Below are positions 1 to 62,162 of a stretch of DNA of 62,162 nt, in pieces. This DNA is from a virus (taxonomy: Duplodnaviria; Caudoviricetes): positions 1 through 62,162 of the IMG/VR virus record IMGVR_UViG_3300031576_000512. One strand, given 5' to 3'. Position 1 is the first letter of the stretch, and each line of letters opens with the position of its first letter. Below the pieces are notes generated by a model. The model worked only from the letters and a program-made list of their open reading frames with translations. It searched no databases and was not told the origin of the DNA. A program made the position numbers and the translations under genes.

Positions 1-1
1 G

Positions 2-1015
2 CCGGGTGGACAAGATCCGAATGAGTATGTCTTCGATGCACAGCACGGCTGGCGGTCACGCTCGTGGTTGTCACAGCAACAGACTCGCGATCCGAATCCA
101 ATGACGGCTACTCAGCATCGAGAGTGGCATACGGCTACGTATCCACCACAACCTGATCAAGAGGGTGGAGGTGCGACGCCGTCGCCGACACCAGCGCCAG
201 AGCCGACACCAGCGCCAGAGCCGACACCAGCGCCGACACCAGCAGCTGCAGCGCCACAGCAGCCACGGATGCCAACCGTCATCCCACCGCACCTGTTGCG
301 CAACCCAAGATTCCGGCAGTTCATGCAGCAACACCAGGAGCAGCAGTTCATGAGCCAGACACCGGAGGGTCAGGCTTACCGGCAGTGGCAGGATCAGCGA
401 ACAGCGGCCCGACAGGCACCACAGCGGGCAGCACAAGAAGAGTTGCGTCTCAATCCTGAACTGGCTCGTCGACCAAACGAGCAAGGTGCAGCTGGCTTCC
501 AGGCATGGCAGGAGCGCCGACGTCAGCTTCGAGCTGGTGGTCTGCGCACAGCAGATCCAGCAACACAAACAGCTGCGACATCTGTTGCTAACCCGGCAGC
601 GCCGCCAACGACGACGCCGCCGTCGACCGGTGGAGCTACGCCACCAACCACAGGCGGTGCGACGCCGACACCGACGCCGCCACCGACGCCGCCACCGACC
701 ACGCCACCAGCGACTCCACCATCTGGCGGCAACCAAGGCAACTATGTTTGGATTGAAGGATATGGTTGGGGACCACCTGGAACGCCACCTGGAGGTCCGC
801 CTTCAGGCACAGGTGGGGCGACACCGCCAACGCCGCCAACGCCACCGACCACACCACCAACTCCACCAACTCCACCTGTGGTAAGTAACACAGGCAGTGG
901 CGGTGAGGGCACAGGTGGTGAAGGCACAGGCGGCGGTAACACGGGCGGTACGCCGGTGGTTGCAAGACCAACGCCGAACGCCGGACAAGGATCAAACCAG
1001 ACTCCATTCTCGTAA
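2..1015 (+). CDS. Pro/Thr/Gly/Gln-rich low-complexity protein, 5'-partial
   Basis: Frame open from position 2 to TAA at 1015; PTP/PTT repeats, YVFDAQHGW and YVWIEGYGW motifs. Confidence 0.75.
   Translation, partial: PGGQDPNEYVFDAQHGWRSRSWLSQQQTRDPNPMTATQHREWHTATYPPQPDQEGGGATPSPTPAPEPTPAPEPTPAPTPAAAAPQQPRMPTVIPPHLLRNPRFRQFMQQHQEQQFMSQTPEGQAYRQWQDQRTAARQAPQRAAQEELRLNPELARRPNEQGAAGFQAWQERRRQLRAGGLRTADPATQTAATSVANPAAPPTTTPPSTGGATPPTTGGATPTPTPPPTPPPTTPPATPPSGGNQGNYVWIEGYGWGPPGTPPGGPPSGTGGATPPTPPTPPTTPPTPPTPPVVSNTGSGGEGTGGEGTGGGNTGGTPVVARPTPNAGQGSNQTPFS
184..234 (+). repeat. 18-bp coding tandem repeat (PTPAPE)
   Basis: GCCGACACCAGCGCCAGA x2 plus a partial third copy. Confidence 0.85.
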
Positions 1016-1022
1016 TCGAATC

Positions 1023-1031
1023 TGGTATGAT
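1023..1031 (+). promoter_or_regulatory. Extended -10 element (TGnTATGAT)
   Basis: Intergenic TGGTATGAT upstream of ORF 1073; similar sites at 33421, 34221, 34613, 35170, 55107. Confidence 0.5.
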
Positions 1032-1045
1032 CAAAGTCATCTGAC

Positions 1046-1061
1046 GAGTAAAAAAATACTC
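1046..1061. promoter_or_regulatory. AGTA-N6-TACT palindrome, copy 1
   Basis: GAGTA-AAAAAA-TACTC just before SD GGAGGAG of ORF 1073. Confidence 0.65.
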
Positions 1062-1072
1062 CGGAGGAGATC

Positions 1073-2692
1073 ATGAAAGCAATCGACATCATTGGCCGTC
1101 TCGCTAAGACTGCCGCTGAAAAGCGAGCCCAAGGCTTCATGTATGGTGGCAACCCCTACGGTGGCTACGGCGGAGGCTACGGTGGTTACGGCATGGGTAT
1201 GAATCCGTACCTCGGCGGCATGGGCTACGGTCGCTTCGGCGGTGGCGGCTATGGTGGTGGCATGCCCATGATGGCTCAGAGCTTTGCCGGTCCAGGCGGC
1301 CGTGGCAGCTACTTCGGCATGGACCCACGCTTCGTCGACCCGCTGGTCCAGCACATGAACATGCAGAACGCGCTGCAGATGTACGGTGCTCCACGTGGTA
1401 TCGATGTCGGCTTGCAGGGAGCGCAGACTGGCGTTGAAAGTCAACGGCAGCAGAACCCAGCGCTTGAGTATGCACGCGCGACTGAAGGAGCTCTGACCGG
1501 GCATGCCATGCAAGATCCGACCTTCGTCGATCCACGTCAGACTCAACTCGCAGTTGAAGGCAACCGAGCAACTGCACAGTTGGAGCAACTTCGGACACGA
1601 CTTGCAGAAGCTCGGGCCACTGGTCGTGGCATCGAGCAGCGATACGCGCCTCAGCTAGCCGCACATCAAGCAGCAATCGCCGAGCTGCGTAGTGGCAGCG
1701 CTGGTCGAGGCAACCTCGAAGCGCGTGCTGCCGATAACGATCCGACTGCCATCCGGGCCATGCGTGATCTCATGGGCTGGACTGGCTCCGATGCAGAGAT
1801 TGCGAGACGAGCCGGCGCTGGCACGTTTCCTGGCTGGCAGATGCTTCGTCGCAACGTCGCTACGTATGGTGGTGAGGATGTCTCGCGAGCCATGTCTGCT
1901 CACCAGCAGATCGGAACCATCAATGAAGCGATGGCGCGCGAGCGGGCTGCAAACGAGGAGCTCGTCGCCGACCTCACTCGACAGCAGCAGGAGTTCGAGG
2001 GACAGCAAGTACAAGGACGGACGCAGTTGTCTGCCATCGAGCAGCGGCAGAACGACATTATGGCTGGGCGAGCTGGCGATGCTGCCACGCACTTGCGGAA
2101 TGCACGTGGCCAGGCAGGTTCTGTCACTGGGCAAGCAGGTCAAGCTGGTGTGAGTGCCCTTAACCCACAATCTCAGCCCGGTGCGATCCGTCCACCGGGA
2201 CCGCCTGCAGCTGCACCATTGCCGCCGGCACCGGCAACCGGGGCACCGACCCCAACACCACCGCCTCCGCAGCGGGTGCTACCGCCAGCACCAAGGCCAG
2301 TCGTAACTCCTCCGGCTGGCCCAACTGGTCCGTCCAAGCATGCGTCTATCCGTCGGCCGCTCAACATGCTTGAGTTGGCGGACGTCGCAGCCAGAGTTCA
2401 CCTTGAGAAGAGAGCTGCATTGCCAGGCTTCACACCAGGCGCCATGACCAACACCGGACTGGGCAGAAAGATCGTGGCGACGCCCGATCTGTTCGAGAAG
2501 ATGCGTAGGTCGGTGCTGCCATCGGTCGCCAAGACTGTGGCTCCACGGCCTGACATGACAAGTGTAATGCAGTCCTTGGGTCTGTCGGGCATGCCAACCT
2601 CACTCGCTCACTTGCCGGTTGAGTCAGCGGTTGGTATGGGTGTAACTGCCGAACAGCATGCAGCATTGCGAAAGGCCCTCGGCTTGGGTTAA
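1073..2692 (+). CDS. Low-complexity protein with K-x-A motifs (candidate virion-internal protein)
   Basis: SD GGAGGAG; G/Y/M-rich N-terminus, coiled coil, Pro-rich linker; AKTAAEKRA, SKHAS, LEKRAA. Confidence 0.8.
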   Translation: MKAIDIIGRLAKTAAEKRAQGFMYGGNPYGGYGGGYGGYGMGMNPYLGGMGYGRFGGGGYGGGMPMMAQSFAGPGGRGSYFGMDPRFVDPLVQHMNMQNALQMYGAPRGIDVGLQGAQTGVESQRQQNPALEYARATEGALTGHAMQDPTFVDPRQTQLAVEGNRATAQLEQLRTRLAEARATGRGIEQRYAPQLAAHQAAIAELRSGSAGRGNLEARAADNDPTAIRAMRDLMGWTGSDAEIARRAGAGTFPGWQMLRRNVATYGGEDVSRAMSAHQQIGTINEAMARERAANEELVADLTRQQQEFEGQQVQGRTQLSAIEQRQNDIMAGRAGDAATHLRNARGQAGSVTGQAGQAGVSALNPQSQPGAIRPPGPPAAAPLPPAPATGAPTPTPPPPQRVLPPAPRPVVTPPAGPTGPSKHASIRRPLNMLELADVAARVHLEKRAALPGFTPGAMTNTGLGRKIVATPDLFEKMRRSVLPSVAKTVAPRPDMTSVMQSLGLSGMPTSLAHLPVESAVGMGVTAEQHAALRKALGLG

Positions 2693-2732
2693 TGTCCGGA
2701 TACGCTGCACCTTCGCCCTGAACGGAGGTGTG

Positions 2733-2924
2733 ATGAACCGCAAGTTCAGGTGTTCCAAGACCAACAAACTTTGTCACAAGGAGTTCTACAACGCGATTCG
2801 ACATCTCAAGCGGCAGACCCGCAAGAACCTGGAAGGTGTCGATCAGATGAGGTGTTTCAAGTGTAGGCATTGCGGCTACTGGCACATCGGTCATTGTCGG
2901 CCGGTGGTTGCACAGACCATCTAA
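2733..2924 (+). CDS. Small Zn-finger phage protein
   Basis: SD GGAGGTG; C..K..(..)FKCRHCGYWH motif. Confidence 0.7.
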   Translation: MNRKFRCSKTNKLCHKEFYNAIRHLKRQTRKNLEGVDQMRCFKCRHCGYWHIGHCRPVVAQTI

Positions 2925-2965
2925 GAGAAGTAGAGTGCAAGTCGTCACTTGAAAGGAGCATGCAC

Positions 2966-3097
2966 ATGACCAACGAAGAACTCATCGCTCACCTGCAGCA
3001 GGTTCAGGCAAAGATTCAGCAACAAAAGGAGGCCGAGCAAGAGATCGCAGCCTGGCTATGTGAGCTTCGTGAAGCAATCGATCATACTGGTTGTTGA
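2966..3097 (+). CDS. Small hypothetical protein
   Basis: SD AAAGGAG; short helical ORF MTNEELIAHL. Confidence 0.55.
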   Translation: MTNEELIAHLQQVQAKIQQQKEAEQEIAAWLCELREAIDHTGC

Positions 3098-3107
3098 GAC
3101 CCATGAA

Positions 3108-3179
3108 GCCGGTGTGGCTGAGCGGCTAAGTTCCGGTTTTGTAAACCGGCCCAGGTCGGTTCGACTCCGACCGCCGGCT
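3108..3179 (+). tRNA. tRNA-Thr(TGT)
   Basis: Acceptor GCCGGTG/CGCCGGC, anticodon arm CCGGT-TTTGTAA-ACCGG, T arm GTCGG-TTCGACT-CCGAC; no encoded CCA. Confidence 0.9.
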
Positions 3180-3193
3180 CTACGAGGTAAGTC

Positions 3194-5326
3194 ATGAAGA
3201 AGCGAGCTCTTGCTGAAGAACTGGCCGGCGGATGGGAAGGGCTGAGGCAGCATCCCATCGCCGGCACTGCATTGGGCATCGGCTCGTTCTTCCCTGTCGC
3301 CGGCAGTGCTATCTCTGCCGGTGACATGATGCAGAACCTCTATCGTGGCAACATGGCCAGCGCTGGCCTCAACGCTGTCGGTGTAGCAGCGGGTATGCTC
3401 CCCGGTGGTAAGGTGCTGACCAATCTGGCATCCAAGGGTCGACTTGGACAGGCAGCAGCCAAAGCGGCTCCCTACCTCGCACCCATTCCCGGCAAGATGC
3501 CGACCATCCCTCAGTTCTTCAGCGCTCCACTTGCTTCAGCAGCCGCAAGCATGGCCGATCAGTCCTTGCAGGCAGAACGGCCGACCTACCAGAAACAAAT
3601 GAGAGAACAGGAGAGGATGATGAGAGACTTCAACGAATGGCGGCAACACAAGGCCACTCTTCAGGCCCTCGGTCAGCAGCCTCAAGTCAAGGAGGGGCAG
3701 GCACCAACTACAGCCGATATGGCCGGAAGATTGTGGGACATCACTCGTGGTGCGAGCCCGTACCTGGCTGCTGGGATCGCCGGCGGACATATGCTGCCGT
3801 CTTACTACAAGGATGACATGCCGGGCGTGATGCGTGGTGCCTTGACCGGCGGCGGGGCCTTCGGAGGCACCGTCGGCGGTTTCATGGGTGGCGGTCTTGG
3901 TGGTGCATCACTTGGCCGTCTGCTTGCTATGAGATACGGACTCAACCCCTCAAATGCAGCGCTGGTCGGCGGCGGCATCGGTGGCGTGCTTGGCGGCATT
4001 GGCGGTCATGCAGCTGGTCGACATGCTGTCGGTGCGCTCATGGGTAATGAGGAAGAAAACCCACGGCAGTTGAAGTTCGGCAGCGACAAGTCAGCAGCCC
4101 AAGTTGAATTGACCCCCGAAGAGTATGCACAGATCATCGAAAACCAGAAGCCTAGCCTTACTTATGGCGCTGGAATGGGTGGCATGCTTGGCGCCGCTGT
4201 GGGAGGAGATCTGGCAAACCGAGCAAGGCAGCCGACGAGAAACATTGCCGCTAGCATGCTTGGTGGTGGACTTGCTGGTGCTGGAGTTGGCCTTGGCATT
4301 CAAGGTCTGCGTCGTCTGTTATGGCGCAATCGAGGCGGGAATCCCATCCAAATAAAGTTCGGCAGCAACAAGTCAGCCGACTTTGGTCAAGCGTGGGACC
4401 AGGAAGTTGCGTCTCCATTCCGCAGGGGCATGACTGCAGTCAGCGACGTAGCACGAAACAAGATCGTCGATCCTATTGCTGGCCACTTGTCACCATCTGC
4501 AGCAGTTATGGGTCGTCATGGTTTCCCGTTGGCTCGCATCAAGCCAAGTCTTGGTGTTCGAGCTGCGCACGGTTTGGGACAGGCATCAAGATGGATGGGG
4601 AAGAACCCGGTTGCAAGCGGCAGCATGGCTACGGCTGCTGTTGCTATCCCTAGCCTGCTGGCCTTGCGTGCAATAACAGGTGGCAGTTCACAGCCACAAG
4701 CTGAAGCAGGGCCATCGGGCCCGAACGGCTACGAGGAGGAAGAGGAGAAGCAGGCGGCCAAGAACCCACAGCAGCGGGCGAAAGGTGCCATCAAACGAGA
4801 GATGAGTCAAGCCCAGCAAGCTGGTTACAGTGCTTTTGACCCACGAGCAAGGCAGAAAGCCCTCGATGCCGGTCGTAGCCGTCGTCGTGGCGCCGCACCA
4901 GTCGAACCACCTGCTGCGGCTGCGCCATTGATCGAACCATCACTTGCCGCAGCGGCTTCGCCGCCTCCGCCGACTGCAGCACCGGCTTTGCCTCCACCGA
5001 AGCCCATGCCCGACTTGTTCATCCCAACACTCACAGAAAACGTCTTCGAGCGGCAGCGCAAGTCGCTGGGCCTGGGTGCTGACGCTGCTGCCGCTGCAAT
5101 GAGGCCACCAACAGGTCTGGAAGCGCCACCTCCTCTCAGTGCGTGGGGAAGGGTTAGAGCTCATCCAATGGTCAACCGCATCGGCTCCTTCGCTGCATCG
5201 CCAAGAGGTCAAGCTGCCATCCTCGGCACTCTTGCTCTCGGTGGTGCAGGTGCATACTGGGCAGGCAGACGCAATCGCAAGAAAGAAGACACACAAGCCG
5301 AGCAAGAAATGGCTCAGGCTGGTTAA
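3194..5326 (+). CDS. Modular glycine-zipper/hydrophobic protein segmented by K-x-[AG] motifs
   Basis: SD GAGG; repeated GxxxG hydrophobic segments; KKRA, VKEG, KFGSDKSAA, KFGSNKSAD, EKQAA. Confidence 0.85.
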   Translation: MKKRALAEELAGGWEGLRQHPIAGTALGIGSFFPVAGSAISAGDMMQNLYRGNMASAGLNAVGVAAGMLPGGKVLTNLASKGRLGQAAAKAAPYLAPIPGKMPTIPQFFSAPLASAAASMADQSLQAERPTYQKQMREQERMMRDFNEWRQHKATLQALGQQPQVKEGQAPTTADMAGRLWDITRGASPYLAAGIAGGHMLPSYYKDDMPGVMRGALTGGGAFGGTVGGFMGGGLGGASLGRLLAMRYGLNPSNAALVGGGIGGVLGGIGGHAAGRHAVGALMGNEEENPRQLKFGSDKSAAQVELTPEEYAQIIENQKPSLTYGAGMGGMLGAAVGGDLANRARQPTRNIAASMLGGGLAGAGVGLGIQGLRRLLWRNRGGNPIQIKFGSNKSADFGQAWDQEVASPFRRGMTAVSDVARNKIVDPIAGHLSPSAAVMGRHGFPLARIKPSLGVRAAHGLGQASRWMGKNPVASGSMATAAVAIPSLLALRAITGGSSQPQAEAGPSGPNGYEEEEEKQAAKNPQQRAKGAIKREMSQAQQAGYSAFDPRARQKALDAGRSRRRGAAPVEPPAAAAPLIEPSLAAAASPPPPTAAPALPPPKPMPDLFIPTLTENVFERQRKSLGLGADAAAAAMRPPTGLEAPPPLSAWGRVRAHPMVNRIGSFAASPRGQAAILGTLALGGAGAYWAGRRNRKKEDTQAEQEMAQAG
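4073..4377 (+). repeat. 23-bp direct repeat encoding the KFGS[D/N]KSA linker (4073-4095 and 4355-4377)
   Basis: AAGTTCGGCAGC[G/A]ACAAGTCAGC, one mismatch. Confidence 0.85.
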
Positions 5327-5328
5327 GC

Positions 5329-5588
5329 AACGGCAGGTAAGAGGTCTCGCTTGTGGCGACCCTGGTAGCTCACAAGAGCAACTTTTGGCCAGGGGGCATC
5401 GGTGGGGCCTGGTCGACGAAAGTCGACTGGACGTTGGCCTGGTAAGGGTCACAGAACCTCGTCCCGGGTGTCATCGTGCCGCCGTCCCTACAGAACCAGG
5501 CTGGTCCTGCGGCAACGATCGAGGCCGAACCCCAAGGCGCGACTGGAGCAATCCTAACCGGCAGGGGTGTGACACTCAGCTTGCTGTT
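5329..5588 (+). ncRNA. Candidate structured RNA, about 260 nt
   Basis: Ends pair (AACGGCAGG/CTTGCTGTT); internal stems including GTCGAC-GAAA-GTCGAC. Confidence 0.45.
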
Positions 5589-5601
5589 TTGGAGGAGAGA
5601 C

Positions 5602-6114
5602 ATGACCAAGATGATCTTGTGCTGCTTGATGAGTACATTTTTACTCACCGCTCAAGTCATCGCCGAAGTCAAGATCCTGGTCAAGCATCGCGTGGCGAAC
5701 CAATCGCCTGGATACTGTGTGTGGTGCTCGCTTGATACGTGGGGCAATCACACCAAGAACAAACAGCTCATCGGATTGACAGCATATTATGTTGAACATG
5801 ACAGACGAGCCATCAGCGGCAGGCCAGAGACAATCAATCGACAGCTCAGCATCCTTGGTGTGAAGTACGAGCATCGGCTGCCTGGAAAGAAAGACTTCGA
5901 CTTCGTGAAGCAGCACGTCCAGGCCGGTCGTGCTGTTATGGCAGACGTGAGGGATTATCCACGAGTCGGCGATCTCCATGCCATCCTCATCGTCGATGCT
6001 ACGGACGAGAGTGTCCGGTTCATCGACAGTAACGACATTGAGTGGGATTGGTTGTACAAGACGACAACCTTCAAGCAGCAATGGACAGGGTGGGCAGTGG
6101 TGATCCTCGACTAG
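5602..6114 (+). CDS. Secreted papain-fold (C39-like) cysteine peptidase
   Basis: SD GGAGGAG; signal-peptide-like N-terminus; NQSPGYCVWCS, HAILIV, FIDSN. Confidence 0.75.
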   Translation: MTKMILCCLMSTFLLTAQVIAEVKILVKHRVANQSPGYCVWCSLDTWGNHTKNKQLIGLTAYYVEHDRRAISGRPETINRQLSILGVKYEHRLPGKKDFDFVKQHVQAGRAVMADVRDYPRVGDLHAILIVDATDESVRFIDSNDIEWDWLYKTTTFKQQWTGWAVVILD

Positions 6115-6140
6115 CCTCAGCCAAAGGAGGTGGCCGTGCG

Positions 6141-6599
6141 ATGCGCTACCAACAAGTTGGCTGGTCCTGCGGCGCCGCTGCAGTTGTCAATACGCTGAGG
6201 GCGTTCGGCAGGAGAGTGGCTGAGAGCTGTGTGCGAACGCACGCTGGCACCAACAAAACAGGTACAGAAAATACTGGCATCCTGGCATCTTTGAGGGCAT
6301 TCGGCCTTGCTGGTGTTGAATACAACGGTACATCGAAGAATCACGCATGGCGTTGGCTGCAAGGAGCATTGCTGCAAGGGTCAGTCGTCATCCTCAGTGT
6401 TGACAGATGGACGCACTGGGTCACTTGCATTGGCTTGGTCGGCGACCGTGTAATCCTGATTGACTCGACCAACGCTATTGCCAACAAGCGGGAGAATGGC
6501 ATCCACGTTATCCCCAAGGAGAAACTGATCCGCCGATGGCACCATGCCAAGCAATCGGATGAGTATTCGCTCTACGCGATCTGCGCCAGTAAGGGTTGA
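6141..6599 (+). CDS. C39-family cysteine peptidase
   Basis: SD AAGGAGG; QQVGWSCGAAA, HWVTCIG, LIDS. Confidence 0.85.
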   Translation: MRYQQVGWSCGAAAVVNTLRAFGRRVAESCVRTHAGTNKTGTENTGILASLRAFGLAGVEYNGTSKNHAWRWLQGALLQGSVVILSVDRWTHWVTCIGLVGDRVILIDSTNAIANKRENGIHVIPKEKLIRRWHHAKQSDEYSLYAICASKG

Positions 6600-6630
6600 A
6601 GTAGGGTATCATCTACGGGAGGGATAAAAC

Positions 6631-6921
6631 ATGGTCAAACGCAAACTGATCACTCGCCTGGCGTGGACGCAAAAAGGTGTCAGCAAGTTCGAGTCCCTCA
6701 TCAACGAGCACATGTTGAGAGGATGGGAACCAGTCGTCATCGAGATCGACAAGAAGGGCTTCCGGATCATCTGCTTCGCCTTGCTGGCGATGCCAACGCA
6801 ATGCGACTGTGAATGCAGTTGTTGTACTGGAGAAGCACAGCACGATGAAGACTGCAAGTGTGCCTGTGATTGCTGCTTGATGCACTCGAATCAGTGCGTC
6901 AAGGAGCCCAAGGAGGATTGA
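6631..6921 (+). CDS. Hypothetical protein with metallothionein-like Cys-rich tail
   Basis: SD GGAGG; CDCECSCC...CKCACDCC. Confidence 0.7.
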   Translation: MVKRKLITRLAWTQKGVSKFESLINEHMLRGWEPVVIEIDKKGFRIICFALLAMPTQCDCECSCCTGEAQHDEDCKCACDCCLMHSNQCVKEPKED

Positions 6922-6923
6922 AA

Positions 6924-9131
6924 ATGAACATGGATGTTCTGGCCGATGCTCTCGCACGTCACACCTTACAGAAGCAAGGTATCGGGCCGGCCGCTCTGAT
7001 TCCACTGGCTGCAAAGGCTGGCGGTGGTCTGCTTGCTGCTGGTAAGGCTACTCTACCTTGGCTTGGCATGGGTGGCGCCATGGCGGCCGGCGACATCGGT
7101 ATCCGTAAGATGCTAGAGCCAGGCCAGCAAGATCCACAAGGCCCACAAGGTCCAGGCGGTACTGGCGCCGGCATGGATCAACCTGCTGCGGGGCCGTGCG
7201 GCCCAGGACATGGTTCGACCAGCGGAATGCTGGGTGGTCCCAAGGGCGGTCCGCCTGACTTTGGCAACGCTCATAGTCGTGATCGTGCCGATCCTGATAT
7301 TGGTCAGGATGATTCACAGCGTCATCCAATAGCCGGCTTCAAGCTGGCCGAGGCTGCTGCTCTTCTCACGTTCCGCAAGCGAGCTCAAGGTCCAAATCCA
7401 GATCCTTACCCATATGGACATGCCTTTCGCAGTGCTGCCGAGGACATCCCCGGGCTCATCAACACGCCACTCAATGCTCTTGCTTACGGTGGACTCGGTG
7501 CCCTCAGCGGCCTAGCGCTCGGTCGTTCTCCCGGTCATGGTGCTATGATTGGTGCTGGCATGGGTGCAGGTGCAGGACTTGGTGCCACACTGGGTGGAAC
7601 AGCTGGTTATGCGTTATCTCCACTTGCTGCAGTCATAGCACAGCGTTACGGCATGGACCCACGGAAGGCAATTGGCATGTCAACACGACTTGGTCTGGTT
7701 GGCGGCGGCCTCACTGGTGCGTATCTTGGCGGCAGAGCTGGTTACCGTGCTGGTAAAGCCAAGCCAAGTGAAAAACCAGAGGAGAAGCAGTCATTTGCCA
7801 AGGCAGCCATCTACGGCATTGCCGACGTTGGCGATCCAGGCTTCGCAGGGCTCCAGGAAGGCGTCTGGCATGGTCGAGATGCCCTGCAGTCCCTACGTGG
7901 CGGTCAAGTCGGCCAGGCGGGCCGACAGGGCCTCCAAGCAGCCAGGCACACGGCATCTGGCCTCGGGGAAGCTGGCGTTGCTGGCGCTCGTCGTGCCGGT
8001 GGAGCCATCGGCTCAGGTGTCCAGCGAGCTGGTGGTGCTATCGGTGGAGGTATTCAGCGGGCTGGTCGTGCCATGTCTGGCCGTCCCGGCTTGACGGCTG
8101 CTCTTGCAGCAGGCGTGCCTTTGGCTCTCGGTGCTGGCTATGCAGCTCTCGGTGGCGGCAGCAAGCCAACAGAAGGTCCGCAAGGCAAGCACGACGATGA
8201 GAAGCAGAGTCATGTCAAAGGTGCAGCAGCCATCATGAGCAACAACTTGCTGGATGTCCTGGCCTTCAACGTAGAGATGACCGATCGGAAGTTTGCCAAG
8301 CGCGCCCAGGGGCCAATGGCGCCACCGGCGACGCCAGCACCACAACCTGGACAAGCTGGCTTCAGACCGCCACCACCGCAACTGCCGTCTCAATTGCCTA
8401 GCATGGCGGGCATTCAGGCTTCGAGATCGCAACAGCCGGCAGCGCCGGCATCTTCGGCACCGTTTTACATGGCAGCGCCTGCTGCAGCACCGCCACGAAC
8501 TTCACCACCGGCAGCGCCGGCATCTTCGGCACCGCCGGCGCCAAGTCAACCAGGTGGATTCACTCTCGGCGGCGGTAGTAGGCCGTCAGCACCGGCACCA
8601 TCAGCGCCGCAAACAAGGCCAGCAGGTGGATCTATTGGCGGCAGAGGCAAACATGACAAGTCCGCTTCGAGCAACCTGCTGAACGTTTTGGCCAGCAACA
8701 TGAAGAAGGCCGAACGGAGGGCCGGCCTCGTCCCTTTTGCTAAGTTTGCCGTGAATGGCACGGCAGGTGGATTCAATCCAGAGGCTCAGTTGGTTCATCG
8801 TATTGAGCATCCGGCTGGTTCTTTGGGTGCTCAATTGTTCGGTGCCTCTCGTGGCGGTAGCCCTACATCTGGCGGGCCACCAGGGGCTGCTCGTCCGGGG
8901 CCCGGACCTACGACCCCTCTTCCGGCGCCGGAACCGGCCAGTGGACTGCCTGGAACTGCCAGGCCCGGCTTAGCAGCGCCCAGCGCGCCTCCGGGAACCG
9001 CCAGACCCGGCCCGACACCGCCCCCAGCGCCACCACCCACTGCACAGCCAGAGGAAAGACCAGCCATCAAGCCGACAGGCGGCTTCACCATCGGTGGTGG
9101 ACCAAAGAAGTTGATTGATATGGGTGTGTAA
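6924..9131 (+). CDS. Modular glycine-zipper/Pro-rich protein segmented by K-x-[AGS] motifs
   Basis: SD AAGGAGG; QKQG, FKLA, RKRAQGP, EKQS, AKAA, VKGAA, KFAKRAQGP, DKSAS, AKFA. Confidence 0.85.
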   Translation: MNMDVLADALARHTLQKQGIGPAALIPLAAKAGGGLLAAGKATLPWLGMGGAMAAGDIGIRKMLEPGQQDPQGPQGPGGTGAGMDQPAAGPCGPGHGSTSGMLGGPKGGPPDFGNAHSRDRADPDIGQDDSQRHPIAGFKLAEAAALLTFRKRAQGPNPDPYPYGHAFRSAAEDIPGLINTPLNALAYGGLGALSGLALGRSPGHGAMIGAGMGAGAGLGATLGGTAGYALSPLAAVIAQRYGMDPRKAIGMSTRLGLVGGGLTGAYLGGRAGYRAGKAKPSEKPEEKQSFAKAAIYGIADVGDPGFAGLQEGVWHGRDALQSLRGGQVGQAGRQGLQAARHTASGLGEAGVAGARRAGGAIGSGVQRAGGAIGGGIQRAGRAMSGRPGLTAALAAGVPLALGAGYAALGGGSKPTEGPQGKHDDEKQSHVKGAAAIMSNNLLDVLAFNVEMTDRKFAKRAQGPMAPPATPAPQPGQAGFRPPPPQLPSQLPSMAGIQASRSQQPAAPASSAPFYMAAPAAAPPRTSPPAAPASSAPPAPSQPGGFTLGGGSRPSAPAPSAPQTRPAGGSIGGRGKHDKSASSNLLNVLASNMKKAERRAGLVPFAKFAVNGTAGGFNPEAQLVHRIEHPAGSLGAQLFGASRGGSPTSGGPPGAARPGPGPTTPLPAPEPASGLPGTARPGLAAPSAPPGTARPGPTPPPAPPPTAQPEERPAIKPTGGFTIGGGPKKLIDMGV

Positions 9132-9154
9132 CGTAGAACATCTTCTTTACGGGT

Positions 9155-9176
9155 AGGTCGCCACAGGCGACCTTTT
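9155..9176 (+). terminator. Intrinsic terminator
   Basis: AGGTCGCC-ACA-GGCGACCT followed by TTT. Confidence 0.6.
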
Positions 9177-9206
9177 CCTGTTTGCACTTGCAAATAGGCG
9201 CGAATC

Positions 9207-9222
9207 CAGTAAAGATTTACTC
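9207..9222. promoter_or_regulatory. AGTA-N6-TACT palindrome upstream of spoVG
   Basis: CAGTA-AAGATT-TACTC. Confidence 0.55.
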
Positions 9223-9238
9223 CAGTGAGGAGACAACC

Positions 9239-9697
9239 ATGAAAATCACAGAGATTCGTGTCAAGCTCATTGAGGACAAGGCTGACAACCGCCTTCGAGC
9301 GTTCTGCTCGATCACCTTGGACGACTCGTTTGTCGTCCGTGACCTCAAGATCATTGACGGCACCAAGGGCCTCTTTATCGCCATGCCAAGTCGGAAGCTG
9401 ACCGATCGGTGCCATCGGTGCGGCTACAAGAACAACCTGCGTGCGTACTACTGCAATGACTGTGGTGAGCGGTTGAAAGACAACCGTGCGGCTGTCGACG
9501 ACAATGGTCGCGCCAAGTTGCACGCCGACATTGCTCATCCTATCAATGCCGAGTGTCGCGAAATGATCCAGACGGCAGTGGTCGTGGCTTACAAGGAGGA
9601 GCGCGAGCTCTCCAAGCAGCCTGGTTACGCTTGCACCTACGATGAACCCATGGATGACGACTTGGTACATGATCGTCCTCGTCGCCCCATCAATTGA
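9239..9697 (+). CDS. spoVG: SpoVG family nucleic-acid-binding protein with Zn-ribbon insertion
   Basis: [47 protein letters not shown]; CHRC...CNDC insert. Confidence 0.93.
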
Positions 9698-9725
9698 GAA
9701 ACCTGTTCCATGAAAGGAGACCAAC

Positions 9726-10070
9726 ATGGACATTCACATCGATCAAGCCTGCAAATACCTGAAGATCGGCTCTGTGGTTGAGACCATGGGCGACGTGTGG
9801 CAGATCGAGAGCCTCGATGAGACCGAGAAGCGGATTCACCTTCGCTCGATTCGCACCAAGAATACCGGCAGCTTCCTCATCAAGGACATCACCGGCATGT
9901 TGCTGCCGATCTGTCATGAGAAGCACGAACTCCCGACACCGGTCAAGGCTGGCCCGGTCAAGAATGAAGTTGCTGCTGGGCCAGCAGCCAAGTTGACTGG
10001 CACGAGTGAAGTGACGCCGGTGGCTCCTCCCAAGACGCCTGGTCCGGCCGCACCAACCCCGAAGAAATGA
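9726..10070 (+). CDS. Hypothetical protein
   Basis: SD AAAGGAG; ORF track. Confidence 0.7.
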   Translation: MDIHIDQACKYLKIGSVVETMGDVWQIESLDETEKRIHLRSIRTKNTGSFLIKDITGMLLPICHEKHELPTPVKAGPVKNEVAAGPAAKLTGTSEVTPVAPPKTPGPAAPTPKK

Positions 10071-10319
10071 TTGGATCTCGTCATGGATGGGATAACACGC
10101 GATTGGCTGTGGAATAAGTTGAAAGAGTTCTACATGACAACCGGTCGTGAGGCCAAGATCATGCTAGTCCCACGTGGCGTATGGTTGGCAATGTGTCGAT
10201 GGTCCAGTAATGAATGGGGTGATCCTATTCTTGCCTACAAAGTCAGAGAGGGATACAAACCCCCAAAGTTGTGCGGTTGCAAGTTGTACCTGGAAGCATC
10301 AGCCTTCGCTCTGGTTTGA
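10071..10319 (+). CDS. Hypothetical protein
   Basis: Fills gap between genes; start uncertain (10071 or 10083). Confidence 0.6.
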   Translation: MDLVMDGITRDWLWNKLKEFYMTTGREAKIMLVPRGVWLAMCRWSSNEWGDPILAYKVREGYKPPKLCGCKLYLEASAFALV

Positions 10320-10323
10320 CAGC

Positions 10324-10743
10324 ATGAAAACTTTGTATGTCACCGTTGGCCTGCCTCGCTCTGGCAAGTCGACTTGGGCACGGCAGCAGAACGTGCCCAC
10401 CGTCAACCCCGACAGCATACGCCTGGCTTTGCACGGCCAGCGCTTCTATCCGCCAGCCGAGCAGTTCGTGTGGGCAGTGACCAGCCTCATGGTTCGTGCC
10501 CTTTTCATCGCTGGCCATGATAAAGTCATCCTCGATGCCACCAATACTACCAAGTCGAGACGCGACAAATGGTCCTCGACCGAGTGGGCGACTTGCTACG
10601 TGTTGTTTGGCACTGAGAAGGAAGAGTGCATCTGTCGTGCAGGTGATGACGAGGAACTGATCAGAGTCATCGAACGTATGCACGCAGAGGGCGAGCGCGT
10701 GGAACTGACTGAGAATTGGATTCTTCCAAAACCTATCAATTGA
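10324..10743 (+). CDS. AAA_33 / polynucleotide-kinase-like P-loop kinase
   Basis: GLPRSGKST, NPDSIR, VILDATN..R. Confidence 0.85.
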   Translation: MKTLYVTVGLPRSGKSTWARQQNVPTVNPDSIRLALHGQRFYPPAEQFVWAVTSLMVRALFIAGHDKVILDATNTTKSRRDKWSSTEWATCYVLFGTEKEECICRAGDDEELIRVIERMHAEGERVELTENWILPKPIN

Positions 10744-10808
10744 GGTACTTGATTGTGAGTAGCATAATCATTGCTATACCACCTGTGTGTAACAGAAAAA
10801 TCAGGTGT

Positions 10809-11312
10809 ATGCTCGATGCTGCTAAGCAAAAAAGGAAAACTGTCCCATTATATGAACATGCCATCGAGCTCTTCAGTGAACTCAAGATTGCTGGTTCACT
10901 GACAGAGGTTTATACCGGGCGTACATGTCCGCATTGTGGTGTTGCAACTGTGTGGAGGTGTGCCGATGATATGTATGCGTGTATGACGTTGCAACATTAC
11001 AGTGAGCCTTTCAACGGCAACTTGTTTGGCTTTATCTGTCATCTCTGTAACGTGCTTGATGGCAATTTCGGTACGAAGTTGTTCGTGGAAACGCTGCAAC
11101 GTCCTGGTTTCAAATGGTGTCAACACCACAAAGTTTTCCATCCAGCCAATGATTTTCGCCGCACCGGTCGTTACGGGGGAAGACCGTACTCTGACATTGA
11201 AGCGTATGCCAAGTCTCATCCATTAGGTTATCTGGTTGCTCTGCGTAGTATTTGCAGATCTGCTGAGATAGAGCACAAAGAAAATTCATCGATGGTGACA
11301 AAGGATGATTGA
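10809..11312 (+). CDS. Hypothetical Zn-binding protein
   Basis: CPHC, YAC...H, KWCQHH; lower-GC ORF. Confidence 0.55.
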   Translation: MLDAAKQKRKTVPLYEHAIELFSELKIAGSLTEVYTGRTCPHCGVATVWRCADDMYACMTLQHYSEPFNGNLFGFICHLCNVLDGNFGTKLFVETLQRPGFKWCQHHKVFHPANDFRRTGRYGGRPYSDIEAYAKSHPLGYLVALRSICRSAEIEHKENSSMVTKDD

Positions 11313-11360
11313 CTTTTTGATCTCCTTCCGAGATAATTTATCTTGAAAGGAGATCAAGCC

Positions 11361-11768
11361 ATGTTGTAGATTGATCACGTTTACGTTGTTGTCTGCCGAG
11401 ACATCCCAGTTCGTCATCAGGCTGTTCAAGCATGTCACGCCGCCATTGCAGCTGGCCAGGATCTCATCCGCTGCAAGTCTCCGTACCTCGTCCTCGTCAC
11501 CGTTCCCAACCAGCACGCCCTGATTGCGTTGAGCTGCAAGCTCAGCAGAGCAGGCGTGGCTCATCGTGTTTTCAATGAGGATGACATGGGTGGTCGGCCG
11601 ACAGCTTTGGCGACACAACCAGTGACTCAAGAGCAGCGGAGCCTGTTTGGAGGATTGCCGCTCTATCGGGTGGGTAGCTCAGCAGCAGAGCGTCGCAGCG
11701 GCCCTCAAGGCCAAGCGAAGGTCGGAGGTGCAAGTCCTCCCCCACCCGCTGTGAATGCGTCGGGATGA
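11361..11768 (+). CDS. Peptidyl-tRNA hydrolase 2 (Pth2)-like protein with in-frame amber codon at codon 3
   Basis: SD AAAGGAG then ATG TTG TAG ATT GAT CAC GTT TAC...; read-through gives YVVVCRDI, QAVQACHAA, LVLVTV, FNEDDMGGRPTALAT, LPLY; ORF track shows only 11529-11768. Confidence 0.8.
11668..11748 (+). ncRNA. tRNA-like RNA with extended anticodon arm
   Basis: GGGTGGG/CCCACCC, D arm GCTC-AGCAGCA-GAGC, T arm GGAGG-TGCAAGT-CCTCC; anticodon arm TCGC-AGC-GGCC-CTCAA-GGCC-AA-GCGA. Confidence 0.75.
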
Positions 11769-11824
11769 TCAGTAGGCCCCTTTACTGCATGGTCACTGCC
11801 GCTGTCATGCAGACGCATTCGCCA
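11751..11824 (+). ncRNA. Candidate three-way-junction RNA ending in GCCA
   Basis: GTGAATGCGTC/GACGCATTCGC closing stem, two internal hairpins. Confidence 0.45.
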
Positions 11825-11825
11825 T

Positions 11826-11898
11826 CCCGCCGTAGCTCAATTGGAAGAGCAGGAGCTTCTAAAACTCTTGGTTCCGGGTTCGAGTCCCGGCGGCGGGT
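11826..11898 (+). tRNA. Amber suppressor tRNA (anticodon CTA)
   Basis: CCCGCCG/CGGCGGG, GCTC-AATTGGAA-GAGC, GGAGC-TTCTAAA-ACTCT (C31-A39 mismatch), CCGGG-TTCGAGT-CCCGG; CTA at 11859-11861. Confidence 0.85.
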
Positions 11899-11906
11899 TT
11901 GGAAAT

Positions 11907-11938
11907 CGAAAGCCGACATCTTGCGATGCCGGCTTTCG
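11907..11938 (+). terminator. Hairpin after amber tRNA (terminator or processing stem)
   Basis: CGAAAGCCGACATC-TTGC-GATGCCGGCTTTCG; weak U tract. Confidence 0.5.
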
Positions 11939-12057
11939 TCGTTTACGATGTCTACATGCCTGACATCTACACTCATCATTCTGATGCACCCAAGCGTTGG
12001 TACAAGATCGGTGTCGGTTTTGTCGATGCTGAAGGCCAGCCATTACAGGAGAATCGT

Positions 12058-12681
12058 ATGTACGAACGTTTCACCGACCGCTCTCGCAAGGTCATGCAGT
12101 TGTCCAACCAGGAGGCCCAGCGCCTCAACCACGAGTATATCGGCACCGAGCACATGCTGCTTGGCCTCATCAAGGAGGGCTCCGGTGTTGCTGCCAACGT
12201 CCTCAAGAACCTCGATCTCGACTTGAACAAATGCCGAGTCGAAGTCCTCAAACTGGTTTCACCAGGGCCGGGCCCCGCTGTGATCATCATGGGCAAGCTA
12301 CCTATGACCCCACGAACGAAGCGTGTCCTCGAAAGTGCCATCCAATCTGCCTTGGATCTCAACCACAACTATGTTGGTACTGAACATCTATTGCTCGGTC
12401 TCGTCACCGAGAGAGAAGGCATTGCTGCGCAAGTCTTGATGAACTTCAACGTCACAGTTGAAACGGTCCGTGAGGAAGTCCTCAACTTACTGGGTTTCAA
12501 TCCTCGGCAGGTGGATGCAGAGGCAGAGGCGGACGAGCAGCTTGAAGAAGGGCTGGCACTGAAAGAGATGCTCAGGGAGTGGCTGACTGCGTGGGTCGGC
12601 GAGCGCCACGAGTACGTGAATGGCTGTTACACTTGTGAATGTTGGGAGGCGTTCGACACCATCTTCCGTCACGCGAGGTGA
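12058..12681 (+). CDS. Stand-alone ClpC/ClpB N-terminal (two Clp repeats) protein
   Basis: SD AGGAG; MYERFTDRSRKVM, HEYIGTEHMLLGL, HNYVGTEHLLLGL; no AAA domain. Confidence 0.9.
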   Translation: MYERFTDRSRKVMQLSNQEAQRLNHEYIGTEHMLLGLIKEGSGVAANVLKNLDLDLNKCRVEVLKLVSPGPGPAVIIMGKLPMTPRTKRVLESAIQSALDLNHNYVGTEHLLLGLVTEREGIAAQVLMNFNVTVETVREEVLNLLGFNPRQVDAEAEADEQLEEGLALKEMLREWLTAWVGERHEYVNGCYTCECWEAFDTIFRHAR

Positions 12682-12683
12682 AC

Positions 12684-13136
12684 GTGGACAAAACCCTGCT
12701 CGCTTATACGGCCGGCTTCTTCGATGGAGAAGGCTGTATTTGTGCCACCCGTAGAGGTTGCCGACTGTTCATTGCCAACACTCGCCTGATTGTGCTCCAT
12801 AGTCTTCGCTTCAAGTGGAGCAAGATGGGGCACATTTATGTTTGGCAATCGAAGAAATACCCACATCACAAACCCAAGTATCACTGGGCAATCACTACTG
12901 GCGAGCAGGCCACACATTTTTTGCGGCACATACGTGACTATCTGATTCTCAAATCTCGGCAAGCCAGCCTTGCGTTGGAACTCATCAGTTTGAACCCTGG
13001 TTCTGGCCATCGGCTGAGAGGCGCAGCTTTAGAACGACGCAACTGGCTCGTTGATGAAATCCGCAGCATCAACCGAAAAACACCACCAGCTCCACATGGA
13101 GATAATCATGTCAGCGCAAGAGAAGTTCCTCGCTGA
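12684..13136 (+). CDS. LAGLIDADG homing endonuclease (single motif)
   Basis: LAYTAGFFDGEGCI; YLILKSRQA. Confidence 0.88.
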   Translation: MDKTLLAYTAGFFDGEGCICATRRGCRLFIANTRLIVLHSLRFKWSKMGHIYVWQSKKYPHHKPKYHWAITTGEQATHFLRHIRDYLILKSRQASLALELISLNPGSGHRLRGAALERRNWLVDEIRSINRKTPPAPHGDNHVSAREVPR

Positions 13137-13332
13137 AGAACGTGCTCGGATGCGCACTGAGGCTGATTGCAAGCAGGAGCGTTTCCATAAGTTGGCAACA
13201 CTCGAATACTTCTACCTTGAGCATCTGGCTGAAGATTGTGGTAATGGCACTGATTTCGATCATGCCATTCTGCACGGCATTCAGGCCCTCAGAGACCGCT
13301 TTTGTCCGAGAGTCACCAAGGAGACAGGATGA
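13108..13332 (+). CDS. Hypothetical protein
   Basis: SD GGAG; ATG 13108. Confidence 0.6.
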   Translation: MSAQEKFLAEERARMRTEADCKQERFHKLATLEYFYLEHLAEDCGNGTDFDHAILHGIQALRDRFCPRVTKETG

Positions 13333-13730
13333 ACATCTTGCAGATTTCCGTTTTCATCAACATCATGCTCATGGTTGCGATTGGCGTGATGTGCTACAGG
13401 TTGAATCGAGGCAAGGCAAAATCGACCGAGGCTTTCCGCATTTTGAAAGAACTGGAGATGCACCTTGCTTCTAACAAAACCAGATTGAACAACAGTCATC
13501 GTGACACACAGCTTGCTACCGATCGAGCCAGAAAGAACCAGGATCGGTGGGTAAAGTTCCGTCATGACATGATTCGCTTGTACGCCATGCACGAGTTTGT
13601 TGTCATTGGCTGTGAGGACGCTCTTGAGCGTGTGGCCACTTGGCATCAACTGCCAATTGGCGAGCAAGCCGAATGGATGAAGCGTGGCACTGACTTTGTC
13701 GAAAAGACCTACGGACCTTGGGTGGGATGA
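13329..13730 (+). CDS. Hypothetical membrane-anchored protein
   Basis: N-terminal TM helix; ATGA overlap with upstream gene. Confidence 0.65.
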   Translation: MNILQISVFINIMLMVAIGVMCYRLNRGKAKSTEAFRILKELEMHLASNKTRLNNSHRDTQLATDRARKNQDRWVKFRHDMIRLYAMHEFVVIGCEDALERVATWHQLPIGEQAEWMKRGTDFVEKTYGPWVG

Positions 13731-14605
13731 TGATACGCTTGAACAACAACTATGTTTTTGACTTCGCAGTGGCGAGCGGTGCCTTGGGTTTTGACGGTCG
13801 TGGGTACTGGTGGGAACAGCCATTCCGTTGGTTGGGACAGCTCGACCCTCACCAATTCCTTGTCATCACCAAGACCCTGACTCGTCATCCACGTAAAGGC
13901 AATCTGCGCTGGTGGTGTCCCTGGCGTTGCGTCCGTCCCGTCCCGGGTGGTTTTGTCAACGCAGTGGGCCTCACCAATCCAGGTTTGGACGCATGGTTCA
14001 AGCGTTACTACCATCACGTCGTTGCTGACGAGCTGGCCATCGCTGTCTCTATCGCTCCGGAAACTCCGGACGATGCGAATTGGATGGCCTGGCGCATCAT
14101 GTCCAGTGACGGTTGGCAGTGCATCAAGGCCATCGAGCTCAATGTCTCCTGTCCGAACACTGCCAATGCTTATGAGACCTGCAAGGCGGCCGAGTTGATG
14201 GTCAAGGCCATGCACCCGGCTGGCTTGCCGATCATTTTGAAGTTGGGTTACCAGCAGCCGTTCTTCAAGATCTGCATGGACCTGGATGGTATGGTTAGTG
14301 CCTACGACTTGATCAACACTGTCCCCTGGAGAGACGTCTATCCCTGCCGTCCGTCGCCGCTGGCTCATCTGGGTGGTGGCGGCGTGTCTGGTGAGCCTAT
14401 CATCTACCAGGCGATCCGTGCGTTGCGGCTCGTCAAGGAGTCTGGACTTGTAAAGACGCCGATCATCTCCGGTGGTGCCATTACCGATTTTGAGCAAGTG
14501 AAGCTTCGCTTCAAATTGGGTGCCGATGCTGTGGCATTCGGCTCGATCTTCCTACGTCATCCCACTCGCCCCAACACTATCGTCAATCAATGGAGAGCAT
14601 CGTGA
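13727..14605 (+). CDS. pyrD: Dihydroorotate dehydrogenase (class 1-like)
   Basis: ASGALG, TKTLT..PRKGN, NAVGLTNPG, ELNVSCPN, LINT, GGVSG, PIISGG. Confidence 0.88.
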   Translation: MMIRLNNNYVFDFAVASGALGFDGRGYWWEQPFRWLGQLDPHQFLVITKTLTRHPRKGNLRWWCPWRCVRPVPGGFVNAVGLTNPGLDAWFKRYYHHVVADELAIAVSIAPETPDDANWMAWRIMSSDGWQCIKAIELNVSCPNTANAYETCKAAELMVKAMHPAGLPIILKLGYQQPFFKICMDLDGMVSAYDLINTVPWRDVYPCRPSPLAHLGGGGVSGEPIIYQAIRALRLVKESGLVKTPIISGGAITDFEQVKLRFKLGADAVAFGSIFLRHPTRPNTIVNQWRAS

Positions 14606-15024
14606 AGCACGAAACCCAAGTCATTAGTGTCCGTGCTCCTGTTGACAAGCTCATCATCCCGGTCGTGAAGGCATTGCTTGCCTTTCCCGAGGTAGCAACC
14701 CTCTACTCGTGCCAAGGTGTTGCTTATGCCCAGAAGACCGCCAAGGAGTGGAACTTCATCAGGGATTCCTCCTATGTGATCTTCACGGCGGGTGGAGGCT
14801 CAGTGATTGAGCTTGCTGTGTTCCTCAATTTCCTCAGCGAGAGAGTCTCCAGCATGGACTGCTACGCACAGTTCGAGCTGCCGATTGTGGGTGTGGCTCC
14901 ACAGATCGAACTTCACTTTCAACAAGAGCACATATCCAAGATGGCTATTTGGCTGCGTGCGATCCGTAAAGAATGGCCCGGACTGAGGGTGGAACTGAAG
15001 TCCCACCTGTCTAAATTTCGATAG
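14602..15024 (+). CDS. Hypothetical protein (T-x-x-SCQG motif)
   Basis: VDKLIIPVVKAL...TLYSCQG; ends in TAG. Confidence 0.65.
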   Translation: MKHETQVISVRAPVDKLIIPVVKALLAFPEVATLYSCQGVAYAQKTAKEWNFIRDSSYVIFTAGGGSVIELAVFLNFLSERVSSMDCYAQFELPIVGVAPQIELHFQQEHISKMAIWLRAIRKEWPGLRVELKSHLSKFR

Positions 15025-15097
15025 TGAATGAGTCATTATTGAATGGCCACGTTAGGGGGCACTGCCACCGTGCAGGTCCCAGTGTCACGCACACACG

Positions 15098-15126
15098 GAT
15101 GTGCTGCTTCGGCAGCACATCGTTTT
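15098..15126 (+). terminator. Intrinsic terminator
   Basis: GATGTGCTGC-TTCG-GCAGCACATC then GTTTT. Confidence 0.75.
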
Positions 15127-15167
15127 GATTGCAGTTACCTTTTTTCTTTTATTTATGGGAGATCAGC

Positions 15168-15806
15168 ATGCCAGATATGCTCGACAGTTTTCCTTACGCT
15201 GAGAAGCAGAAGCGGGCTGAGAAGATCGCCAAGCATCTCGTCCGTTCCAATGATCTTGGTCGTGAAGTTGAGTTGGAGGTTATCGACGAGGACGACAAGG
15301 TGCTGGGTGATCTGGTGAGGAATGAAATGAGCAAATTACAAGATGCTCATCAAAATTCTAGCGTCAAGTTAGTGCAGAACAGGGAAGACCTGGAGAAGCT
15401 GCCCGATGGCGCCAAGACAGCCATCAAGGAAATGCTCGATCAGATGGGCGGTCAAATGCCGCCGGGTGGTCTTTTCCAGGTGAAGATGGATAGTGTCAAA
15501 GGACTTGATGCTGCTGTCGACACGATAATCACCAACGGTGCTATCAATCTTAGTAGCCTCGTTGTTTCCAGATTGGCAGCCGTGCGAGCTACAGCCATTG
15601 CCAGTGCTATCGAAGGACTGGTGACCCGTTCCCACAACTTGCAAGAATCTATGCCCAAGCTGAGAGGGGCAACCAAGGCAGCAGCAACTGCTATTCTCAA
15701 GCGGATCGATGAAGCTATCCTCGTCACCTTTGGCGAGCACAACTACGATGCAGCCGTCAAACTGAACAAGGAGTTGTCCGAGAAGAAGCCACGCAAGAAC
15801 AAGTAA
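15168..15806 (+). CDS. Hypothetical protein
   Basis: SD GGGAG; ORF track. Confidence 0.75.
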   Translation: MPDMLDSFPYAEKQKRAEKIAKHLVRSNDLGREVELEVIDEDDKVLGDLVRNEMSKLQDAHQNSSVKLVQNREDLEKLPDGAKTAIKEMLDQMGGQMPPGGLFQVKMDSVKGLDAAVDTIITNGAINLSSLVVSRLAAVRATAIASAIEGLVTRSHNLQESMPKLRGATKAAATAILKRIDEAILVTFGEHNYDAAVKLNKELSEKKPRKNK

Positions 15807-15885
15807 GGTTTCGACCAATGTCCCAGGCACGGGCTCTGCTGGAAAGCGGATACCGGTGAGCTTGTGTCCCGCAAAGAGGTTCATC

Positions 15886-16176
15886 ATGCACTACATTCCC
15901 GAGGAACTGACCCTCCACCTGACCTCCATCTTCAAGGACAAGAACGATCCTGAACCCGACTGGTTCCACGTTACTAGCACTCGTGCTGGTCGTAGTATTG
16001 GCCCGAATGCGTTGAACACGCCCTTCAACCCCGTCGACCCGTACCCCTCGCTCAAGGACGCAAAACAGAAGGCGGCAGCGATGTTAGGGGTCGACTACAC
16101 CAGTATCAAGCTGGTACACTATCTTCAGCCATACGTCCAGGCGTATGAAGACCCTGAACCACTCGTCGTGAGGTGA
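15886..16176 (+). CDS. Hypothetical protein
   Basis: SD GAGG; ORF track. Confidence 0.65.
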   Translation: MHYIPEELTLHLTSIFKDKNDPEPDWFHVTSTRAGRSIGPNALNTPFNPVDPYPSLKDAKQKAAAMLGVDYTSIKLVHYLQPYVQAYEDPEPLVVR

Positions 16177-16178
16177 TC

Positions 16179-16853
16179 ATGAACCGACGGTCCTTCCTGA
16201 CCACTACCCTCGGCGCCACAGCCGCCGCAGCTGTCAGTGAGCGTCAATCCATCGCGAGGATTCCATCCTCGCCGCCTGAAGTGGACCTCAGCATTATCTG
16301 CCGGCGCTGGTTCACCGGTGAATACACGTTGGACGACGTGGCCAAGGTCGTCGACATCCTCTTCACCAGGGAATGGGCCGACCTGCCTACAATCAGTGAT
16401 AAGATGTTCCGGCAGCTCATCACCATCCGGCCTGATTTGTGTTGGGTTCGGGTGATCTCGCCTCGCATCACGTTCGACATCTATGAGTCGAACGAAAAGC
16501 GCTGCGACATCGCCAACACCATGTCCCCGTTCCCGCCACCTTTCTCAGTTCCGCCAGCAACGCTTCCAGTCAACTACTATCTGCGGAACGGCTCAGCTCC
16601 TAAGCGTTTGACTTACGCCATTCGGAATGTCATTACTGAGCTGTGCAAGCACTCCAAGTCGTGGTATGAGGATAATCCACAGTTCCACGATTACGCGATC
16701 TTTGTTCAGCCCAGTGTGTGCTTCAAGCAAGAGGCATATCTGCTGGACATGTTCTGCTACTACCACGTCTTCGGCTCGACCGATGAGAAGCGAGAAGACA
16801 TCATGTTGGCGATCAAGCACTATGACAACGACGTGGTTACGAAGCCCCTGTGA
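16179..16853 (+). CDS. Hypothetical protein with Tat-like signal
   Basis: MNRRSFLTTTLGATAAAA. Confidence 0.75.
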   Translation: MNRRSFLTTTLGATAAAAVSERQSIARIPSSPPEVDLSIICRRWFTGEYTLDDVAKVVDILFTREWADLPTISDKMFRQLITIRPDLCWVRVISPRITFDIYESNEKRCDIANTMSPFPPPFSVPPATLPVNYYLRNGSAPKRLTYAIRNVITELCKHSKSWYEDNPQFHDYAIFVQPSVCFKQEAYLLDMFCYYHVFGSTDEKREDIMLAIKHYDNDVVTKPL

Positions 16854-16865
16854 AAGCTGACCTGG

Positions 16866-16881
16866 GAGTAATTTTTTACTC
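16866..16881. promoter_or_regulatory. AGTA-N6-TACT palindrome
   Basis: GAGTA-ATTTTT-TACTC adjacent to SD of ORF 16893. Confidence 0.7.
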
Positions 16882-16892
16882 GGAGATACACC

Positions 16893-17120
16893 ATGAACGT
16901 CAAGGAGTTCAATACAGCTTGGCTGGCTTCTCTGGTCAGGTTGCAGAAGCTGGGCATCAAGCAAGAAGACGTCGAGGTCGTGATCGAAGCCAATGATGAT
17001 GGTATTCTGGAAGTGGCTCATGTCGACCTGGAAGAGCCATGCGACGATAATCCTGAATATCAGGAACACGTTCGCTCCGGCGGCGAACGAGAATACTCAC
17101 TCGTCATTGAAGGCGTGTGA
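16893..17120 (+). CDS. Small acidic hypothetical protein
   Basis: SD GGAG; ORF track. Confidence 0.7.
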   Translation: MNVKEFNTAWLASLVRLQKLGIKQEDVEVVIEANDDGILEVAHVDLEEPCDDNPEYQEHVRSGGEREYSLVIEGV

Positions 17121-17123
17121 TCC

Positions 17124-17720
17124 ATGAAGTACGACGACATCAGATCAAAGTTGCAGACTGGCGACATCATCCTCTATTCGGGTGATGGCGACTTCTCTGC
17201 CTACATCAAGGCGTCTACTCTCTGCAAGTGGTCGCACGTGGCCATCGCGATTCGTGTTGATAATCCAGACATGGTGTTGGTCTGGGAGTCATGCGGCAAC
17301 GGTGTCGCCTTCGACAACCTCGATCAGCAGATGAAGCCGAAGAAGCTGCAGTTCATCAAGCGGCTCATCAACTACTCGGCTGGCGATGTGGCCATTCGTC
17401 ATCTTCGTTGCGACACCAGAGACAGCTTCATGGCTGTGTTCGAGGAGCTTCGCAAGGAAATCGAAGGTCGGCCATACGAGACCAATGACATGGAGCTGGC
17501 CAAGGCCGTCCTCGGCACTTGGGGCAACAACGAAGAGGCTCTGGCCAGTTTCTTCTGCAGCGAGCTTGTTGCTGAAACCTACAAGCGATGGGGCTTGTTG
17601 CCGAACTCACGCCCATCCAATACATATCGCCCAAGGGACTTCTCTAATAGTGGCTACTTAACGCTGCTAGGTGGGGCTGTCCTTGAACCCGAGATCCTTC
17701 TAACTGAGAAGGTCGACTGA
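17124..17720 (+). CDS. Permuted papain-like amidase (YiiX/YaeF, NlpC/P60)
   Basis: LQTGDIILY, WSHVAI, FFCSELVAETY. Confidence 0.88.
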   Translation: MKYDDIRSKLQTGDIILYSGDGDFSAYIKASTLCKWSHVAIAIRVDNPDMVLVWESCGNGVAFDNLDQQMKPKKLQFIKRLINYSAGDVAIRHLRCDTRDSFMAVFEELRKEIEGRPYETNDMELAKAVLGTWGNNEEALASFFCSELVAETYKRWGLLPNSRPSNTYRPRDFSNSGYLTLLGGAVLEPEILLTEKVD

Positions 17721-17821
17721 TGGGCGAAGCCTTGGAAACCCTGCTTGCTCTTTTGCTGTTGCTATTGTTTGCAATCTTCGGCGGCTGTATTTTGCTTGTT
17801 TGTTTGTGGTCTTTCAATTGA
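17720..17821 (+). CDS. 33-aa hydrophobic peptide
   Basis: TGATG coupling; MGEALETLLALLLLLLFAIFGGCILLVCLWSFN. Confidence 0.45.
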   Translation: MGEALETLLALLLLLLFAIFGGCILLVCLWSFN

Positions 17822-17834
17822 AAGGAAAAGATCA

Positions 17835-18614
17835 ATGCGTCGTTGCACGGACATCACTCTTATTCTCGACAAGTCGGATTCGATGCAGAACTGCCATGGT
17901 GCTACCATTGAGATGGTCAACACGTTCATCGAGGACCGACGCAAGGACCCAGAGGATTGCACCTTGAGTTTGGTGCAGTTCAGCACCCACAATTCTTACT
18001 CCGATCCGCTGACCCGCACCTTCGCCGGTCTGCCGGTCAAGGACGCGCCCAGGCTTACCCAACACACCTATCGCCTACATGGTATGACGGCGTTGCTGGA
18101 TGCTGTGGGCATCACCATCAACGACGTCGGCAAGCGTCTCGCTGCACTGGCTGAAGATGATCGGCCTGATCGCGTCCTCATCGTGGTCATGACTGACGGC
18201 CTGGAAAACGACTCGAAGAAGTTCACTCGTGAGCAGATCATCAACATGACCAACCACCAGCGCAATGACTACCGCTGGGAGTTCATGTTCCTCGGTGCGG
18301 ACATGGATAGCTTCACCGCCGAGCAGCAGGCACAGGACCTGGGCATCTTCTCCAACAACTCGCTGAACTACAGGAAGGGCAGCACTAGAGCTGCTGGTCA
18401 GTGCATGACCCAGTCGGTCTCCAACTATGCTGGCCCGTTGGGAGATCAGGGGCCACAAGGTCCACAAGGCCCGGGCATCTTCGCTCTGGATGAGGGCACT
18501 CAGATCGCCTCACAGGGACTGCGACAAGAGGCAGATGATGCCATTAGAGTTGGAGCTGGCACTGGCAAGGCAGTCAACCCCAAGTCGACTGGTCGCAAGC
18601 GTAACAAGAAGTAA
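17835..18614 (+). CDS. von Willebrand factor A domain protein
   Basis: MIDAS: ILDKSDSM, TALLDAVG, MTDGLENDS, FMFLGA. Confidence 0.9.
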   Translation: MRRCTDITLILDKSDSMQNCHGATIEMVNTFIEDRRKDPEDCTLSLVQFSTHNSYSDPLTRTFAGLPVKDAPRLTQHTYRLHGMTALLDAVGITINDVGKRLAALAEDDRPDRVLIVVMTDGLENDSKKFTREQIINMTNHQRNDYRWEFMFLGADMDSFTAEQQAQDLGIFSNNSLNYRKGSTRAAGQCMTQSVSNYAGPLGDQGPQGPQGPGIFALDEGTQIASQGLRQEADDAIRVGAGTGKAVNPKSTGRKRNKK

Positions 18615-18656
18615 CGTCGTCCATCCATCGCAGCCATTTTCCGAAAGGGGCAAGAA

Positions 18657-18932
18657 ATGAATCGTCGTGGTTTCCTGTCGCGTGCATTCTTCGCGACAGT
18701 GGCATTCCTCGGTCTCTCGTCCATCACGGAGGCGTTCCCGTCGAAGATCGATATGCTTCGCTGGGATGGTCCGATGAGCAATCAGCCGGTTGCTATCGGC
18801 TGGTGGGATATGATCCCGGGTGACATCGTCTCACCGAACGGTAAGGACATGTGGCAGATCGAGACCCTGCCTTACTTCAACAAACGTGGTGAGGAGTGCA
18901 TCAAGCTCTCCCACCAATGGACCAGGTCGTGA
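18657..18932 (+). CDS. Hypothetical protein with Tat-like signal
   Basis: MNRRGFLSRAFFATVAFLG. Confidence 0.7.
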   Translation: MNRRGFLSRAFFATVAFLGLSSITEAFPSKIDMLRWDGPMSNQPVAIGWWDMIPGDIVSPNGKDMWQIETLPYFNKRGEECIKLSHQWTRS

Positions 18933-18998
18933 TCTGAACCTTTCGTCGGCCATGGAGCTAACAACTCTGTGGCCGATGATACTCAAAGGGAGGATGAA

Positions 18999-19391
18999 AT
19001 GGGATGGTGGAGAAGCCAGAATGGTGTCATTGGCGATCGGCCTGCAGACATCATGGACGGTGCAATGAAGGCCATCGAGCAGTCCTATCTGCGCGAGGCT
19101 GGGCGCCTGCCTACCCAGGGTGAAATTGCCGACTTGGTGCAGTTCTGCTCGTGTGGCGTCTTTGAGGTTGCCTGTGGTGACCCAAAGTACGACTTCAGCA
19201 AGCAGAATTTGCACCTCGATGACACACCTCGTCGCTGTCGTCGTGGCGCACAAGGCGCCTCTGGGGTGGCTAACCAGCCCAAACCGGGAGAGATGGGCAA
19301 CGTTGATCCCAAGAGCGGCGACCACTATGAAGCTGGTGAGCTCAGGGAGGTCATTGCTCAACAGGTCAAGGAAGCAACTGATGTCGCTTGA
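18999..19391 (+). CDS. Hypothetical protein
   Basis: SD GGGAGG; MGWW start. Confidence 0.7.
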   Translation: MGWWRSQNGVIGDRPADIMDGAMKAIEQSYLREAGRLPTQGEIADLVQFCSCGVFEVACGDPKYDFSKQNLHLDDTPRRCRRGAQGASGVANQPKPGEMGNVDPKSGDHYEAGELREVIAQQVKEATDVA

Positions 19392-19797
19392 CAACAAGTA
19401 TCCGAATCGGAAGGACCAGAGGCGCCCGTACTACAAGAGCAAGAGATTCGATCGGAGTTGTCGCCCAGGTGGCTCCTGTCCATATTGCCGTGGCAATCGT
19501 TTGTGTGGCAGTCATCGACGTGAGGCTGCTGCGAAAGGTCAGATCAGCGAATTTCTTCGAGAGACCAAAGTGATGGTCCATCCTGACCCAGGTCTGATCT
19601 CTCTCAAGGAGCATGATCAGTCGGCTCGCGAGCGTTACCATCGACGCAAAGAGGGCAAGCAACACAATGGGATTGCTTGTCCTCTTTGTGGTAAGGAACT
19701 GGTCGATACTGACCCATTTCTTCAACTGCTGAGTAGCCCACCACACACGAGGGTTGAATGTCTATCTTGCAAGTGGAGCGGCACCCGGGTCGTATAG
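19381..19797 (+). CDS. Basic Zn-binding hypothetical protein
   Basis: SCRPGGSCPYC; CPLC...CLSC; ends in TAG. Confidence 0.65.
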   Translation: MSLDNKYPNRKDQRRPYYKSKRFDRSCRPGGSCPYCRGNRLCGSHRREAAAKGQISEFLRETKVMVHPDPGLISLKEHDQSARERYHRRKEGKQHNGIACPLCGKELVDTDPFLQLLSSPPHTRVECLSCKWSGTRVV

Positions 19798-20021
19798 ACG
19801 AGATCCACCAAGAAATTTGCCGGATACGCAAGCAACTGAAGTTGCTCATCCGATGGACTAAGAAACCACACTCCTTATCACGGATGATCTGGGGCATACC
19901 TGAGTTTGCCATCTTCATGAGGCGAGCTTGGAGTCGTGGACAATGGTGTATCATCGACAGCAAGAAGTCACGCATCGGTGTCTTATCGTTTGCCTGGTTC
20001 GCTGTAACGATTCGACTTTGA
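19758..20021 (+). CDS. Hypothetical protein
   Basis: ORF track; fills gap. Confidence 0.4.
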   Translation: MSILQVERHPGRIDEIHQEICRIRKQLKLLIRWTKKPHSLSRMIWGIPEFAIFMRRAWSRGQWCIIDSKKSRIGVLSFAWFAVTIRL

Positions 20022-20113
20022 GGTTGTCATCACATGGATCGTACACGGCTACAATTTTGAAGAAACCAGATTCGCACTGGACACTCTGGCTACATCGGTG
20101 AGGAGAAGCAACA

Positions 20114-20683
20114 ATGTTGTCATGGAAGGACATTCCCGGTTGGACGCTTGGCATCGAGCAGCTCTACCCAGCTGTCGTTCGATATTTTGACGATGGTGCT
20201 GTCTTTGTTGAAATCGGCAGTTGGGTTGGCAGATCAGCTGCCCTCATGGGACAGCTCATCAAAGAATCGAAGAAGCAGATCAGGTTCTACACGATTGACC
20301 ACGGGGTGGGCTCACCTGAAGAACCCAAACTGGAATCGATGGTACAGGCAGTAGGCGGTAGCACTACGCAGTTGTTGACTCAGAATTTGCAGCGCTGTCA
20401 GGTGCATGACGTTGTAACACAGTTGACGATGACAGGTGCCGAAGCTGCCAAGCTCTTCAGCGACAACTCTGTTGACTTCGTTTTCATTGACGGCGACCAT
20501 GCTACTCCTGCTGTCATGCTTGATATTGAGACCTGGTGGCCGAAGGTCAAAAGTGATGGATACCTGTCTGGTCATGACTACAGTCGCGCATCCGTGAAAA
20601 ATGCAGTTGACCAGTTCTTTGCGAAGCTCAAGATTGTAATTCATGAGCCACAGCCGCACTGTTGGTCGGCAAAGAAACCATGA
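20114..20683 (+). CDS. Class I SAM-dependent methyltransferase (Methyltransf_24-like)
   Basis: FVEIGSWVGRS, DFVFIDGDH, GHDY. Confidence 0.9.
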   Translation: MLSWKDIPGWTLGIEQLYPAVVRYFDDGAVFVEIGSWVGRSAALMGQLIKESKKQIRFYTIDHGVGSPEEPKLESMVQAVGGSTTQLLTQNLQRCQVHDVVTQLTMTGAEAAKLFSDNSVDFVFIDGDHATPAVMLDIETWWPKVKSDGYLSGHDYSRASVKNAVDQFFAKLKIVIHEPQPHCWSAKKP

Positions 20684-20693
20684 GGGTCCCGAT

Positions 20694-21161
20694 ATGACTG
20701 GTCTTGAATTGATTCTCGGTCATCTTATTGGTGACTACATCGTCCAAAACGATTGGATGGCCACTAACAAGGTGAACCGATGGTCTGGTGAATGCCCAGA
20801 CATAAAGTCAGAACTGGTGCAAAACGCTTCATCCCACGGGTACGATTTGATTCGAGAATGGACACAACGTCGGGAGGCATTCTATATTGGTCATCTGGCT
20901 TGCACCGTTCATTGCCTGCTCTATACCTTAGCAGTTGCCGCATTCACCTTCTGGTGGATGCCTTGGTGGGGCTACCTGGCCTGTTTCTTTATCCATTGGC
21001 CTATCGACCGCTTCCGGTTGGCTCGGGAATGGATGGTGCGCATCAGCGGTCAGGAGAAGTTTGCCACTGGTCCTTTGTCACCGTGGTCGATCATCATCGT
21101 TGACAACATCTGGCATTTACTCACCCTCTACGCCATCGCTCGACTTGGAGGAGCACTTTGA
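20694..21161 (+). CDS. DUF3307-like membrane protein
   Basis: HLIGDYIVQNDWMA, HCLLY, HWPIDR, DNIWH. Confidence 0.8.
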   Translation: MTGLELILGHLIGDYIVQNDWMATNKVNRWSGECPDIKSELVQNASSHGYDLIREWTQRREAFYIGHLACTVHCLLYTLAVAAFTFWWMPWWGYLACFFIHWPIDRFRLAREWMVRISGQEKFATGPLSPWSIIIVDNIWHLLTLYAIARLGGAL

Positions 21162-21239
21162 ACTGGAGCACATACGACACGGTTGTTGCAGTAGTGATTG
21201 TTGTTCTAACCCTGATTTTCTGCCGACAGGAACAGCATA

Positions 21240-21902
21240 ATGAGCGTAGTGAAAACCAAAAAGAGGACCCGGACTGGTCCATCTAAATCAAAGCCAAAAA
21301 GGGGGTCACCCTTGTCTGGCGAACGGAAACTGGTCAACAATGCTTTGATCAATCATCTACGTGGCTCGCCCGGTGAAAAAATGCTCGCCTTGGAGGCTAT
21401 TACCGATTTCATTAACTTGAGAGCACGAGAAGATGGCTATCATCTGCCACTGAAAAATTGTCCGGTGGCACAAGACGAGAAAGTCGTTGCTACGGTTGCT
21501 GGCATCCCATTATACGAGTGTGATTTTCGTACAGATGCCGATATGCGTGAGACGGTTTTCCGTCGAGTGAGGTTGTATGGTGAGAAGTTGAGCCCTGCTG
21601 TCACGGCTCTCAGGTATCCGGGAACCATCACAGATGGTGACTACAAAGCCATTACGCAGTTCATGGTCGATCACCTCAATGCGATGCTGAAGTTGGACCC
21701 AAAGGCCATCACAGCTTTCATGGATGCTCTCTTCCCGTGCAACATCAAGTTGAGCGAAGAAGTCGTCCTCGGTACTCGGAAAGACGCCTTCACATCTCTT
21801 GGCCTCATCAACGGTTTGATTGGTCATGGCCGCTGGCGTGTCGTTGCTGTGTGTGATGACACTAGCAAATCGATCATCAAGTTTGATCTCGGAAAGGTTT
21901 GA
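21240..21902 (+). CDS. Hypothetical protein
   Basis: ORF track; start uncertain. Confidence 0.7.
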   Translation: MSVVKTKKRTRTGPSKSKPKRGSPLSGERKLVNNALINHLRGSPGEKMLALEAITDFINLRAREDGYHLPLKNCPVAQDEKVVATVAGIPLYECDFRTDADMRETVFRRVRLYGEKLSPAVTALRYPGTITDGDYKAITQFMVDHLNAMLKLDPKAITAFMDALFPCNIKLSEEVVLGTRKDAFTSLGLINGLIGHGRWRVVAVCDDTSKSIIKFDLGKV

Positions 21903-21904
21903 CC

Positions 21905-22087
21905 GTGACACGGATAATCAAAAAGAAGCGTAACCGAACTGGTGATCACCTTCGTGCGCTTGGCTTCGACAAATCCTACAAATCTGATAGCGGTAGCTAT
22001 CGTGTTGTCTGCAGCCAATGCGCAGCTTTGGTGATCAACGGTGTGGCGTGTCATGAGACCGGCTGCCCGAACCAAAGAAAGGGTTGA
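21905..22087 (+). CDS. Small Zn-binding phage protein
   Basis: CSQCAALVINGVACHETGCPN. Confidence 0.7.
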   Translation: MTRIIKKKRNRTGDHLRALGFDKSYKSDSGSYRVVCSQCAALVINGVACHETGCPNQRKG

Positions 22088-22093
22088 TGACGC

Positions 22094-22690
22094 ATGACGA
22101 CAAGGCGTTACCCTATCGTTTTGTCAGCATCAGAGCTTGCCTGGGCACAGAGGGTCGGTCTTCTGAGAAGTGAAGGTGCCAAGAAGGATGGCAAGAACGA
22201 GGCACATGGCCACTCAGCTGATTTTGATCTGGCTGATCACATCCTTGGCTGCTGTGGCGAACTTGCTTGGTGTAAGTTCCTCGGCGTCCTCTGGGCAGCA
22301 TTAGTTGGCACCTACCATGAGTGTGCCGACATCATTGATTGCTTACACATACGGACGGGTTCTCATCTGAACGATCCACTGATTCATCGACCGTGTGATA
22401 AACAAGGCGACTACTGGGGATTGGCAGTTGGCTGTGGAAGAGTGTTTTTCATTTGTGGTTATGCTCTTGGCTACGAGGTCAGGGCACTTGGCACATGGAC
22501 CAACTTCAATAAGCCCGATCGTCCTCTGGTATGTGCAGTTGAACAAGAGCTCCTCTATGATGCTGCAGAACTGAAAGCATATCCTCTGTGGCTGCTACCT
22601 ATACCGCCTTGCATTGAATGCAAGGAGCTGGATGATGGTCCCAATGCACCATTTCAGACCAAAGTAGCCTCAGTGCTTGTTAGTAGCTGA
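22094..22690 (+). CDS. Hypothetical protein, possible PD-(D/E)XK-fold nuclease relative
   Basis: GCCGELAWCKFLG...DII...IRT pattern. Confidence 0.5.
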   Translation: MTTRRYPIVLSASELAWAQRVGLLRSEGAKKDGKNEAHGHSADFDLADHILGCCGELAWCKFLGVLWAALVGTYHECADIIDCLHIRTGSHLNDPLIHRPCDKQGDYWGLAVGCGRVFFICGYALGYEVRALGTWTNFNKPDRPLVCAVEQELLYDAAELKAYPLWLLPIPPCIECKELDDGPNAPFQTKVASVLVSS

Positions 22691-22700
22691 AGGAGAAAAC

Positions 22701-22922
22701 ATGCGTAGCTTCATTCTGTTGCTGCTTTTCGTCTTCCCATGGCTACTGGTCATCGGATTGGCTGCAGCAGCTGTGTACGTTGGCATCAATGCCCCACACA
22801 ATAAAGACTTGCTCCTCATGTGCGCAGTTGGAGCTGGACTCTCTGCCACCTTCCTGGCGTTACCAACCACGTTCATGGTGCTTGCTGCTACTGAGGATGG
22901 TGACAAAAAGGACAAGAAATGA
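22701..22922 (+). CDS. Two-TM membrane protein
   Basis: SD AAGGAG; two hydrophobic helices. Confidence 0.7.
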   Translation: MRSFILLLLFVFPWLLVIGLAAAAVYVGINAPHNKDLLLMCAVGAGLSATFLALPTTFMVLAATEDGDKKDKK

Positions 22923-23443
22923 ACAAGCGTATCTGCTTCTTCGGCGGACCCAGTTCAGGTAAATCCACCATGGCTGCCAAAGTCTTTGCCGAGCTCAAGG
23001 CTCAGCAGCGACCGTTCGAGCTCGTCGACGAAGCAATCAAACGAATGGCCTGGCAGAACATTCCACCACAGGGTTGGGATGGTGTTTGGCTGTTCGGCAA
23101 ACAGATCCACCATGAAGATGTTGTGCTCCGCTCTGGCGGCTGCGTCGTTACTGGTGGACCACCTTTGCAGCAGATCGTCTACATGAGGTTCCGCAGCGAG
23201 CCGTACTGGCGCGATCTGCTAGAGGTCGCACGGAAATTCGAGTGGGAGTATCCAGCAGTCAACATCCTGCTGAAGCGAGCAGTTCCCTATCAGACAGCTG
23301 GTCGTTATGAGGCCACCGAAGATCAAGCTGTCAAAATCGACATTGACACTGTCGATCTGTTGAAAGTGGCCGGCGCAACACATGTTGAGTTCGCTCCACA
23401 ACAGTTTGATGAAATCATGAATCACATTGCCAAGTTCATTTGA
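22919..23443 (+). CDS. NadR/AAA_28-like P-loop NTPase
   Basis: GGPSSGKST; YQTAGRYE. Confidence 0.8.
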   Translation: MNKRICFFGGPSSGKSTMAAKVFAELKAQQRPFELVDEAIKRMAWQNIPPQGWDGVWLFGKQIHHEDVVLRSGGCVVTGGPPLQQIVYMRFRSEPYWRDLLEVARKFEWEYPAVNILLKRAVPYQTAGRYEATEDQAVKIDIDTVDLLKVAGATHVEFAPQQFDEIMNHIAKFI

Positions 23444-23453
23444 GGAGACAAAA

Positions 23454-24059
23454 ATGCACAGTCTTGAGTCTCATCTGGCTGCAGTACAGGAGTGGTGGGA
23501 TGCTTTTTACAATGGTTGGCTCAGCTTCCTGCCCGAGCATCATCGGCCTGTGGCCTTGGTCCTGACAGCTATGCTGTTGATCCTGGGTATCACCGTGCTG
23601 TACTATCGGCATCGACTTGCCAAAACTTTCAAGGGTCATCAACATCTCAATCGTAAGCTCGACGAGCTGCAGAGGGACGTCTATAGGGCAAACGACAAGG
23701 CACTCAACAAGACTGATCCGCACGTCGCCGAAATGCGGCAGCTGTTCACTACACTTCTTCAGTCCATGGAGAAGTCTAGCGCTACGACTGCCAATTCTAT
23801 TGCCAATCAAGCCAAAAACAGCAATGATGCTCTCAGCGCTGCGTGCAAGGAAGCGATCAATAAGATCGATTCCTCACTGACTAAGGCGATGGAGAGAATC
23901 GAGAAGACCCAAGATGCTGGCAACAAGGTTCTGACCGAAACCATTCGTCAATTCGTCGATCTTGCCAAATCTCAGCACACGGCATCCATGCAGGCTGTTC
24001 GCGAGGCCGTCCAACTGAATGATGATGACGATGATGATGCTGACGAGGACGAGGAATAA
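23454..24059 (+). CDS. TM plus coiled-coil protein with acidic tail
   Basis: SD GAGGAG; TM helix, heptads, poly-D. Confidence 0.75.
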   Translation: MHSLESHLAAVQEWWDAFYNGWLSFLPEHHRPVALVLTAMLLILGITVLYYRHRLAKTFKGHQHLNRKLDELQRDVYRANDKALNKTDPHVAEMRQLFTTLLQSMEKSSATTANSIANQAKNSNDALSAACKEAINKIDSSLTKAMERIEKTQDAGNKVLTETIRQFVDLAKSQHTASMQAVREAVQLNDDDDDDADEDEE

Positions 24060-24062
24060 TCC

Positions 24063-24431
24063 ATGAAAGCAAAGTGTCCACACTGCCAATCTGGCTGCGA
24101 CAAGTGCGTGAATGGCTACATCAAGGCCGGTTTTGCCACCGGAAATATCTACACCCGTCGCTGCAACGCCTGTGGCGAAGACAACGGCGGGAGGATCGAT
24201 TGCTTCCCAGACATCCCAGTAGAGAAGTGGGAGACACCTGGCACATGCGTCTGGTGCAAGAGCCCGGATGTCATCTGGTTGCTGATCGGTGCATCCAGAC
24301 CACATATCCCAACCTCGTGTGAAGTCTGTGCCACTGAGGTGGCCGATCCAGTAGAAGCTAAATACACCTGCTCTGTTTGTGGTGAGAGGCTTTGCTCTGG
24401 GCATGCTGATCACCACGCAGCGTGTGTCTGA
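24063..24431 (+). CDS. Multi-CxxC Zn-finger protein
   Basis: Six CxxC pairs plus CxxH. Confidence 0.7.
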   Translation: MKAKCPHCQSGCDKCVNGYIKAGFATGNIYTRRCNACGEDNGGRIDCFPDIPVEKWETPGTCVWCKSPDVIWLLIGASRPHIPTSCEVCATEVADPVEAKYTCSVCGERLCSGHADHHAACV

Positions 24432-24462
24432 TCCTTTATCCAGTCCTTGAAAGGACCACGTT

Positions 24463-24882
24463 ATGTTCACTCCAGAGTTCCAAAAAGTTCCGCTCACTGA
24501 CCGTCCTGCCTGTGTTGAGCAGGAGCGGCAGCGTCGTGTAGAAGCCGATCCGGAAGCCTATGTGGCTGTTCCGGTACTCGTGCCCAAGATGAGCACTATG
24601 GTCGAAGGCGCTGTTGCCGACTATGAGCTCTTCTGGTTGGTCGGACTGCCCGGCCCAGTCGATCATCCTCGATTTCCCGGCAAGAAGGCACGGGAAGCCA
24701 TCAACTTCCAGTGTTCGCGTGAGGAAACAGCCGAAGACTTGGTATACGTCCTCAACAATGGTCGCTTGATGCGCGAAATCAGCGATAATGCAAGGAAGTC
24801 GATGGCAGAAGAGCTCGACGGAAAGACTACCACACAGACAGAGACTGAAAGAACGCCAGAAGACGTGCTGACTTCTGGCTAA
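24463..24882 (+). CDS. Hypothetical protein
   Basis: SD AAAGGA; ORF track. Confidence 0.7.
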   Translation: MFTPEFQKVPLTDRPACVEQERQRRVEADPEAYVAVPVLVPKMSTMVEGAVADYELFWLVGLPGPVDHPRFPGKKAREAINFQCSREETAEDLVYVLNNGRLMREISDNARKSMAEELDGKTTTQTETERTPEDVLTSG

Positions 24883-24895
24883 ACGGAGAACGATC

Positions 24896-25102
24896 ATGGG
24901 GATAGAGAAGCGTGGTTCTACCGGTGAAAGTGACATCCGGAAGTTGGTCAAGCAGGCCAACGATGAGGAGAAAGTCCTCATCATCAACCTGGATGGGTTC
25001 GTCAAATTCGCCAACGGTAAAAACAAGCCCGCCATTGCGATCGTTGCCACCGGTGATCGCGCTCTCCTTCTTCGTGAGTTCATTGACAAGATTTCTGACT
25101 GA
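24896..25102 (+). CDS. Hypothetical protein
   Basis: SD GGAG; ORF track. Confidence 0.6.
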   Translation: MGIEKRGSTGESDIRKLVKQANDEEKVLIINLDGFVKFANGKNKPAIAIVATGDRALLLREFIDKISD

Positions 25103-25113
25103 AGAGGTGCATC

Positions 25114-25731
25114 ATGCCTACCACAGGCCAAGAAGCCGACAAGATCATAGAGCTGTGCAGCAAGCATGGCATGCAGCCGAAGCAACTCTTACATTTGGCT
25201 AGGGACTTGCACGAGCAAGTTGGCAAGGACAGTGACAACTGGTCTGTCCGAGAAACGATGCGGATGATCTACGATCGAGCTCTCGATGAGGCAATCAAGT
25301 GGCGTCCGGCTGATATGACTGTCGACGACTTCTTGCTGCACATTGGTATGAGCCGACCAACTGGCCCAGAGGTGTCGTCAAAGGAACCAGTCAATGAGGC
25401 ATGGGCAATCAACCTCGGGCAGAACGTTTGGATGGTGCTGTGGTATTGCATCGTCATTGGTCACGTCTCTGTCTGGTTTGCCCTGTTGTTAGCTTGTGTG
25501 CTGACCACGGTTCATCAACCTTGGTATCTGGCAACGCCCACCGTTAGTTTTTGTCTCTACCTTCTCTTCACTGATACACAGTGCCCGATCACTCGCTGGG
25601 AGAATGCAGTGCGCCGGCGACTCGGCTGGGATGAGGTTGGCCACTTCACTCACTGGTATGTTATCTGTCCACTGTTTCACGGTCGGACATGCAACCGCAA
25701 ATGCTCGGCTCTGCGAGTCGGACCGGGGTAA
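25114..25731 (+). CDS. Membrane protein with DUF2784-like C-terminus
   Basis: TM helices then CPITRWENAVRRRLG...GHFTHWY. Confidence 0.7.
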   Translation: MPTTGQEADKIIELCSKHGMQPKQLLHLARDLHEQVGKDSDNWSVRETMRMIYDRALDEAIKWRPADMTVDDFLLHIGMSRPTGPEVSSKEPVNEAWAINLGQNVWMVLWYCIVIGHVSVWFALLLACVLTTVHQPWYLATPTVSFCLYLLFTDTQCPITRWENAVRRRLGWDEVGHFTHWYVICPLFHGRTCNRKCSALRVGPG

Positions 25732-25743
25732 GGAGCGTAGCCC

Positions 25744-26115
25744 ATGGCCGGTAAAATCAAGATCGGTTTGAACATCAAGTGTGAAGATGGATTGTCTTGC
25801 GCCAGCTTCGACAAACCCATCTCCGCTTTCGACCAGGTCAATAGAGGCCATGACGACAACAACTGGGATGTCGCAACTGCACTGACGAACTTTGTCCCGG
25901 TCAATGTGCCAAATCCCGGCTACACCGTCTTCCAGAACACCGATCTAGTGAATCCGGTCGAAATTGGCTACAACGATGGTGGCACGCTGCGAGGCATGAT
26001 CACCCTGGAGCCCAAGGGTGGTCTTGCCCTCTTCAAGCGTAAGTCTGGACGAACCATCGCAGGCATTGCCTCTATTGCTACTGTGAGAGTTCGTTACTAC
26101 ACCTTGGAGACCTAA
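25744..26115 (+). CDS. Hypothetical beta-rich protein
   Basis: SD AAGGAG; ORF track. Confidence 0.7.
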   Translation: MAGKIKIGLNIKCEDGLSCASFDKPISAFDQVNRGHDDNNWDVATALTNFVPVNVPNPGYTVFQNTDLVNPVEIGYNDGGTLRGMITLEPKGGLALFKRKSGRTIAGIASIATVRVRYYTLET

Positions 26116-26116
26116 G

Positions 26117-26419
26117 ATGGAGAGTAAGATGAAAGACAAACTATGTACTCGCTGCCAAGAGCGCGAGGGCATTCATGAGATCAAGGTCGGCCAGCTTGGC
26201 AAAACCGAGCTTGCTCCTTCGTTGTGGTATTGCGATCCCTGTTGGAAGTACCTGCAACAGAAAGCCGTAGAAAATTCTCCGTGGCATGGCCATGGCTGTG
26301 GCTGCCACACGGCGGTTACTGTACACGTTCCGCCTCAACCGCTCGACATCCCGGCGTCTCCTCCACAACCGAAATTCACCGGCGACAGGCCGCTTCCCGA
26401 GATTTACTCACGCAAGTAA
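26117..26419 (+). CDS. Hypothetical Zn-binding protein
   Basis: CTRC...CDPC. Confidence 0.6.
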   Translation: MESKMKDKLCTRCQEREGIHEIKVGQLGKTELAPSLWYCDPCWKYLQQKAVENSPWHGHGCGCHTAVTVHVPPQPLDIPASPPQPKFTGDRPLPEIYSRK

Positions 26420-26429
26420 TTTTTTACTG
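26414..26429. promoter_or_regulatory. AGTA-N6-TACT palindrome
   Basis: AAGTA-ATTTTT-TACTG adjacent to SD of ORF 26441. Confidence 0.65.
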
Positions 26430-26440
26430 GAGAGCAACTC

Positions 26441-27430
26441 ATGTGGACATGCTCCGAGTGTCGATCATCGTTCGATCCAACGATCAAGAAGTATCACTTC
26501 AATCTTTGCCATACCTGCTACTTCAATCCAACTATCGCCAAACTCTACCGCTCCGGCAAGAAGCAACCACTGATTGATGAGCCAGCGTTGATTGGCCCGG
26601 GCTGTGACCCAGACATCATCGATCCCAATTCGCTGCTCGAAGACACCTTTCAGTTCAAGATACAGGAGACAGGCCGGTGGAGCTCAGCTAACCCACCAGT
26701 AGCCAACCTCCCTCTTCGAGCACGAGCTGAACTGTGTAAGTTGAGTGACCTGTCTGGCGACTCGATGATCGAGTCAGGTCGTGCCATCAACCTTCTAACT
26801 ATCGCCGTGCAATCTTGGAACAGCCCAGCAGAATTTGCCAAGTTCGTGGCGGATACAGAAGGCTCGTATGTGATCCGTCGTCTCGTCAACGATTTGAAGC
26901 TGATCTATCACATCAACGGCAGCTTGGTTTACGTTAGCATTGGTCCAGGTGTGATGCGCTTCTTGCATTGCGCAAGGTGTGAAGTTGGCTGGCCAATCAG
27001 TCGTATCTGGGAAGACAAGGCTTTCGACGCTCACTGGAGCAACTTCGAGTTCGTTGGCACTTGCCGTGAGTGCAAGCATTATGGCACCCTGCTTCGCCAT
27101 GATCATCCTGCTTGGGACAAGTTCAAGGTGACCACCTTCAAGAACGAAGAGATCGTGACCACCGTTGACAACTTCACCCTGGAATGTCAGCTTGTCTGGG
27201 AGCTACCTGAAGCTCTTCGCATGAACATCTATGGTGGCGAAAAAGAAGAGATCTACAACTTGCCATGGGAGATCATCCGAGCTGCTCAATCCGGGAAGCT
27301 CTGCTTTGATCGTGGTCGTGTTCATCGCGTCAAGGATGTTGTGGCTGCTCTCCAAGGCAGCTACAGTGCTCACATTAGTCCGATGAGTGATGCCCAACTC
27401 AATTCCTTGCTGAACGCCAATTTCGAGTAG
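26441..27430 (+). CDS. Hypothetical protein with CxxC motifs
   Basis: ORF track; SD GGAG; ends in TAG. Confidence 0.75.
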   Translation: MWTCSECRSSFDPTIKKYHFNLCHTCYFNPTIAKLYRSGKKQPLIDEPALIGPGCDPDIIDPNSLLEDTFQFKIQETGRWSSANPPVANLPLRARAELCKLSDLSGDSMIESGRAINLLTIAVQSWNSPAEFAKFVADTEGSYVIRRLVNDLKLIYHINGSLVYVSIGPGVMRFLHCARCEVGWPISRIWEDKAFDAHWSNFEFVGTCRECKHYGTLLRHDHPAWDKFKVTTFKNEEIVTTVDNFTLECQLVWELPEALRMNIYGGEKEEIYNLPWEIIRAAQSGKLCFDRGRVHRVKDVVAALQGSYSAHISPMSDAQLNSLLNANFE

Positions 27431-27434
27431 AATG

Positions 27435-27760
27435 AGGGCAGCCATGCAGAATCGTCTGACATGGCTGCCTTTTCCATCATTTCAACCAGGAGGAGGGAAC
27501 GACAGGCGATACCAAGTGCGGGCGTTGTTGAAGGAATCAACCCCGCAGGGTGGCCAAAGCACTGGCCGGTTAGAGGATTCGGAGGTGCAGCAAGGACGAC
27601 GCACTTCTGGGTTTCGGAAACCACGTTGGGTCGTTAGATGCGCGTGGTGTGGAGGAGGGCGGGTGTGCTCAGAGAATACCGCTCTGTGGTCCGTGAGGCC
27701 GTATCCTCACGGTTCCTGGACTCACGGTAGGGGATCGTGAGACCCTGCGGGGTCTCTTTT
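27435..27760 (+). ncRNA. Candidate structured RNA / leader ending in a terminator
   Basis: About eight consecutive hairpins; GAGACCC-TGCG-GGGTCTC-TTTT at 27739-27760. Confidence 0.5.
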
Positions 27761-27777
27761 AAGCCATGGAGGGCGGC

Positions 27778-28221
27778 ATGACTGCACTTGGTCTCTTTGC
27801 ACAAGAACCGTATCCAGTCATCACCGTTGGCGAGATCGGCACATGGGTCATGGGCTTGGCTCTGATCCTACTGATCCTCGACCGTGCCAAGTCCCTATTC
27901 TGGCCCAGCAAGCCGATTGCTGAAGAATACATTCGCCGGGCCGAACTCGAAGAGATCAAGAACAAACTAGAGAACTTCGTCACTCGACTGGAGTTGCAGC
28001 GCCTCGAACAGCAGATCATCAATCTTGGTAATGATCATAAGGATCTTGCCAAGTCAACTCAGCTCAAGTACGACGACATGTGCAAGTCAATCAACGAGCT
28101 TCGCGTCTCGATCGAGCAAGTGCGGCGTGAAGTTCACGTTGAAATCAATGGAGCTGTGGATCGCATCATCAGTCGCATCATGGAACAATGTCACATCAGG
28201 CCGCACAGCAAGGAGGAGTAA
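27778..28221 (+). CDS. TM plus coiled-coil protein
   Basis: SD GGAGG; one TM helix then heptads. Confidence 0.7.
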   Translation: MTALGLFAQEPYPVITVGEIGTWVMGLALILLILDRAKSLFWPSKPIAEEYIRRAELEEIKNKLENFVTRLELQRLEQQIINLGNDHKDLAKSTQLKYDDMCKSINELRVSIEQVRREVHVEINGAVDRIISRIMEQCHIRPHSKEE

Positions 28222-30099
28222 ATGTGGCTCAGTCCTTTGACCGTGACCCCGGCGAAAGCGCGCGAAGCGAAGAACGCCTTCGACAAGTTGTACTTCGTCG
28301 CCAACGCGCACGTCTACATGGCCAAGGAGGGGGCTGCCCCATCTCTGGCTTACTCACTGGCGGGTCGCCTCGTGGGCAGCAAGTCGGGATGGATTGTGCT
28401 CGAAGTGCCGATGGCTCTTGTTCACGGTGCCTTCGACGCACTGCATGAGCCTGGCGTCGAGATGCCGCCTGCCTTCTCAGACTACGAAAACTACAAGGCT
28501 CACATCTCCGTCATGCGCCCAGATGAGGTTGAGCAGATCGGTGGCCTCGACAAGATCACCGAGCGAGGCCACTTCTTTCACTACACCCTTGGACCTATTC
28601 AGACTGTCGAGCCGGCTGGTTGGGCCGAGATGTCAAAGGTCTGGTTCATCAAGGTGAAGAGCCCGGAGTTGGAGAAGCTCCGTAAGTCGTATGGTCTATC
28701 AGCTCGGCCGAAGGACAACGAGTTCGACTTCCACATCACCATCGGCGTCCGCCGTAAGAATGTGCTGCGGGCCAACGACGTGGCCAAAGCAGCGGCAGAA
28801 ACCAAAACCATGCAGACAACGCCTAACTATTCCCATCGTATCGATGACTTGCACGATTACGTTGTTTCTACAGGGAAGCATCCAGATACTGGCAATTCCG
28901 TGTTCATGCACAGTGTCGTTGACGCATCTTCACGACAGACCGGTCGCCCGATTGCCTACGCAACATTTGAGACGGTGGCTAAGGGCTTGGGTGAGGTTCG
29001 TTCACTGTACGTTGATCCAAACCATCGTGGGAAAGGCCATGGCAAGTTGCTGTGGAACAAGATGCAAGAGATCCATCCAGGTATGGACTTTGTCACCCAG
29101 CCTGATCCGTTTGGTGATGAGCAGACTTCTGTTGAAGACCTTCACAAGATCTATACCTCGTATGGCTTCAAGCCGGATGCGGTTCCAGGCTGGTTGCGGC
29201 TGTCAGCTAAGCCTACTAATCTTGCTTTGCCGGCTACTGCCAAGACAGCGGACGACCTGGCCGTCTCGTCGATCTCCCTGACACCTGATGCCACCGACGA
29301 GGCGCCCAAGTCGTTTCCAGAAACCCCTCACTTTCCTGTTCTGGAAAAGAAGCCAAAACAGGAAAGTGAACCTGATCAGGGTCCAACCCTGCCGTGGGCC
29401 AGTGCAGCCTTGAAGGTGGCCGCCGATCTCAACGAGAAGCGAGGGGGAAAAACTTCGCAGAAAGTTTCCCTGCCAGTCATCGGACACTACGAAGCCAAAG
29501 GTAAGGTTGGCCGCAATGCCTTCTCATACCAGGATGTATATGACGATGCTTCCGGTGAGCACTGCGACAATTGTGCTTACTTTTGTGATGAGGAGAAGTG
29601 CTGCGAACTCTTCGAGGAGTTGAATAAGCACTTCCCATCGGTCTTTGCTCTCAAGGAAGAAGTCAAGCCGAAGGGGTACTGCAATGCCCACATCGCGCGT
29701 GGCCAACATTTTGAGGAGAAAGAAGAGACGCAGGAAGCGAAGACGAAGACGGTAGCCATCGATCTTGACGGCACCCTCGCCCACTACGATGGATGGAAGG
29801 GAGAGGATGTCATCGGCGAGATGCGGCCCGGGGCTGCTGATGTGGTCAAGTGGCTCAAGAAGAAAGGTCACAAGGTCGTCCTGTGGACAACCAGGGGCAA
29901 CACCGAGCGGTTGAAGAAGTGGCTCAAAGAGAATGACATCTCGGTAGATTACATCAATGAGAACCCGGATCAGCCACCAAACACCAGCGCCAAGATCATC
30001 GCCGAGATCTACGTCGATGATCGATCGATTGATGCACGCAAGTCGTGGCCAGAGATCAAGAAGGAGCTGGCCGAGCGTCTAGGAGATGACAATGCGTAA
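28222..30099 (+). CDS. Multidomain protein: 2H phosphoesterase, GNAT, HiPIP-like Cys domain, HAD phosphatase
   Basis: HISV/HITI; LYVDPNHRGKGHG; CDNC..F...CC...GYC; DLDGTL, WTTR, YVDD. Confidence 0.85.
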   Translation: MWLSPLTVTPAKAREAKNAFDKLYFVANAHVYMAKEGAAPSLAYSLAGRLVGSKSGWIVLEVPMALVHGAFDALHEPGVEMPPAFSDYENYKAHISVMRPDEVEQIGGLDKITERGHFFHYTLGPIQTVEPAGWAEMSKVWFIKVKSPELEKLRKSYGLSARPKDNEFDFHITIGVRRKNVLRANDVAKAAAETKTMQTTPNYSHRIDDLHDYVVSTGKHPDTGNSVFMHSVVDASSRQTGRPIAYATFETVAKGLGEVRSLYVDPNHRGKGHGKLLWNKMQEIHPGMDFVTQPDPFGDEQTSVEDLHKIYTSYGFKPDAVPGWLRLSAKPTNLALPATAKTADDLAVSSISLTPDATDEAPKSFPETPHFPVLEKKPKQESEPDQGPTLPWASAALKVAADLNEKRGGKTSQKVSLPVIGHYEAKGKVGRNAFSYQDVYDDASGEHCDNCAYFCDEEKCCELFEELNKHFPSVFALKEEVKPKGYCNAHIARGQHFEEKEETQEAKTKTVAIDLDGTLAHYDGWKGEDVIGEMRPGAADVVKWLKKKGHKVVLWTTRGNTERLKKWLKENDISVDYINENPDQPPNTSAKIIAEIYVDDRSIDARKSWPEIKKELAERLGDDNA

Positions 30100-33000
30100 G
30101 GACGCTGGTTTTATCACTGGCCCGATCAAAGTGTTGCTCACTCGTCTCGCGCGAGCTAAGTTTAGCCCACTGGGTGATTACTACGCCAATCTTGCGCGCA
30201 AGGGCATGGAAGCTGGCTATGAGGGTCGGACCGAGACCATGCTGCCATCCACTGGCGCCATGGCTTTGTCTACTCTCGGGCCAGCCACTGGCGTTCTCGA
30301 TCACATCATCGGCACCCAAGTTGGTCAAGAGTTGCGTCATGCTACTGACAAAGCCAGACAGCAGCTGGCTGTGACGCATCCCATGGCTGCTGCTGCGGTA
30401 GATCGCTATGATCCGAAGTTTCAAGACATTGCCAACCTGTTGAACCCAGTGGCCGGTGCCGTCCGTCCATTCCCTATCAGCAAGCGAAACTATCGTCGAC
30501 TCAAGCGGTTCGTTTCCTCAAAGATTGAGAACCCCGTTGCTCGTGCTGCGTTGCAATCGAGAAACCCGTTGGTTGAGCAGGCTGCCAATTATGGCATTCA
30601 GAAAGCCACCACAAGCAGTGCTCCATTGATTCGCAACATGGCACGCGCCGTGCAAGGGCCCGGGCCTAGCCCACTTGCCGAGCGTGTGGCAAGGGCGACG
30701 ATCAAGCCAGTTGCACCACATCACAATGCTGAGCTAATGTTGGCTTCAACTGGAGCATCAACTGCAGCGAATGTACTCACTGGCGCAATGAATCCATTGG
30801 GTGCTCTGACAGGTATGGCACTACCACTCGCAGAGGCTGCTCTGATTCGTAAAGCTGAACAAGGCAGAGCAGGTTCCTTGGCGAGTCTCAAAATGCGCAT
30901 GATTGGCAACATGGCTGAGCCAAAACCCGGTGTTATGCCATTTCTCGAACGTACAGGTCAACGAGTTTGGTCAGCTGTTGACCCGAATGTCGATGAGTTC
31001 TCTCGTGTTGGTGCGGACATCAACAAGACACGTCGTGCAGCTCTGCTAGCATCTCACACACTTGAACCAGAACAAGCCGCTAGATCACGGGCTGCAATCA
31101 ACCAGGCTGCGGGCGCTTTGACTGAACAAGGCTCAACGTCGACGTTTGTCAGAAATCTCGCTCAAGACTTTGCCCCAGAGATTCACACTGCAAAGAGAAT
31201 CGCAGCAGCGATCCCAGCAGCGGTAGCAGCCATGCCAAGGGTTACTGCTCGGGCGGCTGGCGCTGTCGGCAGAGCCACTTTGCCAAACCTGAATGCACCA
31301 TCGCCACAAGTGCAGCACATGCAGAACTTGCTGGCTCCTCAGCAAAGAGCTGGTTTCATCAACTTCATGGAGTCAGGGAAAACTGCCGCAGTTCGCCATC
31401 ACCTGTCGTGTGTCACTGTCCAGCGTCGAGACGGTAAGGTGAGAGTCTGCCCACACTGTCACAACGAAGTGAACGAGAAGGACATCTACCGTGATGCGAA
31501 AGGCTGGTGTTTCCATCGCCCATGTTTCACCAAGGGCAAGGGATCAATCCTCATAGACAAGGAAGGCTCAGTGCCTTTGCGGGCTCTTGCTTTGGGTAGT
31601 GCTGGTGGTGCTCTTGGCATGACAGGTAAGGTGCCTGGTATCACTCCGCTCAGAGGTGCATTGGCAGGTGCAGCTGCTGGTGCTTTGTCGGACTACATCT
31701 TTCCATCAGTCAGCTCGACGGCTGAAGATTCGCTGAGCGGACTGCCGGAAGAGCAGCGGAACCTTTTACAACGGAAGTTCAAGCACATCACAGATACGCT
31801 TGGGCGTGAAGGTGCTTTTACTGGTACTGCACACAAGCGCATCGTCGTCCCACATAGTTTCCTATCTGGTGGCGAACTGCAGAATTTGGGTTTCCTGCGT
31901 AGTAGCGTTGCTGTTCCAGAACAGGGTCAGAAAGAGTTTTCGACTTGGCGGCATCCGCACAACCTGTACCACTTTCACACGCACCCTGAACACTGGACAG
32001 TACACGAGGACGTCTTACCATCATTGGACATGCTGCGCTACAAGGCAAAACACCCAATGCAGCGCATCATCAAAGACTTGCCAAGTGGTATGGGCCACAT
32101 CTTCACCGAGGGGGTTCCGGGTTATTTCACGTACCTCAAGAATCAAGCCCAGGGCTTGTTCAAGGGTGAAGACGAAACTGAAAGTGATCCGGTGGCCGCA
32201 CAAGCGGCAGTGCAACGTGGTAAGTTGCCACGTGGCATCATTCGAGCGATTGTGAAAGAGAATCCGAATGCCATGCTTTCTGCCAAGGCTGCGTCTGAAG
32301 CACCGGTCATTCATGAGCAGCAGACCAATGATTACAACTGTGGCCCTGCTGCTCTCAAGGCAGTAGAGAACACAATGGGTGTTGGCCATCCGGATCAGAA
32401 GTCTTACCAGGTCGAATCTGGTGCCGATAGCGACAACGGTACGCCGATCACTAGCTTGGAGCAAACAGCAGCTGGTCATGGCTTGCAGGTCAACTCACAG
32501 GGCCAGATGGATTTGAACCAATTGCAAAAATCCGTACAAGCTGGCAAACCGGTGATCGTTGCCGTGCAGCTTGACGGTGAGGGTGGTGGTCCAGCTAGCG
32601 CTTGGAATTCAGGCCACTATGTTGTGGTGACTGGTATCGATAATGGCCAGATCACATTCATGGACCCTAGCTCGGAGTCGCCGGAGCGATCATGGCCGAT
32701 CGAGGAGTTCGTGAAGCGTTGGCATGACCACGACCACAAAGGCCAGGTTTACAACCAATGGGGTATGACCCTACACATGCCTGGAGAGGCCAAGCAGGCG
32801 TATAGCGGCTCGCTGGGCTCGGGAGCGACGTCTGGGCAGGCCACGAACCCTCCAAGGCTTATGGATGCCTCTGGAGCGACGCCAGCAGGCCCAGAGAATC
32901 AACCAGCGAGTGACGGCATAAAGTGCGATAATGCTCATCTGGATATGTGTGATCAGGACCCTGATCCAGCGGTCTTTGACATGAACTCCCTTGACCCTGG

Positions 33001-33184
33001 GTATCAGGATTCTGGATCTGGCGAGTCTGCGGGTCGGATGTTCAGTGCATCCAGCCCGGCACTTCAGTCTGGGCAATCTGCTCAGAATTCAGGTGCTATG
33101 TCAGCGCCAAACGTTGAAGGTCCAGCCATGCAACTTGACTCGGATACAGCTTCGACTGGACAGCCAAAGCACCTGAATGCTTAA
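30092..33184 (+). CDS. Large modular protein with a C39-like peptidase domain and K-x-[AG] linkers
   Basis: QQTNDYNCGPAAL, HYVVVTG, FMDP; CPHC...HRPC Zn module; RKDAG, GKTAA, DKEGS, AKAAS, AKQAY. Confidence 0.82.
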   Translation: MRKDAGFITGPIKVLLTRLARAKFSPLGDYYANLARKGMEAGYEGRTETMLPSTGAMALSTLGPATGVLDHIIGTQVGQELRHATDKARQQLAVTHPMAAAAVDRYDPKFQDIANLLNPVAGAVRPFPISKRNYRRLKRFVSSKIENPVARAALQSRNPLVEQAANYGIQKATTSSAPLIRNMARAVQGPGPSPLAERVARATIKPVAPHHNAELMLASTGASTAANVLTGAMNPLGALTGMALPLAEAALIRKAEQGRAGSLASLKMRMIGNMAEPKPGVMPFLERTGQRVWSAVDPNVDEFSRVGADINKTRRAALLASHTLEPEQAARSRAAINQAAGALTEQGSTSTFVRNLAQDFAPEIHTAKRIAAAIPAAVAAMPRVTARAAGAVGRATLPNLNAPSPQVQHMQNLLAPQQRAGFINFMESGKTAAVRHHLSCVTVQRRDGKVRVCPHCHNEVNEKDIYRDAKGWCFHRPCFTKGKGSILIDKEGSVPLRALALGSAGGALGMTGKVPGITPLRGALAGAAAGALSDYIFPSVSSTAEDSLSGLPEEQRNLLQRKFKHITDTLGREGAFTGTAHKRIVVPHSFLSGGELQNLGFLRSSVAVPEQGQKEFSTWRHPHNLYHFHTHPEHWTVHEDVLPSLDMLRYKAKHPMQRIIKDLPSGMGHIFTEGVPGYFTYLKNQAQGLFKGEDETESDPVAAQAAVQRGKLPRGIIRAIVKENPNAMLSAKAASEAPVIHEQQTNDYNCGPAALKAVENTMGVGHPDQKSYQVESGADSDNGTPITSLEQTAAGHGLQVNSQGQMDLNQLQKSVQAGKPVIVAVQLDGEGGGPASAWNSGHYVVVTGIDNGQITFMDPSSESPERSWPIEEFVKRWHDHDHKGQVYNQWGMTLHMPGEAKQAYSGSLGSGATSGQATNPPRLMDASGATPAGPENQPASDGIKCDNAHLDMCDQDPDPAVFDMNSLDPGYQDSGSGESAGRMFSASSPALQSGQSAQNSGAMSAPNVEGPAMQLDSDTASTGQPKHLNA

Positions 33185-33252
33185 ATAGCTCTTTCGTTTT
33201 GTTCTGCCGCCGGACGGTCTGGCGGTGTTTCTATCGTTTGGAGAATTGAACT

Positions 33253-33399
33253 ATGCCTTTCAACAAGTGTGTTGATCCTTTTGAGGCCGATAAGCCACTG
33301 GATTCATCACTGCCGCAAATCGAACCAGATCTCGATACCGAGTTGGATTTCGCCAGCATGATGGATGCGTTGTGGATCGATGTAGGCGGCGAAGGATAA
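33253..33399 (+). CDS. 48-aa acidic peptide
   Basis: SD GGAG; MPFNKCVDPFEAD...GGEG. Confidence 0.4.
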   Translation: MPFNKCVDPFEADKPLDSSLPQIEPDLDTELDFASMMDALWIDVGGEG

Positions 33400-33459
33400 T
33401 CATTCGAGCGGCCCTCCTTCTGATAAAATGAAGAGGTCAAACCAAGGAGGGTTCGTCCA

Positions 33460-34218
33460 ATGAAAATCAAACGCTATGGCTGGAAGCCAGATCATCCTGA
33501 TCATCGGGACTTCAAATATCGTGCCTCGAAGCCGGTGATCATGTCTCTGCCGCCGAAGACCGATCTTCGGCCTGGCTGCCCACCTATCGACAACCAGTTC
33601 GACTTGGGAAGCTGCACGGCGAATTCCGTTGGCGGCCTGTGTGAGTTCGTTGACAAAAAGATCGGCACCGACGAAGTCATCAAGCCGAGCCGCCTATTCA
33701 TCTACTACAACACCCGGAAGATAGAAGGTACTGTTGGCGAGGACTCCGGCGCCTATCTGCGTGACGTCATGAAGGCCATCAACCGCTGGGGCTACCCCAG
33801 TGAGGAACTATGGCCTTACGAGACCACCAAGTTCACACGCAAGCCGCCGTCGTCGGTCTATGATGCTGCCAAGCCAAGCCGCATCGAGGCGTACAGCCGT
33901 GTCGAACAGAACATCAAGCACATGAAAGCGTGCTTGGCTGAAGGTTTCCCCTTCGTCCTCGGCTTCACCGTCTACGAGAGCTTCGAGTCTGAGTCGGTGA
34001 CCAAGACTGGCATCATGACAATGCCGATGCATAGCGAAGTCGCCATGGGTGGTCATGCTGTGCTGGCAGTCGGCTACGATGATGAGCGTCAGAAGTTCAT
34101 CGTCCGCAACAGTTGGGGTGAGGAGTGGGGTGATCGTGGATACTTCTACATGCCCTACGACTACTTGATCAACGAAGATTTGGCGGCTGACTTCTGGACC
34201 ATTCGCTACGCACCGTGA
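33460..34218 (+). CDS. C1 (papain family) cysteine peptidase
   Basis: YGWKPD..D.RD, NQFDLGSCTAN, GGHAVLAVGYD, RNSWG. Confidence 0.93.
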   Translation: MKIKRYGWKPDHPDHRDFKYRASKPVIMSLPPKTDLRPGCPPIDNQFDLGSCTANSVGGLCEFVDKKIGTDEVIKPSRLFIYYNTRKIEGTVGEDSGAYLRDVMKAINRWGYPSEELWPYETTKFTRKPPSSVYDAAKPSRIEAYSRVEQNIKHMKACLAEGFPFVLGFTVYESFESESVTKTGIMTMPMHSEVAMGGHAVLAVGYDDERQKFIVRNSWGEEWGDRGYFYMPYDYLINEDLAADFWTIRYAP

Positions 34219-34238
34219 CCTGCTACACTAATCAGAGC

Positions 34239-34254
34239 GAGTACATTTTTACTG
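34239..34254. promoter_or_regulatory. AGTA-N6-TACT palindrome downstream of TGCTACACT extended -10
   Basis: GAGTA-CATTTT-TACTG before SD of ORF 34268. Confidence 0.65.
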
Positions 34255-34267
34255 GCGAGGTTTCGTC

Positions 34268-34585
34268 ATGGCCACGATCAGGTGCTTCCCGGGCGATGTC
34301 CTGAAGTTGTACGTCAACAACCGAGGCAACGATGGCAACTTTCGGCCGTCTGCAACCAAGCCGGTCTGGACGCTGTCCAGCCACGTCTTGGCCGAGTTCT
34401 TCGAGATGTCACCAGATGGCAACTCGGTGAAGATACTGGCCATTGCAATTGGTGCTCCGGTCGTCACGGCCACCACCGACGCAGGCCCGACCACGTTCAC
34501 TCTCGACATTGTGGCTCCACCAGTCTTGACGCAGGTTCCATTTGGCGACTACGAGCGTCACCCGCCACTGCGGCCAAAACCATAA
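34268..34585 (+). CDS. Ig-like small protein, paralogue 1
   Basis: G..lKL.V...PVWT.S...VTATT; similar to 34705. Confidence 0.65.
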   Translation: MATIRCFPGDVLKLYVNNRGNDGNFRPSATKPVWTLSSHVLAEFFEMSPDGNSVKILAIAIGAPVVTATTDAGPTTFTLDIVAPPVLTQVPFGDYERHPPLRPKP

Positions 34586-34704
34586 TCTCAGTTGAGCTGC
34601 TCGAATTGAATTTGGTAGAATCTGAGTGTGGTCGAGATCAGAGTCGATGGAACCTTCCCTGGAAGGAAGGTCGGCCGAGGTCAAATCCACGGAGGGTCTA
34701 ATCA

Positions 34705-35052
34705 ATGGCCATTACCATCACCACCGGGCAACAGGTCAAGCTGCACGTTGCAGCGTTGACTCCGGAAGGCAAGAAGCCGCCAGTAGTGCCGCCGGTCTGG
34801 ACCGTCAGCCATCCTTCAAAGGTGGCCCTGGCGTTCCCGCAGGGTGACGCGAACACCGTCATCGCCATCGGTCTGGATACCCAGGCTGGTGTGACTGTCA
34901 CGGCAACGTCTGGTGCTCTGCCGGCTTTCCTCTTCACGATTGATGTCTTGTCCCCAGCCGCAACCGCCCTCACTGGCAGCAACGAGCTCCCGGAGAGCCA
35001 GAACGACCTCAACCGCAATCGTGGTCGTGGTCTGGGCCTCGGCTATCTATAA
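34705..35052 (+). CDS. Ig-like small protein, paralogue 2
   Basis: GQQVKLHV...PVWTVS...VTATSG. Confidence 0.65.
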   Translation: MAITITTGQQVKLHVAALTPEGKKPPVVPPVWTVSHPSKVALAFPQGDANTVIAIGLDTQAGVTVTATSGALPAFLFTIDVLSPAATALTGSNELPESQNDLNRNRGRGLGLGYL

Positions 35053-35075
35053 GCCGGCCCGCAATTCCACTTCTT

Positions 35076-35111
35076 GCCCGGCACTTCCCCAGAAGTGCCG
35101 GGTTTCTTTTT
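35076..35111 (+). terminator. Intrinsic terminator
   Basis: GCCCGGCACTTC-CCCA-GAAGTGCCGGGT then TTCTTTTT. Confidence 0.8.
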
Positions 35112-35230
35112 CATCCACAGACTACTATGACGTCTACCATAGAGCGGTCAGAGCTTCAGCAAGGCTGGATGGTAAGATAGAATCGTTCAGGCGCTGACCA
35201 AGATCCAGTACAAGTTCAAGGACGATCACA

Positions 35231-36724
35231 ATGGTCCTGGCCAAGGAGATGTCTGACTTCTTCGGCATGCTCAAGGAAGCGGACATCCTTCCCGAGATCA
35301 ATCTGCAACCACATCAGGCCCGCTTGACTGAGGAAGCGGAAGGTCCACCTACGCGCAAGCTGCTCTACCATTCGCTCGGTTCGGGTAAGACGCTCTCAGC
35401 GCTCGGCATGTCAGAAGCCCAGCAGCAGCCGTATACAGCAGTGGCACCGGCATCCCTCCGAGCCAATTGGAAGTCGGAGATGCAGAAGTTCACTGACGCG
35501 AAGACTCCACAGCATGTCATGAGCTACAGCGAGCTAGCTCTGGGCAAACCCGTGCCCCACGAACACTCTCTCATTTTCGACGAAGCTCATCGTCTACGGA
35601 ACATGGGGACCGCTCAGACGACTCAAGCTCTGCGAGCTTCCGAGCGTGCCAAGCAAGTCGTGCTGCTCTCCGGGTCGCCAGTTGTCAATGATCCTGCTGA
35701 TCTGGCTGTCCCGACCCGTATGCTTACCGGACAGAAGATCTCACCCAAGCAGTTCCGTCAGCGCTACGTCACTGAACGTGATGTGAGCCCGGGCTTCTTC
35801 GCCAGATTACGTGGCGTGCCGATGGGTCGAGAAGAAGACATCAATAACGCCAACGAGCTGAAAGCAATGCTCAAGGGACACGTTGATTACTACGCGCCGA
35901 CCAAAACCACGGTCCCAGTCAAGCACGAGAATCATGATGTCGAGATGGGTGTCGAGCAGAGTCAGCTTTATCGAGGTATGTGGGAGAAGCTGCCTTGGCA
36001 TATCCGCTGGAAGATGAAGAATGACTTCCCCATGAACTCCGAAGAGCTGCAGCGTTCGGTTAGCTTCCTCACTGGTCCTCGGCAGGTCAGCCTGTCGCCT
36101 TATCCGTACATGCGAGAAAAGGACCCGGTGCGTGCCTTCCACATGTCGCCGAAGTTGGTGAAGGCACATGCAGAGCTGACCAAGCACTTGCAACATCCTG
36201 AGAAGAAGGCCCTTATCTTCAGCAACTACATTGATGCTGGTCTCACGCCTTATTCAGCCAAGTTGACGGCGCAAGGAGTGCCTAACGCCCTCTTCCATGG
36301 TGGGTTGAATGATTCGCAGCGAAGACAGCTTGTCGATGACTTCAACAGCAACAAGATTCGAGTGGCCCTGATCGGACCGTCGGGGAGTGAAGGTCTGTCA
36401 TTCAAAGGCACACAGCTCATCCAGTTGCTCGATCCATATTGGAATCAGACTCGGGCCAACCAGCAACAAGGTCGTGGCCTTCGATTCGACAGTCATACTG
36501 GACTGCCAGATGACTTGAAGGATGTAACTGTGCAACAATTCACGTCCAAGTTGCCTTTGGGCTTCAAGGATCGATTGCTGTCGCGAATTGGTTTTGATCG
36601 TTCCAAGCATAGCCGTGGTGCTGACGCTTACTTGGCCGAGATGGCAGTTCGTAAGCAGCGGCTCAATCAGAAGTTCCTGGATCTCCTCAAGGAGGTCGGT
36701 TCACAGAGGGAGCAAGCAGCATGA
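35231..36724 (+). CDS. SNF2-like superfamily 2 helicase/ATPase
   Basis: HSLGSGKT, FDEAHR, LSGSP, LIFSNY, SEGLS, QGRGLR. Confidence 0.9.
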   Translation: MVLAKEMSDFFGMLKEADILPEINLQPHQARLTEEAEGPPTRKLLYHSLGSGKTLSALGMSEAQQQPYTAVAPASLRANWKSEMQKFTDAKTPQHVMSYSELALGKPVPHEHSLIFDEAHRLRNMGTAQTTQALRASERAKQVVLLSGSPVVNDPADLAVPTRMLTGQKISPKQFRQRYVTERDVSPGFFARLRGVPMGREEDINNANELKAMLKGHVDYYAPTKTTVPVKHENHDVEMGVEQSQLYRGMWEKLPWHIRWKMKNDFPMNSEELQRSVSFLTGPRQVSLSPYPYMREKDPVRAFHMSPKLVKAHAELTKHLQHPEKKALIFSNYIDAGLTPYSAKLTAQGVPNALFHGGLNDSQRRQLVDDFNSNKIRVALIGPSGSEGLSFKGTQLIQLLDPYWNQTRANQQQGRGLRFDSHTGLPDDLKDVTVQQFTSKLPLGFKDRLLSRIGFDRSKHSRGADAYLAEMAVRKQRLNQKFLDLLKEVGSQREQAA

Positions 36725-37107
36725 TGATTCCAATTTGGGTCTTGTTCATTGTGGGTTTGGCTTTCGTCTCGTTACTGCTCGCCTGCGTTGATGCTTCAAC
36801 TCGAAGGCGGCAGTTAGAGGGTGAGATAGTGGGTTGGGCGAATCGACTTAGCATAGAGATGGCTACAAGCATGCGCAGAAAACTTGAGCGTGAACAATAT
36901 CGGCTTGAGGTAGCCAAGCTGCGAGAAGCAATCCGCAAACACATGAGCGAGCGTGGGCACAACAGATGCTGGCTGGATGACTTGGAGCTCTACGCTGTGC
37001 TGGACCCTAAGTTTGATAAGATGAATCTGCAGCTTCCGCCGCTACCCGAGTTCATTCACAATTGCTGTGTGTTCTGGAAGGAACGGCAACCGGAGCCGAA
37101 GCCCTAA
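36721..37107 (+). CDS. Membrane-anchored hypothetical protein
   Basis: N-terminal TM; RCWLDD.ELY motif. Confidence 0.7.
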   Translation: MMIPIWVLFIVGLAFVSLLLACVDASTRRRQLEGEIVGWANRLSIEMATSMRRKLEREQYRLEVAKLREAIRKHMSERGHNRCWLDDLELYAVLDPKFDKMNLQLPPLPEFIHNCCVFWKERQPEPKP

Positions 37108-37133
37108 TCGCTGATAGTCCAAGGAGACACGTC

Positions 37134-38423
37134 ATGGCCCTTCCTCTGCCTTTCACCACGCTCGACTTGCAAGGTGAACCTGTCCTGGCAAAGAACGTCG
37201 TCATTGCGGGCAGGAACATCAAGCAGCTTGTCGTGGAGGCTGGTTTCGGCGGCAGCACCGGTGGCGGCAGCTCAGTCATCAACCTGAGTCGCCTACAAGT
37301 TGCACAGCTCTACCCGATCTTCGAGCACAACTTCACCGAGAACATTCTCGATACTTTGATCTGGCACACCAAATTTACTGGTGCTGGCAGCCAGACGTAT
37401 CTGACGGATGAGAAAGCGCAGCGGCTTACTGTTACTGGTGCTGCAGTTGATTCAGTGATTCGGCAGACCAAGCAATACTTCCCTTACTCCTTCGGTCAGC
37501 TCTTCAACGCTGACATTGGTGCGTTGCTCGACAGTCCAGTTGCCAATGTCCGGAAGCGAATCGGGTATTTCGATGTAAACGATGGTTTCTTCTGGCAGCA
37601 AGACGGCACAGGACTCAGCATTGTTGGTCGTTCCAGCACATCTGGTGTACCAGTCGATACGGTGATTCCGCAAGCATCGTGGAACGTCGACAAGTTTGAT
37701 GGTTCCGGTCCAAGTGGCGTGACCCTGGATGTCACCAAAGCTCAACTATTCCATGTTGAGATCCATGGTCGTCCTGGTGTCGTTCGTCTTGGTTTCATCG
37801 TCAACGGCGCCATTCAGATCGCACACGAGTTCTTTTCAGCGAACACGCTAGCGTTTCTCATCGCTCGGGTTGTTACTCTTCCTGTGCGCTTGGAGATCGC
37901 GAACACTGCATTGTCTGCGGGCGCCAGCATCAAGCACTACGGTGCTCGCACTGCCGCTGATGCAGAGCTGACCAAATTCGGGACAGTTCGCAGTGTTGAC
38001 AATGACAATACGAACAGGAACGTCAGTGCTGCGTTATTACCTCTTGTTTCGATCAGACTCAAGGCAGCAAACATTCGTGGCACGCTCTTTCCTGAAAGCT
38101 TGCAGGTTCTCATCACCAGCTCCAATGATGTTTACTGGCAGTTGATTTTGAATGGCACACTGACAGCCCCGACTTGGGTCTCAGTTGGTGCTACTTCCAT
38201 GGCCGAGGTTGATGTTGTTGCATCAGCCATTGCAGGTGGCACTGTCATCGATAGCGGTTACACGAGCAATGCTATCTACTTCCACAAGGACATCAAGAGC
38301 CGCTTTCCAATCGTCTCGGACATCGATGCTGTGCCTGACACGCTGACTCTTGCTGCCAAGCGCATCGTTGGCGCTGGTAACACCAGCACCTTCGGTCAAC
38401 TGAATTTCAAGGAGGTCTACTAA
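37134..38423 (+). CDS. Beta-rich probable virion structural protein
   Basis: SD AAGGAG; IRQTKQYFPY, RIGYFD..DGFF, WNVDKFDGSGPSG; G/T/S/V-rich. Confidence 0.65.
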   Translation: MALPLPFTTLDLQGEPVLAKNVVIAGRNIKQLVVEAGFGGSTGGGSSVINLSRLQVAQLYPIFEHNFTENILDTLIWHTKFTGAGSQTYLTDEKAQRLTVTGAAVDSVIRQTKQYFPYSFGQLFNADIGALLDSPVANVRKRIGYFDVNDGFFWQQDGTGLSIVGRSSTSGVPVDTVIPQASWNVDKFDGSGPSGVTLDVTKAQLFHVEIHGRPGVVRLGFIVNGAIQIAHEFFSANTLAFLIARVVTLPVRLEIANTALSAGASIKHYGARTAADAELTKFGTVRSVDNDNTNRNVSAALLPLVSIRLKAANIRGTLFPESLQVLITSSNDVYWQLILNGTLTAPTWVSVGATSMAEVDVVASAIAGGTVIDSGYTSNAIYFHKDIKSRFPIVSDIDAVPDTLTLAAKRIVGAGNTSTFGQLNFKEVY

Positions 38424-38842
38424 TGCCACGGCTCTCAACCAACGACCCGATGCCAATTATCGGGCTGAATCTTGTTGGTGACGGTGTGAAGGATCAGGTT
38501 CCATTTGGCACTGTGAAGAACATCGATTTCAAGATCGCCGGCAATCCGAAGTTCCTATCAGGTTCCGAGTTCTATACCAAGAATTCGGTCATCGGTGACT
38601 TCATCACCGTTCAGATTGTCGATGTCGACAATATTCTCGGTGGTGGCGCTGGTATGGTCGTGCGTCAACTCATCAACAAATTCTATGTCTTCCCCGATCA
38701 ACAGATGATCCTTGAGCTACCATTCTCTGGTCGCATTCCCAAGGATCTGTACCTTCGACTCAAATACACGTCAATTGGTGCTGCTTTGCCTGTTGATGTA
38801 CTCTGCAACTACCTGCTCTTCATCCGTGCCGGGGAAGTCTAA
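38423..38842 (+). CDS. Hypothetical beta-rich protein
   Basis: TAATG coupling to upstream gene. Confidence 0.7.
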   Translation: MPRLSTNDPMPIIGLNLVGDGVKDQVPFGTVKNIDFKIAGNPKFLSGSEFYTKNSVIGDFITVQIVDVDNILGGGAGMVVRQLINKFYVFPDQQMILELPFSGRIPKDLYLRLKYTSIGAALPVDVLCNYLLFIRAGEV

Positions 38843-38858
38843 GAAAGAGGAGTCAAAG

Positions 38859-39134
38859 ATGGAATTTGCTAACTTTGCATGTGCTGCTGGGCTCAGCTTC
38901 AAGCCTCTCGTCGAAGCAATCAAGGCTTCATGGACGACTTTGAAGCTCGAACTTGAGAATGATGGTAGCCTATACGTCTACAAAGACGAAGTTGGATATG
39001 GGCCTGGAATCAGCATGATACACATCGAGCTGAATGCCGATTTAGCTTCTGTTCATCTCAACTTCGACGGATCAACGGAAACCAAAGACATCATCGAGCA
39101 GTTGAGACAACAATTCGCCAGCAGGATGATCTAA
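38859..39134 (+). CDS. Hypothetical protein
   Basis: SD GAGGAG. Confidence 0.6.
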   Translation: MEFANFACAAGLSFKPLVEAIKASWTTLKLELENDGSLYVYKDEVGYGPGISMIHIELNADLASVHLNFDGSTETKDIIEQLRQQFASRMI

Positions 39135-39367
39135 TGATTGCGCGTGTGACAGCAGAAACTCATGGATACAAACGCACCGACGAACTCTACCGGGACCACG
39201 AGACGTTTGAACGGTCGCTGATAGGTTGCAAAGTCGAGCGGCTGCGTTTGGATGTTGAACTGGTGGATGAGCGGGACATTCAAGCTGTTGAAAATTGGAT
39301 CAAGTATGCCCGTCTGACTTTGTGTACGAGTTGGTCCTATGCCCAGAGCAGCAATCGGAATCCCTGA
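39134..39367 (+). CDS. Hypothetical protein
   Basis: TAATG coupling. Confidence 0.55.
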   Translation: MIARVTAETHGYKRTDELYRDHETFERSLIGCKVERLRLDVELVDERDIQAVENWIKYARLTLCTSWSYAQSSNRNP

Positions 39368-41015
39368 TCGTGATGTTTACGCCGATCCGACGACAGATGG
39401 TCTGACTCCAGGCCAACTAACCGATTGGGTCGTCCAGCATCATCTTGCGCGCCGGGCCGGCCCTCACTATGACGTGCGCTTCGGGACCCCGCAGACTGGC
39501 CTCTACTCGTGGGCTGTTCGCAAGGGCCTGCCACTTCCTGGTGCTCGCCACCTGGCTGTCCAGCAGCCTACTCATGAGCATGGCTACAAGGACTTCGAGG
39601 GTGAGATCCCCGGCGGCTATGGTGCTGGCAAAGTCAAGAAGCATCAGGCCGGTAACATCCTGATCACGAAGATCGATCCGAATGCAGTTCACTTCACTAC
39701 TGCGCAGGGTCGATTTCCAGAGCGGTTCACTTTGGTCAAACCCAAGGCGGGTCGTAACTGGTTGCTTATCAACACCACTCCGACCCAGCCAGTCCCTTAT
39801 GAGAAGGTCCACTATGCGACCATCCCTACCGACAAAGCTGAGGAGATTATTGGCGGTCTTCAACCTGGCAGCTCTGTTCAGGCGAAGGTCGATGGAGCAT
39901 CGAGTCTCACACGATTGTTCAAAGACCACGTCGAGGTGGTTTCGTATCGAACAGCAAAGAGAACGGGACACCCTATCGTCCACACCGAGCGAGTCTTTCA
40001 TGGACGACCCGGGTCGCAGATCCCTCCTGAGCTTGTTGGAACGGTTCTGCGGGGCGAACTATATGGCATTGGCCCCGAGGGCCGTGCTGTGCCACCACAG
40101 CAGCTGGGAGGATTGCTCAATGCAGGAGTTGCCAGATCAATCGAACAGCAGAAAGCCCAGCAGATCAAGCTGCGTAATCTCGTTTTCGACCTCCATCAAT
40201 ACGGTGGACAGCCCACCGCTGGGATGCCTTACAGCGAACGGATGACCAAGCTGAAGGAAGTCCTCAAGCATCTGCCAGGAGACACCTTCCATGCACCGGA
40301 GGAAGCAACCACCCCGGAAGCTGCTCGTCAGCTCTTCGAGCAGATTCGGTCAGGTAAGCACCCGCTGACGCAAGAGGGCATCGTCATCCATCCATCGATC
40401 GGCAACCCATCCAAGGTCAAGTTCATGGACGAACATGATGTTCACATCAGGGAGATCTTCCCTGGCATGGGCAAGTATCAGGGAACTGCAGCTGGTGGCT
40501 TCCGCTACAGCCACGAGCCAGAGGGGCCGGTCGTTGGCGAAGTTGGCACTGGACTGTCCGATGAGCTACGTCGTGACTTGTGGGAGAACCAAGCCGATTA
40601 CGTTGGCCGGGTCGCTAAGGTCCAGGCACAGCAGAAGTTCCCGTCTGGTGCTTTGCGAGCACCGTCATTGCTTTCCATTCACGAGGACTACCCGGCAGTA
40701 GCCGCCCAGCAAGCAACTGCCGGCATGGGTAGCGCCCGTCAACGTGTACGTGCCTTGCGTCAGCCAAGTGCTGGCCAACCGCTTCAACATGTCGGTAGTG
40801 CTTTGTCAGCGTTGCGGCAGGCCAAGTCTGAATCAGACCGTGGAAACTGGCCAGCAAAGCACGACCTGGTCCGTCAGACCATCATGACTGAGCCACAAAA
40901 TTTCACCATTGATTCAGAGGCAGGCGGCATCGCTGGACTGACACACAAGCCGACCGGGTTCAAGATCCACCTCCCGTCGACTGCTGTTCCAACCGAACTC
41001 CGCCTCCCTCAGTAG
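39339..41015 (+). CDS. LigD-like 3'-phosphoesterase fused to ATP-dependent ligase and OB domain
   Basis: VVQHHLARRAGPHYDVRF, YSWAVRK, DFEGEI..GYGAG; KVDG, GELY, VFD, EGIV, KVK; VGTGLSD. Confidence 0.88.
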   Translation: MPRAAIGIPDRDVYADPTTDGLTPGQLTDWVVQHHLARRAGPHYDVRFGTPQTGLYSWAVRKGLPLPGARHLAVQQPTHEHGYKDFEGEIPGGYGAGKVKKHQAGNILITKIDPNAVHFTTAQGRFPERFTLVKPKAGRNWLLINTTPTQPVPYEKVHYATIPTDKAEEIIGGLQPGSSVQAKVDGASSLTRLFKDHVEVVSYRTAKRTGHPIVHTERVFHGRPGSQIPPELVGTVLRGELYGIGPEGRAVPPQQLGGLLNAGVARSIEQQKAQQIKLRNLVFDLHQYGGQPTAGMPYSERMTKLKEVLKHLPGDTFHAPEEATTPEAARQLFEQIRSGKHPLTQEGIVIHPSIGNPSKVKFMDEHDVHIREIFPGMGKYQGTAAGGFRYSHEPEGPVVGEVGTGLSDELRRDLWENQADYVGRVAKVQAQQKFPSGALRAPSLLSIHEDYPAVAAQQATAGMGSARQRVRALRQPSAGQPLQHVGSALSALRQAKSESDRGNWPAKHDLVRQTIMTEPQNFTIDSEAGGIAGLTHKPTGFKIHLPSTAVPTELRLPQ

Positions 41016-41026
41016 GAGGTTTACCA

Positions 41027-41452
41027 ATGATCATGTCTTGGCAAGACTTGCTTGCGATTTACTGCATCATGCTCAGCTGGTCTATCCTGATCAGTTTCAC
41101 TTTCACGATGTTGCTGTACATGTACATCCAAGATCGATTTGATCGGGTGGATAAGAGAGTCCGCCGGACTATGCTGATGGGTCGCGCACGAAAGACCGAA
41201 GTCTTTAACCCACCAGCTGAGGATGTCGCTCCACCTCCAATGGCTGAGCCAGTAGAACAGCCACAGGTGACTCCATACTCCGTGTATCTGCAGTCTCATG
41301 CTGAGCTGTGGAAGCTGCGTGTCAAGGGTGAAGATGCCACCGACTACGCTGATTACCTGCGTGGTGTGATGGAGGAATGCTGGTCGCAACTTGATGCGAC
41401 TCAGCGAGAGAACGCCGAACGCGACAGCGCTGAATCTTGGCGACACGTCTAA
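41027..41452 (+). CDS. Membrane-anchored hypothetical protein
   Basis: SD AGGAGG; N-terminal TM. Confidence 0.7.
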   Translation: MIMSWQDLLAIYCIMLSWSILISFTFTMLLYMYIQDRFDRVDKRVRRTMLMGRARKTEVFNPPAEDVAPPPMAEPVEQPQVTPYSVYLQSHAELWKLRVKGEDATDYADYLRGVMEECWSQLDATQRENAERDSAESWRHV

Positions 41453-41701
41453 AATTCAGGTCGTAATGCGTCACTATTGAATGACGTGGTTTACTACGGC
41501 CGTCAGTCGCTCGCAGAAACTCCTCACGCTGACTGACGTGAGGTGACGTCAACTTCTCGACCGGAGCTGATTTTTAGTATCCAGGTCTTGATACAAGTGA
41601 AGTTACGTAGTAGTATCATCCACTGATGCCCGAGAAGAAATGGGTTGGCAACGGTTGCTGGCTCAACATTTTCTTCAGTTTCCTCGTATAGAGGTGCAGT
41701 T

Positions 41702-41836
41702 ATGAGCAGTCAGGCGAATGCCTCCAATCCCAACCCGAACAGCGGCAAGCCCGCCACGAAGGGCAAGCCTCGCAAGGGTAGCAAGGGTGGCAAGGGCAAG
41801 GGGGCAAAGGGCACGGGGTCATCTCGGGGTCGCTAA
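41702..41836 (+). CDS. 44-aa Lys/Gly-rich basic peptide
   Basis: SD GAGG; MSSQANASNPNPNSGKPATKGKPRKGSKGGKGKGAKGTGSSRGR. Confidence 0.6.
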   Translation: MSSQANASNPNPNSGKPATKGKPRKGSKGGKGKGAKGTGSSRGR

Positions 41837-41868
41837 ACCCCAAAGAATGATACTCGGCCTTCGGTAAG

Positions 41869-41906
41869 AACGAGGGGCTCCATAGCGGAGCCCCTCGTTG
41901 TGTTTT
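41869..41906 (+). terminator. Intrinsic terminator
   Basis: AACGAGGGGCTCC-ATAGC-GGAGCCCCTCGTT then GTGTTTT. Confidence 0.75.
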
Positions 41907-41943
41907 GACAGATGACGTTTTCTTTACGCATCAGGAGTAGTTC

Positions 41944-43146
41944 GTGTCAACGATGATGCAGATGTTCGATGAAGTCATGGTGTGTCTCGACCAGCAACTC
42001 AATGTTCTATTGGTGAGCGCACCTGGCATGGGTAAGAGTTCCTTCACCAAGTGGATGGCCAAAGAGCTCAAGATCCTTCACATCGACATCAATCTCTCGC
42101 AGAACGAAGGCATTGATGTTCACGGTGCTCGTGTCATCTCACGGGAGCCGAAAACCATCAACGGTCAGCAATGCACGGTGACCGTGCAGGCGCCACCAGA
42201 TTACGCCATCGACGCTGTCAATTCTCCAGTTGGCGCGCTCATTAACTTCGAGGAACTGACCTGTGTCCCGCCGGCAGAGGCCGGTCCGACGCTGGGCATC
42301 TTCTCGGACTACATCATCGGAGGCATTCGCCTCGACAGGGATAAGGTTGGCATCACGGCCTGCTGCAATCCGCCGGAGATGTCCGCCGGTGGTTGGAAGC
42401 TCAGCCTTCCCACCATCAATCGCTTTGTCCGACTCAACTTCGAGCAGGATGTAGGCGAATGGGCAGAGAACTTCATCACCTACTGGGACGACCCGCCAGT
42501 CATCAAGCGTTGGGGACGCGAGACTTCTGAGAGTGAGTGGTCTCGTGATCGTGCCGTCATTGCAGCCTTCGCCAAACAGTTCCCAGACCTGGTGAACAAG
42601 CCACCTGAAGCAGGGTCAGCGGAAGAGGCATTTTGCACATTCCGTTCGTTGGACTTCGCGAGCCGCATCAAGACGGGCTGTCGATTGCGCAACCTCAAGG
42701 AGGATCGGAGACAGAAGTTGTGGGCTGGCGCCATTGGCGCACCGGCCACCAAGCAGCTCTTCGAGTACCTCAACACCTTCGACTTGCCAGCTCCCAGCGA
42801 CATCATCGACAACCCGGACGATTTCGACATGTCGGTCGTCCCTTCGGACAAGATGTTCTACCTGATCATGGCTTGTGTCGCTGAGATTCTGAATCGGAAG
42901 CGTCAGGGTGACATCAAGAAGACTGACAAGAAGTTCCACGGTTACGTCATCAAGTCGTGGGAGAACATGTGGGAAATCTTGCTCCACGTACTCAAGAGCA
43001 AGGGACCCAAGGACATCGTGGCCGCAGCCGGTCGTCGTCTCGCTGACCCGATGAACTACCCCAAGGGCGCCGAACCGCCGGTGTCGATTGAAGAAGTCGT
43101 CAAGGTGGTGCGTGCATCCGGTGTCGATTGGAGACGCAGCAAATGA
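41944..43146 (+). CDS. MoxR-type AAA+ ATPase
   Basis: SAPGMGKS, INFEEL (Walker B), ACCNP, NRF. Confidence 0.85.
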   Translation: MSTMMQMFDEVMVCLDQQLNVLLVSAPGMGKSSFTKWMAKELKILHIDINLSQNEGIDVHGARVISREPKTINGQQCTVTVQAPPDYAIDAVNSPVGALINFEELTCVPPAEAGPTLGIFSDYIIGGIRLDRDKVGITACCNPPEMSAGGWKLSLPTINRFVRLNFEQDVGEWAENFITYWDDPPVIKRWGRETSESEWSRDRAVIAAFAKQFPDLVNKPPEAGSAEEAFCTFRSLDFASRIKTGCRLRNLKEDRRQKLWAGAIGAPATKQLFEYLNTFDLPAPSDIIDNPDDFDMSVVPSDKMFYLIMACVAEILNRKRQGDIKKTDKKFHGYVIKSWENMWEILLHVLKSKGPKDIVAAAGRRLADPMNYPKGAEPPVSIEEVVKVVRASGVDWRRSK

Positions 43147-43712
43147 GTTTTGCTGTTCAGATTGAGTGCAGCGATGAGCAGCACCATGTTGTGGTCGATC
43201 TGGAGCAGCAATCAGTTCGAGCTCCTGCTCATCCCATCGAGCTCATGCAGCGCTACAAGGCATTGTATGAGCTCGGTGGTGAGCCGCTGCCCTGCTGTCT
43301 CTTGGCGATCTGGTGGTCTGAAAAGATTTATCCTGGCTATCTACGCCTGGAGATGGACACCGGTGAACCAGAAGTGAGCAGATTACTTCGCCTGAAACTC
43401 TATGCAAAGGTCTATCCTTCTGTTGGTGTCTATCATCAGACGCCTATGGTCGTCGTACCTCGGTTCAAGTCGCCACTGCTGGTTGGCCAGGAAGGTTACC
43501 ATATCGGCGGCAAGGGTCAGATCATCAAAAAAGTAGATGCCTACCATAATGCTGGCGGCACCACTGTTTATCACAAACCAACTCAGCGCATCTTGGTTGG
43601 TGAGGACTGGATGATTGCCAAGCATCTTTTCATGCGTTCGAGCGAGGAGTTACTGCAACATGATGGCGATCCCGATCCGTTGTGGCTTGAAACAACATCG
43701 GATCATCCTTGA
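43143..43712 (+). CDS. C-H-H-C domain protein, paralogue 1
   Basis: IECSDEQHHVVV...AH...ELGGEPLPC. Confidence 0.75.
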   Translation: MSFAVQIECSDEQHHVVVDLEQQSVRAPAHPIELMQRYKALYELGGEPLPCCLLAIWWSEKIYPGYLRLEMDTGEPEVSRLLRLKLYAKVYPSVGVYHQTPMVVVPRFKSPLLVGQEGYHIGGKGQIIKKVDAYHNAGGTTVYHKPTQRILVGEDWMIAKHLFMRSSEELLQHDGDPDPLWLETTSDHP

Positions 43713-44160
43713 TTTCAGCTCTGGTGCCGTCATCTTTGGAGATCACAGCAAAGAGGAAGTTGATCGTCACCTGGCGTGGGTTGATTTGGGTGGGGAGAAG
43801 TGTGGCTGCCTTCAACTTGTCACATGGTTAAACAGGATCTTCCAGTCGCGTATTCTTAGGCTGATTCGCTATGCTTCAGAACCGTACCTCTGGACTAAGT
43901 GGCGGGTTGAGGCATCCAAACGAATACGAAAAGCTGCTGGGATTCCCGGCTCACAATGTTCGATCAGCGTTCTGGACGGCGGCTTTCCACCAACCAAAGC
44001 TGGGCGTAGTTCGTATTACACGAACAAATCGGGCGTCATTGTTCATAACGCCAGCGCTTATCGTGGCGCCTGGGGTAAACCAATCTACCATCCATCAACA
44101 ATCAAGATTGAGGTCGGACATGAGTGGCTCATCCAAGAGGATCTTGCACAACTTTGCTGA
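43660..44160 (+). CDS. C-H-H-C domain protein, paralogue 2
   Basis: IRCGLKQHRII...DH...DLGGEKCGC. Confidence 0.75.
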   Translation: MMAIPIRCGLKQHRIILDFSSGAVIFGDHSKEEVDRHLAWVDLGGEKCGCLQLVTWLNRIFQSRILRLIRYASEPYLWTKWRVEASKRIRKAAGIPGSQCSISVLDGGFPPTKAGRSSYYTNKSGVIVHNASAYRGAWGKPIYHPSTIKIEVGHEWLIQEDLAQLC

Positions 44161-44167
44161 GAATATC

Positions 44168-44452
44168 ATGAACGCCTCTACTTTCTCCATTCCAGTCAAA
44201 TGTGGTGGTAACACGCATCAGATCGTAATCGATCCGTTGACGCTCAAGGCTACTGTTGCTGATCACGTCACACCAATGAGTCGTTATGAAGCCCTCAACG
44301 AGCTCGGCGGCGAGGCTCCAGAATGTCACCGAGTGTGTTGGATGTTCAACGAGATGTCCAGTTCGTTTCGAGACAAGCCAGAGAATTTCTGGATTTTCAT
44401 CAAGGAGCTGGCAGAATTCTGCCTCGAATCATCAAAGGAAGTAGCGAAATGA
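44168..44452 (+). CDS. C-H-H-C domain protein, paralogue 3
   Basis: VKCGGNTHQIV...DH...ELGGEAPEC. Confidence 0.75.
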   Translation: MNASTFSIPVKCGGNTHQIVIDPLTLKATVADHVTPMSRYEALNELGGEAPECHRVCWMFNEMSSSFRDKPENFWIFIKELAEFCLESSKEVAK

Positions 44453-45765
44453 CTACACCTATACCACCTGTGCCAAAGATCAGCGACAACGATATTTATG
44501 CGGCTCGACTGCGAGCCTGTGATGCGACTCTGGGCTTTCCATACCTCAGCTACGCTTTGCTAAGTATGGTCCCGGTCATCACTGATCGTGTGCCTACTTG
44601 TGCAGTTGATCGGTGGTGGCGTGTGTATGTCAACCCGAACTTCTTCGCCAAGTTGACACCTGATGAAGGTGCCATGGCCATGGTTCACGAGACCTGGCAT
44701 TTGCTGCTCGAACATGCCGATCGGGCAGACCGGCAAGGCATACCTGTTAGTGACAATGAGATCTGGAACTTCGCTGGTGACATCGAGATCAATCAGCACG
44801 ATGCGATCTACAAGAGGCTACCAGGGGAACCACTGACGCCTGACACCTTCAAGTTCAAACCCAACCTGCTGGCTGAGGAATACTACGAGCTGCTCAAGAA
44901 GCTGCCGAAGATCACCATCAGCATCCAGCCAATGCCTGGCTCAGGACATTGCGGTTCGTGTGCCCATGGCAACTCGGCTGACTACGAACTCCCGGCCCCG
45001 ACTCACACGACCGGCGATGGTCAGGATGGCAAGAAGAATGGAAGTAGTCATGTGCCCGGCATCAGTGAGGCACGCAGCAAGATTATTGCCCAGGAAGTCG
45101 CACGTCAGATCCAAGAAGCTTCCAAGACCAGAGGCAATGTGCCAGCCGGTTGGCAACGCTGGGCCGACAAGTTCCTGACGCCAAAGGTTGATTATCGACC
45201 GTTCTTGCGTCAGAGCATCCAGGGCATGATCATCTCGAAGTCGGGTTATTCCTATCCGAGCTATCGCAAGCCAAGTCGTCGACAGCATCTCAATCCCGAT
45301 TTCTTGCGTCCGTATTACAAGGACATCTTGCCCAAGGTGGCCATGATCATTGACACCTCTGGGTCGATGAGTGATCTGCAGGTTGGCCAAGGCATCGCTG
45401 AGGTTGATGGCGTCTTGCAGACGTTCTCTCACCGAGCAGACATTGCTGTGTACTTCACCGACACTGCAGCTGCAGCGGCACAGAAGGTTCGCAGCACCCG
45501 TGACCTTCGACCTATTGGTGGCGGTGGTACAGACATGGGCGCCGGCTTTCAAGCGATCGACGCAGATGCCAAAAAGAACCCTAACTCGCAACCGTCGACG
45601 ATCATCGTCATCACTGATGGTTACACACCATGGCCAGACTTGCCGCCTAACTACGCCAACGTCTTGGTTGTTCTAGTTGGCGACGGTACATCAGCTCCGT
45701 GGGCCAAGGCTCCAGTGCATGCAACCATCAAGCTGCAGCTACCGGAGCCACGACAGAGTGCGTGA
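44449..45765 (+). CDS. DUF2201-like metallopeptidase plus VWA domain protein
   Basis: HETWH, WNFAGDIEIN; IDTSGSM, GGGTD, ITDG. Confidence 0.9.
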   Translation: MTTPIPPVPKISDNDIYAARLRACDATLGFPYLSYALLSMVPVITDRVPTCAVDRWWRVYVNPNFFAKLTPDEGAMAMVHETWHLLLEHADRADRQGIPVSDNEIWNFAGDIEINQHDAIYKRLPGEPLTPDTFKFKPNLLAEEYYELLKKLPKITISIQPMPGSGHCGSCAHGNSADYELPAPTHTTGDGQDGKKNGSSHVPGISEARSKIIAQEVARQIQEASKTRGNVPAGWQRWADKFLTPKVDYRPFLRQSIQGMIISKSGYSYPSYRKPSRRQHLNPDFLRPYYKDILPKVAMIIDTSGSMSDLQVGQGIAEVDGVLQTFSHRADIAVYFTDTAAAAAQKVRSTRDLRPIGGGGTDMGAGFQAIDADAKKNPNSQPSTIIVITDGYTPWPDLPPNYANVLVVLVGDGTSAPWAKAPVHATIKLQLPEPRQSA

Positions 45766-45785
45766 AATCATCTCGTCCTGCTGGA

Positions 45786-45830
45786 GAAGAGGGTGGTCCA
45801 GTGAAAGCTGTCGCTACCCTCTTCTTTTTT
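45786..45830 (+). terminator. Probable intrinsic terminator
   Basis: AGAAGAGGGTGG...CTACCCTCTTCT then T run. Confidence 0.55.
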
Positions 45831-45871
45831 AGTCAGTGGGCGGTTATCCTGTAGCAAGTGGAGGAAGCAGT

Positions 45872-46438
45872 ATGACTTGGCTCGAAATTTCTCTAATGGC
45901 AGTTCTACCAGTAGTTGTGATCTGGTTATGGCACCGCCATGAAGAGAAGGTGAAAGAGTACGAAGGACTGAAGCTCGCAGTAGATCGCCTTCGAGTGAAC
46001 GTCGACGTTTTCTTCTCACCAGACGGTGGCTGTGCAAAGGCAATCTGCGCCGAGATCGACCAGGCACACGATGTGATCTTGGTCATGGCGTACTACTTAA
46101 CCAGTGTTGAGATCATCTCTTCTCTTGCCCTGGCAGTCACTCGTGACGTTAAAGTCAGCCTGATTACCGACGATAAAGGCGACAACTCTGCGAACCTGGA
46201 GTGGCTTCGCAAGAACGCTCATGAACACTGGGTCGACAAACGCCATGCAATCATGCACAATAAGGTCATGGTGATCGATGGCCGGGTGGTGATTACAGGC
46301 TCGTTTAACTTCACCGAAAATGCAGAAGAGAACAACGCTGAGAATCTGCTGATCATCCGATCCCACCGGGCTGCTGATTGCTATGCTGGTAACTGGCAGA
46401 CACACAAACAGCACTCCGTCCCGGGGAAACCAGCATGA
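45872..46438 (+). CDS. Phospholipase D family (Nuc-like) nuclease with N-terminal TM
   Basis: FFSPDGG, HNKVMVID, TGSFNFT, NAEN. Confidence 0.92.
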   Translation: MTWLEISLMAVLPVVVIWLWHRHEEKVKEYEGLKLAVDRLRVNVDVFFSPDGGCAKAICAEIDQAHDVILVMAYYLTSVEIISSLALAVTRDVKVSLITDDKGDNSANLEWLRKNAHEHWVDKRHAIMHNKVMVIDGRVVITGSFNFTENAEENNAENLLIIRSHRAADCYAGNWQTHKQHSVPGKPA

Positions 46439-46743
46439 CCATCAAGCTGTATGATGCTGTTCGGCAGTGCATTCGCGCACAGCTCAATCTCCACACAGCG
46501 CAGCAAACACTTGCTGATCCTGTGAATATCGATGTTCATCGAGACCAACTGAAGCGTGGCACTTTGCAAGAGGCGATGTACATGTCCATTGGCGTCCTTG
46601 CTCGTCTGGACGTCATCAACGATCCGTTCAATGATGAGGTGCAAGCCTCTGCACGTGAACTGGTTGGCATCATTTCTCGGCGGTTGGACATTGACGCCGA
46701 GGATAAATTCGGAGTACCTTTGAAATCAAAGGAAACTTCGTGA
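46435..46743 (+). CDS. Hypothetical protein
   Basis: ATGA coupling. Confidence 0.65.
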   Translation: MTIKLYDAVRQCIRAQLNLHTAQQTLADPVNIDVHRDQLKRGTLQEAMYMSIGVLARLDVINDPFNDEVQASARELVGIISRRLDIDAEDKFGVPLKSKETS

Positions 46744-46757
46744 TTAACTCCTGGAAC

Positions 46758-46773
46758 GAGTAATTTTTTACTC
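46758..46773. promoter_or_regulatory. AGTA-N6-TACT palindrome
   Basis: GAGTA-ATTTTT-TACTC adjacent to SD of ORF 46786. Confidence 0.7.
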
Positions 46774-46785
46774 AAGGATGCACTC

Positions 46786-47259
46786 ATGGCGAAGGGCCGT
46801 CATTACCATTATCGCAAGCTGGAATTCTGGGCCGAGCGTGGTTTGATCAACATTATTGACGAACGCTTCCCACCCAGCCATGTGAAGGCATTCACCGTTG
46901 TGACTGTCCGTGACTTTCTGCTTCGGCTTAACCATCTCAATCAAGAGGTGAAGCGCTGGGGCAAGAAATGGCCGGACGAGCGAGATGAACTGGTGAAGAT
47001 GATTGAGAATGGTGTTGAGTGCTGTCGCAATGCCAAGGCCCAGGGGCGGCCAGACGATCCTCGTGCTGTGGCCGATATGCTCAGGCACCGCCATCATTTC
47101 ATGCTCTACGCTGGCACCAGCGCCGATCCAACTGGCGCCCTATCCTCATCTGAAGCACCCGAGAACGTGCTTCTACCACCAATGCCGCAAGCAGACCCAA
47201 ACAAGCCTGTCACTCCACTGCTTCCCGAACCGGTTTCTGTGTCCAAGTTGTTCACCTGA
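46786..47259 (+). CDS. Hypothetical protein
   Basis: ORF track; SD AAGGA. Confidence 0.7.
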   Translation: MAKGRHYHYRKLEFWAERGLINIIDERFPPSHVKAFTVVTVRDFLLRLNHLNQEVKRWGKKWPDERDELVKMIENGVECCRNAKAQGRPDDPRAVADMLRHRHHFMLYAGTSADPTGALSSSEAPENVLLPPMPQADPNKPVTPLLPEPVSVSKLFT

Positions 47260-47271
47260 AAGGGGGACGTC

Positions 47272-48270
47272 ATGTCAGTTCGCAAGCAATTCCTGTTCGC
47301 GCCGGTGCTCTTCGCCCTCGTGGTTGCCCTTGTCGTGCCAGGTGAGGTGCCCGCACAAGAGAAGCCTGTCAAGATCTCACAATATCTTCAGGATGTCAGC
47401 GTTACGGTCCGGGCTGGCCCCTATTCTGGTTCTGGTGTGATGGTGCAGACCAAGGATGGCCAGATCTGGATCTGGACGGCTGCACACGTCATCGCACCCT
47501 TGCGCACCACTCGAAAAGTTATCGATGACAAGGGCTCCGAACGAACGAAGGTCGACTTCGAGGATGCCAAGATTCTCCGCTTCAACAAGGACAAGGGGGA
47601 AGGCCGCATCGTATCGAGCTATTCAGGTGATGCAGAGGTGATCCGTTACTCTGATGCTGGCTTCGGCCACGACCTGGCTCTGTTGCGGTTGCGTGACAAA
47701 GACTTCAAGCCAGGTAGCAGCGCCAAGTTCTTTCTCGAAAAGAGCATTCCTGACATCGGCGAGGATTTGTACCACTGCGGTTCGTTGCTGGGGCCAGTCG
47801 GCTCCAACAGTTTGACCAGTGGCATCATGTCGCAACATGGACGTGTCTTCGACGGTAAAATCTATGATCAGGTAACGGCAACGTCATTCCCTGGCAGCTC
47901 CGGCGGTATCGTCTGTCTCAGGGAGGATGGACGTTACGTGGGTATGTTGGTCATGGGTGCTGGCGAAGGCTTCGGCATCGTCGTCCCAGTTCGCCGTATG
48001 CGAGATTGGGCCAAGAAAGTCGGTGTCGAGTTTGCACTCGATCCTTCTGTCAACGTCCTCAGCGACGATGATTTGAAGGTCAAACCAATTGAAGACGCAG
48101 CTTTCGGTGGTGGGGCTGCTGCCCACAAACAACGCGAAGCCGCTGGATTGAAATACATGCTCTTCAGCGAACAAGATGATCTTTCCAGGTCAGCCCGCAC
48201 GCTGCGGCAGTGGTTTGAGCGACCAGGGTTGTTCCCGGTCGCCACGCCCAAGCGCCACGATGACCCGTAA
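47272..48270 (+). CDS. Secreted trypsin-like (S1) serine protease
   Basis: Signal peptide; TAAHV, DLALL, PGSSGG. Confidence 0.9.
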   Translation: MSVRKQFLFAPVLFALVVALVVPGEVPAQEKPVKISQYLQDVSVTVRAGPYSGSGVMVQTKDGQIWIWTAAHVIAPLRTTRKVIDDKGSERTKVDFEDAKILRFNKDKGEGRIVSSYSGDAEVIRYSDAGFGHDLALLRLRDKDFKPGSSAKFFLEKSIPDIGEDLYHCGSLLGPVGSNSLTSGIMSQHGRVFDGKIYDQVTATSFPGSSGGIVCLREDGRYVGMLVMGAGEGFGIVVPVRRMRDWAKKVGVEFALDPSVNVLSDDDLKVKPIEDAAFGGGAAAHKQREAAGLKYMLFSEQDDLSRSARTLRQWFERPGLFPVATPKRHDDP

Positions 48271-48287
48271 GACAACGGGAGGCAAGG

Positions 48288-48713
48288 ATGCCACTTATGA
48301 CTCGTGAAGCCTTCAAACAAGGCTTTATCAAGCAATGTCGCGACGAGGGCCTGACCAACGAGGGTCAGGTCCTCGCTCGCATCAGCCAGTTGATCGTTGA
48401 TCTTGAGAAACGGGCTGCTAGTCCAGCCGATATTCTCAATTCACTTGGTCAGCAGATGGCACCGTCATTGCCACAGAAGCCATCAGATCAAGCAGGAGAA
48501 AGACAATCACCATGGCCAGTAATGGTTGCTGGTGGTATTGGATTGCCTTTTGCTGCTGGTGCTGGTCTTGGTATCCTTGGAAGCAAGCTGAAGGGTAACT
48601 GGCTGGATGAAGGAGACGTGCATCAACAGGAACTCATTGATGAACTTCGACGTCAAACTGCACTCGCCCGCCAGTACAGCCGACTGGGGGGCGCGTCGCC
48701 ATCGTCGTTTTAA
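48288..48713 (+). CDS. K-x-A motif protein with TM segment
   Basis: AFKQGF...LEKRAAS; Gly-rich hydrophobic helix. Confidence 0.75.
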   Translation: MPLMTREAFKQGFIKQCRDEGLTNEGQVLARISQLIVDLEKRAASPADILNSLGQQMAPSLPQKPSDQAGERQSPWPVMVAGGIGLPFAAGAGLGILGSKLKGNWLDEGDVHQQELIDELRRQTALARQYSRLGGASPSSF

Positions 48714-48738
48714 CTATTGGATGTTTTGAGTAAAACGG

Positions 48739-49185
48739 ATGTCTCTCTTCAAATACTTCGGAGAGCAAGGGGATCTTCACGGCGGTAGATTGTTCTGGTC
48801 GAAAAACTTGCCGGTTCCATTCCGAGGAGCATTTGCCCCTACGCTCACCCAGAATGAACTCGAATCCGAAGTTGATGTCCAGTATGACTATCACTCTGAG
48901 TTCTTCGACCTTGCCATACTGGAACAAAAAGAGAAGTTCGACTGGGTGATGGACCGCATCGTCAACGGCCTCTTCACCCATCATTTCGTATGCCGTAACG
49001 TAGATCATGAAAAAGGCCGGGTTACGGTGTATATTGAGTGGAGTCAGAGATACGCTCAATTGTCTCCACAGGCACGAGCTGCGAGGAACCAAGGCCATGT
49101 CCTCTCTCCTGGATCAAGCGGATTGCAGAGTCCTGCATGGCAAGCTGGGCTTGCTGGGCAGCAACACCCATCCACTGGTGTCTGA
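48739..49185 (+). CDS. Hypothetical protein
   Basis: ORF track. Confidence 0.7.
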   Translation: MSLFKYFGEQGDLHGGRLFWSKNLPVPFRGAFAPTLTQNELESEVDVQYDYHSEFFDLAILEQKEKFDWVMDRIVNGLFTHHFVCRNVDHEKGRVTVYIEWSQRYAQLSPQARAARNQGHVLSPGSSGLQSPAWQAGLAGQQHPSTGV

Positions 49186-50020
49186 GAAATCGGCTATTGA
49201 TGCAGCTCAACCTTACTTTCCAGAGCGTGTACAACTGAACCCACAGTGGGGCGAGCACCGCAATCAGTTGCTCAAGACTTTGGCCTTGCTTGGCCTCAGT
49301 GGTGCTGCTATCGGTGGTGGCATTACTGGTGGCATTGGCTTCCATAAGTTGCGACAGATGCAGAAGGAGCGTCCGCCTGCTCTACCTGGTAACATTCCAG
49401 TCCACATGCCAATCTCGCGTCTTCCCGAAGAAGAGAAGACGGCAGCCATGCCAGCCGAAGTGCCACTCGCGCACTGGCGGCATCTACTTGGCCAAGCTGC
49501 ACAACACATGACACAGATTCCTTGGGCTTGGCCAGCGATGGTTGGTGTTGGCAGTGCTTCGATGTTGGGCGCCAGCACACTGGCCAATAAATACATGCAC
49601 GGCAAGATGAAAGAGCAGCGTCAACAGCAACTTGATCAAGCTCAACAAGAGTTCGACCAGTCGATGCTTGATCGTTACGAGCCAAGTGAAAAAGTTAGTG
49701 CAGCTCTCGATCAACTCTACGCCGTGGTCGAGAAACAGGCTCAAGATCCGGAACTTGATCCATTGCTCAGCGGCGGTCAGTCAGGCTGGGCAATTGGTGC
49801 TCCATCGATGGTGCCTATGGGCGCTGGCCTTCTTGGTCTTCGTGCCGGCTATCGTTGGGGTGAGGGTCGTAAACCAGAAGCATTGCTTCACGATGCGATC
49901 CAACAGCGAGCTCTCATGCGCGCACGAGCTATGCCCTCGCCGATCTTCATCAATCCTATGGGCGTCAAACAACAACCAAGGAAGAAGACAGAAGGCGAGA
50001 AGAAGGAGCCGGCTGAGTAA
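49097..50020 (+). CDS. Modular K-x-A motif protein with three hydrophobic segments
   Basis: EKSAI, EKTAA, EKVSA, EKQAQ delimit Gly-rich TM-like modules. Confidence 0.75.
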   Translation: MSSLLDQADCRVLHGKLGLLGSNTHPLVSEKSAIDAAQPYFPERVQLNPQWGEHRNQLLKTLALLGLSGAAIGGGITGGIGFHKLRQMQKERPPALPGNIPVHMPISRLPEEEKTAAMPAEVPLAHWRHLLGQAAQHMTQIPWAWPAMVGVGSASMLGASTLANKYMHGKMKEQRQQQLDQAQQEFDQSMLDRYEPSEKVSAALDQLYAVVEKQAQDPELDPLLSGGQSGWAIGAPSMVPMGAGLLGLRAGYRWGEGRKPEALLHDAIQQRALMRARAMPSPIFINPMGVKQQPRKKTEGEKKEPAE

Positions 50021-50035
50021 TGGTTGGAGGGCAAG

Positions 50036-53000
50036 ATGCCCAGTATCATCACGGTGGGTCCGAATGTAAATGTGCCGGATGCTGCCGAGAACAAGACTGT
50101 CGCTCCAGCTACGACTCTCGGACCGGCCCCTGCTCAACGATCCATCGTGGCCGGCCCGAAGCCTGAACCAGTCACGATGCGCGCATTCGGTGATTCCAAT
50201 GCAACCAGGGAAGCCATCTACAGCAATGTGATGAAGGCAGCTCAGTCAATCCAACCCGTCTCCAACTCGCGCTACACGTTGTCTCTGCACAATCCTCAAT
50301 GGGCTGACAATCCAGAAGTCTCCATCATCGATCGCAAGAAAGCCATCTTGCGTGGCGAGACTCTGAATCGTCGCTTGCGTGGTCTCTGGCGGCTATCGGA
50401 CACCCAGGGCAACGTGCTTGGCGAGCGCACAGCAACTGTTGCTCACGTGCCTCGTATGACCAACCAGGGCACGTTTGTCGTCAACGGCTCAGAGTACACA
50501 CTCGGGCATCAGATGCGTCTGCGCCCTGGTGTTTTTACTCGTCGCAAGGAAAACGGCGAGCTAGAGAGCCACATCAATATCATGCCTGGTAAAGGTATGA
50601 GTCATCACTATTTCCTGGAGCCGGAGACTGGCGTCTTCAAGATCCGTGTCGGACAGTCTAACATGCCGCTCATCTCGGTCATGAAGGCAATGGGCGTCTC
50701 CGACAAAGAGATGTCTGCTGCCTGGGGCAGTGAACTGCATGGCATCAACATGCAGAAGGATGATCCACGTGCCATCGATAAGCTCTATGCTCGTCTCATC
50801 GGCAAGAAGGGTGATCCCCAGGCTTCAGCAGATCAGAAACGTGAGGCGGTCGCCAAGGCATTCAACGATATGGAGCTTGATCCAGAAGTCACCAAGCGAA
50901 CGCTGGGGCAGCCATTCCACAAATTGAGCAAAGAAGTCGCGCTGGCAACAACCAAGAAGCTCTTGGCTGTCAGTCGTGGTGAAGCAGATACGGACGATCG
51001 TGATGCGCTGGCCTTCCAGCATTTCATGGGTCCGGAGGACCTGTTCGCCGAGCGTATTGGTCGTGACAAGCGGGTCTTGAATGAACTGCTGTGGAAGGCA
51101 TCTACCCATGGCAATCTGGAGAAACTTCCGACGGGTGCCTTCACGCAGCATGTTCACGCTGCGCTATTAGATAGTGGCCTGGGTCAGTCTCTGGAAGAGA
51201 TCAATCCAGCTGACGTGTTCGATCAGCAGACTCGCGTGAGTCGGCTTGGTTATGGTGGCATCCCGTCCATCGATGCTGTTCCTGATGAGGCTCGCTCGGT
51301 CCAACCGAGTCATCTTGGCTACATCGACTTGCTACGCACACCGGAGTCATTCAAAGTCGGTGTCGATAGTCGTGTGAGCTTTGTGGCCAAGAAGGGCTCC
51401 GACGGTCGCATCTACACACCATTCACCGATGTCAAGACTGGGCAGATGGTCTATCGCAGCCCTCAAGACGTGGCCGACATGACTCTGGCCTTCCCGGGAG
51501 AGATGGAGAAGGGCAAGCCGTTGGTTGCGGCCATGGTTGGTAGCAAGACACGATACGTGCCACGCGATCAAGTCAACCTGATCATGCCTCATGCTGAGCA
51601 CTGGTTCAGCCCGATCAACAACATGGTGCCAATGAAATCCGCCGTGCAAGGCCAGCGAGCTTCCATGGCTTCTCGCTTCATCACCCAGGCACTGCCAGTC
51701 AAGGATGCGGAATCTCCGTTCGTCCGTGGTCAGGTGCCTGGCGCTGTGGGGCGTTCCTTCGAGGAACATTACGGACATCAGGTTGGTGCCGTCTTCGGCG
51801 AGAAGCAGGTTGGTCGTGTGGCGAAGGTTGGTCCTGATTCGATCTCTGTGAAGTATGCTGATGGTTCGACCAAGGAACATGAGCTCTACAACAACTTCCC
51901 TTACAACCGAAAGACCTACATCCACAACACACCTCTGGTGAAGGCTGGCGATCCTGTGCAACCTGGCCAACTTCTGGCTAAGTCGAACTACACCGACGAC
52001 AAGGGCCATGTCGCATTGGGTAAGAACCTGCGCGTGGCCTATGTTCCATTTCGTGGGCTAAACTACGAGGATGCCTACGTTATCTCACACTCGGCGGCTG
52101 AGAAGTTGTCATCCGAGCACATGTATCAACACAACCTGGAATGGGAAGAGAAGCACCGTAAGGGGCTCAACAGCTTCATCAGTATTTTCCCTGGTGCCTT
52201 CGAGAAGAAGCAACTCGTCGGCATGGACAGTGATGGTGTGATCAAACCAGGCACAGTCATCCGACCTGGCGATCCGGTTGTGCTGGCTGCTCGTGAACGC
52301 GAGTTGTCGCGCAAGCAAGTTCACGCTGCTCACAAGGGCAGCTTCGTCAATGATTCCATTACCTGGGATCATCATGCCGAGGGTGTCGTCACTGATGTTG
52401 AGAAGACAGAGAAGGGTGTTACTGTCGCGATCAAGAGTTTGAACAAGATGCAGGTCGGCGATAAGATGTCGGGTCGCTACGGTGACAAGGGCGTCGTGGC
52501 CGAAGTCATCTCCGATGATCAGATGCCACACGACGATCAAGGCCGACCGTTTGAAGTCCTGGCCAATCCGCTGGGTATTATCAGCCGGCGCAATCCGGCA
52601 CAGAAGGTTGAGGCTACTCTCGGTGCAATTGCTGAGAAGACTGGCAAGCATTACTCCGTTGACGACTTCTCGAACATCAACGACTTGAATGAGTACGCTA
52701 TCAGTGAACGGCAGAAGTATGGCGTCAACAACTACACCAGCATCAACGATCCAACAACCAACAAAAAGATCGATAACGTCTTTACTGGCAATCGCTTCTT
52801 CATGAAGCTGCACCACACGTCAGAGTCAAAGGGCCAGGGACGTGGCTTGGGTGGCTACACTGCCGAGGGCATGCCGGCCAAGGGTGGTGCTGAGGGCAGC
52901 AAGCGGATGGCCCTCATGGATGTCAACGCCATGCTATCACACGGCGCTCTGGAGACGCTTCGTGATGCCAAGCTGATCCGTGGGCAGAAGAATCAGGAAT

Positions 53001-54520
53001 ACTGGTCGAACTTCATGCAAGGCAATCGCCCACCAACGCCTCGCGTGCCAATCGTCTACGAGAAGTTCGTCAACCAGCTCAAGGCGTCTGGCATCAATGT
53101 GCAGCGCGAGGGAAGCCATACACACTTGATGGAGCTCACCAACAAGAACGTTGACGAGTTGGCCGGTGATCGTGAATTGCAGAATGTTGAGACTGTTGAT
53201 TGGAAGACTGGCTTGGCACCGATCAGGGGTGGTTTGTTTGATGAGAAGCTCACTGGCGGTCATAACGGCAACCGTTGGGCAAAGATCACCTTGCACGAGC
53301 CGATGCCCAACCCAGTGATGGAGGAACCGATCCGTCGTCTTCTCGGTCTTACCCAGGAAAAGTTCAATGGCGTCATTGCCGGTACTGAGGAACTAGGTGG
53401 TAAGACTGGCTCAGGTGCTATACAAGCTGCTCTTGCCTCAGTCAATCTGGACAAGTCAATCCAACAAGCACAGGCCGACATCGCCTCTGGCAAGAAGACG
53501 TTGCGCGACAACGCAGTGCGAAAACTACAGTACCTCAAGTCAGCCAAGATGAAGGGCATCCATCCCAAGGACTGGATGCTGGATTCTGTGCCAGTGCTAC
53601 CACCCATGTTCCGTCCCATCTCGGTCATGCAACAAACTGGTGGTCGTCTCATCACCGATGCTAACTATCTGTACAAGGAGCTGTTCGACGCCAATAACGC
53701 TTTGAAGAAGGTGTCTGGCATCTCCGAGGACATCGGTGACGAACGACTCAACTTGTACAACGCCTTCAAGGGTGTCACTGGTCTTGGCGATCCAGTGCAT
53801 CCGAAGAATCAGGACAAGAAGATCAAAGGCTTCTTGCAGCATGTCTTCGGCGGTAGCCCGAAGTTCGGTACTGTTCAGCAGAAGCTGATTGGCACCACGG
53901 TTGATTTGGTGGGTCGTGCCGTGGTTGTGCCGAACCCCGACTTGAACATGGATGAAGTGGGTCTCCCGGAAGCTCGCGCCTGGGAAATCTATACTCCATT
54001 CATCACTCGTCGTTTAGTCAAGAAAGGTGTGCCTCGGGTACAGGCGCTGGAATACATCAATAACAAGCACGATGTCGCCAAGAAGGCAATGCTTGAAGAG
54101 ATCAACGAACGGCCGGTCATCGTGACTCGTGCTCCGACCCTCCATCGCTATGGTCTCATGGCATTCTGGCCAAAGCTGACGAAGGGCGAGACACTGCAGA
54201 TCAGCCCGATTGTAGTTGGTGGTTTCGGTATGGACTTCGACGGCGATGCCTCAAACTACCACGTCCCCGCTTCCGATGAAGCTCGTGATGAGGTGGTGGA
54301 CAAGTTGATGCCAAGTAAAAATTTACTGAGCACTCAGAAGTTCCAGGCCCACTATCTCCCTCGACAGGAATACGTAGGAGGACTTTGGAATGCGACAAAT
54401 CGGGTAGACTCAAAGAAACAACCTCGCGTATTTGCAACCAAGCAGGATGCCTTGCGGGCTTTCCATAAGGGCGAGATCGACCCGGACCACCCGGTTCACA
54501 TCGTACATGCGGAGAGATGA
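50036..54520 (+). CDS. DNA-directed RNA polymerase: beta subunit fused to the N-terminal (catalytic) part of beta'
   Basis: beta: TPES..VG, NYEDA, GDKMSGRYGDKGVV, NPLGIISR.N, MKLHH; beta': GLFDEKL.G, VPVLPP..RP, GTTVDLVGRAVV, RAPTLHR, GMDFDGD (54227-54247). Confidence 0.95.
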   Translation: MPSIITVGPNVNVPDAAENKTVAPATTLGPAPAQRSIVAGPKPEPVTMRAFGDSNATREAIYSNVMKAAQSIQPVSNSRYTLSLHNPQWADNPEVSIIDRKKAILRGETLNRRLRGLWRLSDTQGNVLGERTATVAHVPRMTNQGTFVVNGSEYTLGHQMRLRPGVFTRRKENGELESHINIMPGKGMSHHYFLEPETGVFKIRVGQSNMPLISVMKAMGVSDKEMSAAWGSELHGINMQKDDPRAIDKLYARLIGKKGDPQASADQKREAVAKAFNDMELDPEVTKRTLGQPFHKLSKEVALATTKKLLAVSRGEADTDDRDALAFQHFMGPEDLFAERIGRDKRVLNELLWKASTHGNLEKLPTGAFTQHVHAALLDSGLGQSLEEINPADVFDQQTRVSRLGYGGIPSIDAVPDEARSVQPSHLGYIDLLRTPESFKVGVDSRVSFVAKKGSDGRIYTPFTDVKTGQMVYRSPQDVADMTLAFPGEMEKGKPLVAAMVGSKTRYVPRDQVNLIMPHAEHWFSPINNMVPMKSAVQGQRASMASRFITQALPVKDAESPFVRGQVPGAVGRSFEEHYGHQVGAVFGEKQVGRVAKVGPDSISVKYADGSTKEHELYNNFPYNRKTYIHNTPLVKAGDPVQPGQLLAKSNYTDDKGHVALGKNLRVAYVPFRGLNYEDAYVISHSAAEKLSSEHMYQHNLEWEEKHRKGLNSFISIFPGAFEKKQLVGMDSDGVIKPGTVIRPGDPVVLAARERELSRKQVHAAHKGSFVNDSITWDHHAEGVVTDVEKTEKGVTVAIKSLNKMQVGDKMSGRYGDKGVVAEVISDDQMPHDDQGRPFEVLANPLGIISRRNPAQKVEATLGAIAEKTGKHYSVDDFSNINDLNEYAISERQKYGVNNYTSINDPTTNKKIDNVFTGNRFFMKLHHTSESKGQGRGLGGYTAEGMPAKGGAEGSKRMALMDVNAMLSHGALETLRDAKLIRGQKNQEYWSNFMQGNRPPTPRVPIVYEKFVNQLKASGINVQREGSHTHLMELTNKNVDELAGDRELQNVETVDWKTGLAPIRGGLFDEKLTGGHNGNRWAKITLHEPMPNPVMEEPIRRLLGLTQEKFNGVIAGTEELGGKTGSGAIQAALASVNLDKSIQQAQADIASGKKTLRDNAVRKLQYLKSAKMKGIHPKDWMLDSVPVLPPMFRPISVMQQTGGRLITDANYLYKELFDANNALKKVSGISEDIGDERLNLYNAFKGVTGLGDPVHPKNQDKKIKGFLQHVFGGSPKFGTVQQKLIGTTVDLVGRAVVVPNPDLNMDEVGLPEARAWEIYTPFITRRLVKKGVPRVQALEYINNKHDVAKKAMLEEINERPVIVTRAPTLHRYGLMAFWPKLTKGETLQISPIVVGGFGMDFDGDASNYHVPASDEARDEVVDKLMPSKNLLSTQKFQAHYLPRQEYVGGLWNATNRVDSKKQPRVFATKQDALRAFHKGEIDPDHPVHIVHAER

Positions 54521-54521
54521 T

Positions 54522-55109
54522 ATGGGACTCAACCATCACCTGCTGGAACTGGCCAAAGCCCGCATCAAGCGTGGCTTCGTTGAGCAGACTCCGCCTTACA
54601 TGCCCGCCGGTCAACCACCGTCTCGTGGACCGATGGGGCCTGCTGGTGATGCTGCTCGTGCTGTTGGTAGGGCTGCTCAGAGTGTCGGCAGAGCAGTAAA
54701 GAGTCCAGCTACCACTGCTGGGCGTGGTGTGGATGCCCTGGGTCGAACGGCTCTTCGTCATCCGATTTTGAGTGCTGGAGTGCCGTTGGCAGGTTATGGT
54801 GCTTACAAGTTGCACGAAGGAATGAATCAGCCCGAGTCTGAGACCAAGCAGGCTGATATGCCAGCGACACCAATGTCACAACCGACAGGTGGCTTGCCAG
54901 TACCGGGTACTCCTCCTCCGACCAACGCAGCAGCAGTACCGCCAGCACAGACTACTAATTTCGGCAGCATCTCGTCACCACCTGTACAGCAGACCGATCA
55001 GGCGCAACCAATGGTCACAACGAGTCAAGGTGCTGCGAATATGCCAAAGCAACCAGTACAAGGAGCCCAGCAACGTGCTCCAGGGCTCGTAAAACCATCT
55101 GGCCAGTGA
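54522..55109 (+). CDS. K-x-[AG] motif protein, Pro/Gln-rich
   Basis: LLELAKARIKRG, ETKQAD. Confidence 0.7.
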   Translation: MGLNHHLLELAKARIKRGFVEQTPPYMPAGQPPSRGPMGPAGDAARAVGRAAQSVGRAVKSPATTAGRGVDALGRTALRHPILSAGVPLAGYGAYKLHEGMNQPESETKQADMPATPMSQPTGGLPVPGTPPPTNAAAVPPAQTTNFGSISSPPVQQTDQAQPMVTTSQGAANMPKQPVQGAQQRAPGLVKPSGQ

Positions 55110-55146
55110 TAGAATCAAGGTGACCCTTGATAACGAGGAAGTAAAA

Positions 55147-55986
55147 ATGAACGGACTCAACTCCACGCTCTTGAACGCTGCTGTCAACAGTCTTCGGACC
55201 AATTATGGTTCGTCAAAGCTAGCCTTCGTCCCATCGGATGCCGCTGCTGGCGGTGGCGCCCCGCCTCCTGGGGGAGACCCCGCTGCTGGCGGTGGTGCCC
55301 CGCCTCCACCTCCTGGTGGCGATCCAATGGCTGGTGGCGGTGCCCCTCCTCCGCCTGATGCTGGTGGTGGCGCCATGCCTCCACCTCCGCCTGATCCCAG
55401 CATGATGGTCGGTGGTGCTGGTATGGCCGATCCGGCATCCATTGCCGGTCAGGTTGCCCAAGGTGTGCAGCAAGGTATGCAGGCGTCTGGTCTTCAAGGC
55501 AACAAGGGTGTCGGTCCCAATGGTAAGCCTGCCGTCAAGCCTGACATCAACACCATCGCTACTGACGTGTTTCAGTTGAAGAAGATGCTCTTTGCGATCA
55601 TGCGTCATGCCAACATCGAATTGCCTCCAGATGTGCTCGACGGCCCGAACCGTGATCCGCAAACCGGTGCGCCGGCTGAGAGCCCAACAGGCGGTTCTGA
55701 TGTGCAGCCCGGTGCCTCGATGATGGGGCAGAGCTCTATCAAACCAATCGAGGCAATGCAAGGTGCCTTTCCAATGGGCGGCGCCATGGGTGGCGGCGGC
55801 GCTCCTGGTGGCGCTCCAGGCGGTGGTGGAGCAATGGGTGGCATGGGCGCTGGCCGTATGAAGATTTCCAGCGATGTCTTCACCAAAACGGTTGGTAGGG
55901 AGATCCTTCCTGAAGTCACCGGTGAGCAGATCCTATCCAAGGCTGCTGCTGTCGCCATGATGTGTCGCCGTCGTCAAGCAGGATAA
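55147..55986 (+). CDS. Gly/Pro/Met-rich K-x-A motif protein
   Basis: SSKLAF, GGGAPPP repeats, MKISS, SKAAA. Confidence 0.75.
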   Translation: MNGLNSTLLNAAVNSLRTNYGSSKLAFVPSDAAAGGGAPPPGGDPAAGGGAPPPPPGGDPMAGGGAPPPPDAGGGAMPPPPPDPSMMVGGAGMADPASIAGQVAQGVQQGMQASGLQGNKGVGPNGKPAVKPDINTIATDVFQLKKMLFAIMRHANIELPPDVLDGPNRDPQTGAPAESPTGGSDVQPGASMMGQSSIKPIEAMQGAFPMGGAMGGGGAPGGAPGGGGAMGGMGAGRMKISSDVFTKTVGREILPEVTGEQILSKAAAVAMMCRRRQAG

Positions 55987-55989
55987 CCG

Positions 55990-56241
55990 ATGATCCTTCA
56001 ACTGCACGATAAGCTCCAGAAGCCGTTGGTCATACGGGCCACACGGCTTCTGGTCACTTTCGAGGATGGCACCCCGGTGGCTCTCATCCAGGAAGTCGTC
56101 CCGGGGCATGTCCGTGTCTTTCGAGCTGGCGATGGTGACTTCAACGAACGGCTTCGACAGACCGGGATCGAGCAGACCGTCATCGTCGACAAGCTCAAGC
56201 CTGCCAAACCAGTCGAGCAGCCAAGCCGCTTAATCTACTAA
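55990..56241 (+). CDS. Hypothetical protein
   Basis: SD AGGA; ORF track. Confidence 0.7.
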   Translation: MILQLHDKLQKPLVIRATRLLVTFEDGTPVALIQEVVPGHVRVFRAGDGDFNERLRQTGIEQTVIVDKLKPAKPVEQPSRLIY

Positions 56242-56319
56242 TCAAGCAACGACACTGTAGAATGAGGATGGGTGCGAGAGGCATGCCCGTCTTCGATCTT
56301 TCTTTTAGGTATGGAAGCC

Positions 56320-62162: not shown

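What the first reader, a model, noticed from the sequence alone, without database searches (positions are those of the whole stretch)
11345..11938. Amber-gated Pth2-like hydrolase co-located with its own amber suppressor tRNA
Seen: strong SD (AAAGGAG), ATG TTG, then TAG at 11367-11369, then an intact Pth2-like domain. There is no in-frame ATG/GTG/TTG until 11529, which is after the conserved QAVQACHAA motif. A tRNA with a CTA anticodon starts 58 nt after the stop, with two more structured RNAs in between. Other genes end normally in TAG (6114, 15024, 19797, 27430, 41015, 58546, 59722) and the long ORFs have no internal TAG, so the genome is not globally recoded. Established: Pth2-fold enzymes hydrolyse acyl-tRNA esters. 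Inference: the enzyme is made only when the suppressor is charged, giving a feedback sensor (for example deacylating the suppressor or clearing dropped-off peptidyl-tRNA) or a timing switch. I know of no characterisation of this arrangement.
Basis: partly seen in the sequence, partly recalled or inferred. Interest (0 to 1): 0.92.

Follow-up and report, generated by a model that had tools for sequence, protein, structure and literature searches.

The report
Stop-codon-locked phage Pth2 gene with key tRNA
A phage that otherwise uses the normal genetic code puts a UAG stop as the third codon of a small tRNA-hydrolase-like gene and encodes a UAG-reading tRNA on the same strand just downstream, so the enzyme is very probably made only while that tRNA overrides the stop.

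Summary
GGAG lies 8 nt before ATG 11361, then TTG, TAG 11367-9 and an intact Pth2-fold domain (11370-11666). The next ATG/GTG/TTG is 54 codons on. tRNA(CUA) lies at 11826-11898.

The stop is neither an error nor a private mutation. Of 77 distinct homologous loci placed on a tree, 60 carry an in-frame stop, either 1-12 codons after the start or in the loop after helix 1. Wherever a suppressor tRNA lies within the fetched flanks, its anticodon matches the stop (TAG/cta, TGA/tca, TAA/tta; no mismatch). A 68%-identical relative in the window's own clade has switched both stop and anticodon to TGA/tca.

The window shows no other TAG recoding, and neither do three relatives' contigs of 50-120 kb. 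Nine of 81 tiled window ORFs end in TAG.

Best reading, at about 0.8: the gene is translated only when the suppressor tRNA reads the stop. Why this is so is inferred: enzyme output tracks suppressor activity, as clean-up or as feedback.

New for this window: the ORF has no stop before an anticodon-less tRNA look-alike (11668-11748) and runs through it.

This scan has reported the same lock-and-key layout on other DNA many times. My five literature searches found no paper describing it.

The parts
11309..11337 (+). Sigma-70-like promoter: TTGACT, 17 nt, GATAAT (10 of 12 matches). It would start transcription about 11343-11346, giving a 5' UTR of about 16 nt.
   Evidence: 4 promoter-like sites in 10600-12300 against 1.2 expected from shuffles. 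A consensus match only, not shown to function.
11346..11352 (+). Shine-Dalgarno sequence AAAGGAG, 8 nt before ATG 11361 and 17 nt before ATT 11370.
   Evidence: GGAG-type motifs precede the leader ATG in most gated relatives by eye; I did not count them.
11361..11366 (+). Two-codon leader ATG TTG (Met-Leu).
   Evidence: The same 'ML-stop' leader occurs in L002, L041 and L054.
11367..11369 (+). In-frame amber codon TAG (codon 3), followed by A. This is the gate.
   Evidence: Identical in a second assembly. Conserved position in relatives.
11370..11666 (+). Pth2-fold domain (99 aa) with the invariant QAVQACHA motif.
   Evidence: Pfam PTH2 23.3 bits. AlphaFold2 pLDDT 94.7. Foldseek top hits are Pth2 structures 2zv3, 3erj, 1q7s, 1wn2 and 1xty, with query-normalised TM 0.75-0.84. 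Profile against PDB sequences: 24bt_A, E 3.6e-5.
11667..11768 (+). 34-codon tail of the ORF that reads through the tRNA-like element to TGA 11766-8. There is no stop between the domain and the tRNA-like element.
   Evidence: Only 2 of 9 close loci (the window and L042) show this. In the other 7 the ORF stops 7-493 nt before the first tRNA-like hit.
11668..11748 (+). tRNA look-alike. The acceptor, D and T arms are normal. The anticodon arm is replaced by a longer irregular helix with a 5-nt cap (18 nt where the model has 9).
   Evidence: Rfam RF00005 48.4 bits. Missed by ARAGORN. Fold z -3.4. Positional counterparts in L039 (7-bp stem with GCAA cap) and L042 (7-bp stem with GAAA cap).
11751..11822 (+). 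Long imperfect hairpin between the tRNA look-alike and the suppressor tRNA. Role unknown.
   Evidence: -32.1 kcal/mol, z -3.2, 0 of 200 shuffles fold as well.
11826..11898 (+). Amber suppressor tRNA: anticodon CUA in a 7-nt loop with U33, short variable arm, C1-G72, U73, no encoded CCA. The amino acid it carries is not determined.
   Evidence: ARAGORN. Rfam 60.9 bits with alignment. Alignable with the suppressors of close relatives, one of which (L040) reads TCA.
11907..11938 (+). Strong stem-loop after the tRNA. Probably the end of the operon or a processing site.
   Evidence: z -3.85. Not called a terminator by the scan because the T run is short.

Best explanation
This is a three-to-four-part operon: a promoter-like site, a Pth2-like gene, an anticodon-less tRNA look-alike, a hairpin and tRNA(CUA). 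Ribosomes start at ATG 11361 behind a strong SD and meet UAG at codon 3. Without the phage tRNA, release factor 1 ends translation after Met-Leu. With charged tRNA(CUA), the UAG is read as an amino acid and the roughly 100-residue Pth2-fold hydrolase is made. The gene therefore needs the suppressor, and its output scales with how well the suppressor competes with termination.

Shown here: the anatomy, the lack of any other start, the conservation of the stop at two permissive positions, the three-way match between stop and anticodon, and the standard code elsewhere in the window.

Inferred: read-through itself, and the purpose. My preferred purpose is that the enzyme removes N-blocked aminoacyl- or peptidyl-tRNA that piles up when a suppressor makes ribosomes run past stops, so its dose is matched to suppressor activity. 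An equally simple variant is negative feedback, in which the hydrolase lowers the charged tRNA pool, the reporter tRNA included, and so limits its own synthesis, in the manner of prfB.
For: Initiation site. The SD lies 8 nt from ATG 11361 and 17 nt from ATT 11370, and there is no ATG/GTG/TTG for 54 codons after the TAG.

Conservation. I compared 78 distinct loci: the window, 19 viral loci and 80 metagenome loci, with duplicates removed. Thirty-nine have a short leader (a start plus 1-12 codons) that ends in an in-frame stop with no ATG before the first strand. Of these, 37 were found by rule and 2 were reassigned by eye (L027 with a GTG leader, L055 with a 12-codon leader). Five more are ambiguous. 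Nineteen have a stop 13-21 codons after the QAVQ motif, in the loop after helix 1. On the tree of 77 rows the labels are leader 41, loop 17, both 2 and none 17. They need at least 11 changes, so the gate arose or was lost repeatedly.

Stop and anticodon match. Leader TAG with cta: 20 gated plus 3 ambiguous loci. Loop TAG with cta: 13. Leader TGA with tca: L040, L079 and L007. Loop TAA with tta: L096 and L104. There are no mismatches among gates. In addition, 4 of 4 Planctomycetes genome loci carry TAG with cta, and so does cultured Serratia phage BF. L040 lies inside the window's own all-gated 7-row clade, is 68% identical, and has TGA with a tca tRNA on a similar backbone.

The leader is read as protein. 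The 'G-F-T-stop-V' leaders keep their residues through synonymous changes (GGC/GGT/GGA, TTC/TTT, ACG/ACC/ACA).

Context after the stop. The base after the leader stop is a purine in 39 of 39 loci (26 G, 13 A).

Standard code elsewhere. A tiling of 81 ORFs covers 93.4% of the window under table 11, with 9 ORFs ending in TAG. Reading TAG as sense lengthens ORFs less than reading TGA or TAA as sense in the window and in contigs G001, G002 and G004; G004 is 77% complete. No other gene in the window, G001, G002 or G004 shows the leader-gate pattern without a nearby start.
Against: No expression, proteomic or read-through data exist. No RNA run holds this DNA.

The window is only about 31% of the phage by CheckV, so late genes that might be TAG-recoded are unseen.

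Of the gated loci, 16 TAG leaders and 1 TGA leader have no suppressor within the fetched flanks. Most are contigs of 1-2.5 kb. Six (L055, L065, L066, L069, L102, L103) have about 3 kb on each side and still show none, and I could not search the rest of their records.

Seventeen of 77 family members have no in-frame stop, yet at least 9 of them still sit beside a suppressor. The gene-tRNA link is therefore wider than the gate, and the gate is dispensable.

The purine after the stop may simply reflect a conserved Val or Ile there.

The residue that aligns with the Lys I recall as catalytic in Pth2 is His or Gln here, so hydrolase activity is not assured (the residue's role is recalled, not checked).

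In the window the ORF has no stop before the tRNA look-alike. If RNase P cuts there, the mRNA would lack a stop codon. This explanation does not account for that.
Confidence: 0.8

Rival explanations
1. Ordinary genome-wide stop-codon recoding (TAG read as an amino acid, 'code 15'). On this view the phage recodes its late genes, the tRNA exists for them, and the Pth2-like gene is just one recoded gene among many.
For: The record is about 31% complete and holds replication and transcription genes, the class that recoded phages keep in standard code according to the Borges preprint (passages read). TAG is the rarest stop in the window, 9 of 81 ORFs. A match between stop and anticodon is also expected under recoding.
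Against: The stop is fixed at two permissive positions rather than scattered. Among 78 loci, no in-frame stop lies elsewhere in the first 80 residues after the motif, apart from one natural ORF end. TAG still ends 9 window ORFs. There is no recoding signal in 62 kb of the window or in 94, 120 and 50 kb of relatives' contigs, one of them 77% complete. Four loci sit in Planctomycetes genome bins, one on an 8.26-Mb chromosome.
Confidence: 0.08
2. No suppression is needed. ATG-TTG-TAG is a two-codon mini-ORF, and ribosomes re-initiate, or start directly, at the adjacent AUU 11370, so the tRNA is unrelated.
For: TAG is directly followed by ATT, a known weak bacterial start codon (recalled, as in infC). 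In L002 the stop is followed by ATG. In phage Catera ATG-TAG is followed by GTG, which has the better SD spacing. Twelve of 39 gated loci have ATT, ATA or GTG after the stop.
Against: Twenty-seven of 39 gated loci have GTT, GTA, GTC, GGN, GCG, ACT or AAA after the stop, and 24 of the 37 found by rule have no ATG/GTG/TTG at all before the QAVQ motif. Loop-position stops cannot be bypassed by re-initiation without losing strand 1 and helix 1. This reading does not explain why TGA leaders sit beside tca tRNAs and TAA stops beside tta tRNAs.
Confidence: 0.07
3. A dead gene or a sequencing error: the TAG is a nonsense mutation in a decaying Pth2-like gene whose 3' end has been overrun by a tRNA-like insertion.
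For: The ORF has lost its own stop and runs 34 codons through a tRNA-like element. The Pfam score is marginal.
Against: The domain is intact, folds with pLDDT 94.7 and is 57-71% identical to 30 metagenomic proteins. All 7 members of its clade carry the same early stop. A second assembly has the same letters.
Confidence: 0.02

Closest known systems
Stop-codon-recoded phages with phage-encoded suppressor tRNAs (TAG or TGA read as sense; crAss-like, Lak, Agate and others; Borges et al. preprint 10.1101/2021.08.26.457843, passages read)
   Same: A phage-encoded suppressor tRNA lets ribosomes read in-frame stops in phage genes. The idea that this gates expression during infection is already in that work.
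   Different: In those phages many late genes (structural, lysis) carry scattered in-frame stops and the genome counts as another code. Here the genome reads as standard code. One small translation-related gene beside the tRNA carries the stop at a fixed, permissive position. The preprint's text never mentions a hydrolase or Pth (0 occurrences).
prfB (release factor 2) autoregulation through an early in-frame UGA (recalled textbook case; no paper read here)
   Same: An early in-frame stop codon in a translation-factor gene serves as a sensor of how that stop is decoded, so output follows the state of the termination machinery.
   Different: prfB passes its stop by +1 frameshifting, and the sensed factor is its own product. 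Here the stop would be passed by a dedicated tRNA. Whether the product feeds back on that tRNA is unknown.
Archaeal and eukaryotic peptidyl-tRNA hydrolase 2 (Pfam PF01981; PDB 2zv3, 3erj, 1q7s, 1wn2, 1xty)
   Same: Same fold (query-normalised TM 0.75-0.84). Shared helix-1 motif xQxxHA, and an acidic residue aligned with the Asp of the DAG motif.
   Different: Sequence identity is only 18-24%. The Pfam score is at the threshold. Glu replaces Asp. The Lys four residues before the motif Gln is His or Gln. The family is phage-borne and sits next to suppressor tRNAs.
Lambda bar minigenes (two-codon ORFs with a strong SD that trap tRNA as peptidyl-tRNA when Pth is limiting; recalled, not read here)
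   Same: SD + ATG + one codon + stop is formally a minigene, and the known link between minigenes and peptidyl-tRNA hydrolase is striking.
   Different: bar minigenes are not in frame with a downstream gene and need no suppressor. The leaders of relatives are up to 12 codons long.

Membership tests
Pfam PTH2 (PF01981) / Pth2 superfamily | Whole-protein score at or above the curated gathering score | tested here: met
   23.3 bits against 23.0, covering profile positions 4-113 of 115. 21.9 bits, or 23.8 with its neighbours in the frame. Met only marginally.
Pfam PTH2 (PF01981) / Pth2 superfamily | Pth2 alpha/beta fold | tested here: met
   AlphaFold2 pLDDT 94.7, pTM 0.86. The ten best Foldseek PDB hits are all Pth2 chains, E 1.6e-6 to 1.8e-5, query-normalised TM 0.75-0.84.
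Pfam PTH2 (PF01981) / Pth2 superfamily | Conserved active-site residues (Lys before the AQxxHA helix and Asp of the DAG motif; their catalytic role is recalled, not read here) | tested here: inconclusive
   The profile alignment to 24bt_A and 2zv3_A places the invariant Glu 70 on the Asp. The Lys position is His in the window and Gln, Tyr or Ser in relatives. Gln 17, His 23 and Ala 24 are invariant.
Pfam PTH2 (PF01981) / Pth2 superfamily | Hydrolysis of peptidyl- or N-acyl-aminoacyl-tRNA | not testable with these tools
   Needs an enzyme assay.
Nonsense-suppressor tRNA | Canonical cloverleaf with a 7-nt anticodon loop, U33, and an anticodon complementary to a stop codon | tested here: met
   ARAGORN anticodon cta. 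Rfam alignment at 60.9 bits with loop UUCUAAA. The innermost anticodon-stem pair is a C-A mismatch.
Nonsense-suppressor tRNA | Is aminoacylated and reads UAG on the ribosome | not testable with these tools
   The amino-acid identity could not be assigned. Acceptor features (C1-G72, U73) vary among relatives.
Stop-codon-recoded phage (code 15) | Many genes need TAG read as sense, and coding density rises under the alternative code | tested here: not met
   One gene only in 62 kb. ORF cover is 0.83 under table 11 and 0.87 with TAG as sense, a smaller gain than with TGA (0.98) or TAA (0.90) as sense. Caveat: about 31% of the genome was seen.
prfB-type autoregulatory in-frame stop | Conserved early in-frame stop in a translation-related gene | tested here: met
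   41 leader-gated rows plus 2 with both gates, out of 77.
prfB-type autoregulatory in-frame stop | The gene product controls the decoding of its own stop | not testable with these tools
   Inference only.

The most novel reading that the evidence does not exclude
The suppressor tRNAs of standard-code phages are not code-changing tools. They are the key of a self-contained translational circuit. A dedicated reporter tRNA, needed by no other phage gene, measures the charged-tRNA and termination state of the infected cell and sets the dose of a Pth2-like tRNA-ester hydrolase that in turn acts on that state. This would be a natural tRNA-sensed homeostat, rebuilt many times with TAG, TGA or TAA. 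The anticodon-less tRNA look-alikes in the same operon would serve as decoys or substrates of the same enzyme.
Probability: 0.3. Interest if true: 0.88.

Novelty: new variant of a known kind. Interest (0 to 1): 0.8.

Why it matters
Suppressor tRNAs turn up in many phages that use the standard code, and papers treat them as unexplained or as a step towards recoding (passages). A conserved client gene next to the tRNA gives these tRNAs a first concrete, testable job. The client's stop codon changes together with the anticodon.

The arrangement would also be a compact natural switch (stop codon plus cognate tRNA) and a possible sensor of termination against read-through. It points to an uncharacterised phage branch of the Pth2 fold with about 2,000 cluster representatives at E <= 1e-10. 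Standard gene callers truncate or miss these genes. The copy in cultured Serratia phage BF is unannotated, and many metagenomic homologues are called from an internal Met.

Tried and rejected
A second gated gene in the window. The SD-ATG-5 codons-TAG pattern at 54390-54407 lies inside the RNA polymerase gene. The downstream ORF has its own ATG at 54522 behind GGAGAG. Rejected.

An HD-domain partner gene, a lead from earlier scan notes. No HD match in the window. One of 10 long fused family members carries an HD domain.

The idea that the ORF overlapping the tRNA look-alike is conserved. It holds in only 2 of 9 close loci, so it is a local quirk.

Anticodon-less tRNA look-alikes as a general feature. 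Among 20 further loci the Rfam tRNA hits largely coincide with ARAGORN's normal tRNAs. The look-alikes cluster in the window's near relatives.

Amino-acid identity of the suppressor. The acceptor-stem and discriminator features are heterogeneous, and no isotype model was at hand. Left open.

Expression. No RNA holder was listed for this DNA. Both runs laid are contigs of one sample that may be the source. They show only that a second assembly has the same letters.

Searching the rest of the records of six gated loci without a nearby suppressor. The records are not held.

Catalytic residues of Pth2. The passages I read in PMC4929431 and PMC11202043 do not name them. PMC2253226 is not held. The residue roles in this report are therefore recalled.

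Paper searches for prior description:
- 3 papers hold all four terms. None is on this topic by title or abstract.
- 24 papers hold at least 3 of the 4 terms, and 'PTH2' occurs 0 times in the 15 listed.
- 4 papers, none relevant by listing.
- 15 papers hold the terms (14 listed). Passages of two were read, with 0 occurrences of 'peptidyl' or 'pth'.
- Pth2 background only.
Supplementary tables were closed and might list such genes.
Full report
WHAT IS THERE. The window is one IMG/VR virus record, a linear fragment that CheckV rates about 31% complete. It carries multisubunit RNA polymerase, helicase and ligase genes of the large-phage kind. At 11346-11352 lies AAAGGAG. Eight bases later come ATG (11361), TTG, TAG (11367-9) and ATT, and the frame then stays open to TGA 11766-8. 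Residues 8-100 match Pfam PTH2 at 23.3 bits against a cut-off of 23. No ATG, GTG or TTG occurs in frame until 11529, 54 codons after the TAG and beyond the invariant QAVQACHA motif. A sigma-70-like promoter (TTGACT, 17 nt, GATAAT; 11309-11337) would start the transcript a few bases before the SD.

Downstream on the same strand lie four elements:
- a tRNA-shaped element at 11668-11748 (Rfam tRNA, 48.4 bits; ARAGORN misses it);
- a long hairpin at 11751-11822;
- tRNA(CUA) at 11826-11898 (60.9 bits);
- a strong stem-loop at 11907-11938.

A second assembly, probably of the same sample, has identical letters over 11000-12329.

IS IT A REAL PROTEIN DOMAIN. Thirty metagenomic proteins are 57-71% identical to the domain. 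With an 18-sequence alignment, AlphaFold2 gives pLDDT 94.7. The ten best PDB matches by Foldseek are all Pth2 enzymes (2zv3, 3erj, 1q7s, 1wn2, 1xty), with query-normalised TM 0.75-0.84. A sequence profile also finds solved Pth2 chains, the best being 24bt_A at E 3.6e-5. In that alignment the family's invariant Glu lies on the Asp of the Pth2 DAG motif. The position of the Lys that I recall as catalytic is His or Gln. The fold is therefore secure, and the chemistry is likely but not assured. A profile search of 1.84 billion cluster representatives finds 4,348 at E <= 0.001 and 2,006 at E <= 1e-10. The looser figure probably includes canonical Pth2 enzymes.

THE STOP IS CONSERVED AND PAIRED WITH THE tRNA. 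I fetched 19 viral loci and 80 metagenome loci (82 confirmed, the best 80 kept). After removal of duplicates this left 78 distinct loci, the window included. By a fixed rule, 37 have an ATG within 8 codons upstream of an in-frame stop and no ATG between that stop and the first strand. Five are ambiguous because an ATG also follows the stop. Thirty-four look normal and 2 were unclear. By eye the two unclear loci are gated too (L027 through a GTG leader, L055 through a 12-codon leader), which gives 39.

A second stop position then appeared. Nineteen loci carry a stop 13-21 codons after the QAVQ motif, in the loop after helix 1. Seventeen of these stops are TAG and two are TAA. Ungated relatives have Lys, Glu or Arg at that place, so any residue seems acceptable there. 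On a maximum-likelihood tree of 77 rows (one short row dropped) the labels are leader 41, loop 17, both 2 and none 17. The labels need at least 11 changes, so the arrangement was gained or lost repeatedly. The window sits in a well-supported 7-row clade in which every member is leader-gated.

Wherever ARAGORN finds a suppressor in the fetched flanks, it matches the stop:
- leader TAG with cta: 20 gated and 3 ambiguous loci;
- loop TAG with cta: 13 loci;
- leader TGA with tca: L040, L079 and L007;
- loop TAA with tta: L096 and L104;
- mismatches among gates: none.

L040 is the most telling case. It lies inside the window's own clade at 68% identity, its leader reads ATG-TGC-TGA, and its tRNA, alignable with the clade's amber suppressors, reads TCA.

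Outside the metagenomes, 4 of 4 loci from the species-genome collection show 'M..GFT-TAG-V' leaders with a tRNA(cta) about 0.8 kb downstream. All four are Planctomycetes bins, one of them an 8.26-Mb Rubripirellula chromosome. Among cultured phages, Serratia phage BF has an unannotated ATG-ACG-CAC-TAG leader gene and a tRNA(cta) 3.3 kb downstream. Mycobacteriophage Catera has ATG-TAG-GTG, in which GTG is probably the true start, and a tRNA(cta) 250 nt after the gene. The record labels that tRNA as tRNA-Arg. RaK2 has a normal start, and in XacN1 the domain is fused to a longer protein.

IS THE LEADER TRANSLATED THROUGH. In the large 'G-F-T-stop-V' group the leader residues are kept through synonymous codon changes. 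This is what is expected if the leader is part of the protein. The base after the leader stop is a purine in 39 of 39 loci. I recall purines there as the context that favours amber suppression, but it may equally reflect the conserved Val or Ile. Re-initiation cannot be the general route. Twenty-seven of 39 loci have a codon after the stop that is not a known start, and loop stops cannot be bypassed that way at all.

IS THE PHAGE RECODED. A crude tiling gives 81 ORFs that cover 93.4% of the window under table 11, with stops TGA 42, TAA 30 and TAG 9. Reading TAG as sense lengthens ORFs less than reading TGA or TAA as sense. This holds for the window and for relatives' contigs of 94, 50 (77% complete) and 120 kb. 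In the window and in those contigs the Pth2-like gene is the only one with the leader-gate pattern and no nearby start. The visible genome is thus standard code, with the caveat that two thirds of this phage are unseen.

HOW IT MOST LIKELY WORKS. Ribosomes load at ATG 11361. At UAG, release factor 1 competes with the phage tRNA(CUA), which appears to be made from the same transcript. Only read-through yields the hydrolase. The stop lies where a failed attempt costs a dipeptide and where any inserted residue is tolerated. This much I hold at about 0.8.

The purpose is inference. Because even ungated family members sit beside suppressors, the enzyme probably works on the suppressor or on what the suppressor causes. 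I prefer dose-matched clean-up: removal of N-blocked aminoacyl- or peptidyl-tRNA produced when ribosomes run past stops. Negative feedback on the charged tRNA pool, in the manner of prfB, is equally simple.

WHAT IS PARTICULAR TO THIS WINDOW. The element at 11668-11748 has normal acceptor, D and T arms, but its anticodon arm is a longer irregular helix with a 5-nt cap. Its positional counterparts in L039 and L042 have 7-bp stems closed by GCAA and GAAA tetraloops. These RNAs cannot read codons. In the window and in L042 the Pth2-like ORF has no stop before this element and runs through it. In 7 of 9 close loci the ORF stops before it. If RNase P cuts at 11668 the message would lack a stop codon. 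I cannot explain this.

NOVELTY. The general idea that phage suppressor tRNAs gate genes carrying in-frame stops is published for recoded phages (Borges preprint, passages read). A single dedicated client gene in standard-code phages is not in any paper I could find, nor are its fixed stop positions and its three-way match between codon and anticodon (supplements closed). This scan itself has reported the same layout on other DNA many times, as well as the tRNA look-alikes. I re-derived both here from this window's own relatives.

Noticed in passing
window 11668-11748; L039:520-594; L042:682-755: tRNA-shaped RNAs sit between the gated gene and the suppressor. Their anticodon loop is replaced by a closed helix: a 5-nt cap in the window, and GCAA and GAAA tetraloops in the relatives. 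In the window and L042 the Pth2-like ORF reads straight through the element.
   Followed up: partly
L136 (Serratia phage BF, NC_041917.1, about 286,088-286,394) and L146:1085-1160: This cultured jumbo phage has an unannotated Pth2-like gene with an ATG-ACG-CAC-TAG leader and a tRNA(cta) 3.3 kb downstream. It is a tractable model for the gate.
   Followed up: partly
L138 (Mycobacterium phage Catera, NC_008207.1) 3105-3178: The tRNA that the record labels tRNA-Arg is called anticodon cta by ARAGORN. It lies 250 nt after gp153, a family member annotated as peptidyl-tRNA hydrolase in sister phages. The gene is preceded by ATG-TAG-GTG.
   Followed up: partly
L135 (Rubripirellula sp. MAG chromosome OZ244207.1, 3,279,692-3,285,946): The gated gene and its tRNA(cta) sit on an 8.26-Mb bacterial chromosome. 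I did not examine whether this is a prophage or a cellular copy. The three other genome-collection hits are Planctomycetes bins, which hints at the host group.
   Followed up: no
window 9182-9697: A SpoVG homologue (Pfam E 2e-28) has a zinc-ribbon-like stretch matching residues 72-99, inside the SpoVG match.
   Followed up: no
window 12060-12681 and 12639-13136: A stand-alone protein made of two Clp_N repeats (E 1.2e-33) lies directly after the operon. It is followed by a LAGLIDADG-type homing endonuclease ORF that overlaps its end.
   Followed up: no
window 5476-6599: A peptidase C39-like ORF (6042-6599) lies between two large proteins that have no Pfam match (3194-5326 and 6870-9131).
   Followed up: no
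P0062 and other 230-280-aa family members: Fused forms of the Pth2-like domain exist. One of 10 tested carries an N-terminal HD domain, and the other partners have no Pfam match.
   Followed up: partly
L046:140-439: A close relative of L054 has the ML-TAG leader plus an extra in-frame TAA eight codons later. This may be a decayed copy or an assembly error.
   Followed up: no
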